Source: an uncultured Porphyromonadaceae bacterium | Lineage (GTDB): Bacteria > Bacteroidota > Bacteroidia > Bacteroidales > Muribaculaceae | Assembly (NCBI GenBank): GCA_947427285.1 | Contig: CANEHE010000005.1 | Coordinates: 26,156 to 90,155, forward strand | DNA length: 64,000 nt | Reading direction: 5' to 3' | Shown: positions 1-64,000 of the stretch, piece by piece | Numbering within the stretch: position 1 is the stretch's first letter | Layout of the letters: each line of letters starts with the position of its first letter | Notes under the pieces: model-generated | Told to the model about the DNA's origin: nothing | Databases searched by the model: none | Seen by the model: the letters and a program-made list of their open reading frames with translations, nothing else | Made by a program: the position numbers and the translations under genes

Positions 1-17
1 ATATTCAGATTTGATAT

Positions 18-1562
18 TCAGAGAAGTTTTCTCAAAAGACTGTTGAGACTTACACTATCGGAAAGGAGAGAACGCAACTCATCGGCATTTACACGGTTTT
101 GTTCCATTGAATCGCGATGACGCAGAGTGACAGTATTGTCTTCCAACGTCTGATGGTCGACAGTGATGCAGAACGGCGTGCCTATGGCGTCCTGACGGCG
201 ATATCGCTTACCTATCGAATCTTTTTCATCATACTGGCAAGTGAAGTCAAAGCGGAGACGATGCTGTATCTCACGGGCTTTCTCAGGCAATCCGTCCTTC
301 TTCACAAGCGGCAGCACCGCACACTTCACCGGAGCCAGAGCCGGTGGAAAATGCAGTACGACCCGGCTATCTCCACCTTCAAGTTGCTGAGCCTCATAGC
401 AACTGCAGAGCACTGAAAGGAACATCCGGTCCACACCTATAGAAGTCTCTATCACGTAAGGGACATAGCTCTGATTCAGCTCCGGATCAAAATACTGTAT
501 CTTCTTGCCCGAGAATTTTTCATGCTGCGACAGATCGAAGTCCGTGCGGGAATGGATTCCCTCCACCTCCTTGAAACCGAAAGGCATTCTGAATTCGATA
601 TCGGTGGCAGCGTTGGCATAATGGGCCAGTTTCTCATGGTCGTGGAAACGATATTTGTCATCTCCCAGACCCAGAGCTTTATGCCATGCAAGACGGGCCG
701 AACGCCAATAGTCGAAATACTTCAATTCCTCCCCCGGACGAACGAAGAACTGCATCTCCATCTGTTCAAACTCACGCATGCGGAAAATGAACTGTCTGGC
801 AACAATCTCATTGCGGAAAGCCTTGCCTATCTGGGCTATGCCAAACGGAATGCGCATACGCCCGGTTTTCTGCACATTGAGATAATTCACGAATATTCCC
901 TGAGCTGTCTCCGGACGGAGATAGATATCCATGGCCCCATCAGCCGTAGACCCCATCTCAGTCTTGAACATAAGATTGAACTGACGCACATCGGTCCAAT
1001 TGCGTGTTCCTGACACAGGATCCACAATCTCATAATCCAGTATAATCTGCTTGAGGGCTACCAGATCATTATCGTTCATGGCCTGCGAGAAACGTTGATG
1101 GAGTTCATCGCGTTTCGCAGCATGCTCCAATACACGCGGATTGGTCTGACGAAACATCTTCTCATCAAATTTATCGCCAAACCTTTTGGCAGCCTTAGCC
1201 ACCTCCTTGTCTATCTTCTCATCAAATTTAGCTATCTCATCCTCAATAAGCACATCTGCACGATATCTCTTCTTGGAATCGCGATTGTCAATAAGAGGAT
1301 CATTGAAAGCATCCACATGACCGGAAGCCTTCCAGATTGAGGGATGCATGAATATGGCCGAGTCGATACCGACAATATTGTCATGAAGCATTGTCATCGC
1401 CTCCCACCAATAGCGTTTTATATTGTTTTTCAGTTCGACGCCATTCTGGCCGTAATCGTACACAGCCGACAGGCCATCGTAAATCTCACTTGACTGGAAC
1501 ACAAACCCATACTCTTTAGCATGAGCGACGATTGTCTTGAAGACATCTTCCTGTTTTGCCAT
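18..1562 (-). CDS. glyQS: Glycine--tRNA ligase (homodimeric, class II)
   Basis: 514 aa ORF with LRPETAQGIF, GKAFRNEI, FRMREFEQME motifs and C-terminal anticodon-binding domain (SIGKRYRRQDAIGTP). Confidence 0.96.
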   Translation of the reverse strand: MAKQEDVFKTIVAHAKEYGFVFQSSEIYDGLSAVYDYGQNGVELKNNIKRYWWEAMTMLHDNIVGIDSAIFMHPSIWKASGHVDAFNDPLIDNRDSKKRYRADVLIEDEIAKFDEKIDKEVAKAAKRFGDKFDEKMFRQTNPRVLEHAAKRDELHQRFSQAMNDNDLVALKQIILDYEIVDPVSGTRNWTDVRQFNLMFKTEMGSTADGAMDIYLRPETAQGIFVNYLNVQKTGRMRIPFGIAQIGKAFRNEIVARQFIFRMREFEQMEMQFFVRPGEELKYFDYWRSARLAWHKALGLGDDKYRFHDHEKLAHYANAATDIEFRMPFGFKEVEGIHSRTDFDLSQHEKFSGKKIQYFDPELNQSYVPYVIETSIGVDRMFLSVLCSCYEAQQLEGGDSRVVLHFPPALAPVKCAVLPLVKKDGLPEKAREIQHRLRFDFTCQYDEKDSIGKRYRRQDAIGTPFCITVDHQTLEDNTVTLRHRDSMEQNRVNADELRSLLSDSVSLNSLLRKLL

Positions 1563-1671
1563 TTTTCGTGTATGCTTGGAGACCCTTTCCTAAAGGAGGA
1601 GACCATGTCTTTCATCACACATATCCCATCCAGGCGGGCACTGATTTATATCGTATTGATCTTTTAACTTG

Positions 1672-1679
1672 CAAAGATA
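1672..1679 (-). promoter_or_regulatory. Bacteroidetes sigma-A -7 box (TATCTTTG) for glyQS
   Basis: Exact TAnnTTTG match about 110 nt upstream of the glyQS start. Confidence 0.55.
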
Positions 1680-1779
1680 AGAAATTTTTCCGGAATAACT
1701 GCAATACACACCCACCTCCCATGAATTACTCCCTTGAATTTACATTGTGCAGATGATAATTTACGAACGATAAATAGAT

Positions 1780-1822
1780 TCAGGGAAATCACCATGACTC
1801 TCCGTCAAAGCGATTTCCCTGA
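1780..1822 (-). terminator. Inverted repeat downstream of tRNA-Leu (possible terminator)
   Basis: tcagggaaatc N21 gatttccctga 11-bp perfect stem; weak U tract. Confidence 0.3.
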
Positions 1823-1879
1823 CATTCCAAGGTTACGTTCGAAAAAGTATTTACATCCCGATATATAAACCGGAAATTA

Positions 1880-1964
1880 TGGTGCGCACGAAGGGACTCG
1901 AACCCCCACGTCGTAAGACACCAGATCCTAAGTCTGGCGCGGCTACCAATTACGCCACGTGCGC
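1880..1964 (-). tRNA. tRNA-Leu(TAG)
   Basis: Reverse complement GCGCACG...CCAGA-CTTAGGA-TCTGG...GGTTCGAGTCC...CGTGCGCACCA: full cloverleaf, long variable arm, encoded CCA. Confidence 0.97.
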
Positions 1965-2031
1965 TTCTTGCGTTGCAAAGTTACGCATTTATTTCCATCC
2001 GACCAAATTCCACGCTTTAAGAAATCCGAAA

Positions 2032-2979
2032 TCAGTTCTTCTTTATACCTTTCATCCTTACACGCATGGTGTCGAAGCCCTTTCCATACACTCCATTGAC
2101 ATTCGTCTGGGTAATGAAGGCATCCGGATCAATCGATTTTATGATGCGGCATATCGTCACCGATTCCATTTTGCGACACCACACCATCAGAATCTTTATC
2201 TCCTTTTTGCTGTACCAGCCTTCTCCGTCAAGCACGGTTACTCCGCGATGTGCCTCCATATTGATCCGATCGGCTATTTCGCTCCACTTAGTAGAGAATA
2301 TCATGAACTGCTTCGCCTGTCGGTTGGTGTTGATAAGCAGATCCGTAACATACGAAATAACGTATGTCACCACCCATCCGTAAACCATAAGTGGTACTCT
2401 TACCTGAAGCCGCTCTACAAAAGTTCCTTCAAAAGGAAGCAGAATAGAAGTAGCCACAATCAGCATATCAACAATGATCATCGTTCGTCCGATGCTGACA
2501 TTGCTCACCTTGGAGACCATCGCAGCGATGATATCAGTGCCGCCTGTCGAACCATTGTGAATGAAAGCCGTGCCGACTCCCATTCCACAGAGTATACCCC
2601 CAAGTATCACACTCATCGAAATGTCGGCGATCAGAGGATGGCCGAGCCGCATAAACAGACTCTCGAAAACACCTATGGAAAGAGCGGCAGCCGTGGCACC
2701 GAAAATAGTTCGCAAAACAAATGATTTACCTACTATCTTGAAAGCCATGGCAAGCAGAATGAGATTGCACGCGTATTGCGTCACTGCAACCGGGATCAGC
2801 CCTCCTGTAGCGAAATATACAAGCGCACCCACACCGGCGAGCCCGCCGATTATCACTTCATGCGGAAGAATGAATCCACAAAATCCGATGGCATAAATCA
2901 CCACGCCGAAGACAATCATTACGTAGTCTTTGGCATTTGTCATCAAAGAATTATAGGTAGGAGCCATAAATACAGTCAA
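2032..2979 (-). CDS. YitT family membrane protein (DUF2179)
   Basis: Multi-TM protein with GG.AG and NGSTGGTDIIA motifs and C-terminal RGVTVLDGEGWYS...IDPDAF domain; true start may be Met at 2943. Confidence 0.88.
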   Translation of the reverse strand: MTVFMAPTYNSLMTNAKDYVMIVFGVVIYAIGFCGFILPHEVIIGGLAGVGALVYFATGGLIPVAVTQYACNLILLAMAFKIVGKSFVLRTIFGATAAALSIGVFESLFMRLGHPLIADISMSVILGGILCGMGVGTAFIHNGSTGGTDIIAAMVSKVSNVSIGRTMIIVDMLIVATSILLPFEGTFVERLQVRVPLMVYGWVVTYVISYVTDLLINTNRQAKQFMIFSTKWSEIADRINMEAHRGVTVLDGEGWYSKKEIKILMVWCRKMESVTICRIIKSIDPDAFITQTNVNGVYGKGFDTMRVRMKGIKKN

Positions 2980-3085
2980 TTTAAAATGGATGTCTACGGC
3001 ACAAAATTAGTGATTTTTTTTCAATGGAGTGCAAAAAAATTATTACCTTTGTACTTCAATAATTATTCCAAGCACCTCCATAACC

Positions 3086-3817
3086 ATGGGCTATCTCAAA
3101 ATCCATATCACAGGGGCGATACTCGCTTTCTCCGGTCTCTCTGCCATGGGCGGGAACTTCCTCGACACCTCCGCAGCCCCGAATCTTGTCACATTCGGAG
3201 CACGCATAGGTGTCAACTCATCCAATGTCACGGTAAGCGACGACATGTTCGACTTATGGAACAAAAACTCCTGGGGCACTGGATTCGATCTCGGAGTGGT
3301 TGCAGATATCAACATACGTAATTACATAGCTATACAGCCCGGTATATTTTTCCAATCGCGAAGCGGCGACTACACATACGCATCACGTTTCTGGGTACCT
3401 ACGGAAGGAGAGGACGGCACAATATCCAACGAGGCCCGCGACATGGTACAGTATGGTCATCTGCGCAGCTACAACATATACGTGCCCATACTGGCGTCTG
3501 TAAGATTCAACATATCGGATAAAGTCCGATGGAGTGTTGATGTCGGACCATATTTCAGCATCAAGCTAAAATCCACGGGGAACGGATATATCTATGATCT
3601 ACGTTACGAGGGGATAGATAAACTCGCTACCCTGCACCGTACCGAGACAGAGCGACGCGGATTTGATTTCGGATTCAAACTGGGGACAGGATTTAAATTC
3701 TTCAATCACTACTATCTCGGCGTACACTACATGGCCGGTGCTACCGACGCATGGAAAACAACCGGCATGGGAGGACGCAACAAAGCGTGGGTCTTCTCCG
3801 CAGGATACGATTTCTGA
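3086..3817 (+). CDS. Outer-membrane beta-barrel (porin-family, OMP_b-brl_2-like) protein
   Basis: Signal peptide, alternating beta-strands, IQPGIFF and IYVPILAS motifs, C-terminal AGYDF. Confidence 0.8.
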   Translation: MGYLKIHITGAILAFSGLSAMGGNFLDTSAAPNLVTFGARIGVNSSNVTVSDDMFDLWNKNSWGTGFDLGVVADINIRNYIAIQPGIFFQSRSGDYTYASRFWVPTEGEDGTISNEARDMVQYGHLRSYNIYVPILASVRFNISDKVRWSVDVGPYFSIKLKSTGNGYIYDLRYEGIDKLATLHRTETERRGFDFGFKLGTGFKFFNHYYLGVHYMAGATDAWKTTGMGGRNKAWVFSAGYDF

Positions 3818-3826
3818 CATCTTACT

Positions 3827-4198
3827 ATGAAGCATTTTCTCTTTTCAGTCCAGACCACAATAATATTATTGCTGACATGTCTGACTGCATCATGTGGAGA
3901 CAGTCCTGAATATGATGAAGGTCGTGAATTTGACGCAAAGATCATCGGGAACTGGGTATCGGCAGACGGCAACGATCTGTACACATTTGACAATGATTCA
4001 CAGCACTCATACACTCACACAATTCTGTCTCCCTTTTCTCTGGAAGAGGGACAATGGTGGACACGTAACGGATATCTGAATATGCTCAGGACAGACAGAT
4101 TCGCTGTCACCTACAGATTTTCAGCATCCGCCAATGAACTTCGTCTAACACCTGTAGGGACATCAGGAAACGAGACGATTGTCCTCTACCGGCCATAA
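3827..4198 (+). CDS. Lipoprotein, lipocalin-like domain
   Basis: Lipobox LTASC followed by acidic residues; IIGNW and GQWW motifs. Confidence 0.65.
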   Translation: MKHFLFSVQTTIILLLTCLTASCGDSPEYDEGREFDAKIIGNWVSADGNDLYTFDNDSQHSYTHTILSPFSLEEGQWWTRNGYLNMLRTDRFAVTYRFSASANELRLTPVGTSGNETIVLYRP

Positions 4199-4248
4199 CT
4201 GACATTTCAATTTCAATAAACAACTTTAATAAAAAAAACAACAAAGCA

Positions 4249-4641
4249 ATGAAAAAGACACTTCGCTTTTTCGGCATGGTCATGATGGCCGTGCTTTTCA
4301 GTGGTTGTTTCACCGCATGCAGCGATGATGACAAAGACGAACTTGACTCCAATCTCGTAGGAATCTGGGATTATGTCAGCAACGACTCCTATTCGGAGTA
4401 TGTGGAATTAACCAAAAACGGCAAAATCACCGTTGTGGAATCATACGCCGGCACACAGCAATACGTGGAGGAAGGAACTTGGTGGACCAGTGGTAACAGA
4501 TTCTACGTCAAGTTTTATGATGAAGATGACGAGGAGTACTACACCGAATGGTCATATTATTCCTTGGAAGGAGACACCCTTTATATGTGGGGTGAAGACG
4601 AGAACAAGTCTGAAGCCGAGGTTTACAGACGTCGTAAATAA
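4249..4641 (+). CDS. Lipoprotein, lipocalin-like domain
   Basis: Lipobox FTAC-SDDDKDE; LVGIW and GTWW motifs; similar to upstream gene. Confidence 0.7.
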   Translation: MKKTLRFFGMVMMAVLFSGCFTACSDDDKDELDSNLVGIWDYVSNDSYSEYVELTKNGKITVVESYAGTQQYVEEGTWWTSGNRFYVKFYDEDDEEYYTEWSYYSLEGDTLYMWGEDENKSEAEVYRRRK

Positions 4642-4777
4642 TGCTGTTTTTCGCCGAAATCATAATACGGCGACATGACAGCAAACATATAATGCTCTAA
4701 AAACGTATTGTGAATATAGATACCGTAGAAGCCGTACTATATTCACAATATGTTTATGATAAAAACATCTTCAAATT

Positions 4778-5518
4778 ATGGAAAAACAGACAACTGACAG
4801 ACATTGCTCCCACACAATCTCATCACGATGGATACCGGCAGCTCTTATCGCTCTCGGACTTCTTTTTCTCGGAGTATTTATCAAAGGCGGATTCCAAAGC
4901 ATATCAAGCAACTCCAGAGTAGTCACAGTAAGGGGACTGTGCGAGAAAGAGGTAATGGCCAATAAAGTGACATGGCCCATCGTCAGCAAGGAGGTAGGCA
5001 ATGACCTCTCCACAATCTACCGTAATATACAGTCTACAGACTCCGCCATTGTCCGTTTTCTCCGAAGCAACGGTATTGAGGAATCTGAAATAGCGGTCAA
5101 TGCTCCTCAGGTAGTCGATCTTCAGGCCGACAGATATAATTCCGGAAACGTGCCTTACAGATACAATGTAACTACCGTAGTAGTCGTGACATCGTCCAAA
5201 GTTGAGGCCGTCAACAAACTTATGACACGCCAGACAGATCTACTCAAAGAGGGGATCGCGATTGTGGCCGGTGACTACAATTATCAGACCACATACGAAT
5301 ATACTGGCCTTAACAATATAAAGCCAGCAATGATAGCCGAGGCCACAAAAAATGCCCGTGAGGCGGCCAGAAAATTCGCGGAGGATTCCGACAGCCGGCT
5401 TGGAAAGATCAAAACCGCTTCACAAGGACAATTCTCGATTGAAGACCGCGATCAATACACCCCTTATATCAAACGTGTACGTGTGGTCTCTACCATCGAA
5501 TATTTCCTCAAGAACTGA
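4778..5518 (+). CDS. SIMPL domain (DUF541) protein
   Basis: N-terminal TM, VTVRGLCEKEV, MIAEATKNAREAA...LGKIKTASQGQFSI pattern. Confidence 0.85.
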   Translation: MEKQTTDRHCSHTISSRWIPAALIALGLLFLGVFIKGGFQSISSNSRVVTVRGLCEKEVMANKVTWPIVSKEVGNDLSTIYRNIQSTDSAIVRFLRSNGIEESEIAVNAPQVVDLQADRYNSGNVPYRYNVTTVVVVTSSKVEAVNKLMTRQTDLLKEGIAIVAGDYNYQTTYEYTGLNNIKPAMIAEATKNAREAARKFAEDSDSRLGKIKTASQGQFSIEDRDQYTPYIKRVRVVSTIEYFLKN

Positions 5519-5556
5519 AGTGAGAAATCAGGTGACAGGGATTGGATTACAGATAT

Positions 5557-6366
5557 ATGGATCTCATTGAAATCGAATCGCTTGAAGGGAACGACGATGT
5601 AAGTGTCTACGGATCGCTTACCGAATCGCAACTGCGCTATCGTCTCCATCCGGAGAACGCAATATTCATTGCTGAAAGTCCGAAAGTGATAAAAGTAGCT
5701 TTGCAGGCCGGATACCGACCTCTGTCAATCCTTTGCGAAAAGAAACATATCGCAGGCGACGCTGCAGAAGTGATTGGCATGGCCGGAAATATAAAAGTAT
5801 TCACCGGCAGCCGGGAAATTCTGCAATCCCTCACGGGTTACAAACTTACCCGTGGTGTACTTTGTGCCATGCGTCGTCCTTCTCTTCCCTCCATCGACAC
5901 AATACTCCGCGATGCAACCAGAATCGCAGTCATCGATAGTGTGACAGACACCACCAATATCGGAGCCATATTTCGTTCGGCGGCAGCCTTAGGAATAGAT
6001 GCCCTACTTCTCACACCTACCTCATGCGACCCGCTCAACCGCCGAGCCGTAAGAGTATCGATGGGGAGCGTGTTTCTTATCCCGTGGACATATCTTGACA
6101 GACCGATTGAATCGCTACGAACATACGGTTTCGCCACCGCTGCAATGGCACTCTCCGACAAATCCATACCGCTCGACTCTCCGTTGATAAAAAGGGAACC
6201 ACGTCTTGCCATAGTATTGGGAACCGAAGGCGACGGACTTGCAGACAATGTAATTGCAGAGTGCGACTATACCGTGCGCATCCCCATGTGTCATGGCGTC
6301 GATTCACTCAATGTCGCGGCGGCATCGGCTGTGGCATTCTGGGAGCTTTCCCTCAACAGAGACTGA
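5557..6366 (+). CDS. TrmH/SpoU family RNA methyltransferase
   Basis: NIGAIFRSAAALG, VLGTEGDGL and IPM..GVDSLNVAAA SPOUT motifs. Confidence 0.92.
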   Translation: MDLIEIESLEGNDDVSVYGSLTESQLRYRLHPENAIFIAESPKVIKVALQAGYRPLSILCEKKHIAGDAAEVIGMAGNIKVFTGSREILQSLTGYKLTRGVLCAMRRPSLPSIDTILRDATRIAVIDSVTDTTNIGAIFRSAAALGIDALLLTPTSCDPLNRRAVRVSMGSVFLIPWTYLDRPIESLRTYGFATAAMALSDKSIPLDSPLIKREPRLAIVLGTEGDGLADNVIAECDYTVRIPMCHGVDSLNVAAASAVAFWELSLNRD

Positions 6367-6421
6367 GAAATTGCCTATTCAGCCGAAAATGGTTAATTTT
6401 GCATACATAAATCCAGAGGCA

Positions 6422-7390
6422 ATGAACACCATAGCTATAATCGGGGCCGGACAGCTTGGCAGCCGTCATCTTCAGGGAGTGCACAAAAGTCGGCATACCC
6501 TTGACATTCATGTTGTGGACTCGTGCAAGAAATCGCTTGAGACAGCACGAAGCCGATACGATCAGATAGAACCGGGAGGTTATCATTCCGTCCACTTCTC
6601 CGACACCATCGCAGATCTTCCCGACCACATCGACATAGCGATTGTTGCGACAAGCTCGCTTCCACGTTTCGATGTGATGAAGGAATTGATATCCAGAAAA
6701 AAGATCGACACCTTGATTCTGGAAAAATTCCTTTTTCCGAAACTATGGCAATATGCAAAAGCATCCGAAATTATTAAAGAATCCGGCGTGCGTGCCTTTG
6801 TCAACTGTCCGCGACGAATGTATCCGGCATACGACATTATCGAACATTCACTTGACCGAACCCTACCGGTGACAATGGTAAAGAAAGCTCCCGACTGGGG
6901 TTTATGCTGCAATGCCATTCATTACATCGACATCTTCATGCGCATGACAGGCCAACACAAATTTGAGGTTGACACAAGAGGACTTTTACCAGAAACAGCA
7001 GCCAGCAAACGCGCGGGATATATCGAACTCTACGGCACCCTCCGTATATCCACTCCCCGTGGTGATCTTCTGGAGATGACCTCTACCGAATGGGAAACGG
7101 AAAACATTCTCACCATCGACAACGGCAGTCAGAATGTGGAAATCAACGAGACCGGAGGCAAAACCCGGATAAACGGAACAGAGCATTCGACACCTGTCAT
7201 ATACCAGAGCGACCTTTCCGGAAAAGTAGTCGATATGATTCTGGATGGAATCACACCTGAGCTGACTCCTTACGAGGAATCCCGGGTATATCATGAAAGA
7301 TTGTTTGAAGCTCTTGCAGGGTTCGTGCGCCGTCTTCCTGATTCTCCGGCATGCGTAAAAACAAATGATCCGTTGCTACCAATCACTTAA
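6422..7390 (+). CDS. Gfo/Idh/MocA family oxidoreductase
   Basis: Rossmann GAGQLG, ILEK motif; start at MNTIAIIG just after a TAATTTTG promoter box (6394-6401). Confidence 0.85.
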   Translation: MNTIAIIGAGQLGSRHLQGVHKSRHTLDIHVVDSCKKSLETARSRYDQIEPGGYHSVHFSDTIADLPDHIDIAIVATSSLPRFDVMKELISRKKIDTLILEKFLFPKLWQYAKASEIIKESGVRAFVNCPRRMYPAYDIIEHSLDRTLPVTMVKKAPDWGLCCNAIHYIDIFMRMTGQHKFEVDTRGLLPETAASKRAGYIELYGTLRISTPRGDLLEMTSTEWETENILTIDNGSQNVEINETGGKTRINGTEHSTPVIYQSDLSGKVVDMILDGITPELTPYEESRVYHERLFEALAGFVRRLPDSPACVKTNDPLLPIT

Positions 7391-7404
7391 GAGGCTGTTA
7401 AAAT
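7388..7404. mobile_element. Solo MITE end (TAA + GAGGCTGTTAAAAT)
   Basis: Matches terminus of the full elements at 15297 and 47173; directly follows a TAA stop codon. Confidence 0.55.
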
Positions 7405-7408
7405 AGAA

Positions 7409-8356
7409 ATGAACGACGAAAAAATATGGGTTGTCGGCACAGGAGCCATGGCTCGCGAATATGCAAAGGTGCTGAAAGCCCTGTCAGCCGATTTCACCGC
7501 AATTGGCCGCAGTCAGACAAATGCGGAACGTTTTTCGGAAGAGACAGACTGCCATACCCTCTCCGGAGGCATTGAGAAAGTTCTTTCCGGCAACACCGAC
7601 ATTCCTGATCGTGCGATAGTGGCAGTCAGTGTTGATCAGCTGGCTCCTGTGACATCCGCATTGATCCAAGCCGGTGTACAGAAGATTCTTGTGGAAAAAC
7701 CCGGCTGTTGTCTACCGTCCGAACTTGAATCGCTCCAATCACTCGCTGAAAAGGCTGAATGCCGAGTATACATAGCCTATAACCGCAGATTTTACGCCTC
7801 TGTACTTGAGGCCGAGAAAATAATCGAGAATGACGGAGGCCTGAAGTCAATGCACTTTGAATTTACAGAATGGTCAAGATCCGTCACTGCCATCGAACGG
7901 CCACGCGAGGTATTCGAAAACTGGTTCTATGCCAATTCCACCCATGTGGTGGACCTTGCTTTTTTCATCGGGGGATTACCTGAGAAAATTGCGTCTTTCA
8001 CATCAGGCAGACTGGACTGGCACACCCCTGCCATTTTCACCGGTGCAGGCAAAACAGAAAAAGACGTCCTTTTCAGTTATTGCGCCAACTGGAACGCCCC
8101 CGGTCGATGGGGAGTGGAACTTCTCACTCCGCTTCACCGGCTCTACCTGAAACCAATGGAGCAGCTCCAGATCCAAAACCTCAACAGTGTGAAAATAGAT
8201 CCGGTGGAAATCGATGACACGTTGGACAGAAATTTCAAGCCAGGTCTATACCGACAGACAAAAGCGTTTCTTTCGGACAATATCTCCCGCCTCTGTCCGC
8301 TTGGAGAACAATTATGTCATGTAAAAACGATTTACGACAAGATAGTCAATGGTTGA
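7409..8356 (+). CDS. Gfo/Idh/MocA family oxidoreductase
   Basis: GTGAMA Rossmann motif, LVEKPG, AYNRRFY, NSTHVVD motifs. Confidence 0.88.
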   Translation: MNDEKIWVVGTGAMAREYAKVLKALSADFTAIGRSQTNAERFSEETDCHTLSGGIEKVLSGNTDIPDRAIVAVSVDQLAPVTSALIQAGVQKILVEKPGCCLPSELESLQSLAEKAECRVYIAYNRRFYASVLEAEKIIENDGGLKSMHFEFTEWSRSVTAIERPREVFENWFYANSTHVVDLAFFIGGLPEKIASFTSGRLDWHTPAIFTGAGKTEKDVLFSYCANWNAPGRWGVELLTPLHRLYLKPMEQLQIQNLNSVKIDPVEIDDTLDRNFKPGLYRQTKAFLSDNISRLCPLGEQLCHVKTIYDKIVNG

Positions 8357-9068
8357 AGCACTCTCAGATAATGCTACCATCCCCAAGAAACGAGTGCTCT
8401 GTATAAGCGATTCGTTCGGATTGCCTCGACCCGATGTGCCATATACCTCAACATGGATCTCCATGCTCAAGGAACGGTTCCCTTCCATAGATTTCATCGG
8501 CTGTTTCCGACGACTGAGCAACACCGACATTCTCGCCACATCCTCCTACGGAGAATATCTCAGATGGTATGAACCCCACGTAGTGATAGTACAACTTGGA
8601 ATCTGCGACTGTTCGCCACGCTATCTTCGCACCACATCTCCGCTTTACAAGGCTTTAGGTGCGATCCCGCAGAGACTGGCTGCTCCTGTATGGAAGATGA
8701 TCAGACTAAGAAAGCGCAGTCTTGACCGCACGGATGTCAGCCACGACAGGTACAGAGCTAATCTTACGGGGTATATCTCGGAGTGTAAACGTATTGAAGT
8801 CGGGGGCGTGGTTCTGGTCAAAATAGGCATCCCGTCAGAAAAAATGCGGGCATCAAACCCGCTTATACTTGAATCCATCGCCCGGTTCAATGCCTGTATC
8901 GATGAAGTGGCTTCTGAATACGCCGGATATGTAGAAGTGGCAGATCCATTGGGAGCAGCCATTGCTGCTGATTATATATCCGACGGATATCATCCGAATT
9001 CTGTCGGAAATACCAGAGTGGCCGATGCATTACAGAAAGCACTCCAACGCATCATACTCCGGTCATAA
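8349..9068 (+). CDS. SGNH/GDSL hydrolase family protein
   Basis: SDSFG block I, QLGICD block III, DGYHPN block V. Confidence 0.82.
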   Translation: MVEALSDNATIPKKRVLCISDSFGLPRPDVPYTSTWISMLKERFPSIDFIGCFRRLSNTDILATSSYGEYLRWYEPHVVIVQLGICDCSPRYLRTTSPLYKALGAIPQRLAAPVWKMIRLRKRSLDRTDVSHDRYRANLTGYISECKRIEVGGVVLVKIGIPSEKMRASNPLILESIARFNACIDEVASEYAGYVEVADPLGAAIAADYISDGYHPNSVGNTRVADALQKALQRIILRS

Positions 9069-9072
9069 CCCG

Positions 9073-9636
9073 TCATAGATTGAAATAATACGTGCCGGTA
9101 GAAAGCACAACATAGAAATTGAAAGTAGTGCCCCGCAGATAATAACTTGTGTTTACAGCCGGGACATCCACGCCAAGATTCCATGATTGTGTCCACGGAT
9201 CCCATGCATTGATGACTGTCACATCATACTGAATCCCATTATATGTATAACTGACATGCAACGGCAACGTACGCCATACACCCATGGCATCGTAACCGCA
9301 CGCCACTACTGTAGTGACACCGGAATTCTGCCAATCGGGAGATGACAGAGGAGCATTAACAACGATAGGTCCATTATATGAGTTCCACCCGGGTCCCCAC
9401 GGTGATCCCCATCCGGAAGGACCGAGAGGACCGGGATTCCACCCTATTCCATTAGGAGGATTCGGATTGAACGAGCCGCCAGTCCCTGGCGCAGGCATAC
9501 TGTTGCCGCCACCAAATGACCCTCCCGATCCGGGAGCCGGCATACTGTTCTGGGCTACAGATATTGCACCGATCGCCACCGCGACTATGACGATACCGAT
9601 ATGGCGCATGAATGAAGTTATGTTTTTCCGGTTCAT
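9073..9636 (-). CDS. Secreted Pro/Gly/Trp-rich hypothetical protein
   Basis: Signal peptide, NSMPAPG(S/T)GGSF x2, W-G-P-rich linker, aromatic beta-rich C-terminal domain. Confidence 0.7.
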   Translation of the reverse strand: MNRKNITSFMRHIGIVIVAVAIGAISVAQNSMPAPGSGGSFGGGNSMPAPGTGGSFNPNPPNGIGWNPGPLGPSGWGSPWGPGWNSYNGPIVVNAPLSSPDWQNSGVTTVVACGYDAMGVWRTLPLHVSYTYNGIQYDVTVINAWDPWTQSWNLGVDVPAVNTSYYLRGTTFNFYVVLSTGTYYFNL

Positions 9637-9713
9637 GAGTTCTCTTTTTTTACTGACAGGCTTATGTCTGTCATTGTGTCTCATCTGAAAAACAAACAGG
9701 TACTCCGGGGAGT

Positions 9714-10790
9714 TCACCACAAAACACAAGAGCGTCTGATGAATCCGAAGATAGTGTCATAAGCTCCCTCCCGGACTGACGGGCTACTCAAGATAAGATC
9801 ATGCAATCCGTCATCTATAGTGCTTACCTGAGGGTCTCGGCCGAGTTTCTTCCCTCTCTTCTGAATCTCCGCAGGGTCAAGTACCGCGTCTCCCAACTGG
9901 AAGGCCGGAGTCCATGAACAGCCATCCACTTTACGGCTGCTGTGCATCACAAGGACAGGCACGGTTATATGACCGGCTTTCTTCATCAGGAGGTCATGCG
10001 CACGATCGATTGAATGTACCCATCCCAACGTCACCGGAGGTGAATATACCATTTTCCACACCGTGTCGTATGTCCACTCTCCATGATGGTCCTTAAGCAG
10101 ACTATAGGCATATCCGTCACAATGAGCCTGCCTTATCTTGGCCTCGGGAAATATCTTTCCGGCAAATCCGGCCAATGGGATGGCAACACCTCTCATGAAA
10201 CGGGAAAAGTTCCATTCCAGAAACGGAGAATCGGTCACTACTCTGTTGACACCACATCTCGCTCCTTTCTCAGCCACAAACAAGGCTACTGTCAGACCAC
10301 CTGTGCTGTGTCCTGACAGTGTGATATCGCTGTTGCCGTCGCGACGTATCTGACTCAATGCAGAATCTATATCGGCGAAATATTCTTTCTGATCACGGAC
10401 ATTGAAAGGATATTGCCACGGTTCAAGACTGCGGCCATACCGGCGCAGATCCACCGCATAGAAATTAAAACCTGAGTCCACGAACCTCTCCCCCATCTCG
10501 CTCTGAAAGAAATAGTCGTTGAAGCCGTGTATGTATAGATAGGCTCTTCGTGATCCCCCGGCACACAGTTTCCGTATGATTGTAGAGCGACAAGGGCCGT
10601 CAAAGCTCTCCCCTTGATCCACATAACGTGATTCATAGCCGGGAAGGATATCTGTATGCCATGCTGTATCTGTTGTCCGTGTCTTAGGTCCTGAATAATG
10701 CACTTCGTAGTCCCAACCGGCACCGGCATACGCGGAAGCGAGCACGGCAACGGTCAGGAATACAGGTATGCGACGCACAAAATTCATCAT
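9714..10790 (-). CDS. Alpha/beta hydrolase (lysophospholipase-like)
   Basis: YIHGFNDYFF, DLRRYGRS, GHSTGG nucleophile elbow, GLHDL. Confidence 0.88.
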   Translation of the reverse strand: MMNFVRRIPVFLTVAVLASAYAGAGWDYEVHYSGPKTRTTDTAWHTDILPGYESRYVDQGESFDGPCRSTIIRKLCAGGSRRAYLYIHGFNDYFFQSEMGERFVDSGFNFYAVDLRRYGRSLEPWQYPFNVRDQKEYFADIDSALSQIRRDGNSDITLSGHSTGGLTVALFVAEKGARCGVNRVVTDSPFLEWNFSRFMRGVAIPLAGFAGKIFPEAKIRQAHCDGYAYSLLKDHHGEWTYDTVWKMVYSPPVTLGWVHSIDRAHDLLMKKAGHITVPVLVMHSSRKVDGCSWTPAFQLGDAVLDPAEIQKRGKKLGRDPQVSTIDDGLHDLILSSPSVREGAYDTIFGFIRRSCVLW

Positions 10791-12307
10791 GACGGCTGAT
10801 GTGCACCCCGGAGAAGATCATTTACAGTCTTGACCGGATTAAAAGTCTCAGCTGGTACTTCCACAAAAATAGTATTCCAATCACTCATCGCCCCATTCCA
10901 TAGACCAGGAAGTTCCAGAGCTTTTATCTCATTTCCCCCACGGCTTTTCTGTGATATGAAGCCTGTGGAAGGATCCACATATTCAGAAAGATTGAACTTC
11001 TCCCCTTTCCAGTTGCGGATAGAAACCACCAGATCCACCGGATTGAAATGTGAGGCCTCTTTGAGGAGTTTTTTCTCATGTCTGGGGTCAAGCTGCGTGG
11101 ATTCAAGAATCTGAGGCTGGACAGTGCCATCCGGCGAGTAAACCATAAACGGTCCGCCACCGGGTTCACCTTCGTTTATCACCATTCCGCACACACGCAG
11201 TGGCCGATTGAATTTGCGCAACAGATATGCCGCCTTGTCTATCGGAAGCATCTTTGAAGCAAAGTCATTCTCCACACACAACACCTCACGGAGAAACGCC
11301 AGCATATCATTCATCTCTTCTTCAGAAGGAAGACCTTCGTCAAGACGTCGGCAGTATTCGTTTATTTTCTGTTTTGTGGCCACTAAAATTCCTCCAAGCA
11401 TCTTCTTGGCCCTGACCGTGGGTTCACGCAATGCATCGGGCACCACATTGTCCACATTCTTGATAAAGATCACATCCGCATCAAGATCATTCAGATTCTC
11501 TATAAGAGCTCCGTGTCCGCCAGGCCGGAAAAACAGTTCCCCTTCCTCCCGATATGGGGTTCCGTCAGAATTGGCGGCGACAGTGTCGGTGGACGGTTTC
11601 TGAACAGAGAAGGATATATCAAACTTCTTCCCTGTCTCGTTTTCCATTATTCCTTGTATCTCTTCTATTCTGGCCTCGGCAAGCGGTTGATGTTCATCGC
11701 TTACAGTGAAATGAACCTTCACATCCCCTTTCTTCCCGGCAGCATACTCAGCTCCTTCGGCCAGATGTTCCTCAATCGCGGTTCGGGCTCCTCCGAGAGT
11801 CTTGTGAAACAGCAAAAGTGCTTTCGGGAGCTGACCATAGTTCAAGCCGTCCTGCATGATCAATGCCCGCACCACATCCTTATATCGGCCTTCACCTATA
11901 AGTGTATATACACTTTTTCCATATTTCTCCATGCATACGAAATTGAGAGGAGAAAAGAACGCGAATCTGCCTATTGAGCTGAAAAACTCTTTCATAAAAT
12001 CATCGGACGGACGTTCCTTCTTACCTTCCAGAAATGCGAACAGATTCTTGAACATTCTGGAAGCAGCCCCGCTTGCAGGCACCATTTTCTGGACCGTACC
12101 TCCGGCATTAAGATACTCGTCCCAAATCCGGATGCTCCTCTCCTCCATTTCCGGAGAAGGGCGCGTGATACCATGACCGACAACCGCCGGGCCTTCTATT
12201 TTAAGGTAAGGGAATCCATCCCTGAGCATCTCCAGCTGCCGGGCAAGTTTTTCCTTACTGATTCCTTTTCGTGATATGGTCTGAAGATCTTTTTCTGTAA
12301 ATTTCAT
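10787..12307 (-). CDS. DUF4301 family protein (nucleotidyltransferase-like)
   Basis: VPASGAASRMFK, FRPGGHGALIENL, GEPGGGPF, HFNPVD, ALELPGLWNGAM motifs. Confidence 0.9.
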   Translation of the reverse strand: MKFTEKDLQTISRKGISKEKLARQLEMLRDGFPYLKIEGPAVVGHGITRPSPEMEERSIRIWDEYLNAGGTVQKMVPASGAASRMFKNLFAFLEGKKERPSDDFMKEFFSSIGRFAFFSPLNFVCMEKYGKSVYTLIGEGRYKDVVRALIMQDGLNYGQLPKALLLFHKTLGGARTAIEEHLAEGAEYAAGKKGDVKVHFTVSDEHQPLAEARIEEIQGIMENETGKKFDISFSVQKPSTDTVAANSDGTPYREEGELFFRPGGHGALIENLNDLDADVIFIKNVDNVVPDALREPTVRAKKMLGGILVATKQKINEYCRRLDEGLPSEEEMNDMLAFLREVLCVENDFASKMLPIDKAAYLLRKFNRPLRVCGMVINEGEPGGGPFMVYSPDGTVQPQILESTQLDPRHEKKLLKEASHFNPVDLVVSIRNWKGEKFNLSEYVDPSTGFISQKSRGGNEIKALELPGLWNGAMSDWNTIFVEVPAETFNPVKTVNDLLRGAHQPS

Positions 12308-12400
12308 TTGTCAGAAGAATAAATAAGTAATCAAAATGTCATTTTCACACATTCCTAACAAATGTAGGGAATATTTTGATTTAAGGCTCCTCCGAAAAAA

Positions 12401-13126
12401 TCACTTATCCATTCTCTGACGCAATAAATCAATTTTTCTGCTGATCAAAGGCAATGTCATTTCAAGACGATGCACCTCCCTTCTGGCCTCGGCCAACTGC
12501 CACGTACGTGAAACCACAGCAACATCCGCGGCAGATACCGGAACCACAATCACTTTTCCTGACTGTCCGGAATATGTGACAGTAAACCGATCGGGGCCAC
12601 CTGAAGCCAACAGCATCCCTATCGAGTCGGCCTCGGCACCTGTAAACAGTACTGTGGTAAGGTTGCCTGACCTATAATTAAGGGCTTGATCATGGGGGAC
12701 AACGGCAGAACGGACCGAACGACTCCCGTCAGAAACCGATATGTTTGAGAATGTATTTCCCGACAGCACCGCAACAAGTTCAAACCCCTCCGACTTGGAG
12801 ATACGCGCAGTCAGGCCAGTACGCGACAGCGGATAGGATTTTTTGGCCGATTTAAGTATCATGTACCCCTCCACTTCACGAGGGTTCTCGGAATAAGCAA
12901 AATCCTTAAGAAGAGAATCTACGGTATTATAGGCATTTGTCAGTGAATCTTCGGCAAGAGTCCTTCTTTTTTCCAAAACTGCCACCGAATCGGCAAGACT
13001 TGCTTTCCAATTTTCATATTTATCTGCGTTACGGCTTCGTTCCTGCCTCTGCACACACGAGGTCATCGCCATCGTCATTATCGCGACGATACCCAGCATT
13101 CTGTATGTCTTCATATCTTTTGTCAA
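12401..13126 (-). CDS. Hypothetical lipoprotein
   Basis: Lipobox MTSC, coiled-coil N- and C-termini; overlaps relA stop by 4 nt. Confidence 0.7.
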   Translation of the reverse strand: MTKDMKTYRMLGIVAIMTMAMTSCVQRQERSRNADKYENWKASLADSVAVLEKRRTLAEDSLTNAYNTVDSLLKDFAYSENPREVEGYMILKSAKKSYPLSRTGLTARISKSEGFELVAVLSGNTFSNISVSDGSRSVRSAVVPHDQALNYRSGNLTTVLFTGAEADSIGMLLASGGPDRFTVTYSGQSGKVIVVPVSAADVAVVSRTWQLAEARREVHRLEMTLPLISRKIDLLRQRMDK

Positions 13127-15315
13127 TTTCGTGTTACATCCTTCACGCCTTTTACTGTCCGTAGTTTCCGTAGAAGAGATGACAGACGTCCGGTATCTGT
13201 AAGATTTATCGTCAGAAATCCCTGGAATACACCATCATCTGAATCAATGGATATGTTGCGCAGACTCATATCCGGCTCCTTGGCTATGATTGAGGTAATG
13301 TTGGTGACAATGCCTATATCATCGTGTCCCACTACTTTCAGCGTCACAGGCATCTGCACACCGGAAGATCCACTCCATTCCACAGCCACGATACGATAGG
13401 GATAACGCTGACGGATATTCGGTGCATTCGGACAATTTTTCTGATGCACCCTTATCACGCCTTCGGAACTTATGAAACCGAACACGTCATCGCCAAACAA
13501 TGGGGAGCAGCATTTTGCCATCTGGTATCTCAACCCCTTGATTGTCTTGCCTCCCACAGCCAGAATCTCAGCAGGGGATTCCTCTTCTAACTCCCGTAAG
13601 TGAAACTCACCGGCAGAGACCGTCGGTACCTCTTCGTCCGGAGCGGATTCCGCCTCAAAATCAGCGAAAACTTTTCCGGCATCAAGTTTCTCATCAGCAA
13701 GGTCCGCGAAAAAGTCATTGGTAGACTTGTAGCCGAGTTTTTTGATGAACCGCATCAACGTCGGTTCGTCAAGATCGATCTTCCGGTTTTTCGCACGCCG
13801 CTCCATCAGCTCCCTTCCAAGTTCGGCGCGCCGGAGTTTCTGTTCGTTAAGCGACTGGCGAATCTTATTACGGGCCTTGGTGGTAGTCGCGATTGCAAGC
13901 CAGTCCTGTGTCGGCGTCTGGTTCGCGGAAGTTATGATCTCAACAGTATCACCGTTGGCAATCCGATGGTTGATACGGCGGTGCGCTCCGTAAATTATGG
14001 CACCGGTACATCTGCAACCCACATTGCTGTGGACAGCAAACGCAAAATCAAGCACAGTGGCCCCGGTCGACAGTCTGAGAAGGTCCCCCTTCGGAGTAAA
14101 CGCAAAGACCTCCTTGAGGGCACTCCCCGGCTTCACATCTCTCATCAATTGCATGGGACCGGAATCAGCACTTTCAAGGATGTCGCGTATATTGTTCATC
14201 CACTGGTCCGTACTGTCTCCTTTCACTCCCTTGTAACGCCAATGCGCAGCCAAACCTTTTTCGGCCACAAGGTCCATTCGCCGTGTGCGGAACTGCACCT
14301 CCACCCATTTGGAATCAGGGCCCATCACTGTGGCATGAAGACTTTCATATCCGTTGCTCTTCGGAATGGTGATCCAGTCCTTCATACGTGCCGGATTGGC
14401 TGTGTACATATCAGCAAGAATGGAATAGGCGAGCCAGCAATCCCGTTTCTCCCGTTCAAGAGGTGTATCAATAATCACCCGTATGGCAAAAAGATCGTAT
14501 ATATGCTGGAGATCAACCTTCTGCTTTTTTATCTTGGCCCAGATGGAAGATATGGACTTTGTACGTCCTTTGATGGAAAATTTGAGTCCCGCCGCAGTCA
14601 GTTTCTCTTTTACAGGAGCGATAAATGCCGCGATATATGCTTCGCGCGCCCGTTTGGTCTCATTGAGTTTTCTGGCAATCTGCGTATATATCTCACGGTT
14701 TGTGTATTTGAGGGCAAGATCCTCCAGTTCACTCTTGAGCTGATAAAGTCCAAGACGATGGGCAAGCTGCGCATACAGGCAGTCGGCCTCAAAAGCCACA
14801 TTGCGTACCCACACGTCATCAGGATGCCGGTTGATAGCCCTCATCAACACCAGATGGTACACGATCATGACTATGATAACCCGTATGTCGTCTGCCAGAG
14901 AAAGGAGAAGCCCCCGGAAATTCTCTTGATTGGTTATTTCTGTCTTCGATCCGAAGCGCATCACTTCTCTCATACCGTGTACAATGGAAACGATATCCTC
15001 TCCCCACATCTTCTTCATCCGATCAATAGACTCTGGCATCAGATGGCATATAGGAAAAATAAGTATGGCCGCGAGTATATTATGGTCCGGCTCCACACTT
15101 TCCGCAAACAGACGTGCCGTGCGGACACTCATCAATATAAACGGAAGTCCATGTGGGTCACGAATAGGAATACCTTCGGACATACCATGCCGGAAGTCCT
15201 CTAACCATGAGATCTCTTCCGCCGAAAACCGGCTGCCGGCAATCTCCTTTATCTCTCCGATAAGTCGTGAGATCTCCCTGAGTTCCGCAAAAATAAGAGG
15301 CTGTTTAATAATCAT
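13123..15315 (-). CDS. relA: RelA/SpoT family (p)ppGpp synthetase with degenerate hydrolase domain; start codon supplied by MITE end
   Basis: GRTKSISSI, DLFAIRV, NGYESLH, EVQFRT motifs, TGS and ACT domains; HD motif absent (AAILIF); first codons MIIKQP lie in the element TIR. Confidence 0.92.
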   Translation of the reverse strand: MIIKQPLIFAELREISRLIGEIKEIAGSRFSAEEISWLEDFRHGMSEGIPIRDPHGLPFILMSVRTARLFAESVEPDHNILAAILIFPICHLMPESIDRMKKMWGEDIVSIVHGMREVMRFGSKTEITNQENFRGLLLSLADDIRVIIVMIVYHLVLMRAINRHPDDVWVRNVAFEADCLYAQLAHRLGLYQLKSELEDLALKYTNREIYTQIARKLNETKRAREAYIAAFIAPVKEKLTAAGLKFSIKGRTKSISSIWAKIKKQKVDLQHIYDLFAIRVIIDTPLEREKRDCWLAYSILADMYTANPARMKDWITIPKSNGYESLHATVMGPDSKWVEVQFRTRRMDLVAEKGLAAHWRYKGVKGDSTDQWMNNIRDILESADSGPMQLMRDVKPGSALKEVFAFTPKGDLLRLSTGATVLDFAFAVHSNVGCRCTGAIIYGAHRRINHRIANGDTVEIITSANQTPTQDWLAIATTTKARNKIRQSLNEQKLRRAELGRELMERRAKNRKIDLDEPTLMRFIKKLGYKSTNDFFADLADEKLDAGKVFADFEAESAPDEEVPTVSAGEFHLRELEEESPAEILAVGGKTIKGLRYQMAKCCSPLFGDDVFGFISSEGVIRVHQKNCPNAPNIRQRYPYRIVAVEWSGSSGVQMPVTLKVVGHDDIGIVTNITSIIAKEPDMSLRNISIDSDDGVFQGFLTINLTDTGRLSSLLRKLRTVKGVKDVTRN

Positions 15316-15608
15316 TGTTAAACACAAGGTGGTGTATTTTCTGTTAAGTCACAATTTATGAGGAGGGAGCATAGCGGCCTGCGGGTGACCGACGAGTAAA
15401 TGCGAATTAACTGGAAAGACACCATTAATGAACTGATTTTAATTCTTTGTTAAAGAGGTTTTATAACAATGCTTACGCCTTTTACGAAATATTTGAGCGG
15501 CTTTATCCCTTTGGCTCAGCCACATAGCCCGCTATGCTCCTTCGTCGCAGGTACAAATCCATCTCAAATCTTTCGGCCTTGTGTTAACAAGCATTATTAA
15601 ACAGCCTC
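15297..15608. mobile_element. 312-bp composite MITE inserted in relA codons 5-6
   Basis: ~32-bp imperfect TIRs GAGGCTGTTTAATAAT...ATTATTAAACAGCCTC, TAA duplicated at 15294-96 and 15609-11, core cacatagcccgctatgctcctt (15521-42) identical to 47269-90, inverted partial core at 15366-77. Confidence 0.88.
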
Positions 15609-15624
15609 TAAGTTTGTCTTCCAT
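15532..15624 (-). other. Displaced native relA start forming a 30-aa uORF (MEDKL + MITE sequence)
   Basis: ATG GAA GAC AAA CTT A precedes the element; removing element plus one TAA gives in-frame MEDKLIFAEL. Confidence 0.8.
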
Positions 15625-15643
15625 TGATGTCGCATAAAGGATA

Positions 15644-16243
15644 TCACGGGATTCCGAGAAAACGGTGAAGTTGAACCGAAAGTGTCCAGCGTGGATCGGC
15701 AAGCACGCGTCTGATGGTGCGCATGCGGTTGGCACGGCATACTTCCTCATCAGCCACATAACATGGCTGCAGATACATGAATGTGTCAGTGAGACGACAT
15801 GGGAGGGAGAAATATGGCTCCAGATCCTGACCGAGATCCACAACCTTGATCTCATCGGCTCTTTCCGCACGCAAAGGGAGCGCAGCGACTCCGTCGATTC
15901 CTAACTTGGGACTCACTGTCACCCAGTCGGCAGCCTCCGGCACCGGGAAAGTGCCATTGGTCTCTATCGCCACTTTCTTTCCTGTGGCGCGGCGAAGCAT
16001 CCGGACAAACTCATTGTCAATATGCATGCATGGCTCTCCCCCGGTCAATACGATCCAGCCGGCCGTATAAAGATTGACAGCCCTGATGATGTCATCATCA
16101 CTCATGAATATCCCCTCCTCATGACTGGTGTCGCAAAACGGACATGTAAGGTTGCAACCTGAGAAACGCACGAATACAGACGGAAAACCTGTATGATGCC
16201 CCTCTCCCTGAAGAGAATAGAAAATCTCGTTGACTTTACGCAT
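15644..16243 (-). CDS. queE: 7-carboxy-7-deazaguanine synthase (radical SAM)
   Basis: EIFYSLQGEG, CNLTCPFCDT, TGGEP, VTVSPK motifs. Confidence 0.93.
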   Translation of the reverse strand: MRKVNEIFYSLQGEGHHTGFPSVFVRFSGCNLTCPFCDTSHEEGIFMSDDDIIRAVNLYTAGWIVLTGGEPCMHIDNEFVRMLRRATGKKVAIETNGTFPVPEAADWVTVSPKLGIDGVAALPLRAERADEIKVVDLGQDLEPYFSLPCRLTDTFMYLQPCYVADEEVCRANRMRTIRRVLADPRWTLSVQLHRFLGIP

Positions 16244-16255
16244 TTCGGTAGAATG

Positions 16256-16591
16256 TCAGTCGTCAAGTTCGTAAACAGCTGAATTGCCCTCACTTTCCTG
16301 CACCTCACAGCGAAAGCAGTTAGGTACTGTCTCCACCACCCATCGGGCGATGTTCTCTGCGGTAGGGTTAAACGGCAACACATCATTCAGCAGCACGTGG
16401 TCAAGACGGGCCGCCACCTGATCCTTTATAAGGGAGAAATCAGTAACCATCCCGTCGGCATTCAATTCTTTTGCCTTGCATTCGACGGTAAGGATCCAGT
16501 TATGCCCGTGAACCGCCGAACATTTACTCGGATAAGAAAGGTCAAGCCGATGGGCAGCCGATATTTCAAGTCGTTTCTTTACGTAATACAT
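16256..16591 (-). CDS. queD: 6-carboxy-5,6,7,8-tetrahydropterin synthase
   Basis: AAHRL, C..VHGHNW, LDHVLLND, PTAENIA motifs. Confidence 0.93.
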   Translation of the reverse strand: MYYVKKRLEISAAHRLDLSYPSKCSAVHGHNWILTVECKAKELNADGMVTDFSLIKDQVAARLDHVLLNDVLPFNPTAENIARWVVETVPNCFRCEVQESEGNSAVYELDD

Positions 16592-16602
16592 CCTGTTTTC
16601 CT

Positions 16603-17262
16603 CTACAATACCTCATACTCAGTGGGATCTGACAAGCCAGCCTCCCGGAAAGCCTCCTGACGCTCACGGCATGTGCCGCAACGTCCGCAATGACGCTCAC
16701 CCCCCTTATAACAACTATATGTGTCGGAGTAGTCTACTCCCAGAGCCGCACCACGTCGTGCGATCTCAGTCTTTGTAAGATCTGTATAGGGAGCGACTAT
16801 ATCAATACCATTGTATGTTCCGGCCTTCATGGCAGCCGACATAGACGAGATGAATGCGCTCCGGCAATCCGGATATATGGCATGATCCCCTCCATGGTTG
16901 GCTATCATCACATGTTTTAATCCCTCCGACTCCGCAAGTCCGCAGGCCACGGAAAGCATGATGCCATTACGGAATGGGACCACTGTCGATCTCATATTCT
17001 CATCATCGTAGTTACCCTCGGGAATCTCCTTCGCCCCGGAGAGCAACGAACTCTTGAAATAACGGCCCATGAACTCAAGAGGAATCACTATATGGGTAAT
17101 CCCGAGTCGGGCACACTGCCGGGCCGCACAGTCAATTTCTCTGGCATTATGGTTTGATCCATAATCGAAACTGACAGCCAGAGCGATCTGTCCGCTGTAT
17201 TCGTGAAGCATGGTGACGGAATCCATTCCGCCGGAAAGGACAATTACAGAGTCTTTACTCAT
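16603..17262 (-). CDS. queC: 7-cyano-7-deazaguanine synthase
   Basis: SGGMDS, TVVPFRNGIML, YPDCR, TYSCY, HCGRCGTC motifs; start at MSKDS. Confidence 0.95.
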   Translation of the reverse strand: MSKDSVIVLSGGMDSVTMLHEYSGQIALAVSFDYGSNHNAREIDCAARQCARLGITHIVIPLEFMGRYFKSSLLSGAKEIPEGNYDDENMRSTVVPFRNGIMLSVACGLAESEGLKHVMIANHGGDHAIYPDCRSAFISSMSAAMKAGTYNGIDIVAPYTDLTKTEIARRGAALGVDYSDTYSCYKGGERHCGRCGTCRERQEAFREAGLSDPTEYEVL

Positions 17263-17302
17263 CTTGACAATTTTTTCAGGTGAAACGTTCAGGTATCTGC
17301 AA

Positions 17303-17785
17303 TCAACGGCGTATAAACGCGTCTGTGTTGAAATTTTGCGCCAAACGCATACGGCGCAACTCCTCATGATCGGCATCCGCCCGGTTTGCAAAAGGATATA
17401 TGCTTATTCCTCCCCGTGGCATGAAAATTCCACGCACTTCAAGATAACAGGGATCCATTAATTCCCAGAGATCATTGAGAATGATATTGACGCAGTCTTC
17501 GTGGAAATCGCCATGATTGCGGAATGAGAACAGATACAGTTTCAGACTCTTGCTCTCGACCATACGGAGGCGCGGTATATAGGAGATGAAAATGTGGCCG
17601 AAATCCGGCTGTCCCGTCTTGGGACACAGAGTGGTAAACTCCGGACAGTCAAACGTCACCACATATTCGCGGCCCACATGCCGGTTGTCAAATATCTCCA
17701 GCAGAGCCGGAGAATAGTCAGAGGGATACTCTACGCCCTGGCAGCCGAGCAACGTCAGGCGTTCAAGTGATTCATCAGATCGCAT
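17303..17785 (-). CDS. queF: NADPH-dependent preQ0 reductase (type I)
   Basis: [34 protein letters not shown] motifs. Confidence 0.95.
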
Positions 17786-17933
17786 AATAACAAAAATCTT
17801 TTAAAGCCGGAGAAGTCCTGAAAAACAGATCCTTAATCCGGAAATACGACAAAACACGCGCCGAGCTGCCACCATCGTCGCGTAACTGCGGAAACATCTG
17901 TCATGGGGGTTCCGCGTTTTCCCTGCAAAATTA
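17786..17933 (-). promoter_or_regulatory. que operon promoter (TAATTTTG 17926-33) and ~135-nt structured leader
   Basis: -7 box plus mutually exclusive stems seen by eye. Confidence 0.5.
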
Positions 17934-18213
17934 ACCAAAATTTCTATTTCCTCAAAATCATCCACCCCGGAGAATAAAACCAAAAACAAAAGAAATTGCA
18001 TTTAGACAGATCCAATCAACGAACAGGCAAAGGGACTTTATCTCATCGGAAGTGAAGCCTTTGGCGATAAGCTTGAAAGCATAGCAGAGTTGCTTGTCAG
18101 AAATCTCGTGTCAGCCCTGCGGCACGGCGAGGTCGATATGTAAAACAGACGATACCATACCGCGAAAGTATGATATCGTCCGCTATGACGAAAAGACGAA
18201 GACGATGTTTCAG

Positions 18214-18576
18214 TTATCTGTAATAATTACAGACCCCATCATAAATTTTATTTACAATATGACCTACAACCGCGCGAGAAACCCAACGAGGAATAGCGGT
18301 GTAACCTTGAATAACAGCGGTTATTCCTTCGGTTAGACCTGCTTTTGCAACAGTTTTAACGACACTATCTCCGCAGAGAATGTCATACATGCTGTCTGAT
18401 TTAACCACTTTGATTTGGACACTCTGTTGGGTGTTGTCATTCTCTATGACCGTCACGTTCCCATAAGTAGCAAGGTATACACCCTCAGCTACTTTAGTTC
18501 TTTGTTGGGCAGATGCGGTTTCTGTGCAACATACGATTGCAATAATTGCAATCATAAGACTAATGAGTTTTTTCAT
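18214..18576 (-). CDS. Small secreted hypothetical protein
   Basis: Sec signal MKKLISLMIAIIAIVCCTETASA; mature part ~97 aa with two Cys and an amphipathic C-terminal helix. Confidence 0.7.
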   Translation of the reverse strand: MKKLISLMIAIIAIVCCTETASAQQRTKVAEGVYLATYGNVTVIENDNTQQSVQIKVVKSDSMYDILCGDSVVKTVAKAGLTEGITAVIQGYTAIPRWVSRAVVGHIVNKIYDGVCNYYR

Positions 18577-18629
18577 ACACATTGTGTGTTTTGGGTGGTC
18601 TTACAGTCCTGTCGACCGATTTCATGAAT

Positions 18630-18799
18630 AAGAAACGTGGACTGGATTGCCACACCTCCGAATGATGGTCCTGAGAAAACCTTAAGTGCGAGATATGAAA
18701 ACAGCAGCCCACGCTATAGCGTGAGAATCGTCTTGTTACCTCTTGCACTTATCGAAAATTTCTCAGGTTTTCATTCGCAAGATAAGCAAAACGCTTCTT
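18630..18799 (-). ncRNA. Rod-like ~170-nt structured leader/ncRNA candidate
   Basis: Four nested inverted-repeat pairs around perfect palindrome CACGCTATAGCGTG (18710-23); TAAATTTG promoter box at 18836-43. Confidence 0.5.
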
Positions 18800-19062
18800 C
18801 TTAATTTGATATGTCCGCGCATTTATTGCGCACCGCAAATTTAGTACAAATTTTTGAAATACACAAATGTAATTTCAAAACCAATATCCACGCAACTATT
18901 TCATTTGTCGCCATTTTTCTCTCTGCCTATAAAGTACACTATTAGCACCCGATGTTTTCCAAATATTACTGATAATCAGCCGATTTGCACAATTTAGAAA
19001 TATTTGCTAATTTTGTATTCAGGACTAGGGCCATCTTTTATATATTCAAGATTATCTGAAAA

Positions 19063-20586
19063 ATGAGATTGAAAACCATATTAGTTTCACTGCTTCTTTT
19101 CGCTTCGGCAACATCATTTATATCCGCAATGGCTGCCGGTATTCCAAATCCGAAGCGGGAATTCCGGGGGGCATGGCTTCATGTGATCGGACAGTCGCAG
19201 TGGCAGAACAAATCGACCGCACAAGCCAAACAATATATCATTGACCAGTTTGACAAACTTTCTGACGCGGGATGCAATGCCGTGATTTTTCAGGTGCGTC
19301 CCACAGCCGACGCGCTTTATGAATCGGACCTGGAACCCTGGTCGGCATGGCTCACCGGTAAAAGAGGAAAAGCCCCTTCTCCGTCATGGGACCCGATGGC
19401 ATACGCCATCGAGGAAGCGCACCGACGGGGAATGGAGTTTCATGCGTGGCTCAACCCTTATCGTGTGACATCATCGCCAAAGGATGTATTGCCGTCATCA
19501 CACGACGCCAACCGACATCCCGAACGATATGTCAGATTCAACGGACAGACATTTTTCGACCCTGCATATCAGGAAAACAGAGATTTCATCTGCAAAGTAA
19601 TTGACGACATCACAAAACGGTATGATGTTGATGCTATCCATATCGACGATTATTTCTATCCCTATCCTGCGGGTGGAAAGAAATTCGATGCCGATCAGGC
19701 CAGCTACGCTAAATTCGGAAACGGGATGAACAAAGGTGACTGGCGGCGACACAATGTGGATTTGCTGATAGAGCAGATTCACAAGACTATTAAAACCCGA
19801 AAGCCGTGGGTTCGTTTCGGTGTAAGTCCGTTCGGTATCTGGCGCAATAAAAGCTGCGATCCGAGAGGCAGTCAAAGTTCCGGTCTTCAAAATTATGACG
19901 ACCTGTATGCCGATGTACTTCTGTGGGCAAAAAAAGGTTGGATAGACTATATGGCTCCCCAGCTCTACTGGAACCTCGACACCAAGGCTGCTCCAAGCCG
20001 CACGCTTGCCAAGTGGTGGAATGACAATGCCAATGGTGTAGACGTGTATATCGGTCAGGATGTGAAACGGACGATGGATGTGGCCGATCCGCGTAACCAC
20101 GACAAAAATGAACTCGACACCAAAGTACGTCTGTCGCGCGAACTCCCTAATGTGCAGGGCAATGTATGGTGGCATGGATATTGGGTGACAGGCAATTATA
20201 AAGGAGCAGCCGATTCGCTTGCACTGAAATATCAATCCACGATTGCCCTGCCGCCTGTGTATGGCAATCCGGACGTGACGCCGAAAGCCCCCGACGGTCT
20301 GCATCTTGAAAAACGCGACGGCAAAATTTTTCTGTCATGGCATGCGCCTGAAACGGGACAGAAACCTGTTGCAACCGATGCAATCCGTTTTGTAGTATAT
20401 CAGTTTTACAAAGGAGAGAAACCGGATATTAATGACTCCCAGACCATCATTGCTCTTACACCATATACAAACGTGCTGATCACAGAGGAGGGAATCCATG
20501 TCGACCTGAAAGGACATACCTTTTATGTGACCTCACTCGACAGGATGAACCGGGAATCAGCACCCGCTGTTTATACAGTAAAATGA
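19063..20586 (+). CDS. Glycoside hydrolase family 10-like (GHL10; YddW/DigH-like) with C-terminal FnIII-like domain
   Basis: REFRGAW, FQVRPTADALY, HAWLNPYR, IHIDDYFYPYP, GVSPFGIWRN, PQLYW motifs. Confidence 0.9.
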   Translation: MRLKTILVSLLLFASATSFISAMAAGIPNPKREFRGAWLHVIGQSQWQNKSTAQAKQYIIDQFDKLSDAGCNAVIFQVRPTADALYESDLEPWSAWLTGKRGKAPSPSWDPMAYAIEEAHRRGMEFHAWLNPYRVTSSPKDVLPSSHDANRHPERYVRFNGQTFFDPAYQENRDFICKVIDDITKRYDVDAIHIDDYFYPYPAGGKKFDADQASYAKFGNGMNKGDWRRHNVDLLIEQIHKTIKTRKPWVRFGVSPFGIWRNKSCDPRGSQSSGLQNYDDLYADVLLWAKKGWIDYMAPQLYWNLDTKAAPSRTLAKWWNDNANGVDVYIGQDVKRTMDVADPRNHDKNELDTKVRLSRELPNVQGNVWWHGYWVTGNYKGAADSLALKYQSTIALPPVYGNPDVTPKAPDGLHLEKRDGKIFLSWHAPETGQKPVATDAIRFVVYQFYKGEKPDINDSQTIIALTPYTNVLITEEGIHVDLKGHTFYVTSLDRMNRESAPAVYTVK

Positions 20587-20593
20587 TTCTCTA

Positions 20594-21205
20594 ATGAAAA
20601 GATTTCTTATTGCATTTCTCAGCGTGCTGGCCTTTCTTCCACAGGCCGGCGCGCAAGGTTTTTTAGATAGTTTCGAACGTGCATTGGATAAACTGACAGG
20701 CAACGAGTCAGAAACAATCTCTTTCAAAAATATCAAAGGTAGATCTTACGGTGCGAACCCCGGACTCGCGATGACATGCAGGGAAGCGGGCGTGAAAGGA
20801 AATACCGGATTTCTACTGATTACTTTTGCCGCTACGGGTGATACGGTAAAGAATGTGGTGATGTCATCCTCAGATCCTACAGCCTCGCTACGTCTCAACA
20901 ATCCTCAGATAGCTGATTCGACAGCGACATTTACCGTGTCTCCTTCTTACCTTCCTTTAGGGGACAAACGCAGTAAAAAACCTCTTCCAGAAAAGAATGA
21001 GTTATTCAGTATCGGAACTCCGACAGTCAACTTGACTGTCCCGGCCGGAGAGATGGTGGATGTGATGGTGACTTACTATGATTTCCCAAAAAAGGTGAAC
21101 AAGATAGAACGTGTGGATGTGCAGATGAAGCAAATGCAACCCGAAGGCGGAGACCGGTATTTCGGATTCACACTCGACAATATCCCTCTGACACGTAAGA
21201 AATAA
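20594..21205 (+). CDS. Secreted hypothetical protein
   Basis: Signal peptide (AGA-QG), 7 bp after GHL10 gene. Confidence 0.65.
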   Translation: MKRFLIAFLSVLAFLPQAGAQGFLDSFERALDKLTGNESETISFKNIKGRSYGANPGLAMTCREAGVKGNTGFLLITFAATGDTVKNVVMSSSDPTASLRLNNPQIADSTATFTVSPSYLPLGDKRSKKPLPEKNELFSIGTPTVNLTVPAGEMVDVMVTYYDFPKKVNKIERVDVQMKQMQPEGGDRYFGFTLDNIPLTRKK

Positions 21206-21220
21206 GAAGTTATAAAAACA

Positions 21221-21262
21221 AAGTCGGCCCTTGTTGTTTTCAGTACAATCAAGGGCCGACTT
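21221..21262. terminator. Bidirectional terminator hairpin
   Basis: aagtcggcccttg / caagggccgactt 13-bp stem between convergent genes. Confidence 0.75.
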
Positions 21263-21278
21263 CATATAATTAAGTCTA

Positions 21279-22100
21279 TCATTCCTCTTTCTTTTTACGG
21301 CTACGGGTAGTTTTCGTCGGCTTGGCCACCTCCTCCTGAGGCTGCTCCACCCCTGCAAGCACACCGTCTATCATGATACGTCCGCAATACTCGCAGACTA
21401 TGATCTTTTTGTGCATCTTGATCTCAAGACGCCGCTGAGGAGGTATGCGGTTAAAGCATCCGCCGCATGCTCCACGCTGCACGGTCACGATACCGAGACC
21501 ATTATGGGCATTCTTGCGTATGCGCTTGAAAGCAGCCAACGTGTATGAGTCAATCAGAGGTTCAAGAGCCTTGGCCTGCTCACGGATGTTCTCCTCCTCC
21601 TGACGGGTCTCGGAAACGATTTCCTCCAGTTCACGGCGTTTCTCTTCCAGAATATGCTCGTTGTCGGCCAATTCATCCTTAGCGACCGCTATGTCGGCCT
21701 TTTTCTGTTCCTGTCTGGCCTGAGCCTCCCGGATGTTTTTCTCAGCAAGCTCGATTTCAAGGCTTTCAAACTCCCTTTCTTTCTCAAGAAAAGCATATTC
21801 ACGGTTGTTGCGGACATTATTTATCTGGTCCTCGTATTTCTCAATCTTTCCCTTGCGCTCGGCTATCTCACCGTTTTTCTGATTGACAAAAGCCTTCAGA
21901 TCCGCAATCTCCTCCTTGAGATTCTGTATACGTGTCTGATAACGCACAATCTCATCTTCAAGATCCTTCACCTCATGGGGAAGCTCTCCACGCAGTATCT
22001 TGATGCGGTCTATCTCAGACAAAAGTGTCTGCAGCTGGAAGAGTGCTTTGAGACGTTCCTCCACGCTTCTCTCTTTTTCGTTTTTCTTATCGGTTGCCAT
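21279..22100 (-). CDS. C4-type zinc-ribbon coiled-coil protein (DUF164)
   Basis: Long coiled coil, ACGGCFNRIPPQ...VCEYCGRI. Confidence 0.9.
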   Translation of the reverse strand: MATDKKNEKERSVEERLKALFQLQTLLSEIDRIKILRGELPHEVKDLEDEIVRYQTRIQNLKEEIADLKAFVNQKNGEIAERKGKIEKYEDQINNVRNNREYAFLEKEREFESLEIELAEKNIREAQARQEQKKADIAVAKDELADNEHILEEKRRELEEIVSETRQEEENIREQAKALEPLIDSYTLAAFKRIRKNAHNGLGIVTVQRGACGGCFNRIPPQRRLEIKMHKKIIVCEYCGRIMIDGVLAGVEQPQEEVAKPTKTTRSRKKKEE

Positions 22101-22160
22101 ATATGATAATTATCTTTTTTCTATAATTGGACTATTGTCATCCGGAGATAAAATCTCCTG

Positions 22161-22967
22161 TCAAAGATATGCGACTGGATTTCGGTCTGTCTGCGAGAAC
22201 AGAGCCTGACAATCGGGGAAACTCTCCCGGATGATACGCGAAAGTATTTTTCGCGCACAAAGCTCGCTTTCGTAATGACCGATGTCAGCGATCAATATTC
22301 TGTCGGAATTATCCGTAAAATCATGATATTTCACATCTGCAGTCACTATCGCGTCCGCATGCTCCGCGATAGCCTTTCTGATAAACGACGCCCCGGAACC
22401 TCCGCAAAGAGCTACCTTACGGATGACAAGATGCGGGGAAGCAGCCGAATAACGCAGACACTTTACATCGAAATCCTCCTTCACCCGACGCAGAAATTCG
22501 ATGGCAGGCACCGGTTTTATATTGCCGATGATTCCGAGACCCTCATATTCCGAATCCGGACGGGGTTCCAATGGCCGCAGATCCTCAAGCCCGAGAATAT
22601 GCGCCATCTCATAACTCACGCCGTCTCTGGCCGAGTCCAGATTGGTGTGTGCCGAATAAATCGCAATTCCGTCACGCAAAGCTCCGATCACTATCCTCTG
22701 GGCCGGAGTAGCACCCGTCAGTTCTTTCAATCCCCTGAAAAGAAGAGGATGATGGCTGACTATAAGGTTACACTTTCGTTCCCGGGCCTCCTGAAGCACC
22801 TGTTCAGTGACGTCAAGACATAACAGAACACCGGTGACATGTTGGTCCGGACTGCCAACCTGAAGACCGACATTGTCATAGTCCTCCTGAAGTCTTTTGG
22901 GAGCGAAGCGTTCTATAGCCTCCGCGACAGAAGTCACTGTCGGCTGGATCTTACTTTCCTTTCTCAT
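22161..22967 (-). CDS. Nif3-like dinuclear metal-centre protein
   Basis: DNVGLQVG, HHPLLF, AHTNLD, ALCGGSG, DIGHYESE motifs. Confidence 0.92.
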   Translation of the reverse strand: MRKESKIQPTVTSVAEAIERFAPKRLQEDYDNVGLQVGSPDQHVTGVLLCLDVTEQVLQEARERKCNLIVSHHPLLFRGLKELTGATPAQRIVIGALRDGIAIYSAHTNLDSARDGVSYEMAHILGLEDLRPLEPRPDSEYEGLGIIGNIKPVPAIEFLRRVKEDFDVKCLRYSAASPHLVIRKVALCGGSGASFIRKAIAEHADAIVTADVKYHDFTDNSDRILIADIGHYESELCARKILSRIIRESFPDCQALFSQTDRNPVAYL

Positions 22968-22991
22968 CCCTTATGAGAACGCCAATGGTGT

Positions 22992-24755
22992 TCAGTTTTC
23001 CTTATCCGACATCTCCACTTTCAGACACAGCTCGTCAAGTTGTGCCTGATCGATTACAGACGGAGACTCATTCATCACATCGCGTCCGGAATTGTTCTTC
23101 GGGAAAGCGATCACATCGCGGATTGTGTCGAGACCGGCGAGTATCGACACAAAACGGTCGAACCCAAGAGCGAGACCTCCATGAGGAGGAGCACCATATT
23201 TGAAAGCATTCATCAGGAAACCGAACTGTTCCATGGCCTTTTCCTGAGTAAAGCCAAGAAGCTCAAACATCGTGTCCTGAAGAGCGGCGTCATGTATACG
23301 GATGGAGCCTCCACCCAGCTCCGTACCGTTGACCACGATATCGTATGCCGTGGCACGCACCTTCCCGGTGTCAGTGTGCAGCAACGGGATGTCTTCCGGA
23401 TTGGGTGAAGTGAAAGGATGATGCATGGCATAATAACGCTGGGTCTCCTCATCCCATTCAAAGAGCGGGAAATCGATCACCCACAAAGGAGCGAAATTAT
23501 TCTTGTCGCGAAGACCGAGGCGTTCTCCCATCTCAAGCCGAAGCTCACAAAGCTGTTTGCGGGTCTTCATAGCCTCGCCGCTCATGATAAGCATCAGATC
23601 GCCGGGACGTGCTTCCATTTTTCCAGCCCAGTCACGAAGCTCATCTTCGGAGAAGAACTTCCCTACCGAACTCTTGACACTGCCGTCGGCTTCGATTTTC
23701 ACCCATACAAGACCTTTGGCTCCTATCTGTGGACGCTTCACGAAATCAGTCAGCTGGTCAATCTGCTTGCGGGTATATGTGGCACATCCGGGTGCGACAA
23801 TACCCACAGTCAGTTCCGCATCGTCCATAACCGCGAATCCTTTCCCTTTCACCATCTCTGTCAGTTCCACGAAAGGCATTCCGAAACGGATATCCGGCTT
23901 GTCACTGCCGTACAGGCGCATGGCATCGTTCCATGTCATACGGGGGAACGAGTCGCTGAAATCAATCCCCTTCACATATTTGAAGATATGTTTCACCAGA
24001 CCCTCAAACATCTCAATCACATCTTCCTGATCCACAAAACTCATTTCGCAGTCAATCTGAGTGAACTCCGGCTGCCTGTCGGCACGGAGATCCTCATCGC
24101 GGAAACATTTCGCAATCTGGAAATACCTGTCATAACCGCTCACCATCAGGAGCTGTTTGAACAACTGGGGACTCTGCGGAAGAGCATAAAACTCTCCGGG
24201 ATTCATACGCGAGGGAACGACAAAGTCACGCGCCCCCTCTGGAGTGGACTTCACCAGAATCGGGGTCTCGATTTCGAGGAACCCCTTTGAGTCAAGATAA
24301 CGGCGTATCTCAAACGCCATACGGTGGCGGAGTTCAAGATTGCGGCGCACGCAGGGACGACGCAAGTCAAGATAACGGTACTTCATCCGAAGGTCATCCC
24401 CTCCGTCCGTATTGTCCTCGATAGTGAAAGGAGGAATATCACTCTTGTTGAGTACAGTCAAGCCATCAGCATAAATCTCAATATCTCCGGTAGGGATATT
24501 GTGATTTTTACTGGTACGCTCCTCTACCCGGCCTGTCACCTGCACCACAAACTCTCTGCCGAGTCCGTTCGCAGCCTCACAAAGTTCCGGATTGATTTCC
24601 TGGTTGAAAACTATCTGGGTTATACCGTAGCGGTCACGAAGGTCGACAAACGTCATACCTCCCATCTTACGGCTTCGCTGCACCCATCCGGCAAGCTTCA
24701 CATGTTCGCCGGCATTGTCCAGACGGAGTTCTCCGCATGTCCTGTCTCTATACAT
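22992..24755 (-). CDS. aspS: Aspartate--tRNA ligase
   Basis: [53 protein letters not shown]. Confidence 0.97.
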
Positions 24756-24836
24756 AAGTGATATCTATACTTTTCCCGGACACCGACAGACAAAACCGAA
24801 AAGTGTCCGACAGGGATTATATGTAAAAACACAATT

Positions 24837-24907
24837 ACTCCATCCGCACCTGCGCTGCTTTCCCCGGATCAGTTCGACAGGGTCCGCTTCGCTTTTACAG
24901 ACAGAGT
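24837..24907 (-). ncRNA. Long hairpin with partial resemblance to small SRP (4.5S) RNA, or aspS leader
   Basis: Promoter TATCTTTG just upstream; 12-bp ACUCUGUCUGUA/UGCGGAUGGAGU stem; GAAC..UCCGG..AGCAGC motif but non-canonical helix 8. Confidence 0.3.
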
Positions 24908-25009
24908 CATTCTTTTCAGACTGCAAAGATACGAAGAATTATCGATTCCCCGTATCTTTGCGGCACAAATTATTTTATAATCTGCATGAACAAATTTCTT
25001 AATCGCGGA

Positions 25010-26695
25010 TCAGTCGGTCAGCTTGCGATAACGGATACGGTGAGGTGTCTCGTTCCCGTCGCGTTTGCGCCGGTATTCCTCATAATCGGAATAGGAACCT
25101 TCATAATAAGTGACTTTACTATCTCCCTCAAATGCCAGGATGTGAGTGGCAATCCTGTCGAGAAACCAACGGTCATGGCTGACTACAACCGCACATCCGG
25201 CAAAATTCTCCAATCCCTCTTCAAGAGCACGGAGGGTATTGACATCAATATCATTGGTAGGTTCGTCAAGCAGAAGCACGTTGCCCTCTTCCTTAAGTGC
25301 CATTGCAAGGTGCAGACGGTTGCGTTCGCCACCCGAAAGCACACCGATTTTCTTCTCCTGATCGGCACCGGTGAAGTTGAACTTCGAAAGATAAGCACGC
25401 GCATTCATGTCGCGGCCGCCCATACGGAATGACTCCACTCCTTGGGAGATAACTTCATACACTGTCTTTTCCGGAGACAGGTCTTTGTGCGTCTGATCCA
25501 CATACGCCACCTTTACAGTCTCCCCTACCTCAAACTCACCACGGTCCTGATTCTCCAGACCCATTATAAGTTTGAACAGAGTGGTTTTTCCAGCACCGTT
25601 CGGACCTATTACCCCTACTATACCATTTGGAGGAAGCATGAAATTGAGGTCAGTGAAAAGAGCCTTGTCTCCATACGCTTTCGCCACATGTATGGCCTCG
25701 ATGACCTTGTTGCCGAGACGCGGACCATTGGGGATGAAAATTTCCAGTTTCTCCTCCCTCTGCTTCTGGTCTTCATTGAGAAGGCGGTCGTAACTGGCAA
25801 GACGGGCTTTACCTTTGGCCTGGCGGGCTTTGGGAGCCATCCGCACCCATTCAAGTTCCCGTTCAAGAGTCTTGCGCCGTTTCGACGCCTGCTTCTCCTC
25901 CTGAGCCATCCGTTTGGTCTTCTGGTCAAGCCAGGAAGAATAGTTGCCTTTCCAGGGGATACCCTCTCCCCGGTCAAGCTCAAGTATCCATCCGGCCACA
26001 TGATCCAGAAAATAACGGTCGTGTGTGACAGCGATCACAGTGCCGGGATATTGCTGCAGATGCTGTTCAAGCCAATCGATAGACTCGGCATCAAGATGGT
26101 TGGTCGGTTCGTCGAGAAGAAGCACATCAGGCTGTTGGAGGAGCAACCGGCATAAAGCCACTCTACGGCGTTCACCACCAGAGAGAGTCGATATTTTCTG
26201 GTCATCCGGCGGACATCTCAAGGCATCCATGGCCCGCTCCAACTTATTATCTATATTCCAGGCGTCAGCAGCATCAAGTTTGTCCTGAAGCTCAGACTGA
26301 CGATTGATAAGAGCATCCATCTTCTCCGGATTCTCCAGTACTTCCGGATCAGCAAAGGCATTGTTGACCTCATCGTACTCCTTAAGGAGATCCATTATAG
26401 GCTTTACTCCCTCACGCACAATCTCGACCACAGTCTTGTCCGGGTCAAGTTTCGGGTCCTGCTCAAGATACCCCACGGAATAACCCGGTGAGAATACCAC
26501 ATTGCCCTGATACTCCTTATCGATACCGGCTATGATTTTCATCAGCGTCGACTTACCGGAACCGTTCAGACCTATTATGCCTATCTTGGCACCATAGAAG
26601 AATGATAGGTAGATGTTCTTGAGAATCTGTCGCTGCGGCGGAATGATCTTACTGACTCCCACCATCGAGAAGATTATTTTCTTATCGTCTGCCAT
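25010..26695 (-). CDS. ettA: Energy-dependent translational throttle ABC-F protein
   Basis: Two ABC domains without TM, GAKIGIIGLNGSGKST, LSGGERRRV, ARQAKGKARL. Confidence 0.93.
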   Translation of the reverse strand: MADDKKIIFSMVGVSKIIPPQRQILKNIYLSFFYGAKIGIIGLNGSGKSTLMKIIAGIDKEYQGNVVFSPGYSVGYLEQDPKLDPDKTVVEIVREGVKPIMDLLKEYDEVNNAFADPEVLENPEKMDALINRQSELQDKLDAADAWNIDNKLERAMDALRCPPDDQKISTLSGGERRRVALCRLLLQQPDVLLLDEPTNHLDAESIDWLEQHLQQYPGTVIAVTHDRYFLDHVAGWILELDRGEGIPWKGNYSSWLDQKTKRMAQEEKQASKRRKTLERELEWVRMAPKARQAKGKARLASYDRLLNEDQKQREEKLEIFIPNGPRLGNKVIEAIHVAKAYGDKALFTDLNFMLPPNGIVGVIGPNGAGKTTLFKLIMGLENQDRGEFEVGETVKVAYVDQTHKDLSPEKTVYEVISQGVESFRMGGRDMNARAYLSKFNFTGADQEKKIGVLSGGERNRLHLAMALKEEGNVLLLDEPTNDIDVNTLRALEEGLENFAGCAVVVSHDRWFLDRIATHILAFEGDSKVTYYEGSYSDYEEYRRKRDGNETPHRIRYRKLTD

Positions 26696-26788
26696 ATTGA
26701 ATATAATTACGTAGATAGAGCCGGAAAGCCCTGTGAGGCAATCCGGCCCGCGAAATTAGTCAAAAAATACGAAAGCGGCAAATCGGGA

Positions 26789-27889
26789 TTATTTCCCCAT
26801 CAACTTGGCAAGAGTCTCATAGAAGGCAGGATCCTCTCCAGATGTGATGTTCATTATCTTTCCTTCCGGATTTACAATGATTTTTGTAGGAAAACCCTGC
26901 ACTCCATAAGCAGAGAGAAGGGCATCCTGTTTCTCTTTGGAAAGATATACATGCACCCAGGGAAGTTTATGCTTCTCCACGCCGGCACGCCAACGCTCAG
27001 GAGTTTCCTGACAGTCGATTCCGATCACTTCCAGTTCAGGTTTATATTTCTCGTAAGCACTCTTTAGCTCCGGGAAACCTTTGATGCACCATCCGCACCA
27101 TGATCCCCAGAAATCGAGTATCACCCATTTCCCTCTGAAATTGGAAAGACTCACTTCCTTCCCGTTAAGATCAGGAAGCGTGAATGCCGGAGCCTCAACA
27201 TGATTCGCCTCCATCTCGGCCCGCTTGCGGTCAGCCTCAAGCTGAGCCTTCACACTCTTGCGTTTCTGTTCAAACATAGGGTAGAGCGCACTGCCTGATG
27301 CAGTAGGCAAGACCATCGGCTCATACTTCTCAAAACTTTCAGGCTCAAGACTCAACATAGCAAAGACGGCAGCCGGAGAGGAGGGATTCTTCTCGATAAA
27401 ATCAGTATAGATCTTAACAAAACGTTCGAAAAGTCCCGGCATCTCACTCTGCGGACGTTTTCCTTCCTGAATATCCTTAGCCTCCATTTCAATAGGAAGA
27501 GCGGCTGTCATTATTTCCGACATACCATCCATAAGAGCCGTACCGGTGACAGTGTAACGGATAGGATTGAACTGCGTCACCTTCAACGTCAGATTCTCTC
27601 CGGGACGTGTATAGAAGTCAGCCGAATTATCCGAATTGAAATCTACACTGAACCGATAGTCTCCGTCTGCAGGGGTGGGAATGACAAAATCCTTCTTACC
27701 GGAGATGTCGACCGTATCACTCACAATCCGCAGATCGGATTTACTACGGGCACTCGCCAGATTCGCAATTGTGGCTCTCTGCACTATCACCGTTCCGGAC
27801 GGTGCCGGAGATGGAAACGATACATTGATATCAGCCGAGGCCGAGGCAATGGCCAGAACAGCCAGTGCGGGGGTCAATAGTTTTCTCAT
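26789..27889 (-). CDS. TlpA-family thiol-disulfide oxidoreductase, secreted
   Basis: Signal peptide; LDFWGSWCGWC and VQGFPTK thioredoxin motifs. Confidence 0.9.
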   Translation of the reverse strand: MRKLLTPALAVLAIASASADINVSFPSPAPSGTVIVQRATIANLASARSKSDLRIVSDTVDISGKKDFVIPTPADGDYRFSVDFNSDNSADFYTRPGENLTLKVTQFNPIRYTVTGTALMDGMSEIMTAALPIEMEAKDIQEGKRPQSEMPGLFERFVKIYTDFIEKNPSSPAAVFAMLSLEPESFEKYEPMVLPTASGSALYPMFEQKRKSVKAQLEADRKRAEMEANHVEAPAFTLPDLNGKEVSLSNFRGKWVILDFWGSWCGWCIKGFPELKSAYEKYKPELEVIGIDCQETPERWRAGVEKHKLPWVHVYLSKEKQDALLSAYGVQGFPTKIIVNPEGKIMNITSGEDPAFYETLAKLMGK

Positions 27890-27955
27890 ATCTTAATTTT
27901 TGAAGTTATATCTGTTATTATATTCAACGTTTGAGAAATAAAAAAGTATCTCTGT

Positions 27956-28846
27956 TCAAGACAGCCGGGAAAGCAACAGGTTTGTAAACTCATAATTTTT
28001 CAATCCCCATGAAGGTGCTTCCACCATTTCCGGAGGAGCTTGCGAAAGAAACCGTTCAATAGCAATCTCCCGTGGCACAAGCCGCACCACCCGACGACAA
28101 AAATCAACATATTCGTCAAGGTCAAGGACCTGTATGTCCGGAACTCCAGCTTTCCACTCACGCCAGAGAGGTGTTCCCTTTATCAACTGGAGCTGATGTA
28201 GTTTGAGAGAATCCACCGGCAGATGACACGCCCGCTCCACTGAGGCAAGTGCGTCATCAAGAGTTTCACCCGGCAGGCCGACGATCAGATGGAGTCCGCA
28301 TCTCAATCCTTCACCGGAGGCCCTCTCCACTGCCTCCACAGTCTGACGCCACGTATGTCCACGGTTGATACGCCGGAGTGTACGGTCAAAACTTGTCTCT
28401 GCTCCGAACTCCATGATTACAGGAGTAATCCGGTTAATCTCTCCGAGCATTGATGCGACAGGAGTCGGGAAACAGTCCGGTCTTGTCCCTATGATCACAC
28501 CTACCACTCCATCATGCGACACGACATCTTTCACAACACGCTCCATTTCCTCTACCGTCGTGCCGTGTGTGAAAGTGAATGCCTGAAAATAGACAAGATA
28601 TCGCATATACGGATACTTACGGCTGAAAAACGTCTTGCCACGTTCAATTTGCCTAGCAACCGACTCCGAATCCGAACAATATGATGGAACAAACGATCTG
28701 TTGTCACAATAAAGACATCCGCCCCGACCGATTGTACCATCCCGGTTGGGACAACTTCTACCGGCATCTACGGATATTTTCTGTACTTTTATCCCTGGAA
28801 AAATCCGGGAAAGATATTCCGAATAATCGGTATAATACGGATTCAT
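27956..28846 (-). CDS. TIGR01212 (YhcC-like) radical SAM protein
   Basis: CPNRDGTIGRGGCLYC, IGTRPDC, HLIVGLPGE. Confidence 0.9.
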   Translation of the reverse strand: MNPYYTDYSEYLSRIFPGIKVQKISVDAGRSCPNRDGTIGRGGCLYCDNRSFVPSYCSDSESVARQIERGKTFFSRKYPYMRYLVYFQAFTFTHGTTVEEMERVVKDVVSHDGVVGVIIGTRPDCFPTPVASMLGEINRITPVIMEFGAETSFDRTLRRINRGHTWRQTVEAVERASGEGLRCGLHLIVGLPGETLDDALASVERACHLPVDSLKLHQLQLIKGTPLWREWKAGVPDIQVLDLDEYVDFCRRVVRLVPREIAIERFLSQAPPEMVEAPSWGLKNYEFTNLLLSRLS

Positions 28847-29895
28847 GGCATCCGGGCTTTAAGTGGCCTCTGTGAAGCAAGAAGCATATCGCCGATAACA
28901 AGACAGGACATGGCTTCGACCACAGGCACAGCTCTGAGAGCGACACACACATCGTGTCTCCCCCGAGGCTGAAGTATACACGGATTTCCATCGATGTCTA
29001 CAGTCGGCACAGGCCTCATCAAAGTGGGGACAGGTTTGAACACAACAGAAAAATATATATCCTGTCCATTGCTGACACCACCCTGTATACCCCCGCTGAA
29101 ATTGGTCAGCGTAGTGATCCCGCCTTTTTTACAGGGATCTGCAACAAAAATATCCGCCACCGAACTGCCAGACTTACGACAGGCATCACTCCCGATGCCG
29201 TATTCAAAAGCCTTGGCCGCATTGATACTCATCATCGCCTCAGCGAGGCGGGAATGCAATTTATCAAAAACAGGTTCTCCAAGCCCTATAGGACAGCCTC
29301 TTATAATACAACTTACCCGTCCTCCTATGGAATCACGACTCTGTATGGCCCTCTCTATCTCAGAATCCATTTCCCCGAAGTCCGTTGGCTTTTCATATAT
29401 ATCCTGAGACATCCACGATCCCGTTCCCGAGACCCACCCCTCCACGGATATACCCTCTGCATCCAGAATCTGGCGAACCATCGCGCCCCCGGCCACCCAA
29501 TTGGCTGTCTCCCTGGCACTCGCACGGCCTCCTCCGGCCGCTTCCCGTATACCATACTTTTTCTGCCATGTGAAATCGGCATGACAGGGCCGGAACACCC
29601 GCGATATATCTGAATAATCGGACTGACGGGAATCATGGTTGGGAATCATGAAGCCAATCGGAGTGCCAAGAGTAAGACCATCGGATGAAATTCCGGAAAG
29701 GATCTGAATCCTATCTGATTCCCTTCTTTGACTCACACCTTTGGATTTCCCCGGACGACGCCGGTCAAGTTCCTGTTGAATCCGATCAACCGATATAGGA
29801 ATACGCGAGGGCATCCCGTCAAGGATTCCTCCGATCGCCGGTCCATGACTTTCTCCAAAGGTAGTAAGGCGCAAATATCTTCCGAAGGTATTCAT
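28843..29895 (-). CDS. aroC: Chorismate synthase
   Basis: TFGESHG, GRASARET, GLGEPVFDKL, GGIQGG, GRHDVC. Confidence 0.96.
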   Translation of the reverse strand: MNTFGRYLRLTTFGESHGPAIGGILDGMPSRIPISVDRIQQELDRRRPGKSKGVSQRRESDRIQILSGISSDGLTLGTPIGFMIPNHDSRQSDYSDISRVFRPCHADFTWQKKYGIREAAGGGRASARETANWVAGGAMVRQILDAEGISVEGWVSGTGSWMSQDIYEKPTDFGEMDSEIERAIQSRDSIGGRVSCIIRGCPIGLGEPVFDKLHSRLAEAMMSINAAKAFEYGIGSDACRKSGSSVADIFVADPCKKGGITTLTNFSGGIQGGVSNGQDIYFSVVFKPVPTLMRPVPTVDIDGNPCILQPRGRHDVCVALRAVPVVEAMSCLVIGDMLLASQRPLKARMP

Positions 29896-30386
29896 CGCTC
29901 AGATACTATATCAGCCGCAGTGGCCCGACACACACGTAGCCAATCGGCGGGATTAACCTTCAACTGCAATCCCCGTTGGCCGGCAGAGACATATATGAAC
30001 GGAAATCCAAGAGCCTCCTCGGAAAGAAAGACCGGGAAATTTTTCTTCATCCCGAGAGCGGTGCATCCTCCACGGATGTATCCTGTGACGTCCAACAGAT
30101 CTTTCATCGGGATCATCTCCACCTTCTTGTTGCCGGAAATCTTAGCCGCTTTCTTGAGATCCACCTCGCGGTCGCCCGCCACAATGCAGACTATGTATCC
30201 TGTTCTGTCGCCATGCAAAACCAATGTCTTGAACACCTGTTCCACAGGTTCGCCAAGCGACTCGGCCACATGACCGGCAGCCAGATCGTTCACATCCACT
30301 TCGTACGGGACAAGCTCATAATCAATGCCGGCACGGTCGAGCAACCGTGCGGCATTTGTCTTCTGTATTCCCGTCTTAGCCTTCAT
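29892..30386 (-). CDS. ybaK: Cys-tRNA(Pro) deacylase
   Basis: KTNAARLL, VFKTLV, TGYIRGGC, SAGQRG. Confidence 0.92.
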   Translation of the reverse strand: MKAKTGIQKTNAARLLDRAGIDYELVPYEVDVNDLAAGHVAESLGEPVEQVFKTLVLHGDRTGYIVCIVAGDREVDLKKAAKISGNKKVEMIPMKDLLDVTGYIRGGCTALGMKKNFPVFLSEEALGFPFIYVSAGQRGLQLKVNPADWLRVCRATAADIVSER

Positions 30387-30416
30387 CCTCTACCACTTAT
30401 GTCCAATACATAAGAC

Positions 30417-32531
30417 CTACTTGTCCATTGTCAGAAGTAGCTCCTCGTTATTGCGTGTCATTTCCATCCGTTTCTTCATGAATTCCATCGCCTCCAATGA
30501 ATTCATATCGGCAAGATAATTTCTGAGAATCCACATACGACTGAGAGTCTCCGAAGGAAGCAGCAGATCATCACGCCTGGTAGAGGAGGCCACAATATCC
30601 ACAGCCGGGAAGATACGCTTGTTGGAAAGTTTACGGTCAAGTTGAAGTTCCATGTTGCCCGTACCCTTGAATTCCTCAAAAATCACCTCGTCCATCTTTG
30701 AGGAGGTCTCTGTGAGGGCCGTCGCTATTATGGTCAGCGAACCGCCACTTTCAATATTACGCGCGGCACCGAAAAACCTCTTGGGTCTTTGAAGCGCATT
30801 GGCATCCACACCGCCAGAAAGGATCTTGCCCGATGCAGGCGAGACCGTATTGTATGCCCTGGCAAGCCGCGTGATGGAATCAAGCATTATCACCACATCA
30901 TGTCCGCATTCCACCAGTCTCTTGGCCTTCTCGAGAACCAGGCCGGCGATCTTCACATGCCGGTCAGCCGGTTCGTCAAAAGTAGAGGCGATAACCTCAG
31001 CATTCACACTCCGGGCCATGTCCGTCACCTCCTCCGGACGCTCGTCAATGAGAAGCATGATGATGTACGTGTCCGGATGGTTCTCGGCGATCGCATTTGC
31101 TATATCCTTAAGCAGAATGGTTTTGCCTGTCTTAGGAGGAGCCACGATGAGTGCCCTCTGTCCCTTGCCTATGGGAGCGAACATATCCACCACGCGAGTG
31201 GAGATATTCACACTGCCGGAGCGTGTAAGATTGAATTTCTCATCCGGAAACAGAGGAATAAGGTGCTCAAAGGGTTCACGATCACGTATCAGTTTAGGAT
31301 CCAAGCCATTGATACTGGAAATATTACAGAGAGGATAATACTTCTCTCCTTCACGGGGAGGACGTATGCCACCTTCCACCACGTCACCCGTCTTCAAGCC
31401 ATATTGCTTGATCTGCTGTTGGGTCACATATATGTCATCCGGACTTCCGAGATAATTATAGTCGCTTGAGCGGAGAAATCCATATCCTTCCGGCATAATC
31501 TCCAGCAATCCCTGTGCAATCAGAATTCCATCGAAGTCAAACCGTGTTTCAACACGCCGCTGTTGCATCTGATGCATCTGCCGCTCCATCTGGCGTTGAC
31601 GCTGACGCTCCTTCTTGCTTATATGTTTGGGCTGTTTCTGCGGCTGTGGTGCTACAGCTTGTCCTGAAGCGTTGGGTTCGCCGATTACTATGGGTGACGA
31701 AGCCTCAATAATAACAGCCTCTTCTATCTCACGACGCGAGCGAGGTGTGAATGTCTTGCGACGGGCATTGGTGAAAAATGAGTCCAAACTTGGCTTTTCC
31801 CCGTTCTGGGGCTGATTCCGTGGAGTGAACATCCGTTTCCCGGAAGTTTCCGCCACCTCTACGAGAGGTTGTTCAGTAATAGATTTCTGTTCAGACTCTC
31901 CTATTACTTTCTCTTCTTTCTCATCCTTTACCACCATCTCCTCCGATTGGGGCGTCACAATCACAGGTAAATCTGTATTCAGAGAATGATCGACAACCGA
32001 CTCTGGTGTATCCTCCGAAGCATCAAGGGGTAGAACAGGCTGTACCGCTTCCTTTGCTTTTGGTTTCCGTCCCCGTTTCTTCGGTTCTTCCATCTTGATC
32101 GGAGCCTCATCCGCCGCTTCGGATTCGGGTAATTGGCCCGAAGGCTCCGAAAGATTCTGATTCTGTTCCTCTTTCGCCGATTCAACCATCTTCTGAGAAT
32201 TTGGTTTACGGCCGCGTTTCTTTAGTGTCGGTTCAGTCATTCCGGTTTGATCAGAAGCCTGCTGAGTCTGATTATCCGGTGTCTCGACCGATTCTTCCGC
32301 GGTCTTCTGCGTAGCGGTTTTCCGACCACGCTTGCGGTCGGCCGGACGCTTACCGGCACGCTCATTCAGTTTTGCAGCCTGATCCTTGGCACTATTGACT
32401 GCATCATTGTCAAGTATATAATACACTATCTCCTCTGTGGAGTGTGAAGCGGTCTTTTTCATACCCAACCCCTCCGCAATGCGGTGAAGATCAGATTCGG
32501 GAAGAGAATGAAGTTCGTCTAAACTATACAT
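30417..32531 (-). CDS. rho: Transcription termination factor Rho with long disordered N-terminal insertion
   Basis: [41 protein letters not shown]; ~280-aa low-complexity insert. Confidence 0.97.
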
Positions 32532-33024
32532 AGTCTGATTGATAATATCAAAAATACATCAGGAGCCATAAACGGTATCACCGTTCCAAATGCCACTGAA
32601 ACCTGTCAATATGGCGACTTTCAGACAGAAATAAAATTCCCAAAGCATACGCCATCGAATGACTGATAAATAATTGTCATCAACATACCCCCACACGAAA
32701 CAGGGACTACATCCTGACAAAAAACAAAATTGAGATTGAATTGATATATGAATGGATTTCAACGGAGAAAGTAAACCCAGACATATCTGACGACAAATTC
32801 CAATCCATACCTCTCCTCCATAATCGGAGCAGCCGGATTATATCGGGCCAAGCCACCCTCTCAGGATTGAATTATCGTCTGAATTGATTAGAGAACCGGA
32901 AACAGAGAACCCGTACCGGATATGTCAAGAAGAGAGCTGAACGCATCGCGTCCTATTTATTACAATGCAAAATTATAAAAAGTTTTTAAGTCAGCCAAAT
33001 TTATGACGCTTTCCATAAAATATT

Positions 33025-33057
33025 GTATGGCGACTGTTTTCCCAACAGTCGCCATAC
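33025..33057 (-). terminator. Intrinsic terminator hairpin after A2M gene
   Basis: gtatggcgactgtt N5 aacagtcgccatac 14-bp perfect stem. Confidence 0.7.
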
Positions 33058-33153
33058 GTGTTTTCCATAATACTTTTTCGAACTAACCTAACATCATGAA
33101 ACGATTTTCTAATATTACAACATCTATATCGTCACAATGGTTCGGAAAAAGTT

Positions 33154-36100
33154 TTATTTTTTTGCACTCACTCTTATTTCTGTCCCTGCACTATGGGCCA
33201 CTATCTGAGGGGCATATTGCGATTGAACGGTGGCGATACCAAGTGAATAAGTGCCTTGACGATCCACATAACAGTCGTAAGTGATGACGTGTGATCCTTT
33301 CGGCAGAAATCCTATAAAGAAGTTGGTGGTCTCGTCTCTCACTTCCCGATAAAGCCATAGTCCGTCGACAAACGTATAGTCCGACAATTGAACAGTCGGC
33401 TCCAGACATGCGGAACGCGAGTCCGTAACAGCCACATAGTCCATATCACGGCTGGTGTTCAGTGTCAGGGTCACTCTCACTTTATCTCCGACTCTCAGAG
33501 CCTTAGCATCGGCCACAGGCGATACTCCACCGTCAGTGACAAGATACAGAGCTTTGCTCACAGATATCTCCGGCATGGAACTTTCCTTGACATCGTCAAT
33601 CGGAGCCACATATTGCGACATGACACTTCCCCATGCCGGACCCACTCCTGTCCGGATTATCTTCAATTCCCGGGCCGAGGCTTCAGCCAAAGGAAGAGTC
33701 ACACGGCAATATCCGGCAGGACTTTCATCCGAAGGCAACGCCACAGGCATTCCACCAATAGTAATGGATGGAGTATCAGATGGAGATGTCCAGTCTGTGC
33801 CAGATCCCAGAATAGCCTGGATCACATCGACGGTATAGGGCTCCGCACCCCAGTTCTCTACCTCTCTTTTTATGATGAGCCCCTGTCGCAACCGATCTAC
33901 ACTTGACGATGCGGGTGTAATATCAGAAAATGCTTCCAAAACCTGCGCCGTTGCAAAAAGTGAGGAATATCCTCCGTAACCGGAAGGCAAGTTTTCATAA
34001 CGCATACCAAGAGAGGGAGTGTAGACAGCGTTCTGACGGAGTGATTCAAGCACTCTTGATGCTTCGGATGCATAACCTTCACGATTAAGGACTATAGCTG
34101 CCTGAGCACGAGCCGGGATCGTCAGATTCCGCCATTCTTTCCTTACGACCGACAACGCCTTGGCCTGAAGAGCCGCAACACCCGCCGACATCTTTTTCTT
34201 ACCGAAGAACCCACGGATATAAAGCCATTCTACAGCACGGCTGACCGAAATCCTGTTTTTTGACGCACGATACGATTCCAGTACCGCATTGTCAAGATAT
34301 TTACGACCACGTTCTATTGCCGGGCCAATATCTCCAGAAGAGGGCAGCCAGCCGTTTTTACGAAGCATACCGAAATGCAACAACACATTAGATGTCATAT
34401 ATTCCGAAGATTGCATTCCCGGGCACCAGCTCCATCCTCCATCGGAGTTCTGGAGTGCTATAATCTCTTTCTGCAATCGCGAAATTGTTGGATCGATATT
34501 CTCAAGAAGAGTCGAGAGACCTCTCATTCTAAGCGTTTCCGACGAAGCGTCGTTCAACCATGGTGTATTGATAAGTTCCACCGTTTTAAGATCGGCATTT
34601 GTTGACAATGCCGACTGCGAGTCGGAAGCAGCAAGACGACGGATCTCCTCAGCAACTGCCGGATACTTATTGACAATTCCTTTTGCCGTGGCATCGCCAT
34701 CATAGGCCCGCAGAAGCGAAAGAAGATTTTTCGATTTGGGAACCACTACTGAAGGAAGAGCCGTGACACAATACCATATAGGGTTGTCACAATACTGGAG
34801 CGTGACGGAAGCATCGTCAGCGAAAGACGGCAACTTCATTGTGAACTCTCTCTCCGACGGATTCAGATAGAATGCTGTTGATTCCGTGACTGGTGTCGAC
34901 GAAGGCAACACGGTAATCAACCCCTGTTCGCCATCAGTGTGAGCCGCCGACCCGGCGTAGGCACGGATAAGGAGATAACCTATCGAGTCAGGTACAGCAA
35001 AATCCACAGTCATAACACGGCTGCCCGAGGGAGATACTGAGGAAGAATCGCTTACCCTGCTCATCAACACGTCTCCCGTCATCGGGTCCACAATCTCTAT
35101 CTTTCCCCAGATATCTGTTATGGAATCTGTGGCATTGTAAAGAGTGGAAGTTATTGAGGCGCGGTCGCCTGTACGTAGGAATCTCGGCATGTTGACACTC
35201 ACCATCACCGGTTTTGCCGCAGTGGCCTCAAGAGTTGTGACCGCACTTTGAAGATCCCGTGTGTAACCAAGAAGCTGAAGTTGCCATGTGGTATTGAAAT
35301 CAGGCACCGTAAACTCCAATGTCTGCACACCCTCACTGTCGGTCTGAAGCATAGGTTTGAAGAAAGCTACCGGACACTCCATCTCACGCAAGGGTATATC
35401 TTCCGTGCGGACTGACTCTGAATCATCGGCAGATTCGGCTACACCATCAATGCCTCCGGCCATCTGATTCTTGACTGCGCCAAAATCAGCATTCGATTTC
35501 ATCATGACTGCTTGAGATGAAGTTTCTTTAACTTCATTCACAACATTCTCCGCCTTGACCACAGCTTCTGGCATTGCTCCTCCCCTGATGCGAAGATGAC
35601 GTGTCATATAGTTGTAAGGCACCAGAGAATAACCGTACGTCTGCCAACCAGGTAATATCAAGATCTTGTCAGAGGAATGTCGTATGGAAGAGAGGGCGAA
35701 TGAATTCGAAATATTTCCCCTATAGGCCATCTCAAGCGACAACGGATTATACCATCCCTTCGAATCCGGAGAGAAAATCCATCTGAACGGAGCGATGGCA
35801 TTTATCGCCTTATCGCTCATCACAGCCATGACAGGCAAAAATGATTGCGGACTTCCGTTATATTGGAACCGGAATCTCCAAGTTTCCTTATCGCCAGGGA
35901 CAAGTCTGTCACGGAATGTCTCCGTGATAATTTCCAATTTATCTTCTGAACCCGATGGAAGGATTTCTATCTGAGCCTGATAATTCTTAAGGTCGGCCAC
36001 TGTCGCAAGTGTCAGCCACAAACGGTTTCCCTTCTCCGGCACCTCTACCTTTACCGACGATGTGCGTCTGTCCACGACAAGCCATTCCGATTTGACGAAT

Positions 36101-38844
36101 CCTTTTGTATCTGTCAGATAACAAAGTACATGAGAATCTTTGTAACTGCTGCCGACAGGCACATCAATATGATGTTCGCCGGATTTGGCTGTTATTTTCT
36201 TTAGGGGTGTCCATAAATGTGTCTCGACAGGAGGCATCCGATCCGATGATCTCCATACGATGAAATCTGCTGAAGCGGACGCGGTGGTATCAGCACCCGT
36301 CACCTGAAACTTTGCCTCATATTTCCCGGAAGAAAGCTTTGCAAAATCAATGTGCATTTCCGGTGCCATGAAAGATCCTGACAGAATCTTTTCACCTTTG
36401 TCATTAGTGATTACATAATCAATATTTCTTGCGGCCGGAAGTCCTAAAATATCCGTAACCCTTACACTCACTGTCGATGGAGCCTCCGAAGCATTTACGA
36501 TCGATGGCAGAGCCGGCAGCACATTATAAGCCGATCCGAGAGCGAATGTAGCTGTAGGAGCCTGTTGGGTCTCACCTGCCGGAGAAGTGACCGAAACATT
36601 GAGACGATATGCACCGAAAGCATAAGGAGTATCTTTCAACATCCGTGTGTCAAGCTGAATCTTGAAACAACCATCCGCATCTGTCGAAGCAGTTCCTGCA
36701 AAAGTGGCATCAGGCGACTGGGTGCCACGCCAACACCACCAGCTTGCATAACGGATATCATACCGGACCTCAGCATCGGCCACAGGCATTCCGCTGTATG
36801 TGCGTGCATGTCCGGAGATAGTCACCATATCACCGGCATGAGCTACCGGGCTTACCGAATCTATCTCGGCAAAGAAAGCAGGTGTCTTGTAATCGGCTAC
36901 CTCAAAATATCCGTTGCCGACGTATGTTCCTGAACAGACAACTTCCATACTCCACGTTCCGAGCAGACCGGAAAGAGGCAGAACAAAATCGGCAGGCACG
37001 CGTCCGTGACTGTCTGTCTCTCCAGTATGCGAAGCCACGACGGCATTATTGGCATCACGCAGATTGATAGAGACCTTTGTCTGTGGAGCGACCTCCATAT
37101 CATGCCCATCAACAGTATAACATACAGCCACACAAGAGACCGAATCACCCGGATGATATACAGACAAATCAGTAAACACCTCCGCAGCAATACGTTTTAC
37201 CGATTTACTCTCTTCTGTGGTATATAGATAGGCGTTATAATACTGCACATCATTTCCTCGGGTGAGTTTTAAACCCCAGCTCCCCCGGGCGGCATCTACA
37301 TCACCAGCCTCCCCGGTGACAGCAGTGGCTTTGGTTTTAAGAATACCTTTCTCCATAGTCCTGAATTCCACTTTGACACCTTCAAGAGGAGCACCACCGA
37401 CTGCATCAACCACATATATTTTACGTTTTTGGTCATTACCATTCACACCGACCGTAATCACCTGCATCCCACTCACACGGAAAGCTGTGGGACGCTTGTC
37501 AGTCACATTCTTGGGTATTCCTTTCACATCAGAAGTCGATGACGGCACAGTCACATAAAGTCCGCATGGAAGCACTCCTAAATCGACTACAGTATCAAGA
37601 CGTCTCGGGATATTCATCCCTGTAGACAGTGCAACCGATTTCACCACTTTGCCGGAAGAGACAAGCTGTGAGACCGTCTTACCACGATATTCAGCCACAT
37701 CTGGAACGGATAAGACCAAAAGATTTGTCTGGCGGGTATTAAACAGCCGCATCGAGACCTTTACAGGAACGGTAGGTGCAAATTGGGAAAGACTTGAAAC
37801 CCGCACCTCCGGAGCTGTGAGTGAAGCGACAGTATTGGAAAGGCGTCCTGAGCCATAAGCATCCGGCCAGCGTTTCAAAGCATCGGAGGCCAGCTCATAA
37901 AATCCGGTCGCCTTTTTCACTGCTTCCATATCCAGACTGTCCGTATGCAGATAGTCCCCAGGAGAAGTGAAGGCAGCGAGTTGATTTATAAGCATAATAC
38001 TTTGTGGTTTACCTTCAAGCCGCGAAATACAGTCCTGGATCCATCGGACCCGGTTTTCTCCTGAAAGAATCTGCGTACGTTGCGTCATGGCGTATGCCAA
38101 AGGATCCAGTTTCGATCCCCCGGAATAACGGTCAAGTCTTGAATCAATCAATGAATCGATAAGAGTCGATGCCAACTGTGACGGTCGCGATTGCATATCT
38201 GAATCCGCACTCGTCACTCTGAACGGGATGGTGCCTCCGGACGCAGAGGAAAAATTTTTTAGCAAATCAATCCCCTTATACACAATGAAGTCGCTTTCAT
38301 CCGGAATAAAATTCGAAATATCCGTAGATGTAAGCAGAGGAGCAAGAGCTTGAAGTTCAGGCCCATCGGATTGTCCCAACAACTTGATAGACTCCTCTAC
38401 AAGCGATACTACCTTCTTGGCAAAAAGGGCACGGCTCCAATCCGCCACATTCTCAGGGTAGACATTCAGAGGAAGAGTACGTCCGTTAAAGACACCTGCA
38501 TTCGTGGAATAGTAGTCGGCATATATCTGTGCTTCCAGAAGTCTTGCCAACGCGCCATATTCCGATGGCATCAACAACGCTAACGAATCCATCCTGTGGA
38601 TCGACCGGCCCACATTTGCCCGGTCTACCATATTTTCGGCTACCGTCAGCTGCATGCAGCTTTCAAGCACACCTATATAGTTTCTTTCGGCCATGGATTT
38701 TTTTAACATGGCCGAAGCATTCCCGACCACAGTCTGTGGAAAAGCAAAGTCAGGCACACCAGAAGGCGTCGCTTTACTTTTTGTGGCTGCAAAGGTTCCT
38801 ATAGAACCCATGAGAGCCAATAACAAAAGCAATACGTTTCTCAT
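33154..38844 (-). CDS. Bacterial alpha-2-macroglobulin family protein
   Basis: 1896 aa, signal peptide, FTDLSVYHPGD (MG2), F.VPDFNTTW, LQNSDGGWSW, VGDKVRVTL...YREVRD C-terminal pattern. Confidence 0.9.
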   Translation of the reverse strand: MRNVLLLLLALMGSIGTFAATKSKATPSGVPDFAFPQTVVGNASAMLKKSMAERNYIGVLESCMQLTVAENMVDRANVGRSIHRMDSLALLMPSEYGALARLLEAQIYADYYSTNAGVFNGRTLPLNVYPENVADWSRALFAKKVVSLVEESIKLLGQSDGPELQALAPLLTSTDISNFIPDESDFIVYKGIDLLKNFSSASGGTIPFRVTSADSDMQSRPSQLASTLIDSLIDSRLDRYSGGSKLDPLAYAMTQRTQILSGENRVRWIQDCISRLEGKPQSIMLINQLAAFTSPGDYLHTDSLDMEAVKKATGFYELASDALKRWPDAYGSGRLSNTVASLTAPEVRVSSLSQFAPTVPVKVSMRLFNTRQTNLLVLSVPDVAEYRGKTVSQLVSSGKVVKSVALSTGMNIPRRLDTVVDLGVLPCGLYVTVPSSTSDVKGIPKNVTDKRPTAFRVSGMQVITVGVNGNDQKRKIYVVDAVGGAPLEGVKVEFRTMEKGILKTKATAVTGEAGDVDAARGSWGLKLTRGNDVQYYNAYLYTTEESKSVKRIAAEVFTDLSVYHPGDSVSCVAVCYTVDGHDMEVAPQTKVSINLRDANNAVVASHTGETDSHGRVPADFVLPLSGLLGTWSMEVVCSGTYVGNGYFEVADYKTPAFFAEIDSVSPVAHAGDMVTISGHARTYSGMPVADAEVRYDIRYASWWCWRGTQSPDATFAGTASTDADGCFKIQLDTRMLKDTPYAFGAYRLNVSVTSPAGETQQAPTATFALGSAYNVLPALPSIVNASEAPSTVSVRVTDILGLPAARNIDYVITNDKGEKILSGSFMAPEMHIDFAKLSSGKYEAKFQVTGADTTASASADFIVWRSSDRMPPVETHLWTPLKKITAKSGEHHIDVPVGSSYKDSHVLCYLTDTKGFVKSEWLVVDRRTSSVKVEVPEKGNRLWLTLATVADLKNYQAQIEILPSGSEDKLEIITETFRDRLVPGDKETWRFRFQYNGSPQSFLPVMAVMSDKAINAIAPFRWIFSPDSKGWYNPLSLEMAYRGNISNSFALSSIRHSSDKILILPGWQTYGYSLVPYNYMTRHLRIRGGAMPEAVVKAENVVNEVKETSSQAVMMKSNADFGAVKNQMAGGIDGVAESADDSESVRTEDIPLREMECPVAFFKPMLQTDSEGVQTLEFTVPDFNTTWQLQLLGYTRDLQSAVTTLEATAAKPVMVSVNMPRFLRTGDRASITSTLYNATDSITDIWGKIEIVDPMTGDVLMSRVSDSSSVSPSGSRVMTVDFAVPDSIGYLLIRAYAGSAAHTDGEQGLITVLPSSTPVTESTAFYLNPSEREFTMKLPSFADDASVTLQYCDNPIWYCVTALPSVVVPKSKNLLSLLRAYDGDATAKGIVNKYPAVAEEIRRLAASDSQSALSTNADLKTVELINTPWLNDASSETLRMRGLSTLLENIDPTISRLQKEIIALQNSDGGWSWCPGMQSSEYMTSNVLLHFGMLRKNGWLPSSGDIGPAIERGRKYLDNAVLESYRASKNRISVSRAVEWLYIRGFFGKKKMSAGVAALQAKALSVVRKEWRNLTIPARAQAAIVLNREGYASEASRVLESLRQNAVYTPSLGMRYENLPSGYGGYSSLFATAQVLEAFSDITPASSSVDRLRQGLIIKREVENWGAEPYTVDVIQAILGSGTDWTSPSDTPSITIGGMPVALPSDESPAGYCRVTLPLAEASARELKIIRTGVGPAWGSVMSQYVAPIDDVKESSMPEISVSKALYLVTDGGVSPVADAKALRVGDKVRVTLTLNTSRDMDYVAVTDSRSACLEPTVQLSDYTFVDGLWLYREVRDETTNFFIGFLPKGSHVITYDCYVDRQGTYSLGIATVQSQYAPQIVAHSAGTEIRVSAKK

Positions 38845-38880
38845 AGAATTTCAACCCTTATCGATGGATATAAGTTCAAA

Positions 38881-38902
38881 GACCTCCATAAATACGGAGG
38901 TC
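38881..38902 (-). terminator. Short hairpin between hypothetical gene and A2M gene
   Basis: gacctcc N8 ggaggtc, followed by TTT on minus strand. Confidence 0.35.
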
Positions 38903-38928
38903 CGGTTTCTTTAATAAGAATCTCAGGA

Positions 38929-39396
38929 TCATTTCGCCTTCGCACGACGCTTTCCCCTCTTCTGTTTTCTCATCTGCTCCATTTTACGACGGAAACTTTC
39001 TTCTGCATCCTTCATTTTGTAAAGCTGACGAGGGGTAAGCATCTTAGAGAATTTCTCTTCATAGCGACGGGTGATATCAGCATCCTTCGATTTACTTTGA
39101 ACAAGTGCCTCGGAAAGACGCGCATAGTCTGCATCAGTCGATTTTGAATTTCCAGTGACACTTTTCTCCAGCTTACGTGTGGTTGAGAAATTCTTATGAC
39201 GTTCCTCCTCCATCTGGAGATATATTTCGCCAAATTCCTTGGCCTTGTCGGCAGGCAGCTCTATTTCCTGAACTATATATTTGATCTTGAATTCCCTGAA
39301 TTCGCGGTGCATCTCCTCCCTGTTCTTTTTCTGACCCATGGAAGGCAACGCAAAGAGTGCCGCTGCCGCAATCAATAACAGATTCCTGACGTTCAT
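38929..39396 (-). CDS. Secreted helical hypothetical protein (Spy/CpxP-like)
   Basis: Signal peptide, basic helical sequence, LTPRQLYKM..AE..F pattern. Confidence 0.7.
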   Translation of the reverse strand: MNVRNLLLIAAAALFALPSMGQKKNREEMHREFREFKIKYIVQEIELPADKAKEFGEIYLQMEEERHKNFSTTRKLEKSVTGNSKSTDADYARLSEALVQSKSKDADITRRYEEKFSKMLTPRQLYKMKDAEESFRRKMEQMRKQKRGKRRAKAK

Positions 39397-39418
39397 GTCT
39401 GTATATCTCTACTTGTTT

Positions 39419-39449
39419 TTAGAAACTGTAAAAAATGACTGTTAATTTG
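39419..39449. mobile_element. Degenerate solo MITE end overlapping a stop codon
   Basis: TTA+GAAACTGT then aaaaatgactgttaatttg (39431-49), 19 bp identical to 47183-47201. Confidence 0.6.
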
Positions 39450-39897
39450 TCACCTGCAGGTCACGATAATTTGAATTGAAGGTATAGTCGAAATCTTCCA
39501 CCAATTCATCTATACCTTCGTAAGAATCCACCACCTCTTCCTCAAGCTCAAAACCAGACTGTCCGCTCTCATACGGACCACGGTCAAATTCAAGTGGATC
39601 AGATGAAGGATCGGAGAGTGCCTGAGCCACAAGGGCCGGTGGATTCTCCAGGTCAAGAGGTCTCTCACCACTCATGGTATGAAACATTTTCATCATACAC
39701 CATATTCCAGCGAACATCGCCGCAAGATACACGTATGGCCTTACTCTATGCCACCTTGAGAGACGCGCCGGACGAACCTCCTCCCGCAAAAGAAGATTGG
39801 CTGCTACCTCGCTCTGCATTTGCTGGAAATATCCTTCCGGCACACGAAAGCCAGTATCTCGTCCTAATTTATGTTCAAGTCTGTCTTCAAATTTCAT
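39442..39897 (-). CDS. Hypothetical membrane protein (putative anti-ECF-sigma type)
   Basis: GFRVPEGYF N-terminal motif and single TM helix (YVYLAAMFAGIWCMM). Confidence 0.7.
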   Translation of the reverse strand: MKFEDRLEHKLGRDTGFRVPEGYFQQMQSEVAANLLLREEVRPARLSRWHRVRPYVYLAAMFAGIWCMMKMFHTMSGERPLDLENPPALVAQALSDPSSDPLEFDRGPYESGQSGFELEEEVVDSYEGIDELVEDFDYTFNSNYRDLQVTN

Positions 39898-39973
39898 TGT
39901 TGTCTCTGCCGGGCGACAACGGCACATACCTATCCCGGCTCACTTCATTTGACAATCCATCGGTTTATCGGTT

Positions 39974-39990
39974 TAAGAGCCTGTTCAAAT
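39974..39990. mobile_element. Solo MITE-like end (TAA + GAGCCTGTTCAAAT)
   Basis: One mismatch to GAGGCTGT core, TAA flank, AT-rich continuation. Confidence 0.4.
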
Positions 39991-40028
39991 TTTTATTAAA
40001 GATTTTTATAAAAGATCCTGAAATGGAT

Positions 40029-40997
40029 TCATCCCATCAGCTCCCTGAAGATATTTTTTAACGAATTCCTTTTATGCACACGGGCAGACTCTTCTATTAG
40101 ACTTTGTAGATCAGTGTCAATCCCTACATGATGCCAGAATCTATCGACCAAAACCGGCGTAAGATAATGAAGTGCCGCCGGACGCGTCCAACCCAACCGA
40201 AAAATCAGATTGCCTATATAGTCTGACAAATACGACTGCAGCTCGCTTCTTAATCCATCAACCTGATCAGGTGCCATAATCATTTTCAGTTCATATACCT
40301 TCTTCAGATCCTCAAGTCTTCTATAACTGCATGGAGCGTATGGCTGAGTCCAACTGAAATTGCACAAAGGCTGATCAGTGAAGGCAATCGACCGGGCATG
40401 CCTGAAATAATGAAAGTTCAGGATCTCACCTGTGCCCCATTCTCCATCGAAACGCAATCGCAAAGTCTCGGCCAGAAGATCACGACGCCATAATTTATCG
40501 GTGACAGAAGGGGTAATGATTCGATCCGAACCGCTCATGGCTACCATTGACAGAAATTCCGAACCATTTATCAGTTCATTAAGAGTGACATCAGACGGCA
40601 CCGCCTCCTTCACAGCAATGTGCTTGATCCGTTTCATCTTTCTGGCCTGAACGGCATCCGCCTCCAGACTATCTGCCAATCTCTCAATGGGCTCTACGGA
40701 TCCATCTTCAATCCATTCCTCGATATCTGAGAACACGACATATTTCCCTACAGCATGCTCTACACCGCACCGAAGAAGATTCCATAACACCCGACGTCCG
40801 GTATATCGGACAGCCTTGACGACGTCAGCCCAATCTTCGCGATATTCCACCAGACGCGAACTTGCCCCTGAAATACCCCCGTCCACAAGTATCACCTCGT
40901 CTTCCGGCCCTACAGCCTGCAATGCGGCCTGCAGACATCTTCCGACGCCTGACTCCTCTTCAAGAACCGGAATCACGACACTGACCATACTCGCCAA
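40029..40997 (-). CDS. Glycosyltransferase family 2-like protein (divergent)
   Basis: VSVVIPV, EVILVDGG, GKYVVFSD, DKLWRR pattern; DxD altered. Confidence 0.75.
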   Translation of the reverse strand: MASMVSVVIPVLEEESGVGRCLQAALQAVGPEDEVILVDGGISGASSRLVEYREDWADVVKAVRYTGRRVLWNLLRCGVEHAVGKYVVFSDIEEWIEDGSVEPIERLADSLEADAVQARKMKRIKHIAVKEAVPSDVTLNELINGSEFLSMVAMSGSDRIITPSVTDKLWRRDLLAETLRLRFDGEWGTGEILNFHYFRHARSIAFTDQPLCNFSWTQPYAPCSYRRLEDLKKVYELKMIMAPDQVDGLRSELQSYLSDYIGNLIFRLGWTRPAALHYLTPVLVDRFWHHVGIDTDLQSLIEESARVHKRNSLKNIFRELMG

Positions 40998-41003
40998 CTC
41001 ATG

Positions 41004-41873
41004 TCATTCTTTAAGACGCAGAATCCTGTAACCTAGCGTCTCCTTAGCCCGAAGTTTCATTAATTCCGAAAGAGGCTCACGTTCAAGCTGCACGACACCG
41101 TATTTGCGCGATGCGTGCAGAATAAACGGTCGGCCGTCGATGATCCGCACAAAACCGACATCAAGATAATCGAAATCCTGCGAACGGTCTACAATGAATA
41201 TGATATCATTGTCGTTCAAAAGCTCGATTACATTCTTCTTGCCAATCGACTCCTTTTTCATATAGGGAATCTTATGTGCCCGATAACCCATCTCAAGCAT
41301 CTGCATCCTATCCAATGTGACCGAATCGGTCAATGCCGGATAATCCTCACTGTGACGGGTTATGTAGTCCAGTGTACGTGATGTGGACACATTTCCCGGA
41401 AAATCAAATGTCACCTCTCTGAGTCCGTTGCGGTAACAATTGTCAGCTATCCAGTCACTGGCATAGCGCAGACGCGACGGGAAGCCGGTATTCTCACCAC
41501 GACGATATCGTATCCCCTGTAATTCCCCGATAAAATCACGTTGACGCGCCCCAGGCTGCAAAGATGCTTTTGCAGCAGCCACAGCATACTCCACGAACTC
41601 CAGTTCATCCATGACATCAAGACATACCGTCATGGCTCCCTGCGCAGAATCAAGATGGGATGTCCGGTCATAACTCGCCCCTGTCAGAAAATCCGCTGCC
41701 GCTCCGACCCTTGAGGCTGTCGCACCTCCATTGTCACGGGCTGCCAAAATCAAAGAATCAATCTTTTCGCTACAACCCGATCCACGCAAAATCACATCCT
41801 GTCCATTGACAGTGAAAAAACTTATAAATACCGCAAAGGAGAGAATAATCGTCCGTATAATGCTGACATTCAT
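41004..41873 (-). CDS. DUF1460 / AmiA-like (NlpC/P60-fold) protein, divergent
   Basis: Signal peptide, IRYRRG, RLRYASDWIADN, ILHAS motifs; catalytic Cys position appears substituted (DELEFVE). Confidence 0.75.
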   Translation of the reverse strand: MNVSIIRTIILSFAVFISFFTVNGQDVILRGSGCSEKIDSLILAARDNGGATASRVGAAADFLTGASYDRTSHLDSAQGAMTVCLDVMDELEFVEYAVAAAKASLQPGARQRDFIGELQGIRYRRGENTGFPSRLRYASDWIADNCYRNGLREVTFDFPGNVSTSRTLDYITRHSEDYPALTDSVTLDRMQMLEMGYRAHKIPYMKKESIGKKNVIELLNDNDIIFIVDRSQDFDYLDVGFVRIIDGRPFILHASRKYGVVQLEREPLSELMKLRAKETLGYRILRLKE

Positions 41874-41992
41874 AATAACTGAATTTCATTATGGTTGGAT
41901 TATCCTATCAACGCCAACCATCATGCAAATATAATGCAAATTTTTTATCCCACCAAAACATTCCTTCATTGACTGTCAGCAGTGGCATAACG

Positions 41993-42032
41993 AAAAACAG
42001 AAGCCACTGTCGGACAATCGGCAGCGGCTTCT
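41993..42032 (-). terminator. Intrinsic terminator after OPT gene
   Basis: agaagccgctgccga-ttgt-ccgacagtggcttct stem-loop followed by GTTTTT. Confidence 0.8.
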
Positions 42033-42060
42033 ACTATTTTATTCTATAGATTTCATTCTA

Positions 42061-44061
42061 TCATCTGGAAGGCATCTTCACCCGACGTGAATCCCATATC
42101 AGATACACGATAAGCAATGCGTATGCCACGCATCCGAGAATCTGAGATGTCTCAAACGGCACAGGATTCTCATAGTTGAATCCTGCAAAACGTGTTATGG
42201 CCGCAAACACCCCGAAGAGTGCGCCTCCCGCGATAAGACCGGAAGAAATGAGTGTTCCGCGGTCGCGACGAAGATCATTTATCTTCTGATCTTTGGAAGA
42301 GTTGGCGACAAAATATGCCACCGCACCTCCTACAAGAAGCGGAGTGTTGAGATGCAGTGGGATGAACATGCCGAGGCAGAACGCAAGCGCAGGAACTCCG
42401 AGCCAGTTGAGGATCAAGGCGAGCACCGCACCTACCATATAAAGAATCCACGGTGTATCGCCACCCATCATGAGGGGTTCGATAACCTTGGCCATCGCAT
42501 TGGCCTGAGGAGCCACAAGGGCATCCGGTCCTGTGAAGCCATACACCTTGTTCAGCACAAGAATCACTCCGCCGACGGTAGCCGCAGAAACAAGCGTTCC
42601 AAGAAATTTCCACTGTTCCTGTTTCTTAGGCGTGGAGCCAAGCCAATAACCTATTTTCAGGTCTGTCACGAAGCCTCCAGCCATTGAGAGTGCCGTGCAG
42701 ACCACTCCGCCTATCACCATCGATGCCACAATGCCGGAAGTGCCGCTCAGACCGATGCCCACAAAAATCGCAGAGGCAATGATAAGTGTCATGAGAGTCA
42801 TTCCGGAAACCGGATTAGAACCAACGATTGCAATCGCATTGGCAGCAACTGTAGTGAATAGGAAAGCAATCACTGTAACCACAAGCCACGCCACAGCAGC
42901 CTGCCAGAGCGTATGAATCACCCCGAACCAGAAGAAAAGGAATACCGCTGCAAGCGCAATCACTACAAAGAACACAATGTGCTTCATAGATATGTCAAGC
43001 TGCCAACGTATCTCCTTCGCCCCGGAAGCCTTGCCACGAAGTTCACGACCTGCAAGACCTATCGCCTGGGCAATAATACCCCACGACTTCACAATTCCTA
43101 TCACACCGGCCATGGCGATACCGCCGATGCCGATCATACGGGCATAGTTAGCGAAAATAGCCTGCGGTTCAAGAGAAGCGATCTCCGGAGCTCCGTAAGT
43201 TCCCATCAAAGGTATGATTATCCACCACACGAAGATTGAACCGGCAAAGATGACGAAAGCATATTTGAGACCGATTATGTACCCCAGACCGAGAAGAGCA
43301 GCCCCTGTGTTACAGCTCAATACAAGTTTTGCCTTTTCAGCCACAGCTGTTCCCCAGGAAGATGCAGTGGAGGTAATGGTCTCGGCCCACCAGCCGAAAG
43401 TTGCCACAATATAATCGTAAGCACCGCCGATGAGCGAAGCAAGCACAAGAGTCTTGGCCTGTCCTCCGTCTTGAGCGGCTGCCCCCTGACCGGAAATCAA
43501 CACCTGAGTGGTGGCTGTCGCCTCCGGGAAAGGGTATTTGCCATGCATGTCCTTCACAAAATACTTGCGGAAAGGTATGAAGAAAAGAATACCGAGTATT
43601 CCCCCCAGAAGCGAGCTGAGGAAAATCTGGTAGAATTCAACCATAATCTCAGGATATGTACCCTGAAGAATGTAAAGTGCCGGTAAAGTAAAGATCGCCC
43701 CGGCCACGATAACGCCCGAACAAGCACCGATAGATTGTATTATCACATTCTGTCCCAAAGCGTTCTTCTTGCCCAAGGCGTTGGAAAGACCGACGGCTAT
43801 TATCGCAATGGGTATCGCAGCCTCAAACACCTGGCCTACCTTCAATCCCAGATAAGCCGCCGCGGCACTGAAAACAATTGCCATAATCAGACCTGTAATC
43901 ACCGAATACGGAGTAACCTCTTTCTGGTCATGCGCCGGCTCCATGACGGGTTTATACTCCTCGTCGGCCGCCAATTCGCGGAAAGCGTTTTCCGGCAACC
44001 CTGTCCCCGTGGTCAGACTGTCATCCTCCACATTAAGGAAATTCTCGTCTTGCTGTTTCAT
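42061..44061 (-). CDS. OPT family oligopeptide transporter
   Basis: AYLGLKVGQVFEAAIP, YPFPEATAT, SNPVSGMTL, DLKIGYWLG, APQANAM. Confidence 0.92.
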   Translation of the reverse strand: MKQQDENFLNVEDDSLTTGTGLPENAFRELAADEEYKPVMEPAHDQKEVTPYSVITGLIMAIVFSAAAAYLGLKVGQVFEAAIPIAIIAVGLSNALGKKNALGQNVIIQSIGACSGVIVAGAIFTLPALYILQGTYPEIMVEFYQIFLSSLLGGILGILFFIPFRKYFVKDMHGKYPFPEATATTQVLISGQGAAAQDGGQAKTLVLASLIGGAYDYIVATFGWWAETITSTASSWGTAVAEKAKLVLSCNTGAALLGLGYIIGLKYAFVIFAGSIFVWWIIIPLMGTYGAPEIASLEPQAIFANYARMIGIGGIAMAGVIGIVKSWGIIAQAIGLAGRELRGKASGAKEIRWQLDISMKHIVFFVVIALAAVFLFFWFGVIHTLWQAAVAWLVVTVIAFLFTTVAANAIAIVGSNPVSGMTLMTLIIASAIFVGIGLSGTSGIVASMVIGGVVCTALSMAGGFVTDLKIGYWLGSTPKKQEQWKFLGTLVSAATVGGVILVLNKVYGFTGPDALVAPQANAMAKVIEPLMMGGDTPWILYMVGAVLALILNWLGVPALAFCLGMFIPLHLNTPLLVGGAVAYFVANSSKDQKINDLRRDRGTLISSGLIAGGALFGVFAAITRFAGFNYENPVPFETSQILGCVAYALLIVYLIWDSRRVKMPSR

Positions 44062-44276
44062 GTATGTCTGTATTTGTTAGTTTTTTCGGCATTGACATAA
44101 GTGTAGCCTGGCAGATATCAAGCTCCATACCCGCTCAGGATATCACGGTTCAAGTCGCGAATTTAGCAAAAATTATCGGTCTGACGAAATTCCAATCGCT
44201 TTTTATCAACTTACTGTGATATTTTCCTGTTTTACTTTCGTCTCGCCAATTCGTCTTACCAAACATTTATGATATA

Positions 44277-45554
44277 TCAATTTCGCAATCTTACTCTATA
44301 GATAGTATGCGGAGGATTGTTAAAGTCAATCAGATGATGCCGTGACCTTTTAAGGCCTGCGACCCATACAATATCTCTGGTAGGGAGATGCTCAAGAACG
44401 ACCACACGTTCTGCCTCCGACGGTGTCAGCCGGGCATCTCTGACAATGTCACTGACAAGACTGCTTCCTTTCATTCCCAACGGTGAAATCCGGTCTCCTC
44501 TCTTTCTGAACCGTAATCGAAACCTTTCAGGCTCCTCTGCGAGCCACAACGTCCGGTTCCCATCAGGTTTTCTGATCATTTCCAACGATTCCGCGGTTAA
44601 TGTCAGCGACAAGACTTCCAGATCAGGCATCCTTGATGTAACCTGCAACTTTTCAAATCCATCTCGGGAACGTACCACCCGTCCGCCGGGCAACTCCCAA
44701 CAGGCACCGACACGGGGATTCATCAATGAACGGTGCATCTCGGCCGCCTGCGAGGCCGTTCCTCCAAGCGGACGAATGAAATGATACAAAATACTTGCAG
44801 GAGAAGAACTCCCATTAAGGACTGCAACGTCGATCTTTTCACTCTCCACCAACGGATTCATAAAATCCTCAAGCAAGCGGAAGTCAGCCTGCAGAGCCGA
44901 GACACTCTTACCGATACTCTCTCTTACACCGGGCCACTTCTCCGCAAGAAGCGGCAGCACTTCGTTCCTGAGGAAATTACGACGGAAATCAGAATTCAGA
45001 TTCGAAGAATCCACAATGAACTCCTGATTGATTTCGCTGAGCCAACTCTCAATATCTTTACGGCTCACCTTAAGTAACGGACGTACTATCTCACCATTAT
45101 CCTCCACCATGCTCTTGAGTCCCCGAAGACCGGCTCCACGCATGAGTGCCAACAGAAATGTCTCGGCATTGTCATCGGAATTATGGGCCACTGCCACCCG
45201 CGCATACCCCTCTTTCCTGATCTTCTCCCGGAAATAATCGTAACGCAGACGCCTGCAGCCCTCTTCAAGCGACAATCCGGATGAACGACAATAGTCAGCG
45301 GCATCAAAATGGACCGTATCAAGTACTACGTCATGTAGCCTACACAATCTTTCCACGAACCTTCGGTCCCGTTCACTCTCCTCCCCCCGAAGATGGAAAT
45401 CACAGTGTACAGCTGTAAACGGTCGTCCGATAAGAAGGAGTGATCTGAAGAGAGCCACACTGTCTGCTCCGCCGCTCAATCCGAGCAGCAACGGCCTATC
45501 GGCCGGTAAGGCCGACAATACACTGGATACAGACTCTACGACGCAGGAACCCAT
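44277..45554 (-). CDS. tilS: tRNA(Ile)-lysidine synthetase
   Basis: LSGGADS PP-loop, RRLRY, VAHNSDDNAET, RPLL, RNFLRNEVLP, GDRI C-terminal domain. Confidence 0.94.
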   Translation of the reverse strand: MGSCVVESVSSVLSALPADRPLLLGLSGGADSVALFRSLLLIGRPFTAVHCDFHLRGEESERDRRFVERLCRLHDVVLDTVHFDAADYCRSSGLSLEEGCRRLRYDYFREKIRKEGYARVAVAHNSDDNAETFLLALMRGAGLRGLKSMVEDNGEIVRPLLKVSRKDIESWLSEINQEFIVDSSNLNSDFRRNFLRNEVLPLLAEKWPGVRESIGKSVSALQADFRLLEDFMNPLVESEKIDVAVLNGSSSPASILYHFIRPLGGTASQAAEMHRSLMNPRVGACWELPGGRVVRSRDGFEKLQVTSRMPDLEVLSLTLTAESLEMIRKPDGNRTLWLAEEPERFRLRFRKRGDRISPLGMKGSSLVSDIVRDARLTPSEAERVVVLEHLPTRDIVWVAGLKRSRHHLIDFNNPPHTIYRVRLRN

Positions 45555-45578
45555 AAGTGATAATCAAACCACTGACAT

Positions 45579-46274
45579 TCAGCGCACATAGACCGGTATC
45601 ACACAAGTGATGCGCGCTACATCGCGGATATCGGCACGATCGATCGTAAATTCAGGATATTCTCCGGCATTATAACTCACACACCGAATCACATTGCCGT
45701 CTTTGTCGGGAAATACACGCTTGAGCATGATCCCATCCGGAGTGGCGAGGGCGTATGTCTCTCCCCATCGCATTATATTGCCGTTGATTTTTGCCAGTCC
45801 CACCAGCGATCCCGGAGGGATAGACAATTCGGGATGATCCACATTGATCATACTGTGACCTGTAGCGCGAATGAAGAAATCCGTATCACGCGGCACGCCC
45901 GGCACCATCAGGCGCGGGAGATTGCTGAACGCACTGGAATCGAAGAATCCTGTCAGATGTCCGCATTCAGCTGTAATATCCTCCACGAAAGGAAACGACG
46001 GACCATCAGTCCGATGGTCATCCGACACCAGCATCGGCCCCTCCCCTTTCATAAGCCACCTGCGGTTAAGCTCCGGATAGCGAGACAGTATCGCTTCGCA
46101 TGTCCGCCCTGTGATATCTTTTCCGGGCTTTCTCGATTTTCCCAGAGTACCCACAGATATTCCGGTGTCTCTGGTAATCTTGTTGTCATTATAACCTTTG
46201 TATGCCGCATACTGGTCAAGACGGTCCACCTTGCGGACAATCGCCGGTTCTTCTATTGTCCCGCTCATTGTCAT
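45579..46274 (-). CDS. CI/LexA-like repressor (HTH + S24 peptidase)
   Basis: N-terminal HTH with YPELNRRWLMKGEG, candidate cleavage site AEC-G, catalytic GHSM and MLKR. Confidence 0.85.
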   Translation of the reverse strand: MTMSGTIEEPAIVRKVDRLDQYAAYKGYNDNKITRDTGISVGTLGKSRKPGKDITGRTCEAILSRYPELNRRWLMKGEGPMLVSDDHRTDGPSFPFVEDITAECGHLTGFFDSSAFSNLPRLMVPGVPRDTDFFIRATGHSMINVDHPELSIPPGSLVGLAKINGNIMRWGETYALATPDGIMLKRVFPDKDGNVIRCVSYNAGEYPEFTIDRADIRDVARITCVIPVYVR

Positions 46275-46620
46275 ATTATTTGATATTCTTTGTCAAAGAT
46301 ATACGTTTCCTGCAAAAGCCAAATACTCCGGTCGCAGTTACCACCGAATATATTGGAATAGAAAAACGTCCACAAATTTACATAAAATCCAATTAAATTC
46401 CAAAATTCCGAATTGACAAATATTGAATCATAATGTATCATATTAAAAATTCTAAAACAGAATCAGAAAATAGTCTATATCCTTTTGCTTGAAAAAATTT
46501 ATTTACTAATTTTGTTCTTATAATTCAAAGAGACCGTGAATATATGGAATAATTTCCGATATGAATCACAACGTTCTTCTTCAATAGAAATTTCTAATTA
46601 ACTCATAAATAACTACAATC

Positions 46621-47172
46621 ATGGCAAAAGAATGGATTTGCACCGTCTGTGGCTATGTTGCCGAAGGCGAAAATCCCCCAGCAAAATGCCCCCAGTGCGG
46701 AGCTCCCGCATCAAAATTTGAAGAACTCGATAAATCCGCACTTCTCCAATTCGTCACCGAACACAAAATCGGCGATGCAAAAGGTGCTGACGAGGAAATG
46801 ATCAAAGATCTCAACACTCATTTCCAAGGCGAATGCACCGAAGTCGGTATGTATCTCGCCATGTCGCGTCAGGCCGACCGCGAAGGTTATCCCGAAATAG
46901 CAGAGGCTTTCAAGCGTTATGCCTGGGAAGAGGCAGAGCATGCAGCAAAGTTTGCCGAGCTTCTTGGCGATGTGGTCTGGGACACAAAGACCAACCTTGA
47001 AAAGCGAATGCATGCCGAAGCCGGTGCCAACGCCGACAAGATGCGCATCGCACGCAACGCAAAGGCCGCCAACCTTGACGCAATCCACGACACTGTGCAC
47101 GAGATGGCCAAAGACGAGGCACGCCACGGCAAAGGCTTCGAAGGCCTTTTTAACCGTTATTTCAAAAAGTAA
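46621..47172 (+). CDS. Reverse rubrerythrin (N-terminal rubredoxin + diiron domain)
   Basis: WICTVCGY...CPQCG then [20 protein letters not shown]. Confidence 0.93.
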
Positions 47173-47356
47173 GAGGCTGTCTAAAAATGACTGTTAATTT
47201 GAGCTGCTGAACCAAAATATTGTTAAACCGTCCGGCTCTCTTACGCTAAAATCCATCGGCGGCGCAGTCACATAGCCCGCTATGCTCCTTTGCCTTGAAC
47301 GAATTTTATCTGTAAGACAGCCGCCTCAAATTTAACATTGATTTTTAAACAGCCTC
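47173..47356. mobile_element. 184-bp MITE inserted at the rubrerythrin stop codon
   Basis: ~32-bp TIRs GAGGCTGT.TAAAAAT...ATTTTTAAACAGCCTC, TAA duplicated at 47170-72 and 47357-59, core cacatagcccgctatgctcctt. Confidence 0.88.
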
Positions 47357-47382
47357 TAAAAAGATCTATCGGACAAATAAAT

Positions 47383-47417
47383 CAGGGAGGCAAGGCTTTT
47401 TGCCTCCCTGTTCTATT
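47383..47417 (+). terminator. Intrinsic terminator of rubrerythrin gene
   Basis: cagggaggca N8 tgcctccctg + ttctatt. Confidence 0.75.
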
Positions 47418-47431
47418 GATATTTACATCTT

Positions 47432-47857
47432 ATGGGGCGAATAATTGCAATTGATTACGGCAGAAAACGATGTGGAGTGGCAGTCACTGACATTCTGCGC
47501 ATCGCAGCCAACGGACTGCCGACACAACGCACATGCGACCTGATAGGATTTCTCCATCATTATACCGCCACAGAAGACGTAGACTTATTTGTAGTAGGCT
47601 TACCTCGCACACTGAAAGGAGAACCATCGGAATCAATGCGATACATCACACCCTTTCTGCGAGTACTTAAAAAAGAATTTCCGGGGATTCCGGTGGAGAT
47701 GTTCGACGAACGATTCACTTCGGCCATAGCCCACCGCGAAATGATTGCTGGAGGAGTAAAAAAGACAGATCGCCAACGCAAGGATCTCGCCGACCGCACG
47801 GCCGCTGTCATTATTCTCACTGATTTCTTGAATTCCCGACGCAACACCATCTCCTGA
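47432..47857 (+). CDS. ruvX: Holliday-junction-resolvase-like YqgF / pre-16S rRNA maturation nuclease
   Basis: IAIDYGRKRCGVAVTD, VGLP, DERFTS, D..AA.IIL. Confidence 0.93.
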   Translation: MGRIIAIDYGRKRCGVAVTDILRIAANGLPTQRTCDLIGFLHHYTATEDVDLFVVGLPRTLKGEPSESMRYITPFLRVLKKEFPGIPVEMFDERFTSAIAHREMIAGGVKKTDRQRKDLADRTAAVIILTDFLNSRRNTIS

Positions 47858-47932
47858 TCCTATCCCAGAAACATATCTCCTTTTTTGGCCAGACAAAATA
47901 ATTTGTCTAACTTTGCCGTGGAATAGAAATGA

Positions 47933-48179
47933 CCGGGCGCGTGAGCCATCAAGACGTAAAGACGGACAAACGCTCACAGGGAACGGGGTGGGAATCCCCG
48001 ACAGACGCGCTGCTGTATTTTTCCGTTCCGACAAGATTTCTCAACGAAATCATGATCGGTAGAATCTATGTCTACCATAAGCCACTGGCAATGGTGTGCC
48101 TTAACGAAATCGTATGCACACCTTTACTGTCGGGAAGGCCGGACATAGAAAGGAAATAAGTCAGAAGACCTGCACCCGG
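47933..48179 (+). promoter_or_regulatory. Cobalamin (AdoCbl) riboswitch
   Basis: AGGGAA-cggggtggGAATCCCCG-ACAG..CGC.GCTGT, GCCACTG, GGGAAGG, AAGTCAGAAGACCTGC; P1 ccgggcgc/gcacccgg; TAACTTTG box at 47908-15. Confidence 0.92.
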
Positions 48180-48554
48180 ATAATATCTTTCAGACGAAGC
48201 TTCGCGAAATAAGCTTGAAAGGAGTAAATCAAAAAGCACCGCAGATATTCCAATCTGTATGTGAATGCCATAAAATTGACATCCGATCCGGTGCTTATTC
48301 CCCCTTCCATATTTATTTTGTCAGATGCTTCATAAAACCGGATCAATACATACCGATTTATGAAACATAATTTTTTACACATATATGAACGGCAGATCTT
48401 CTGCCATTAGATTCTTTCAATCATAGCCGAAACCTTAGACAGGAGCACATCATCCGACAAACATCACAGATGATGACATGAATCCGAATGAGAAACACAT
48501 TTTCTAAAAGAAAACACATCACAGTAAATAGAATATAGATTGATTTTGATTGAG

Positions 48555-48584
48555 ACGCCCTGTCGCCGGGAGGCCACAGGGCGT
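48555..48584. terminator. GC-rich hairpin upstream of smr promoter
   Basis: acgccctgt N12 acagggcgt. Confidence 0.45.
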
Positions 48585-48686
48585 TGCCATAATCTGTTTT
48601 TCGAATACCGAATAAAATTCTTAACTTTGCATCGCCTTAGAAGGAGTCGCCGAGAATTCTTGCAGCCCTCAAACAGGCTCTCAGTT

Positions 48687-49013
48687 ATGAATTGGATAAT
48701 TTTAATTGTCGCCGGCTTATGTGAGGTCGGTTTCACCTATTGTCTCGGACGGGCAAAATCCGTTGATGGCCCCTCTTGGTGGGGATGGATGTCCGGATTC
48801 CTAATCTTCACAGTTATCAGTATGGGATTGCTGGCAAAAGCCTCTCAAAATCTGCCTATCGGCACCGCATACGCCGTCTGGACAGGTATCGGAGCCGTCG
48901 GAACAGTCTTGGCAGGTATATTCTTCTTTCACGAACCCGCCACATTCTGGAGATTGTTTTTCATCTTCACTCCCATTTCTTCAATCATCGGACTTAAAAT
49001 AGTTTCAATATGA
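48687..49013 (+). CDS. sugE: SMR family exporter, Gdx/SugE (guanidinium) subtype
   Basis: WIILIVAGLCEV, LPIGTAYAVWTGIGAVG, IIGLK; promoter TAACTTTG at 48622-29. Confidence 0.88.
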   Translation: MNWIILIVAGLCEVGFTYCLGRAKSVDGPSWWGWMSGFLIFTVISMGLLAKASQNLPIGTAYAVWTGIGAVGTVLAGIFFFHEPATFWRLFFIFTPISSIIGLKIVSI

Positions 49014-49014
49014 T

Positions 49015-49518
49015 ATGGAATTCAGAAAAATGCGTCGGTCCCGCCAACAACTCTCAAAAGCGGAATGTGACATAATACTTACTACCGCTACTTCAGGCAC
49101 ACTCGCGTTGCTCGGTGATGACGGATATCCATACGCAGTGCCTATCAGTCATGTGTATGCCGATGGCAAACTATATTTCCATAGTGCGTTGACAGGCCAC
49201 AAAATCGATGCCATAAGACATTACGACAAAGCCTCATTCTGTGTAATTTCTGCCGATAATGTACAGCCTTCAGAATTTACAACATATTTCAGAAGTGTAA
49301 TTGTATTCGGACGCATCCGAATCGTTGAATCAGAAGAAGAGAAGCTCCGTTCAGCAATCTTACTTGGCAACCGATTCAATCCCGTAGATACTGAGGGATT
49401 ACAAAAAGAAATAGAAAAAGGATTATCACGTATGCTTGTTTTCTATATGGATATTGAACATATATCGGGGAAAGAGGCTATTGAACTTGTGAAGACCAGA
49501 AATGATTATCTTTGTTGA
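49015..49518 (+). CDS. nim: Nim-family (5-nitroimidazole reductase-like, PNPOx fold) protein
   Basis: MRR.RQ.L, GDDGYPYAVP, YFHSA..GHK, PSEFTTYFRSVIVFG, HISGKEAIEL closely follow Bacteroides Nim proteins as I recall them. Confidence 0.85.
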   Translation: MEFRKMRRSRQQLSKAECDIILTTATSGTLALLGDDGYPYAVPISHVYADGKLYFHSALTGHKIDAIRHYDKASFCVISADNVQPSEFTTYFRSVIVFGRIRIVESEEEKLRSAILLGNRFNPVDTEGLQKEIEKGLSRMLVFYMDIEHISGKEAIELVKTRNDYLC

Positions 49519-49605
49519 GTGCAAAGGTAATCAGAGATTTTTGCTAACTTTGCACTATGGATTTACTTTCGCAACAGATAAATCCGCAGTCATAACCATA
49601 TTACG

Positions 49606-50163
49606 ATGAAACTTCCCATTTATCTCTACGGTCAGGGGGTGCTCCGTGAAGAGACAGAAGACATAACCCCCGACTACCCGGAACTTAAGAAACTTATAGC
49701 CGACATGTGGGAAACCATGTATGCCAGCGACGGTGTCGGTCTGGCTGCTCCCCAGATAGGTAAATCGATCAGTCTGATTGTGCTTGACGGGTCTGTTCTG
49801 TCAGATGATTTCCCGGAATGCGCCAATTCAAAAATGGTGCTGATCAACCCCGTACTTGAGGTTATAGAAGACCAGGCTCCGGTGTCCAGAGGAGAAGGAT
49901 GTCTGTCTCTGCCGGGATTATCCGAAAACGTAAGCCGGGTGGAGCATGTACGGCTCAATTGGCTTGATGAAAACTTTCAGGAGCACGAACAGGAATTTCA
50001 CGGCTTTCTCAGCCGAATCATGCAGCATGAATACGACCATCTGCTCGGTCTCGTCTATACAGACCACATCGCACCCATTCGAAAAGCCTTGATTCGCAGC
50101 AAACTAAACAATATAGCCAAAGGTAAAGTCCATTGCGATTACAAAGTCCTATCATCTCACTGA
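49606..50163 (+). CDS. def: Peptide deformylase
   Basis: GVGLAAPQIG, EGCLSLP, QHEYDHL. Confidence 0.96.
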   Translation: MKLPIYLYGQGVLREETEDITPDYPELKKLIADMWETMYASDGVGLAAPQIGKSISLIVLDGSVLSDDFPECANSKMVLINPVLEVIEDQAPVSRGEGCLSLPGLSENVSRVEHVRLNWLDENFQEHEQEFHGFLSRIMQHEYDHLLGLVYTDHIAPIRKALIRSKLNNIAKGKVHCDYKVLSSH

Positions 50164-50170
50164 CATTCCA

Positions 50171-50216
50171 ATAAAACAGAAGAGACACGCTTGAAAACGT
50201 GTCTCTTCTGTTTTAT
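50171..50216. terminator. Bidirectional intrinsic terminator
   Basis: ataaaacagaagagacacg / cgtgtctcttctgttttat 19-bp stem between convergent genes. Confidence 0.85.
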
Positions 50217-50235
50217 AATCTTGAAGAAATTCCTA

Positions 50236-50817
50236 TCATCCGATCTTGATTCCCGAGAAGCCCATGAAGGCCATCGCGAGAATACCTGCGCATACCAAAG
50301 CGATAGGTACACCTTTCATTCCCCGTGGAACAGCCGTTAGATCCAACTGCTCACGGATTCCTGCGAAAATCCAGAGTGCCAATGTAAATCCAAGAGATGT
50401 AGCGAATCCATAAGTGACAGACTCCATTAGATTGAAACCTTTCTGAATCACAAGAATGGCCACACCAAGCACAGCACAGTTGGTCGTGATCAATGGCAAA
50501 AACACTCCAAGAGACTGATACAAAGCCGGAGCGATCTTCTTCATCACAATCTCAAGCATCTGCACCAGAAAAGCTATCACCAGAATAAACACTATGGTCT
50601 GAAGATAACCAAGTTCAAGAGGATCAAGCACATAATATTGCAATAGCCACGCAACTACGGTGGCAAGGGTTATGACAAACGTCACGGCTGCTCCCATACC
50701 AAGAGCCGAACTGGTCTTTTTCGATACTCCAAGGAATGGACAGATACCAAGGAACTGTGCGAAAACGATATTGTTGATAAATATCGCCGTGATTATAATG
50801 GATAGATATGTAAGCAT
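50236..50817 (-). CDS. rnfA: Rnf complex subunit A
   Basis: FLGICPFLGVS, LPLITTNCAVLG. Confidence 0.94.
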   Translation of the reverse strand: MLTYLSIIITAIFINNIVFAQFLGICPFLGVSKKTSSALGMGAAVTFVITLATVVAWLLQYYVLDPLELGYLQTIVFILVIAFLVQMLEIVMKKIAPALYQSLGVFLPLITTNCAVLGVAILVIQKGFNLMESVTYGFATSLGFTLALWIFAGIREQLDLTAVPRGMKGVPIALVCAGILAMAFMGFSGIKIG

Positions 50818-50842
50818 CTTCTAATCTTTTTTGATTTGAAAG

Positions 50843-51436
50843 TCAACAGGAGGTCTTACGGATTCTGTTGACAATAGCTATCAGATAACCCAAAGCGAGG
50901 AAAGCACCGGGAGCAAGCACGAAAATGAGCATTCCGTAATCTTCCGGGAAAATCTCGGAGCCGAAAATTTTTCCTGTACCAAGTATCTCTCTTACTCCGC
51001 CAAGCAACGTAAGTGCGAATGTGAAACCGATTCCACACCCAAGACCGTCACATACGGAGTCTATCACAGGATTTTTACCGGCAAAAGCCTCTGCACGACC
51101 AAGAAGAATACAGTTCACTACAATCAGAGGAATAAAAATACCGAGAGAAGCGTTCAATGCCGGCATATACGCGCTGATTACCAACTGCAATGCGGTAACA
51201 AACGAAGCTATGACTACTATATATGCCGGTATCCGGACCTTGTCTGGCACCAGATTCTTTATCGCCGAAATAACCGCATTGGAGCATATCAGAACTGCGG
51301 CAGTGGCGACTCCCATCATCAGGCCATTCATAGCCGAGGAAGTGGTGCCAAGCGTAGCACACATACCCAGAAGCAACACAAACACCGGATTGCCTGGTAC
51401 TATTCCGTTATAAATAAGTTTCCAATAATTTTTCAT
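50843..51436 (-). CDS. rnfE: Rnf complex subunit E
   Basis: LLGMCATL, IPLIVVNCILLGRAE, APGAF. Confidence 0.94.
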   Translation of the reverse strand: MKNYWKLIYNGIVPGNPVFVLLLGMCATLGTTSSAMNGLMMGVATAAVLICSNAVISAIKNLVPDKVRIPAYIVVIASFVTALQLVISAYMPALNASLGIFIPLIVVNCILLGRAEAFAGKNPVIDSVCDGLGCGIGFTFALTLLGGVREILGTGKIFGSEIFPEDYGMLIFVLAPGAFLALGYLIAIVNRIRKTSC

Positions 51437-51474
51437 CTCTTTATAGGAAATTTTTACAAATGGGCAACTTCAAA

Positions 51475-52095
51475 TCAACTCTGCTGTTTCGCCGGAGCCA
51501 CCTCGACCCCTTGACTTTTTGCATAAGTAAGATAAGCGTCGTAAGCATCACGAAGAGTCTCCAGAAAAGCCCGTGACGAAATAGTGGCGGCAGTAATGGC
51601 ATCTATATCCCCCGAATCCTTGCTGACATAAAATGCCGTCTGAGAAGGATTCTTGTCCAACACACTTCTTGCACCGGCAGGGTCGCGAAACCATAACTGC
51701 ATTTTCGAACCGAGTCCAGGAGTCTCAGCCTGACTCAACACCTGATAGTCACGTACCGTACCGTCGAGAGTAAAACCAGCCATGACAATTATTTCCCCGG
51801 CAAAGCCATTCATGGAACCTCCCTTCACAGCAGCACCCTGAAGTTTACCACCTTTCATGGCGGGATAAACAATAAAGGGACGTCCATCTATATCGGTAGA
51901 CCATGCATCTGCCTCCGGATCGTTGTCAAATGGAGGCGCGACCTGCCGGATGGCTTCCACCTGCTGCTCCTTTTCCATTTTTGCTATCGGTTCCTTTGTG
52001 GCGGAATACACCGCACCGAGCAATGCTCCGGCAATCACTGTGATCGCACCGAGCGAAAGAATCATATTAGGTAGCGTAGACTGTAGCTTTTTCAT
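51475..52095 (-). CDS. rnfG: Rnf complex subunit G
   Basis: N-terminal TM, ETPGLG, DAITAATISS FMN-binding motif. Confidence 0.92.
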   Translation of the reverse strand: MKKLQSTLPNMILSLGAITVIAGALLGAVYSATKEPIAKMEKEQQVEAIRQVAPPFDNDPEADAWSTDIDGRPFIVYPAMKGGKLQGAAVKGGSMNGFAGEIIVMAGFTLDGTVRDYQVLSQAETPGLGSKMQLWFRDPAGARSVLDKNPSQTAFYVSKDSGDIDAITAATISSRAFLETLRDAYDAYLTYAKSQGVEVAPAKQQS

Positions 52096-52112
52096 TCTCT
52101 GAAAAATATCTT

Positions 52113-53105
52113 TTAAGCCTTGACAGCGGAAGTTTTCCGGCGTCCGAAAAGGCGGGGATGGCAATATCGGTTAATGATGGGGGTGAACGAGTTCATCAGA
52201 AGAATCGCAAAGGAAACTCCCTCCGGATATGATCCATAGCGGCGGATTACAATGGTGATAAACCCGATCATGAATCCATATATAATCTGCCCCTGACGTG
52301 TCATGGGCGAAGTGACATAGTCCGTAGCCATGAATACCGCTCCGAGCAAAAGTCCTCCCGCAAAAATATCAAGCACCGGATTTCCACCGAACGCCCATGA
52401 GAATAAAGCTGCGGAAGCTATCATTGATACCGGTATATGCCAAGTGATAACCTTGGTAATAAGAAGATATGCGAGACCGATCAGAATCGCCACCGACCCT
52501 ACTTCTCCCAGCGAACCGTTCATGTGCCCGATTGCCATGTCCATGAAATCAACATTGTCGAGGCCGATCTTGCCGTAGGAATAATCGTTAAGCGAAGCAA
52601 GCAATGTGGCTCCTGTGTTGGCGTCTGTCCCCGTGGCACCTGTGATGTGACCTATACCGGACGGTACATCCACCGGCCACGTGGTCATGGCTGCCGGGAA
52701 AGAGATCAGAAGGAATACACGTCCCACCAAGGCTGGATTCCAGATGTTGCAGCCCAGTCCTCCGAACGACATCTTTCCGATTCCGATAGCGACCACCGCT
52801 CCTATCACCACCATCCACCATGGAAGAATACTGGGAAGATTGAATGCCAACAGAATGCCTGTGATTATTGCTGATCCGTTGGAAAGGCTCAAGTGTCGAT
52901 GAAACAGAAATCGATCTATCAATCCCTCTGTGAGCAGACATGCCGCCACACTGATACCTATTACGAGCAGAGCCTGCAGACCGAAGGTCCATACGGCTAC
53001 AACCAACGCAGGGATAAGAGCTATTATGACATTCCACATGCAATGATCTATGCTATTGCGGGAATGAATATGCGGAGAGAGGGAAACGGTCAGTTTAGTG
53101 TCCAT
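52113..53105 (-). CDS. rnfD: Rnf complex subunit D
   Basis: SPH, FGGLG.NIWNPALVGR, TGAT, MATDYVTSP, EGVSFAILLMN. Confidence 0.94.
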   Translation of the reverse strand: MDTKLTVSLSPHIHSRNSIDHCMWNVIIALIPALVVAVWTFGLQALLVIGISVAACLLTEGLIDRFLFHRHLSLSNGSAIITGILLAFNLPSILPWWMVVIGAVVAIGIGKMSFGGLGCNIWNPALVGRVFLLISFPAAMTTWPVDVPSGIGHITGATGTDANTGATLLASLNDYSYGKIGLDNVDFMDMAIGHMNGSLGEVGSVAILIGLAYLLITKVITWHIPVSMIASAALFSWAFGGNPVLDIFAGGLLLGAVFMATDYVTSPMTRQGQIIYGFMIGFITIVIRRYGSYPEGVSFAILLMNSFTPIINRYCHPRLFGRRKTSAVKA

Positions 53106-53183
53106 TTGTAAAGCGGGATCTGACAGGATTATGTTAAATTTTAATTCACCAGAATATTAATCTCACAAAATATCGGCGAGTTA

Positions 53184-54521
53184 TTATTTTTTCGGGAGAT
53201 TACGTATTTCACGTTTGGCATAACGGATATAATCAAGAAGCGGACGATGCGAAGGACAGACATAAGAACAGCATCCGCATTCAAGACAACTCATCACATG
53301 CAGAGAGGTAATCTCTTCAAACCTCTTCGCTATGGATAGATTCATCATCTGATACGGTTCCAGTCCCATGGGGCATACCGAAACACATTTTGCGCACCTG
53401 ATGCATGGTTCTTCCTCATGCCTCTGGCTTATGGAGCGGGGAAGCACAAGTATTCCTGAAACCGCTTTGGTAGTAGGCGCGTCAAGATTGGCCATCGCCT
53501 TTCCCATCATCGGACCGCCCGCAATAACCTTTCCTGTGTTTTCAGGCAAACCTCCGGCCGCCTCGATAATAGTACGGATAGATGTGCCGAGTTTCACCAG
53601 ATAGTTACCAGGCTTCTTAAGTTCCGGACCGGTCACGGTGACTATTCTCTGTGTCAGAGGCCGACGGTTGTAAACCGCATCATATACAGCGTATGCCGTC
53701 GCCACATTGTCTACAACAGCACCTACGTCCACAGGGAGGGCACCTTCCGGCACCTGACGTCCTGTAATAGCCTCGATCAATTGCTTTTCCCCTCCTTGAG
53801 GATATTTCATTCTGAGTTTGACGACGGATATGTCATCCGAACCTTTCAGATACCTGCGGAAAGCAGCAATAGCCTGAGGTTTGTTGGCCTCGATGCCGAT
53901 GACCGCCTTCTCCACTCCCACAGCTTTCATTATCAACCGGCAACCGGCCACTATGTATTCGGGCCAACCGCACATCAACACCTCATCACATGTGAGATAC
54001 GGCTCGCACTCAGCTCCGTTGAGAATGACAATCTCCGCTTTCTTCCCTTCAGGAATAGATAGTTTGACGCGGGTAGGGAAGGTAGCACCGCCAAGCCCTA
54101 CCACACCGGCATTGCCGACAATATCAATAATCTCCTTTGGAGTCAGTGCGTCAACCTCTTCCTGTGTCCGGGGTGACAATGCCTCCTCAGCCTCATCGAC
54201 AGCAGTCTCTATTATTTCTGTAGCGATAATCACGGCTTCACGCCAGAAACCGGATATATCACGTAGCTTCTCTATGCGTTTGACCGTGCCTGCCACAGGG
54301 CTATGCACCGGAGCTGACACAAAAGCCGCAGCTTCTGCCACCATCTCTCCGGCGGAAACAGTCTGACCAGGCTTTACTATACATCTTGCGGGGACACCGA
54401 TGCTTTCAGCCAGTTCCAGACGTATTTCCGACGATACATCTGCCTTTATCATCGGGATGCCCGATGTAAGTTTATTGGGATCCGGGTGGATTCCACCCTT
54501 CCGGAAAGTCTTGAGTTTCAT
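53184..54521 (-). CDS. rnfC: Rnf complex subunit C
   Basis: GLGGATFPT, NGAECEPYLT, YPQGGEKQL, CIRCAKCVSVCP, CLECGCCSYVCP. Confidence 0.94.
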   Translation of the reverse strand: MKLKTFRKGGIHPDPNKLTSGIPMIKADVSSEIRLELAESIGVPARCIVKPGQTVSAGEMVAEAAAFVSAPVHSPVAGTVKRIEKLRDISGFWREAVIIATEIIETAVDEAEEALSPRTQEEVDALTPKEIIDIVGNAGVVGLGGATFPTRVKLSIPEGKKAEIVILNGAECEPYLTCDEVLMCGWPEYIVAGCRLIMKAVGVEKAVIGIEANKPQAIAAFRRYLKGSDDISVVKLRMKYPQGGEKQLIEAITGRQVPEGALPVDVGAVVDNVATAYAVYDAVYNRRPLTQRIVTVTGPELKKPGNYLVKLGTSIRTIIEAAGGLPENTGKVIAGGPMMGKAMANLDAPTTKAVSGILVLPRSISQRHEEEPCIRCAKCVSVCPMGLEPYQMMNLSIAKRFEEITSLHVMSCLECGCCSYVCPSHRPLLDYIRYAKREIRNLPKK

Positions 54522-55360
54522 GATTCAGCTTCTTTCTTTTCAGGGATAAGATTTCCATGATGCACAATGGAATGGCGCGGACAAGCCGCCTCACACTCCC
54601 CACATCCGACACATGCCTCCGGATTTATATGGGCCAGAAAATCCGTCACCTCCACAGCCTCATGTGTACATACACGCTTACATTTGCCACACCCTATACA
54701 GCTGACCGTACATTCTTTCATGGCCAGCGGGCCCTTGTCATGGTTCATGCATGCCACCCAGACAAGAGGCTTATCGGGAATATCCTCAACAAGTTCAAGC
54801 AGACCACGCGGACATGTCTTGACACATTTGCCACATCCGACACATTTTTCATAGTCGACAACAGCTATTCCACTCTTCGGATCAATATGCAAGGCATCAA
54901 ACATACATGAGGCCACACAGTCGCCACGTCCGAGACATCCATAGTTGCAATCTGTCTCTCCCTGATACAGGGCACCCTCCATAGCACATGAAGTGACACC
55001 GTCATAATTGTTGACAATCTGTCGTTCGCCACATCCGCCGTTGCAGCGCATCACCGCCACACGACGCACACCGGCTTTCGCCTCCAATCCGACAATGACC
55101 GAAATTTTGTCCATGATGTCTTTACCGGCTCCCGTGCAATTGAATCCATCAAGCGAATCTGTCTCGGCACAAGCTTTTGCAAAAGCCTGACATCCGGCAA
55201 ATCCACATCCGCCGCAGTTAGCTCCTGGAAGCAATTCCTCGATTTCGGCAATCTTGGGATTTTCATAGACATGGAATTTCTTAGCGACAAAATAAAGCAC
55301 AATTGCCGCCAGTGCTCCGATGATGCCCAGCACAATGATAGAGGTTGAAATCACACCCAT
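54518..55360 (-). CDS. rnfB: Rnf complex subunit B
   Basis: LPGANCGGCGFAGC and multiple 4Fe-4S motifs. Confidence 0.93.
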   Translation of the reverse strand: MGVISTSIIVLGIIGALAAIVLYFVAKKFHVYENPKIAEIEELLPGANCGGCGFAGCQAFAKACAETDSLDGFNCTGAGKDIMDKISVIVGLEAKAGVRRVAVMRCNGGCGERQIVNNYDGVTSCAMEGALYQGETDCNYGCLGRGDCVASCMFDALHIDPKSGIAVVDYEKCVGCGKCVKTCPRGLLELVEDIPDKPLVWVACMNHDKGPLAMKECTVSCIGCGKCKRVCTHEAVEVTDFLAHINPEACVGCGECEAACPRHSIVHHGNLIPEKKEAES

Positions 55361-55527
55361 ACTGAAGGTTGATGCAGGTTAGAGTATTAAAACAGCAATA
55401 CTTATTTTAACCCTCTGATTTAATGTTTGTTTGTAATGGTTAGTCGATCGAGGGGAGAGGGAGTTTGAAAATTCAGCACAAAGTTAGCGATTCGTTCCCA
55501 TTCACGCAAAAGATTCGACAGCTAAAA

Positions 55528-56007
55528 TCACTCACATTTCTCGATACTGAAACAAAATTCATGACGCACACGATCTCTCATAAGCCACAACAGTACAAAA
55601 AAGAATATCGTGGCTCCTATTCCCCCCATTGCGGCCGCAGCCTGCGAAGAAGTCAGCAACCATATCCCGGTCATGACAACCATCATAGCCACACAAGGCA
55701 CCACAGTAGCGAGGACAATCGCTTTCCTATGCATGCGCTCGGTACCAATCACTCTGACCTTTTCTCCCGCTTTGAATCTTTCCGCACGCTCTGTCGCAAT
55801 CTCAATCGCATTCTTATCAGCCTTTCCACTAATAGAACACAAAGCAGCAGCCGGACATCCGCCACATTCTCCTGCATCTGTCAGACGGACTGTAACAATA
55901 TTCCTCTCACGATTGACTTTAACCACTATACCATCGTGGAATATGTGATCAATATATTCTGTCTCATTCATTTCAATAAACTTTTCTGACTTACTCTGAT
56001 TAGACAA
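55528..56007 (-). CDS. rseC: SoxR-reducing system RseC family protein
   Basis: CGGCPAAALC motif plus two C-terminal TM helices, first gene of rnf operon. Confidence 0.85.
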   Translation of the reverse strand: MSNQSKSEKFIEMNETEYIDHIFHDGIVVKVNRERNIVTVRLTDAGECGGCPAAALCSISGKADKNAIEIATERAERFKAGEKVRVIGTERMHRKAIVLATVVPCVAMMVVMTGIWLLTSSQAAAAMGGIGATIFFFVLLWLMRDRVRHEFCFSIEKCE

Positions 56008-56158
56008 TAAGTATTAAAGAAACAAATTTAGACAAAATTCCCGATACACGCACAATTTTCATAGTAACCATTAATGTGTACGTATGCGGTTTTATTTGGT
56101 CAATATATAAACTTTAACTAACTTTGCAGCATATTTAAATACAAAGACTGCTAAAACA

Positions 56159-56251
56159 ATGATGAACAAGCCCGCATACTGCAATTGGTGGTGGCGTCAT
56201 ACGGATTTCCGATGGCACGGCTTGGTCATGTACCCACAGATACAATCTTAA
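56159..56251 (+). CDS. trpL: Trp attenuator leader peptide (30 aa, WWW)
   Basis: MMNKPAYCNWWWRHTDFRWHGLVMYPQIQS; promoter TTTG-N20-TAACTTTG at 56095-56126. Confidence 0.85.
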   Translation: MMNKPAYCNWWWRHTDFRWHGLVMYPQIQS

Positions 56252-56272
56252 CTTAAAAATCAAGATATATTA

Positions 56273-56318
56273 TGATACGCCATCGGTCTAAAAAACCAGA
56301 TGGCGTATCATATTTTAT
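56273..56318 (+). terminator. Attenuator terminator of trp leader
   Basis: tgatacgccatc / gatggcgtatca stem + tatttt; antiterminator ccgatggc (56209-16) pairs with gccatcgg (56279-86). Confidence 0.8.
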
Positions 56319-56341
56319 ACCACAAATAAAAACCAGTATCG

Positions 56342-57581
56342 ATGACAAAGAAAATTACTTTTCAATCAACAAACCACGGTAAATTGCCAATAGACCACAA
56401 CGGTTTTTATGGACAGTTCGGCGGATGTTTCGTACCCGAGAGACTCAAACCCAATCTCATAGAACTTGAAGAAGCATTCTACAATGCCCTTGCTGATCAT
56501 ACTTTCATCTCACAATATATCAGACTCCTAAAAGAATATTCAGGACGCCCGACACCTCTTTACCGAGCTGAAAATCTCAGTCGACTCTATGGCACAAACA
56601 TTTATCTCAAACGGGAAGACCTAAATCACACAGGAGCACACAAAATCAACAATGCCATAGGTATGGCGTTGCTTGCTAAGCGTATGGGTAAAAAGAGAAT
56701 AATTGCCGAAACAGGAGCAGGGCAACACGGAGTCGCCACCGCTACAGTCTGCGCTTTGACGGGACTCGACTGCACTGTATATATGGGAGCTACGGACGTT
56801 GAACGTCAACGATCCAATGTAGAGCGAATGACTATGCTCGGAGCCGAGGTAGTAAGCGTGATCTCAGGGAACGGTACACTTCAGGATGCTGTGGAGGCAG
56901 CTATGACAGAATGGATGAACAGAAAAGATGACACTTTCTATATGATAGGATCGGCTGTAGGGCCACATCCATTTCCGGAAATTGTAGCTCGATTCCAATC
57001 CGTGATAAGTAAGGAAATTTGCGATCAGATATATCCTTTAACAGGCAAACAAGCTCCTGATTACGTGATTGCCTGTGTGGGAGACGAAAGCAATGCGTCA
57101 GGAGCCTTTTATCATTACCTTGATAATCAAAATGTAAAACTGATAGCAGTGGAAGCGGCCGGACAAGTTATAGAATCCGGCAAACATGCACTTTCAATAT
57201 GCACCGGAAAAGAAACAATACTACACGGCGCACGTACTCTGTCCATAACAGATAGTCAAGGCAACGTAACCGAACCATATTCAATCTCAGCCGGACTCGA
57301 TTATCCTGGAGTGGGTCCCCTCATAGCATACCTCGCTTCAGAAAAACGTATACAATGCTTATGGGCTACAGACAATGAAGCTGTTGAAGCTGCTTTTCTA
57401 CTCGCCCGAACTGAAGGCATTATACCCGCTATGGAAAGCTCCCACGCTCTGGCAGCATTATCCAAAATGAATTTTATGAGCGATGATATAGTTCGTTGTT
57501 TGTCTATCGGGACGTGGGGACAAAGATCTGGATACTTTTCTCTCCTACAGCCACAAACCAGACATCATTATTGCCAAATAA
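56342..57581 (+). pseudogene. trpB: Tryptophan synthase beta chain, frameshifted and with altered PLP loop
   Basis: LNHTGAHKINN and AETGAGQHG intact; GGGSN reads GDESN; one extra base near 57494 shifts VVCLSGRGDKDLDT out of frame. Confidence 0.82.
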
Positions 57582-57621
57582 AGTTTTTTGACTAATTTTG
57601 TAATATAAAAATAAGACTACA

Positions 57622-58734
57622 ATGACTGAAATCAAAGATATTGTTTCCCAAACAGGCGATAATGCCGACGAGAAGCGAAAAATAGTGCTCAGCGGAATCC
57701 GGGCCACCGGAAATCTTCATCTCGGAAACTATTACGGTGCTCTGAGCAAATTTGTGAAGATGCAGGATGATTATGACTGTCGTTTCTTCATCGCCGACCT
57801 ACATGCTCTTACCACTCATCCCGACCCGAAGACCCTTCATGAGAATGTGAAGCAGATCCTTGCTGAATATCTGGCGGCAGGACTCGACCCCGATAAGAAC
57901 ATCCTTTATGTACAAAGCGACATACCCGAGATTTCAGAATTATATGTTTTAATGAACATGCACGTGGGCATCGGCGAACTGATGCGTACAGCTTCATTCA
58001 AAGATAAAGCCCGAAAAGCACTTGGCATCTCCACATCTGCATCCGACACGGAAGAAGAGATTGAAAAAGAGATAATCGGCAACCAGACAAACCGACGTGT
58101 CAATGCTGGCCTTCTGACATATCCCACTCTCATGGCGGTGGATATCCTTATCCATCACGCTGATTTCGTACCGGTAGGCAAAGATCAGGAGCAACATCTG
58201 GAGCTTACAAGGCGTTTTGCCCGTCGCTTCAACAGTTTCTATAAAACTGAATATTTCGGTGAACCTGTCAATTTCAATTTCGGCGACCATGCTGTAAAAG
58301 TACCGGGGCTCGATGGCTCAGGGAAGATGGGGAAAAGCGAAGGAAACTGCATATATCTCATCGATGACGAAAAAACTCTCCGTAAAAAGGTAATGAGAGC
58401 TGTGACCGACCAGGGGCCACAAGAACCCGGATCGAAACCGTCACAACCCGTAGAGAACCTGTTCACACTTCTCGACATTGTGTCTGAGCCGGAAGTAGCC
58501 AAGCACTTCCGCGACGCATACGCGGACTGTTCCATCCGATACGGAGATCTGAAAAAACAACTGGCTGAAGATATTCTCAAAGTCACTCTTCCGATACGTC
58601 AGCGTATACTTGACATACGTGACAATGATGAATATCTGTCTAAAGTAGTGCGCGACGGAGCCGAAAGGACACGCGAATATGCCTCCCGGACACTCCGGGA
58701 AGTACGGGAAATTATGGGATTGCGCAAAATCTGA
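57622..58734 (+). CDS. trpS: Tryptophan--tRNA ligase
   Basis: SGIRATGNLHLGNY (HIGH), VPVGKDQEQH, KMGKS. Confidence 0.96.
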   Translation: MTEIKDIVSQTGDNADEKRKIVLSGIRATGNLHLGNYYGALSKFVKMQDDYDCRFFIADLHALTTHPDPKTLHENVKQILAEYLAAGLDPDKNILYVQSDIPEISELYVLMNMHVGIGELMRTASFKDKARKALGISTSASDTEEEIEKEIIGNQTNRRVNAGLLTYPTLMAVDILIHHADFVPVGKDQEQHLELTRRFARRFNSFYKTEYFGEPVNFNFGDHAVKVPGLDGSGKMGKSEGNCIYLIDDEKTLRKKVMRAVTDQGPQEPGSKPSQPVENLFTLLDIVSEPEVAKHFRDAYADCSIRYGDLKKQLAEDILKVTLPIRQRILDIRDNDEYLSKVVRDGAERTREYASRTLREVREIMGLRKI

Positions 58735-58739
58735 CCATT

Positions 58740-59609
58740 ATGCGGAATCTCTATCCCGGTCTCACATTTCTAACTGTTGTTGCGATCCTTATATCGGTAT
58801 TGCTGACGGGATGTGCGCCAAAACACGACCAAAATTCCGACTCACCAACGACGGAATACTCGGTAAGTTATCCATTGCAAGGGGTGCTGCTGTCACGTAT
58901 AGCCGGAGATTCCGTCAATGTGACAGTCCTTATTCCACCCGGCGTAGACCCGGAACATTATGAACCATCTATTCAGACACTGCGATCGCTTGAGAACAGC
59001 CGCGCATATTTTACAATGGGCACCCCCGGCTTTGAGGAAGCAATACTCAGAAAAACATCGGAAACACTGGAGAAAGTCGACTGCTCCTCTGCTATACGCC
59101 ACATATCAGGTACGCACGGCGATGGAGAGACAGACCCCCATCTATGGAACTCGGTACGCAACGCTATGTCAATCGCATACTCAATGCGAGACTGGCTCAT
59201 ATGTTCCGATCCTAAACATGCCGGAGGATATAACAGCCGCTACTCAGAAGTTGTGGATCATCTGACTGCCATTGATGACTCTATTGCCTCGATACTCGCG
59301 ACATCCAGAGGCAAAACTTTTGTGGTGATGCATCCCTCTCTAAGTTATTTCGCACGCGATTATGGTCTCCGACAGATTGCAATGGAGACCGAGGGAAAAG
59401 AAGCCTCTCCCAAACAATTAGCCGACAGAATGGATGAGGCACGCCGAAGCGGTGCCGTAATAATGGTGCTTGATGCCGCAAACCCCTCCGGGCAGGCTCA
59501 GACCATAGCCAGACAACTCGGATTAAAAACAATCACAGTGCCCCTCAATGGCGAAGACTGGGAGAAAAATCTGCTGACCATAGCAAAGGCCATAGCCGAT
59601 GGAAAATAA
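58740..59609 (+). CDS. Zn/Mn ABC transporter substrate-binding lipoprotein (ZnuA-like)
   Basis: Lipobox LTGC, DPEHYEP, DPHLW, HPSLSYFARDYGL. Confidence 0.9.
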   Translation: MRNLYPGLTFLTVVAILISVLLTGCAPKHDQNSDSPTTEYSVSYPLQGVLLSRIAGDSVNVTVLIPPGVDPEHYEPSIQTLRSLENSRAYFTMGTPGFEEAILRKTSETLEKVDCSSAIRHISGTHGDGETDPHLWNSVRNAMSIAYSMRDWLICSDPKHAGGYNSRYSEVVDHLTAIDDSIASILATSRGKTFVVMHPSLSYFARDYGLRQIAMETEGKEASPKQLADRMDEARRSGAVIMVLDAANPSGQAQTIARQLGLKTITVPLNGEDWEKNLLTIAKAIADGK

Positions 59610-60312
59610 AACCACACCTTTAATAAAGTTGTCAGATATAACGGTATCGTTCGATCGCAAAGAGATCCTCCACGACGTCAACCTCGTCGTAAACCGTGAA
59701 GATTTCATGGCCATAACCGGCCCAAACGGAGGTGGGAAGACAACTCTTCTGCGTATAATGCTACGTTTGCTCAAGCCGTCATACGGGCAAGTGGAGTATT
59801 TCGACTCCGAGGGCCTACGGATCAAACGTTTACATATCGGATATCTTCCACAAAAGAGTATGATTGACACCCGTTTTCCGATCAATGTAGGCGAAGTGGT
59901 CAGATCCGGTCTTCTCCATGGATTCAAAGGACGGGGAAATTCAGTCACAGACCGCAAGAGATTTGACCACATCGTGGAACTCACCTCCATCGGAGAACTT
60001 CTTCAGCGACCTATATCCGACCTCTCCGGGGGACAACTTCAACGCACGCTACTTGCCAGAGCCATTGTGTCAAATCCCGAAGTACTTGTACTCGACGAGC
60101 CTTTGTCGTATGTTGACAAACGGTTTGAACATCAGATATATCACATAATGGAAGGCCTCCGACAGTATATGACTATAATCCTTGTCAGCCATGAGATGTC
60201 TGTCATATCAGGAATGGCAAACCGGCATATAATAGTAGACAGTACCGTCCGCGAATGCAAGGCTCTCCACCATTACGTGCCGGGCGAATGCGACAATTAT
60301 GACCTCGGATAA
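59599..60312 (+). CDS. Metal ABC transporter ATP-binding protein (ZnuC-like)
   Basis: GPNGGGKTT, GYLPQK, LSGGQLQR, LDEP, VSHE. Confidence 0.92.
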   Translation: MENKTTPLIKLSDITVSFDRKEILHDVNLVVNREDFMAITGPNGGGKTTLLRIMLRLLKPSYGQVEYFDSEGLRIKRLHIGYLPQKSMIDTRFPINVGEVVRSGLLHGFKGRGNSVTDRKRFDHIVELTSIGELLQRPISDLSGGQLQRTLLARAIVSNPEVLVLDEPLSYVDKRFEHQIYHIMEGLRQYMTIILVSHEMSVISGMANRHIIVDSTVRECKALHHYVPGECDNYDLG

Positions 60313-60327
60313 TTACATTCTATACAG

Positions 60328-61557
60328 ATGGTGCTCAACTGGATATGGATAGGATTCTTCGTGGTGGCATTTCTCACCGCGGCAGGGAAGACATTATTGA
60401 CCGGAGATCTTGATGTATGGTCGGCCATAATGAACAGTTCTTTTGATCAGGCGGCCTTTGCCTTTGAGATATCTTTGGGACTCACCGGAGTTCTTACCCT
60501 ATGGATGGGTATCATGAAAATCGGCGAACGGGGAGGTGTAATTGAATTTTTCGGTCGTCTCATATCTCCTTTCTTCTCTCGTCTGTTCCCAGCCATCCCT
60601 AAAGGACATCCGGCTATGGGAGCCATTTTCATGAACATATCGGCCAACATGCTGGGGCTTGACAATGCGGCTACTCCGATGGGATTGCGCGCCATGCAGG
60701 AGATGCAGACACTCAATCCAAAGAAAGACACTGCCTCAGACGCCATGATAATGTTTCTTGTGCTCAACAGTTCCGGCCTATGCCTTATCCCTATCAGCAT
60801 AATGATGTATCGTGCACAGGGAGGAGCATCGAATCCCACGGATATTTTCATCCCCATACTTATTGCGACTGCAATCGCCACTCTCACAGGACTGATCGCA
60901 CTCTGTCTGAAACAACGCATACGCATGGATGCGGTGTTATGGAGCTGGCTGGGAGGGATAGCATTGGCAGTAGCCGGGATCACCTGGTTCTTCTCCTCGC
61001 TCCCGCCAGATAAAGTGCAAATCTACTCCACGTTTGGAGCCAATGTGATTCTATTCACAGTGATAATCGGATTTATAGTATCCGGTATCAGGAAACATAT
61101 CAATGTATATGACACCTTTATAGAAGGAGCAAAAGATGGCTTCAAGACAGCTGTGACTATCATACCCTATCTGGTAGCGATTCTGGTAGCGATCGGAATG
61201 TTTCGCGCCTCCGGTGCTCTGGACGCATTCACAGACGGGGTGGAAGCATTAGTAAGACTGATCGGCTTCGACACTGAATGGGTAGGTGCTCTGCCCACCA
61301 TGATGATAAAACCGTTGAGCGGATCCGGATCATGTGCCATGATGCTTGATGTAATGAAAGCCAACGGTCCGGACGCGTTTGTCAGCAAAGTCGCAGCCGC
61401 CGTACGGGGCTCGACAGACACCACCTTTTATATTCTCGCCGTCTATTTCGGTTCCGTCGGTGTCATGAAGACAAGGTATGCCGCCGGGTATGCATTGCTG
61501 GCAGACATAACGGGAGCGATCGCAGCGGTAGTCGTCAGCTACTTCTTCTTCGGATAA
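60328..61557 (+). CDS. SpmA/SpmB fusion membrane protein (nucleoside-recognition Gate domains)
   Basis: ANMLGLDNAATPMGL, KPLSGSG, STDTTFYILAVYFG. Confidence 0.88.
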   Translation: MVLNWIWIGFFVVAFLTAAGKTLLTGDLDVWSAIMNSSFDQAAFAFEISLGLTGVLTLWMGIMKIGERGGVIEFFGRLISPFFSRLFPAIPKGHPAMGAIFMNISANMLGLDNAATPMGLRAMQEMQTLNPKKDTASDAMIMFLVLNSSGLCLIPISIMMYRAQGGASNPTDIFIPILIATAIATLTGLIALCLKQRIRMDAVLWSWLGGIALAVAGITWFFSSLPPDKVQIYSTFGANVILFTVIIGFIVSGIRKHINVYDTFIEGAKDGFKTAVTIIPYLVAILVAIGMFRASGALDAFTDGVEALVRLIGFDTEWVGALPTMMIKPLSGSGSCAMMLDVMKANGPDAFVSKVAAAVRGSTDTTFYILAVYFGSVGVMKTRYAAGYALLADITGAIAAVVVSYFFFG

Positions 61558-61585
61558 TTAGACTCTGTTTAAAATCACTGTTAAA
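61558..61585. mobile_element. Degenerate solo MITE end
   Basis: TTA+GACTCTGTTTAAAATCACTGTTAAA resembles the TIR consensus; lies between convergent stops. Confidence 0.45.
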
Positions 61586-61592
61586 CAAGATC

Positions 61593-62531
61593 TTAACCAG
61601 ATTCCTTCCCGAAACCGATTATCCGTTCCACGAGATCATCATAAGAAAGATCATCTGCCGTAAGCCAATGTATGGACGCATCCCGACGAAGCCATGTGAG
61701 CTGCTTTTTCGCATATACTCTGGTGTTTTTCGCCATACGAGTCAAAGCCTCCTCCAACGTCCATTCCCCGTCCAGATAACGGAGAATCTCTTTCACTCCT
61801 ACTGTGTTGAGTGAATTAAGATGACGCAGATGCGCAACAGACCGGATTTCCTCTACAAGTCCGGCATCAGCCATCTGATATACCCGCGAATTTATGCGGT
61901 CAAAGAGAACATCCCTGGGAAGATCTATGGCTACCTTCACTACCTTCCAGGGTAATGCGACATTTCCGGAAGCGCGTCCGGTCAACAGCGAACTGTAAGG
62001 ACGGCCTGCGGTAAGGGAAATCTCCACTGCGTGAAACACCCGTCGGATATTGGCCCGGTCTACCTTTGACCCATAATCAGGGTCAAGCATATCAAGCCTA
62101 TCCAACAGCCATGAATCCCCTTTCGCCTCATGCAACCGCGTCAAAGGAATCCTGACAGAAAGGGGGACCTCGGGCAATTCATCAATACCGTTGCACAATG
62201 CATCGACATACATCACCGAACCTCCGCAAACAACGGCATTTCCTGTGCGTCTCATCACATCGGAAATGATCCGTATCGCATCTTCACGAAATCTGGAGGC
62301 ACTATAATACCTATCAAGAGGAAGAGTTCCAACAAGATGATGGGGCACCTTTCCCATATCCTCCAGAGTAGGTGCGGCTGTCACCACAGGAAGTCCGCGG
62401 TATATCTGACGCGAATCGGCAGATATTATCTCCGACCCTATTCTGGAGGCCAGAGATACAGCAAGGGCCGACTTGCCCGAAGCTGTCGGCCCCGTTATGA
62501 CATATAGTATGCCAGATACTGTATCTGTCAA
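61593..62531 (-). CDS. miaA: tRNA dimethylallyltransferase
   Basis: GPTASGKS, ISADSRQIY, VCGGSVMY, TRVYAKKQLTW. Confidence 0.95.
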   Translation of the reverse strand: MTDTVSGILYVITGPTASGKSALAVSLASRIGSEIISADSRQIYRGLPVVTAAPTLEDMGKVPHHLVGTLPLDRYYSASRFREDAIRIISDVMRRTGNAVVCGGSVMYVDALCNGIDELPEVPLSVRIPLTRLHEAKGDSWLLDRLDMLDPDYGSKVDRANIRRVFHAVEISLTAGRPYSSLLTGRASGNVALPWKVVKVAIDLPRDVLFDRINSRVYQMADAGLVEEIRSVAHLRHLNSLNTVGVKEILRYLDGEWTLEEALTRMAKNTRVYAKKQLTWLRRDASIHWLTADDLSYDDLVERIIGFGKESG

Positions 62532-62559
62532 ATAGATCTTATTTCAAATACCGGAAGGC

Positions 62560-63777
62560 TCACTGGGCCACAAGCCGGCAGATATTGACTATTACCTCGG
62601 TAGCCTTTTCCATCGATGGCACAGGCACAAACTCGTAACGGCCATGGAAATTCAGACCACCTGCAAAAATATTAGGACACGGGAGTCCCTTGAAAGAAAG
62701 CTGCGCACCATCGGTACCCCCTCGGATGGGAACAACCTTAGGCTGCACACCGGCCTCACGCATCGCCTCCTCGGCATAACGGATGATATGCATCACTGGT
62801 TCTATTTTCTCCCGCATGTTATAATATTGATCTCCCATCTCAAGAGATGTAGAACCCGGATATTCGGTATTTGTCTTTCTGACCAGATGCTCAATCTCCC
62901 GCTTGCGGCTCTCAAAACGTTCACGGTCATGGTCGCGGATTATATAGGTCAGTACAGTCTGCTCCACACTTCCTTGAATGCCAACCAGATGATAGAACCC
63001 TTCGTAGCCTTCGGTGTGTTCCGGAGTCTCCCAACGGGGAAGCATCTCAATGAAGTTAGCAGCCACCCTGATGGAATTTACCATCTTATGCTTTGCGGAA
63101 CCGGGATGGACATTCCGTCCTTTTATCGTGACCTTGGCAAAAGCGGCATTGAAATTCTCATATTCAAGTTCGCCGATCTCACCGCCATCCATAGTGTAGG
63201 CAAAATCACATCCAAACCGTTCCACATCAAATTTATGCGCCCCCTTTCCGATCTCCTCGTCGGGGTTAAAGGCAATACGGATCTTGCCATGTTTGATTTC
63301 CGGATGGGCCTGAAGATATGCCATGGCGGTAACAATCTCAGCTATTCCTGCCTTGTCATCGGCCCCGAGAAGAGTTGTGCCGTCAGTCACTATCAATTCC
63401 TGACCCACATAATCAAGCAACTCAGGAAAATCTGTAGGGCTGAGTACTATCTCCTGTTCCTTGTTGAGGATGATATCATTTCCGTCATACTCCTTCACTA
63501 TGCGAGGACGCACATGTTTTCCACTCATTTCAGGAGCAGTGTCGACATGAGCGATAAAACCGATCACAGGGACCTCCTTGTCGGTATTGGCCGGAAGAGA
63601 GGCCATGAGATATCCGTTGTCGTCAAGCGAAATATCCTCAAGACCCATTTTCTCCAATTCATCCCTGAGATGCTTCACAAATACCATCTGTCCGGGAGTG
63701 GAGGGGGTCATGTTTGTTTCCTCATCGCTCTGGGTATCGTAGCTGATATAGTCTAAAAAACGTTCTACGAGTGTCAT
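62560..63777 (-). CDS. pepT: Peptidase T (tripeptide aminopeptidase)
   Basis: [34 protein letters not shown]. Confidence 0.96.
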
Positions 63778-63820
63778 TTCTATTTTTGTAAGTCGTTTCG
63801 TTTATAGTTCAGTTTCAAAA

Positions 63821-64000
63821 TCAGAGACTATCAACAGGATTTCCCTCCGAATTCTCCTTAAGATTCCGGAGACGCTCCATTATGCGGGCCTGCTGCTGCT
63901 CCAGTTCCTCTATCTCACGTGCTTTCTGATTTGCCCGAAACACACTGACACCGTCGCGCAAAGCCGCCAATTCGGTATCGATGGTGCGCAGTTCCTGTTC
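63821..64000 (-). CDS. 3' end of a coiled-coil protein (partial, runs off window)
   Basis: Open 59-codon frame EQELRTID...PVDSL* with heptad pattern. Confidence 0.6.
   Translation of the reverse strand, partial: EQELRTIDTELAALRDGVSVFRANQKAREIEELEQQQARIMERLRNLKENSEGNPVDSL

Follow-up and report, generated by a model that had tools for sequence, protein, structure and literature searches.

The Correia (NEMIS) elements of Neisseria are MITEs that are co-transcribed with their neighbours and whose long TIR-TIR hairpins in the mRNA alter the expression of downstream genes. These elements duplicate TA upon insertion, generate promoters and serve as substrates of RNase III; they are not known as donors of start codons. 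Control of a masked start by a translating ribosome is represented by erm-type leaders and translational coupling, where a ribosome on an upstream ORF melts the helix holding the downstream start. Known leaders of this kind are short and evolved, and include a sensing step such as drug- or amino-acid-dependent stalling. Duplications of 3 bp of the TWA/TNA type are made by transposons of the IS5 family (IS1031/ISL2-type) or by PIF/Harbinger-like transposons.

Repeat-borne start codons were described for REP2 of Neisseria; at many places in the chromosome, the ATG of this small, dispersed repeat is fused to an ORF and forms its first codon (reviewed in Delihas 2011, PMC3184786). Moreover, fusions of repeats and ORFs at gene 5' ends were compiled for pneumococcal BOX/RUP/SPRITE, betaproteobacterial BRE as well as enterobacterial and Anabaena MITEs, along with in-frame insertions of Rickettsia palindromic elements (PMC3184786).

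Within the window, i.e., the whole stretch of 64,000 nucleotides analyzed, a MITE interrupts the relA gene. As in the case of REP2, an ATG carried by the repeat heads host ORFs at several loci. However, REP2 is devoid of terminal inverted repeats (TIRs) and of known transposition, supplies both promoter and ribosome-binding site and is located upstream of genes instead of inside them, whereas the element described here is a transposon with TIRs and target-site duplications, proven empty sites and no conserved promoter box, leaving the native start stranded upstream. The compiled repeat-ORF fusions are likewise tolerated since the reading frame survives, but most of them are in-frame insertions within genes or fusions at the level of annotation; in the present family, the TIR itself holds the start codon, only one orientation and frame is found, and three genes occur as filled and empty alleles in one species. 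The predicted TIR-TIR hairpin in the mRNA resembles that of Correia/NEMIS elements, which differ in duplicating TA and not TWA. In contrast to erm-type leaders, the strands of the predicted relA helix are 262 nt apart, represent transposon ends and feature no evident sensing step. With a TWA duplication of 3 bp and short TIRs that open with GAG, the element is reminiscent of IS5-family or PIF/Harbinger-like transposons, but neither a genome-wide terminus search nor a PF01609 search of the 69-contig assembly yielded an autonomous partner with the same ends, the only DDE_Tnp_1 matches being assigned to an unrelated DDE transposase lacking such ends. Draft assemblies often lose IS copies.

The element in relA and its filled and empty alleles

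The protein encoded by the interrupted gene shows the architecture of a RelA-type long RSH, with Pfam domains HD_4, RelA_SpoT, TGS, RelA_AH_RIS and ACT_4 all above cut-offs, and its hydrolase motif is degenerate, reading AILIFPI where HDxxED is expected. Based on architecture and degenerate motif, the gene is predicted to belong to the monofunctional (p)ppGpp synthetase class, which is marked by ribosome-dependent synthesis. A SpoT-type paralogue featuring an intact motif (HDVVED; LHDVVEDT) is encoded at C4:17511-19577. Directly upstream of relA, the queF-queC-queD-queE cluster terminates with queE, the stop codon of which (15644-15646) is separated from the native relA ATG by 19 nt. The sole complete -7/-33 promoter-like box upstream of relA was located at 17933, and relA is probably co-transcribed with the que cluster. 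Features of the locus are summarized in Table 1.

Table 1. Features of the interrupted relA locus (positions refer to the window).
Feature	Position	Strand	Basis or remark
Current relA CDS, 730 aa and stop	13123..15315	-	ORF, Pfam, motif check
relA-proximal target-site duplication	15294..15296	.	TAA on +, TTA on the relA strand
MITE, 312-bp, non-autonomous TIR element	15297..15608	-	boundaries, TIRs, length, multi-copy family, empty site in L061
Right (relA-proximal) TIR	15297..15329	-	new start ATG at 15315-15313
Left (queE-proximal) TIR	15576..15608	-	masking arm, within the stranded native ORF
queE-proximal target-site duplication	15609..15611	.	TAA on +
Stranded native relA start (ATG 15624) and 30-codon ORF MEDKLRGCLIMLVNTRPKDLRWICTCDEGA*	15532..15624	-	now upstream ORF
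queE, upstream neighbour	15644..16243	-	Pfam Radical_SAM, synteny

The first codons of the native gene, ATG GAA GAC AAA CTT (15624-15610), are separated from the remainder of relA by the element, and the ORF opened by this stranded start now ends at a TAG (15534-15532). Both TIRs are 33 nt in length and consist of 16 perfect bp, a 2-nt mismatch and 7 further bp. The new ATG falls on this mismatch, where AGC would stand in the partner arm. The right TIR reads ATG ATT ATT AAA CAG CCT C/TT A.. into relA (the slash marks the end of the element), with the relA-proximal copy of the duplication completing a Leu codon with two bases and starting an Ile codon with one. In terms of its outward ATG, the copy shares the orientation of relA: the in-frame ATG at 15315 opens MIIKQPLIFAEL..., with no further in-frame Met before codon 45. 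All sequence statements of the first-pass annotation, covering the 312-bp element, TAA duplication, TIRs, upstream ORF (uORF), in-frame ATG and AGC partner, held on re-examination.

In the source genome, the family comprises 12 full-length copies (304–312 bp, 79–90% identity) and many fragments. The termini are common to all copies, TTA/TAA borders nearly all of the 13 aligned copies, and the family-wide duplication is TWA; exceptions are a one-base mismatch at C11, a degenerate right end at C8:5601 and an imperfect duplication at the truncated C24 copy. A chance inverted repeat is ruled out because of these 12 full-length relatives and many fragments, nearly all flanked by TTA/TAA. The longest ORFs inside the element do not exceed 43 aa, and it carries no transposase gene. 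Given its TIRs, duplication of fixed length, dispersed small copies and filled versus empty sites, the element is a MITE. An identity as known RNA or intron was rejected, since the scan of 14800-16000 (E<=1) returned no Rfam match; removal at the RNA level, for which the first-pass annotation had proposed a check, likewise has no support, the element showing the hallmarks of a DNA transposon.

Comparison of filled and empty sequences at the DNA level identified the empty site in conspecific contigs (L061). The uninterrupted conspecific allele starts with MEDKLVFAELREI and encodes 728 aa, compared to 730 aa for the interrupted one, and RelA of a sister species starts with MKDKLTISELREA. The placement of the insertion in codons 5-6 and the N-termini of uninterrupted relatives had been predicted in the first-pass annotation and are confirmed by these alleles; an element-free protein starting with MIIKQP or at the downstream Met did not occur among the orthologues compared. 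Both element junctions recur in no fewer than three assemblies obtained independently, namely the window genome, L062 (ERZ14499239) and L065 (GCA_949477065.1), and an assembly artefact is therefore ruled out. The protein of the interrupted allele, identical or near-identical, was called on 11 contigs (P0001, P0121), and gene callers in all assemblies picked the TIR ATG as relA start. Filled alleles fall into two sub-lineages separated by 16 SNPs over 8.2 kb (~0.2%), which implies that the insertion outlasted some strain diversification. The insertion is polymorphic, with relA being filled in some strains, or one lineage, of a mouse-gut Muribaculaceae species and empty in others.

A probable start codon carried by the terminal inverted repeat

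All 12 full-length copies carry an outward ATG in their right TIR, the family consensus at this end being ATG ATT wTT AAA CAr CCT C, which is open to the end of the element. Seven of the 28 ATG-bearing ends open into ORFs of 176–983 aa. Given the recurrence at the five loci described below, the MITE family is considered a carrier of a portable start codon. A designed ATG of ancient origin was considered and rejected, as related elements in other Muribaculaceae genera are mostly devoid of it.

Three copies are located deep in coding sequence, and all three, in relA, in a sulfatase-family gene (C13) and in C24, exhibit the rescue orientation and frame, which is one of six configurations; the probability of this outcome by chance is approximately 0.5%. 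A census of family copies in the genome revealed no full-length copy deep in coding sequence in another configuration. In the sulfatase-family gene, the full element resides in codon 8/9, and the native ORF MRLIPDTL is stranded upstream. Empty alleles of this gene, MRLIPDTLRNETWFF (P0156/7, P0161; L106/L107), display a clean TTA site, and the filled gene is kept on at least nine contigs. The C24 gene, encoding a 220-aa secreted protein, harbors a truncated element in codon 4/5 in the same phase, and an empty allele is available (L105). Furthermore, at C20 and C23, no in-frame ATG other than that of a TIR remnant precedes the signal peptide; DNA alignments of these remnants fit neither simple insertion nor simple deletion, and the sister-species orthologues are too diverged to indicate polarity. 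The repeat-borne ATG accordingly heads ORFs at relA, C13 and C24 as well as at both remnants. This survivorship pattern, based on three loci and two remnants, speaks for a function of the TIR ATG as start codon. The rescue of relA suggested in the first-pass annotation thereby gains strong indirect support from two further genes with stranded native starts and empty sites and from two genes with remnant starts.

Regarding its context, the TIR ATG features A at -3 and ranks at the 56th percentile of the genome's own starts, compared to the 35th for the native relA ATG and the 6th for Met45. According to the literature, initiation in Bacteroidota is determined by A-3 and weak structure (PMC6847099, PMC3155529). 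No TAnnTTTG (-7) box is conserved among the copies on either strand; sigma-70 promoter scans are inapplicable to Bacteroidota. The matched allele pairs of relA and two other genes would allow measurement, in Bacteroidota, of how a start within a TIR and a structured leader of 300 nt affect expression, and represent a natural experiment on bacterial tolerance of transposon hits in important genes.

Predicted expression of filled relA and competing explanations

The explanation considered probable is that the insertion is rescued by the TIR ATG, with relA output probably lowered and any coupling being a by-product instead of an evolved regulator. A MITE making a 3-bp TWA duplication inserted at relA codons 5/6 in one lineage. 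With the correct orientation and a TWA target falling on codon positions 2-3-1, the TIR ATG reads into the host gene, and the N-terminus encoded by relA has changed from MEDKL-IFAELREI... to MIIKQPL-IFAELREI..., a swap within a tail that is hypervariable among 130 homologues. According to this proposal, RelA would still be made from the ATG at 15315, its N-terminal peptide then being MIIKQPLIFAELR. Output would probably be below the native level, with the TIR stem on the que-relA polycistronic RNA burying the start. In Bacteroidota, initiation is highly sensitive to mRNA structure around the start and is not led by Shine-Dalgarno sequences. Ribosomes from the stranded native ATG would probably traverse the left TIR arm and briefly free the new start. 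Over time, such insertions may shed the masking arm, a state represented by the truncated and remnant copies.

The predicted fold of the leader has an MFE of -120.8 kcal/mol (z = -4.25), in which the two TIRs form a stem of 17+14 bp with the start buried within. Predicted opening costs of the new starts amount to 24.3 kcal/mol for relA and 30.7 kcal/mol for C13, and drop to 6.5 and 8.2 kcal/mol, respectively, when the 5' (left) TIR arm is held open; truncated and remnant cases require 9–10 kcal/mol and native neighbouring starts 6–10 kcal/mol. The stranded ORF (15624-15532) spans the whole masking arm (15608-15576), and C13 shares this layout of masked start and stranded ORF. In terms of predicted fold and opening energies, the masking geometry described in the first-pass annotation is therefore real: the start is sequestered in a stem whose opposite strand lies inside an upstream ORF. 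Coupling between hairpin and uORF would be physically sound in these models. The stem is nevertheless interpreted as a cost and not a device, because the older (truncated and remnant) cases are without the masking arm, and neither stem nor stranded ORF calls for selection, since both result automatically from any in-frame insertion. Filled relA is most likely a rescued, probably weakened allele.

A possible, though doubtful, alternative is that relA is knocked out, or nearly so, in the filled lineage, with the TIR stem blocking initiation at the new ATG, the ORF being intact only owing to a recent insertion and the loss being tolerated. With an opening cost of 24.3 kcal/mol versus 6–10 kcal/mol for normal starts, the gene could be almost silent, and in Prevotella a structure of -5.2 kcal/mol cut output fivefold (PMC3155529). 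The genome also encodes the SpoT-type paralogue with intact HDVVED, which would still make and degrade (p)ppGpp, so that strains may tolerate the loss of relA. Moreover, since filled strains are only ~0.2% apart, the intact relA ORF is weak evidence of function. The window allele also carries D436Y, at a TGS position otherwise occupied by N or D only, and A411T, both unique among the 130 homologues, which could mark lost constraint. Substitutions in relA were 3N:2S in the window lineage versus 9N:94S between lineages (Fisher p=0.009), but flanking genes show a similar ratio (4N:4S) at the same shallow divergence; relaxed selection as a sign of relA decay was therefore rejected, as the pattern is not specific to relA, which features no non-synonymous excess over its neighbours. 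The rescue configuration of all three deep insertions would be unexpected of a useless ATG, and the sulfatase-family gene was kept despite its equally masked layout. Furthermore, the remnant-start genes need the TIR ATG for their signal peptides, and several samples, drawn from three or more data sets, contain the filled relA allele. These observations speak against a knockout.

It is unlikely that the family represents a mobile start-codon cassette whose insertion into the first codons of a gene turns the native start into a uORF and imposes a TIR-stem lock opened only by uORF translation, providing a transposon-made translational feedback on (p)ppGpp at relA. Should such a lock exist, RelA synthesis would depend on leader ribosome traffic, and the trait would segregate naturally among strains of a gut commensal. 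Very unlikely is the selected form of control, in which translation of the 30-codon uORF tunes relA/(p)ppGpp output through the stem. Although the uORF covers the masking arm, release of which lowers the predicted opening cost, and a like layout exists at C13, this arrangement is automatic in any in-frame insertion, and the truncated and remnant cases point to selection against the arm. Moreover, related elements of other genera mostly do not carry the ATG, uORF peptide and stop vary between copies (30 codons at relA vs 23 at C13), and 0.2% divergence is too shallow for a conservation test. The transposon-built translational control postulated in the first-pass annotation is thus disfavored, the ATG being family-wide and the masking arm being lost in older cases. 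If coupling through the stranded ORF operates, new translational control could arise in one step; without it, filled strains would still be probable relA hypomorphs, which matters for stringent-response phenotypes and gut persistence.

A reversible switch, in which precise excision restores native relA and populations contain mixed states, had also been suggested and is hardly credible. Filled and empty alleles do coexist in the species, and recent activity of the subfamily is indicated by a 136-bp internal-deletion derivative at C21:2278-2413 that matches the relA copy at 99–100% identity. However, all four empty alleles read CTT GTT (LVF, site TTG), whereas precise excision would leave CTT ATT; the revertant form MEDKLIF was found in none of them. 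Because of the LVF/TTG site and ~5% divergence across the gene, the empty alleles are separate lineages and not revertants, and the assembly contains no transposase with matching ends. The pre-insertion or revertant haplotype ...CTTATTTTTGCGG... had no exact-pattern match in two contig collections, a null that is uninformative because the control pattern for both alleles was also unmatched, which indicates collections without the species. Equally remote is a truncated RelA starting at Met45, the next in-frame ATG, perhaps via the TAnnTTTG match TATTTTTG at the element/duplication junction (15295-15288), given that this box is without a -33 TTTG partner, the Met45 context is poor, residues 8-44 are conserved in close relatives and gene callers consistently took the TIR ATG.

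The odd N-termini MIFKQPL and MIIKQPL in gene calls of Muribaculaceae MAGs are explained by the right TIR and may serve as markers of transposon-derived starts. The Muribaculaceae are an abundant family of the mouse gut.

Alleles of relA with and without the element

A polymorphic MITE insertion was observed in codons 5/6 of relA, and one terminal inverted repeat (TIR) of this element carries a start codon in frame with the gene. Coordinates, repeats, flanks and ORFs were re-read (see table), and the sequence statements of the first-pass annotation on relA and the element all proved correct. The element ends represent inverted repeats composed of 16 perfect bases, a 2-nt mismatch and seven further bases, and the element is followed downstream by TTA TTTTTGCGGAACTC... 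and the remainder of the relA ORF. Translation from the in-frame ATG at 15315, located within the relA-proximal repeat, reads MIIKQPL-IFAELREI; the next in-frame Met of relA is codon 45.

Alleles were surveyed within the 90%-identity protein cluster of the window's RelA. Filled alleles encode 730-aa forms starting with MIIKQPLIFAEL, namely P0001 (four contigs) and the window's own allele, P0121 (seven contigs), and both element junctions are assembled in those from ERZ14499239 (L062) and GCA_949477065.1 (L065). Three more contigs end inside the element, and contig breaks inside repeats are usual. Uninterrupted relA genes, which the first-pass annotation had expected in relatives, were found in conspecific strains (728-aa forms P0122-P0125, starting with MEDKLVFAELREI) and in the sister species, whose RelA (82% identity, also 728 aa) starts with MKDKLTISELREA. 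At the DNA level, the empty allele L061 reads ATGGAAGACAAACTTGTTTTTGCGG; the nearest GTDB species retains the queC-queD-queE-relA synteny without the insert. Empty alleles were ruled out as revertants, since the insertion site is TTG (Val6) in these alleles whereas the filled lineage features the TTA target (Ile6), and since 94 synonymous and 9-12 non-synonymous differences separate them as a lineage of their own.

The window's RelA harbors HD_4, RelA_SpoT, TGS, AH/RIS and ACT domains (Pfam). Its HDxxED hydrolase motif is changed to AILIFPI, and a second long RSH encoded at C4:17511-19577 possesses LHDVVEDT; by these motifs, the interrupted gene is classified as encoding a RelA-type synthetase, with a SpoT-type enzyme still present. 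Among 130 homologues, the N-terminal tail ahead of the conserved L-x-F-x-ELR proved hypervariable, both in length and in sequence, and replacement of MEDKL by MIIKQPL should therefore be harmless to the protein.

Between two filled sub-lineages, 16 SNPs were counted in 8.2 kb (five in relA, two in the element and nine in the flanks), and the window's RelA allele shows three derived amino-acid changes. The exchange D436Y in the TGS domain (counted from Leu7; Y442 of the 730-aa form; window 13999-14001 region) is unique among homologues, 129 others featuring Asn (111) or Asp (18) and the filled P0001 keeping Asp; A411T is likewise unique (130 homologues). Non-synonymous to synonymous changes of 4:4 in the flanking genes versus 3:2 in relA leave no signal of decay specific to relA. 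With too little time elapsed, the intact relA ORF is no proof of function.

Coordinates of features at relA and of further element copies (positions without prefix refer to the window; C numbers denote contigs of its genome assembly)
Feature	Position	Strand	Remarks
queE end	15644	minus
Native relA start, ATG GAA GAC AAA CTT A	15624-15609	minus	19 bases after queE end
MITE in relA	15608-15297	minus	312 bp; begins GAGGCTGTTTAATAATGCTTGTTAACACAAGG, ends CCTTGTGTTTAACAATGATTATTAAACAGCCTC
TTA flanks of the element	15294-15296 and 15609-15611		TAA on the plus strand
Stranded native ORF	ATG 15624 to stop TAG 15534-15532	minus	30 codons
relA ORF, RelA/SpoT homologue	ends 13123	minus	730 aa
TAnnTTTG box	17933	minus	ahead of queF; TTTG 23 nt upstream
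Box TATTTTTG	15295-15288	minus	duplication plus relA codons; matches Bacteroidota -7 promoter box; downstream of new ATG
Full element in sulfatase-family membrane protein gene	C13:28264-28572		codon 8/9; upstream flank ATG CGG CTC ATA CCC GAT ACT CTTA, then element
Truncated copy in 220-aa secreted protein gene	C24:11520-11733		codon 4/5, same phase; empty allele L105
TIR remnant at gene start	C20:3242-3282		41 nt
TIR remnant at gene start	C23:10824-10848		~22 nt
Copy exactly on TAA stop codon	C4:95524-95832
Copy exactly on TAA stop codon	C43:12536-12845
Copy exactly on TAA stop codon	C21:2278-2413
Other copy 3-15 nt upstream of start codon	C8:128-437
Other copy 3-15 nt upstream of start codon	C8:52787-53094
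Tiny hairpin element (example)	C2:103684-103729
Tiny hairpin element (example)	C8:34122-34154
Tiny hairpin element (example)	C27:10204-10236
Tiny hairpin element (example)	C30:2562-2594
Tiny hairpin element (example)	C43:3737-3769
Tiny hairpin element (example)	C4:123335-123354

TIR-derived start codons at other genes

Genome-wide screening (2.38 Mb in 69 contigs) revealed 12 full-length copies of the family with identities of 79-90%, one truncated copy, one internal-deletion derivative (C21, see below) and many fragments, several of the latter at contig ends. Termini are common to the aligned copies, and TTA or TAA flanks were found in nearly all. All 12 full-length copies end with ...AACA ATG ATT wTT AAA CAr CCT C, and seven of the 28 ATG-bearing ends in the genome open into ORFs of 176-983 aa with the N-terminus MIFKQPL or MIIKQPL. 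At two of these seven (C61, C11), an intact native Met follows shortly after the element; these ends are open by chance, and the other five are informative.

Rescue of the relA type, i.e., a TIR ATG reading in frame into the interrupted host gene, recurs at two other genes (C13, C24), both with empty alleles, and TIR-derived starts were observed at two more (C20, C23). The start codon that the first-pass annotation assigned to the TIR in relA has parallels. Conspecific element-free alleles of the C13 gene start with MRLIPDTLRNETWFF, and their empty site is a clean TTA; the left duplication of the C24 copy is one base short. For C20 (LRR protein) and C23 (lipoprotein), the TIR remnant provides the sole in-frame ATG before the signal peptide, and N-termini are 4-5 codons shorter in conspecific strains. 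DNA comparison of these pairs did not fit an insertion or a deletion of a simple kind; the counterparts L067 and L068 are 12 nt shorter and still share ATGA(T). An upstream stretch of the C20 counterpart is similar to the subterminal region of the element. In the C13 filled alleles (P0151, P0155, P0160; 625-aa models), the called ORF extends 36 codons further into the element (MVSFPLIRIYSS...LRLT-MIFKQPL), the interior of this subfamily being open in the frame of the host ORF; in the relA copy, a 2-bp indel shifts the equivalent interior ORF (15425-15318) out of frame.

In silico reconstruction of empty sites for 14 copies placed them on TAA stop codons (three copies), a few bases ahead of start codons (three to four) or in intergenic regions. 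On stop codons, the duplication remakes the stop, leaving the host gene unharmed. Only three copies reside well inside coding sequences, all in the one rescue orientation and phase out of six (chance about 0.5%); survivorship would predict this bias if the TIR ATG works and other configurations were purged.

Start context, transcription and RNA structure

Start contexts were scored with a position-weight matrix derived from 1147 long ORFs of the window's genome. Measured against real starts, the new ATG, with A at -3, falls at the 56th percentile, the native relA ATG at the 35th and Met45 at the 6th; measured against random ATGs, the new one scores above the 95th percentile. Known determinants of initiation in Bacteroidota are A at -3 and weak structure (PMC6847099), and in sequence terms the new ATG would work.

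From 15250 to 18000, only two TAnnTTTG boxes are present on the minus strand. The box at the relA junction has no -33 TTTG partner, and no such box is conserved inside element copies. Since the only box with an upstream TTTG precedes queF, relA is most likely co-transcribed with the que genes as their final cistron, by read-through of the element. In the predicted queE-to-relA RNA fold, the two TIRs pair into a stem of 17+14 bp that encloses the entire element (MFE -120.8 kcal/mol, z = -4.25). Freeing positions -18 to +16 around the new ATG has a predicted cost of 24.3 kcal/mol (neighboring starts 6-10, empty allele 7.8), dropping to 6.5 with the 33-nt upstream arm held single-stranded; at C13, the predicted cost likewise drops from 30.7 to 8.2 kcal/mol, and starts of the truncated copy (C24) and the two remnants (C20, C23) are unmasked, with predicted costs of 9-10. 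In Prevotella, a structure of -5.2 kcal/mol already cut output fivefold (PMC3155529). In both relA and C13, the upstream arm lies wholly within the stranded native ORF, so ribosomes from the old ATG would melt the stem.

RelA would according to this model still be produced from the new ATG at an output lowered by the TIR stem, and its leftover translation would be coupled to the stranded ORF. The translational control device proposed by the first-pass annotation is physically plausible; stem and stranded ORF are better seen as an unavoidable by-product. In the older cases, the masking arm was lost. Correia elements, which are co-transcribed MITE hairpins, are among the closest known likenesses. 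Further ones are the repeat-borne starts of REP2 in Neisseria as well as 5' fusions of repeats with ORFs (PMC3184786). The terms 'start codon' and 'coding region' are absent from the text of a large MITE census covering Bacteroidota (PMC11602168). The main interest of the relA case arises from its matched filled and empty alleles, which make it directly testable.

Distribution of the family and related small elements

The C21 copy is a 136-bp, TTA-flanked internal-deletion derivative (positions 1-77 and 249-312) with 99-100% identity to the relA copy, which suggests that this subfamily was mobile very recently. At one SNP, it agrees with the relA element variant found in GCA_949477065.1. Among 150 other Muribaculaceae genomes, 10 contain related TWA-flanked elements of ~320 bp (identity 66-82%); none were found in the same-genus genomes sampled, indicating expansion of the family in the window's species. 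Since the ATG is mostly absent from the elements of other genera, it represents a lineage-specific TIR variant, and an ancient design was ruled out. No transposase with matching ends was detected in the 69-contig assembly, and the relA element region has no match in Rfam.

The terminus GAGGCTGTTTAAwAAT with preceding TWA occurs ~120 times in the genome and also borders other short elements that measure 20-330 bp and differ in their cores. Hairpin elements of 20-46 bp, TTA/TAA-flanked and distributed genome-wide, consist of little beyond two such termini; they may represent minimal MITEs, products of internal deletion, footprints left by excision or hairpins resembling terminators. Moreover, a second element of 184 bp in the window (47173-47356; G000:C5:73328-73511) features termini of the same kind, a TWA duplication and a different core, of which a 30-nt stretch is shared with the relA element.

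Follow-up and report, generated by a model that had tools for sequence, protein, structure and literature searches.

The queF leader and its operon

The leader under study lies on the minus strand of the window, by which we mean the whole stretch of 64,000 nucleotides that was analysed. The original prediction had described the genes behind it as a que operon, and Pfam bears this out by assigning them to queF, queC, queD and queE, with relA/spoT coming next after queE according to the open reading frames and Pfam. This order, queF-queC-queD-queE, is unchanged in all the loci that carry the motif described below. The same prediction placed a sequence box at the head of the leader, and reading of the sequence confirmed a Bacteroidetes-type -7 box at 17933-17926. 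The features of the locus are as follows:

15644..17785, minus strand: queF-queC-queD-queE operon (preQ1 synthesis), from Pfam hits
17785-17303, minus strand: queF, from the ORF list and a Pfam QueF match (E = 4e-31)
17783-17785, minus strand: queF start codon, inside the connecting loop L3 of the predicted knot
Between queF and queD, minus strand: queC, Pfam QueC match
16591-16256, minus strand: queD (PTPS-family protein), Pfam PTPS match
16243-15644, minus strand: queE (radical SAM), Pfam Radical_SAM match
17786-17933, minus strand: leader ahead of queF-queC-queD-queE, about 135 nt counted from the box
17926..17933, minus strand: promoter box TAATTTTG (TAnnTTTG), read from the sequence

Scanning of positions 17700-18250 against Rfam, a check that had been proposed together with the original prediction, gave no preQ1 or other relevant match at E<=10, with nothing at this level in the leader, and relaxed thresholds applied to the window's leader and 17 related loci returned only noise in the queF leaders. 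In the whole genome, the preQ1-I model (RF00522) reached at best 13 bits against a cut-off of 39 and the preQ1-II model (RF01054) 16 bits against 47, while preQ1-III (RF02680) produced nothing at E<=10; across 151 genomes of the genus, preQ1-I was matched in 0 at E<=0.01. The earlier view that the leader resembles none of classes I, II and III is therefore shared by the Rfam and covariance-model scans. The sole matches at gathering score within the window were a cobalamin riboswitch (47920-48191, plus strand, 58.7 bits) and a tRNA (1883-1964, minus strand).

A class I preQ1-like sequence was seen divergent from queF in a motif-bearing species (L045:1205-1249, minus strand): its P1 is CGUGG/CCACG, the 5' strand is followed by UU and the 3' strand preceded by UC, and the tail is A-rich. 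At 25 bits it stays under the cut-off of 39; a 20-nt tandem repeat comes after it, and Pfam gave no match for the open reading frame downstream.

A covarying hairpin around an invariant 14-mer

To start with, we collected the queF upstream regions of 23 species of the genus. These leaders are very heterogeneous, and 3 of them, including that of the window, share the 14-mer GAUGGUGGCAGCUC, whose flanks are complementary to each other within each leader yet differ in sequence among the three. An alignment of 10 sequences built around this core had 81% of paired cells and a covariation of 0.60, compared to 0.17 after shuffling (reached by 0 of 500 shuffles), and extension to 24 sequences gave 83% of paired cells versus 58% shuffled, with a covariation of 0.57 versus 0.17 that again none of 500 shuffles attained. 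The covariation signal was lost once the 3' partner was displaced by one to three columns. Of the 24 genome-derived copies of the 14-mer, 23 are identical, as are 8 metagenome copies (about 32 in total), the sole variant being a U13 to G change in L088; unlike the 14-mer, its flanks and the synonymous sites of the gene are saturated. Within the 14-mer, G1-C14 and A2-U13 close the stem, which we call P1, and leave a 10-nt loop, UGGUGGCAGC. The copy of P1 in the window contains one A-G mismatch. This hairpin is real and non-random, and the original prediction had touched it in part:

17883-17856, minus strand: conserved hairpin, with the originally proposed AUGGUGG in its loop
17877..17883, minus strand: P1 5' strand ACGCGAC, from stem covariation
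17863..17876, minus strand: invariant 14-mer GAUGGUGGCAGCUC, from identity across copies
17856..17862, minus strand: P1 3' strand GGCGCGU, from stem covariation
17888..17915, minus strand: originally predicted hairpin GCGGAA...UUCCGC, lineage-specific and outside the conserved core

The check for conservation and covariation in orthologous leaders thus revealed a covarying hairpin other than the helices first drawn, which were not conserved. GCGGAA (17915-17910) and UUCCGC (17893-17888) are present as described, but the helix is not kept in orthologous leaders: a 5' hairpin at 17888..17915 is limited to the small clade of the window, where its sequence differs in each member (in L002, L036 and L166, which are close relatives, a small hairpin of unrelated sequence stands there), and most other copies, which form clade B, have no hairpin at that position. 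The loop CCCCCAU (17909-17903) and AUGGUGG (17875-17869), proposed to form a pseudoknot, also exist in the window, but their pairing, which includes an internal U-C mismatch, is unconserved, CCACC being found in 0 and CCAUC in 2 of the 22 other core-sharing leaders when 80 nt upstream were searched. A competing helix between AAAACGCG (17920-17913) and CGCG(UG)UUUU (17860-17851) can be drawn if a 2-nt bulge is allowed, and a weak CCGGA/UCCGG hairpin with a later U5 is there as well; neither the alternative helix nor the U-tract hairpin was seen in the other leaders read. A scan for intrinsic terminators gave 0 sites in 17500-18700, and the other leaders read showed no conserved hairpin followed by a U-tract. 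Folded as a single sequence, the 143-nt leader reached -32.6 kcal/mol. Of 200 shuffled sequences, which averaged -36.6, 172 folded as well or better (z = +0.99 for the leader). Judged by these comparisons, the first-drawn P1, CCCCAU knot, competing helix and terminator-like hairpin either belong to particular lineages or do not rise above chance.

The element is confined to part of one genus

We built a covariance model from the hairpin alignment and ran it on the 151 genomes of the genus. The model matched 21 of them, once per genome, and in 19 cases the match has a TAnnTTTG box on one side and the AUG of queF on the other; the remaining two, which are the weakest, are coding sequence without queF nearby. 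In 150 further genomes from 35 other genera of the family it gave three weak matches, all false, with queF absent from their vicinity. Among 80 more queF loci of Muribaculaceae and Bacteroidales, the element occurred in 3, one of them with the U13 to G change, and 80 metagenome loci provided 8 further exact copies of the 14-mer. All the exact 14-mer matches that were fetched as loci lie upstream of queF. A pattern search that tolerated one mismatch was swamped by noise from coding sequences, for example signal peptides reading MVAAL, and was abandoned.

In each of the 23 copies examined in the genus, the hairpin is preceded by a TAnnTTTG box, at a distance of 14-74 nt from the invariant 14-mer, and in about 9 of the 23 leaders the expected transcription start and the beginning of P1 are no more than a few nucleotides apart. 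The element is restricted to part of one mouse-gut genus of the Muribaculaceae; the original prediction was right in linking a conserved RNA element to the preQ1 operon, but this element is not a feature of Bacteroidales as a whole. No description of the element was found in Rfam 15 or in the literature searched, and it is apparently undescribed as well as narrowly distributed.

Other queF leaders of related organisms carry different structures. Seven related species (L014:1945-2018, minus strand; L016; L018:1423-1500, plus strand; L020; L095; L098; L099; alignment A4) share a second, unrelated leader type, for which Rfam gave no match. Right after the promoter box, it has a hairpin of 6-9 bp, with two covarying stem pairs and a 7-nt loop, CUGU[A/U/C]U[U/C], followed by a CUUCCGG...CCGGAU hairpin and by a conserved AAUCACCUUUGAUGAUCA before the AUG. 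Positions 2-4 of the 7-nt loop read U-G-U, as in the anticodon loops of Q-family tRNAs, where U-G-U is the recognition element of tRNA-guanine transglycosylase, and this hairpin may mimic the tRNA substrate of that enzyme. Four human-gut metagenome contigs (L226, L230, L231 and L240) encode the Cys15 discussed below without having the 14-mer, and this group shows another 5' hairpin, GUCGGC and GCCGAC around the 10-nt loop GCCGGCUGAU, about 60-85 nt upstream of queF. Its loop segment CCGGCUG has a complement at +175 of the group's own coding sequence (QPD codons), which we discarded: in this group, 7-mer matches between untranslated region and coding sequence are about as frequent as chance predicts, and all the copies available were near-identical. 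Finally, weak matches to BTnc231, a Bacteroides sRNA family, lie near queF in L088:1178-1318, L005:2178-2253 and L057:2361-2515 (30-35 bits against a cut-off of 80, E = 0.002-0.03) and may represent a repeated element.

The loop has a conserved complement inside queF

We searched for complements of the 14-mer in the leaders and in the first 200 nt of the coding sequences. The only recurrent one was GCUGCCA at +41 to +47 of queF; a point against it is that a 7-mer complement of the 10-nt loop is expected by chance within 200 nt of coding sequence in about 5% of cases. The strands of the corresponding helix, P2, and the leader part of the segment connecting them are:

17865..17871, minus strand: P2 5' strand, loop U6-C12, UGGCAGC; no other part of the 14-mer has a conserved complement in the leader or the first 200 nt of queF
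17739-17745, minus strand (queF +41 to +47): P2 3' strand GCUGCCA, codons Gly14-Cys15-Gln16
17786..17855, minus strand: leader part of the connecting L3, A/U-rich, no conserved sequence, includes the CCGGA/UCCGG hairpin

GCUGCCA is exact in 21 of 23 carriers of the hairpin and reads GCUGUCA in the other 2, while it was found in 0 of 21 non-carriers of the genus; the single substitution in the site, C to U, preserves the pairing as a G-U wobble. Carriers encode LLGCQG, with Cys15, and non-carriers of the genus LLGNQG, with Asn15 (21/21). In all 23 carriers of the genus set, and in all carriers of two further collections, Gly-Cys-Gln is written GGC UGY CAR. Cys15 also occurs in a separate metagenome lineage that lacks the hairpin, where the codons are GGA UGC CAA and offer no match to the loop.

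The nucleotide constraint on this site was examined in 24 carrier genes, whose invariant amino acids provide 24 fourfold-degenerate sites. Only one of these is itself invariant, the third base of Gly14 (C in 24/24 carriers); the remaining 23 all vary, with the commonest base at 0.29-0.79. In non-carriers, the Gly14 codon is GGC in 11, GGA in 7, GGG in 2 and GGT in 1, and in carriers the third bases of Leu13, Gln16 and Gly17, which adjoin the predicted helix and lie outside it, vary freely. By this comparison of carrier genes, selection acts at the RNA level on the complementary coding site. The 7-bp P2 duplex has a calculated energy of -11.8 kcal/mol, in the minimum free energy fold of the window's leader plus 90 nt of coding sequence all 7 positions of the site are paired with the loop, and the G at 17746, just before GCUGCCA, is able to pair with U13. 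We infer from these data that the loop and the coding site would actually pair.

Compensatory changes in P2 were sought in 80 genome and 80 metagenome loci, which gave an invariant loop and one U13 to G variant; no compensatory double change appears because both strands are invariant. Hairpin and site co-occur in 44 of 44 cases, but these represent only 1-2 independent contrasts on the queF tree, so a test of the association between hairpin and Cys15 is powerless.

In the queF gene tree, motif-bearing genes form two clades with motif-less genes between them, and the 14-mer and the Cys15 codon are identical across both. The AU test rejected monophyly of the carriers with p = 0.006, for a short gene and with a test defined after the tree had been seen. 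This suggests that the leader and the 5' end of the coding sequence may have moved, by recombination or transfer, or been lost, as one module.

A long-range pseudoknot is the favoured reading

Taken with a probability of about 0.6, our preferred reading is that the element forms a long-range H-type pseudoknot, with the start codon inside it, and thereby controls queFCDE translation or mRNA stability. A pseudoknot, as originally proposed, would thus be the most likely architecture, but with its partner in the coding region of queF and not in the leader. The queFCDE mRNA would begin with P1, which in many species would occupy the extreme 5' end of the transcript, and the UGGCAGC of its loop would pair with GCUGCCA at queF codons 14-16 to form P2. 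The L1 linker would consist of UGG, 3 nt that should suffice to cross the deep groove of a 7-bp P2, and P2 would abut the 3' strand of P1 with 0 nt between them, making coaxial stacking possible. The AUG and an A/U-rich region for ribosome loading would then lie in an L3 of 54-109 nt. Closure of the knot would alter the access of 30S subunits or RNases to the start region and, in this way, would determine how much the preQ1 pathway as a whole produces.

In Bacteroidetes, what tunes initiation is mRNA structure together with upstream A residues, and not a Shine-Dalgarno sequence (PMC6847099). Because initiation in Bacteroidia proceeds without Shine-Dalgarno pairing and depends on local mRNA structure, closure of the knot should affect access to the start region. 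The total length of L3 is 54-109 nt in the 23 copies, and the 16 nt that open it contain about 36% A and 35% U; in this stretch after P1 we found no conserved tail or position and no complement of the loop. Seven invariant nucleotides of the 14-mer (G1, A2, U3, G4, G5, U13 and C14) are dispensable for P2, which suggests that the P1-P2 junction may be recognised by something, be it a protein or a small molecule (preQ1 or preQ0, for example). That the pairing would regulate expression in a given direction is a further step which we infer from this arrangement. Several points weigh against the pseudoknot: the site at +41 falls beyond the 30S footprint, so it is not evident how repression would come about; no expression platform, be it a terminator or a helix sequestering the start codon, is conserved; and Cys15 was possibly selected for a protein-level reason.

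By analogy, the element would be closest in its working to operator pseudoknots in the mRNAs of ribosomal proteins. In rpsO of E. coli, a 7-nt stretch of the coding sequence (+4 to +10) is the partner for the loop of a hairpin in the 5' untranslated region, and the bound knot traps the initiation complex (PMC3985624). A 7-nt pairing between loop and early coding sequence, with AUG and ribosome-binding region in the connecting loop, is common to rpsO (S15), to the related alpha-operon S4 operator and, as predicted, to the queF element; we accordingly place its putative fold within the rpsO-type architecture. The knot would also be the regulated conformer in both. The two differ in that the partner lies at +41 to +47 here and at +4 to +10 in rpsO, that there is no Shine-Dalgarno sequence here, that the genes are metabolic and not ribosomal, that the sequences share no similarity and that a protein effector is known for rpsO but not here.

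Alternative readings of the element

The next reading in order of strength holds that the element is a fourth class of preQ1/preQ0 riboswitch, in which the metabolite would bind the P1-P2 junction, stabilise the knot and stop queFCDE translation. It is a special case of the pseudoknot reading with the effector named, and we regard it as possible but rather unlikely. The candidate ligand pocket would comprise the invariant G-C and A-U pairs and the UGG linker at the junction, and the seven invariant nucleotides that P2 pairing leaves unexplained would find a role there. Its only association is with the operon for preQ1 biosynthesis, and the genus lacks the known preQ1 classes as far as scanned (class I in 151 genomes, all three in the genome of the window), which leaves a regulatory niche open. 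It would share with class I the H-type topology, and the invariant UC just before the variable 3' strand of P1 recalls class I type I (PMC11625349). Against this, the UC is Watson-Crick complementary to the opposite invariant GA and is probably paired, the L2 and conserved A-rich L3 of a class-I-like pocket are missing, the partner of the aptamer would be 54-109 nt away, and the distribution is very narrow.

A closer comparison with the known classes is in line with this balance. Like preQ1-I (RF00522), the element would serve genes for queuosine precursors with a small hairpin whose loop pairs downstream into an H-type pseudoknot, here a predicted one, and it has UC immediately ahead of the 3' strand of P1, as type I does (PMC11625349). 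P2, however, would have 7 bp here versus 3-4 bp in class I, its partner would be in the coding region at 54-109 nt and not in an adjacent A-rich tail, and the element has neither an L2 nor a conserved A-rich L3. Class II is an HLout pseudoknot with helices P1-P4 that buries the Shine-Dalgarno sequence, whereas the core here is a single hairpin. Class III offers the likeness of a structured-domain loop docking onto a distant downstream segment of the mRNA and governing translation of a Q-related gene (PMC11625349), but it does so with an HLout aptamer of about 100 nt and five helices that docks onto a Shine-Dalgarno sequence, in place of one hairpin and a site in the coding sequence. By covariance model and by defining features, the element does not belong to any of the three preQ1 classes, and any responsiveness to preQ1 or Q is at this stage conjecture.

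Less probable is the view that the hairpin alone is functional, as a stabiliser of the 5' terminus or as a site for a protein (a pathway enzyme or a dedicated repressor), with the match at codons 14-16 being incidental or a by-product of an Asn-to-Cys change selected in the protein. Its placement near the expected transcription start in about 9 of 23 leaders agrees with this, as do the invariance of the entire 14-mer beyond its pairing part and the fact that co-occurrence with Cys15 amounts to 1-2 independent events. It leaves three facts unexplained, however: of the fourfold sites only the Gly14 third base is invariant, the one change observed within the pairing site preserves a wobble pair, and the hairpin-less Cys15 lineage uses GGA.

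We consider improbable, to a clearly greater degree, that the element senses Q through ribosome traffic. In such a mechanism P2 would repress initiation and, when tRNAs lack Q, ribosomes pausing at Tyr20, Asp23 and Tyr24 would shield +41 to +47 and hold the knot open, with more queF translation as the result. The geometry fits, as a ribosome with codon 19 in its P site covers the mRNA from about nt +43. Moreover, Q-decoded codons at positions 20-24 (17714-17728) end in U in 80% of cases in carriers versus 60% elsewhere in the same genes, the non-carrier figures being 50% (codons 20-24) and 54% (rest). This codon bias is nevertheless modest and uncorrected for shared ancestry, the effect of Q on NAU decoding differs in sign between organisms, the YP.DY codons are conserved in non-carriers too, and the invariant junction nucleotides would stay unexplained. 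A broader proposal unites this mechanism and the riboswitch: the element would be a new, fourth type of architecture that senses queuosine-pathway status, by a preQ1/preQ0 knot or by pausing at Q codons, that builds P2 with the coding sequence of the enzyme itself and, by this requirement, forced the Asn-to-Cys change in QueF. We put it forward tentatively, with the odds well against it.

It is very doubtful that the AUG within the 14-mer starts a regulatory peptide (MVAA...). The run AUG GUG GCA GCU is invariant and the frame stays open for 5-24 codons, or enters queF in 7 of 23 leaders, but beyond the four residues neither peptide, length nor frame is conserved (frame 0 relative to queF in 11/23), the invariance of third codon positions points to selection on RNA and not on peptide, and the A of the AUG is paired inside P1. 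The architecture first drawn, in which a P1 of GCGGAA/UUCCGC and a CCCCAU:AUGGUGG knot are followed by a competing AAAACGCG/CGCGUGUUUU helix and a weak terminator, is barely credible and already contradicted by the comparative data, as its four pairings can all be drawn in the window's own sequence but none is conserved in the other leaders sharing the 14-mer, its fold is at chance level versus shuffled sequence and the terminator scan was empty.

Two further candidates were tried and rejected. A T-box or other tRNA-binding leader had no Rfam match, and 0 of 34 predicted tRNAs of the genome contain a complement of at least 7 nt to the 14-mer. A sigma-54 promoter reading of TGGCAGC was set aside as, by eye, no conserved -12 element follows.

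Meaning for queuosine-precursor control in Muribaculaceae

The known preQ1 classes were not found in this abundant gut lineage, and the element is a concrete candidate for the control of queuosine precursors in Muribaculaceae, with a compact core of about 30 nt plus a 7-nt site. If the pseudoknot reading holds, the element would add a case of an mRNA regulatory helix built with coding sequence, and the data suggest that this helix would constrain a synonymous site and be tied to an amino-acid replacement in the very enzyme that it regulates. It would also offer a natural system in which to study how translation is gated in Bacteroidia without Shine-Dalgarno pairing.
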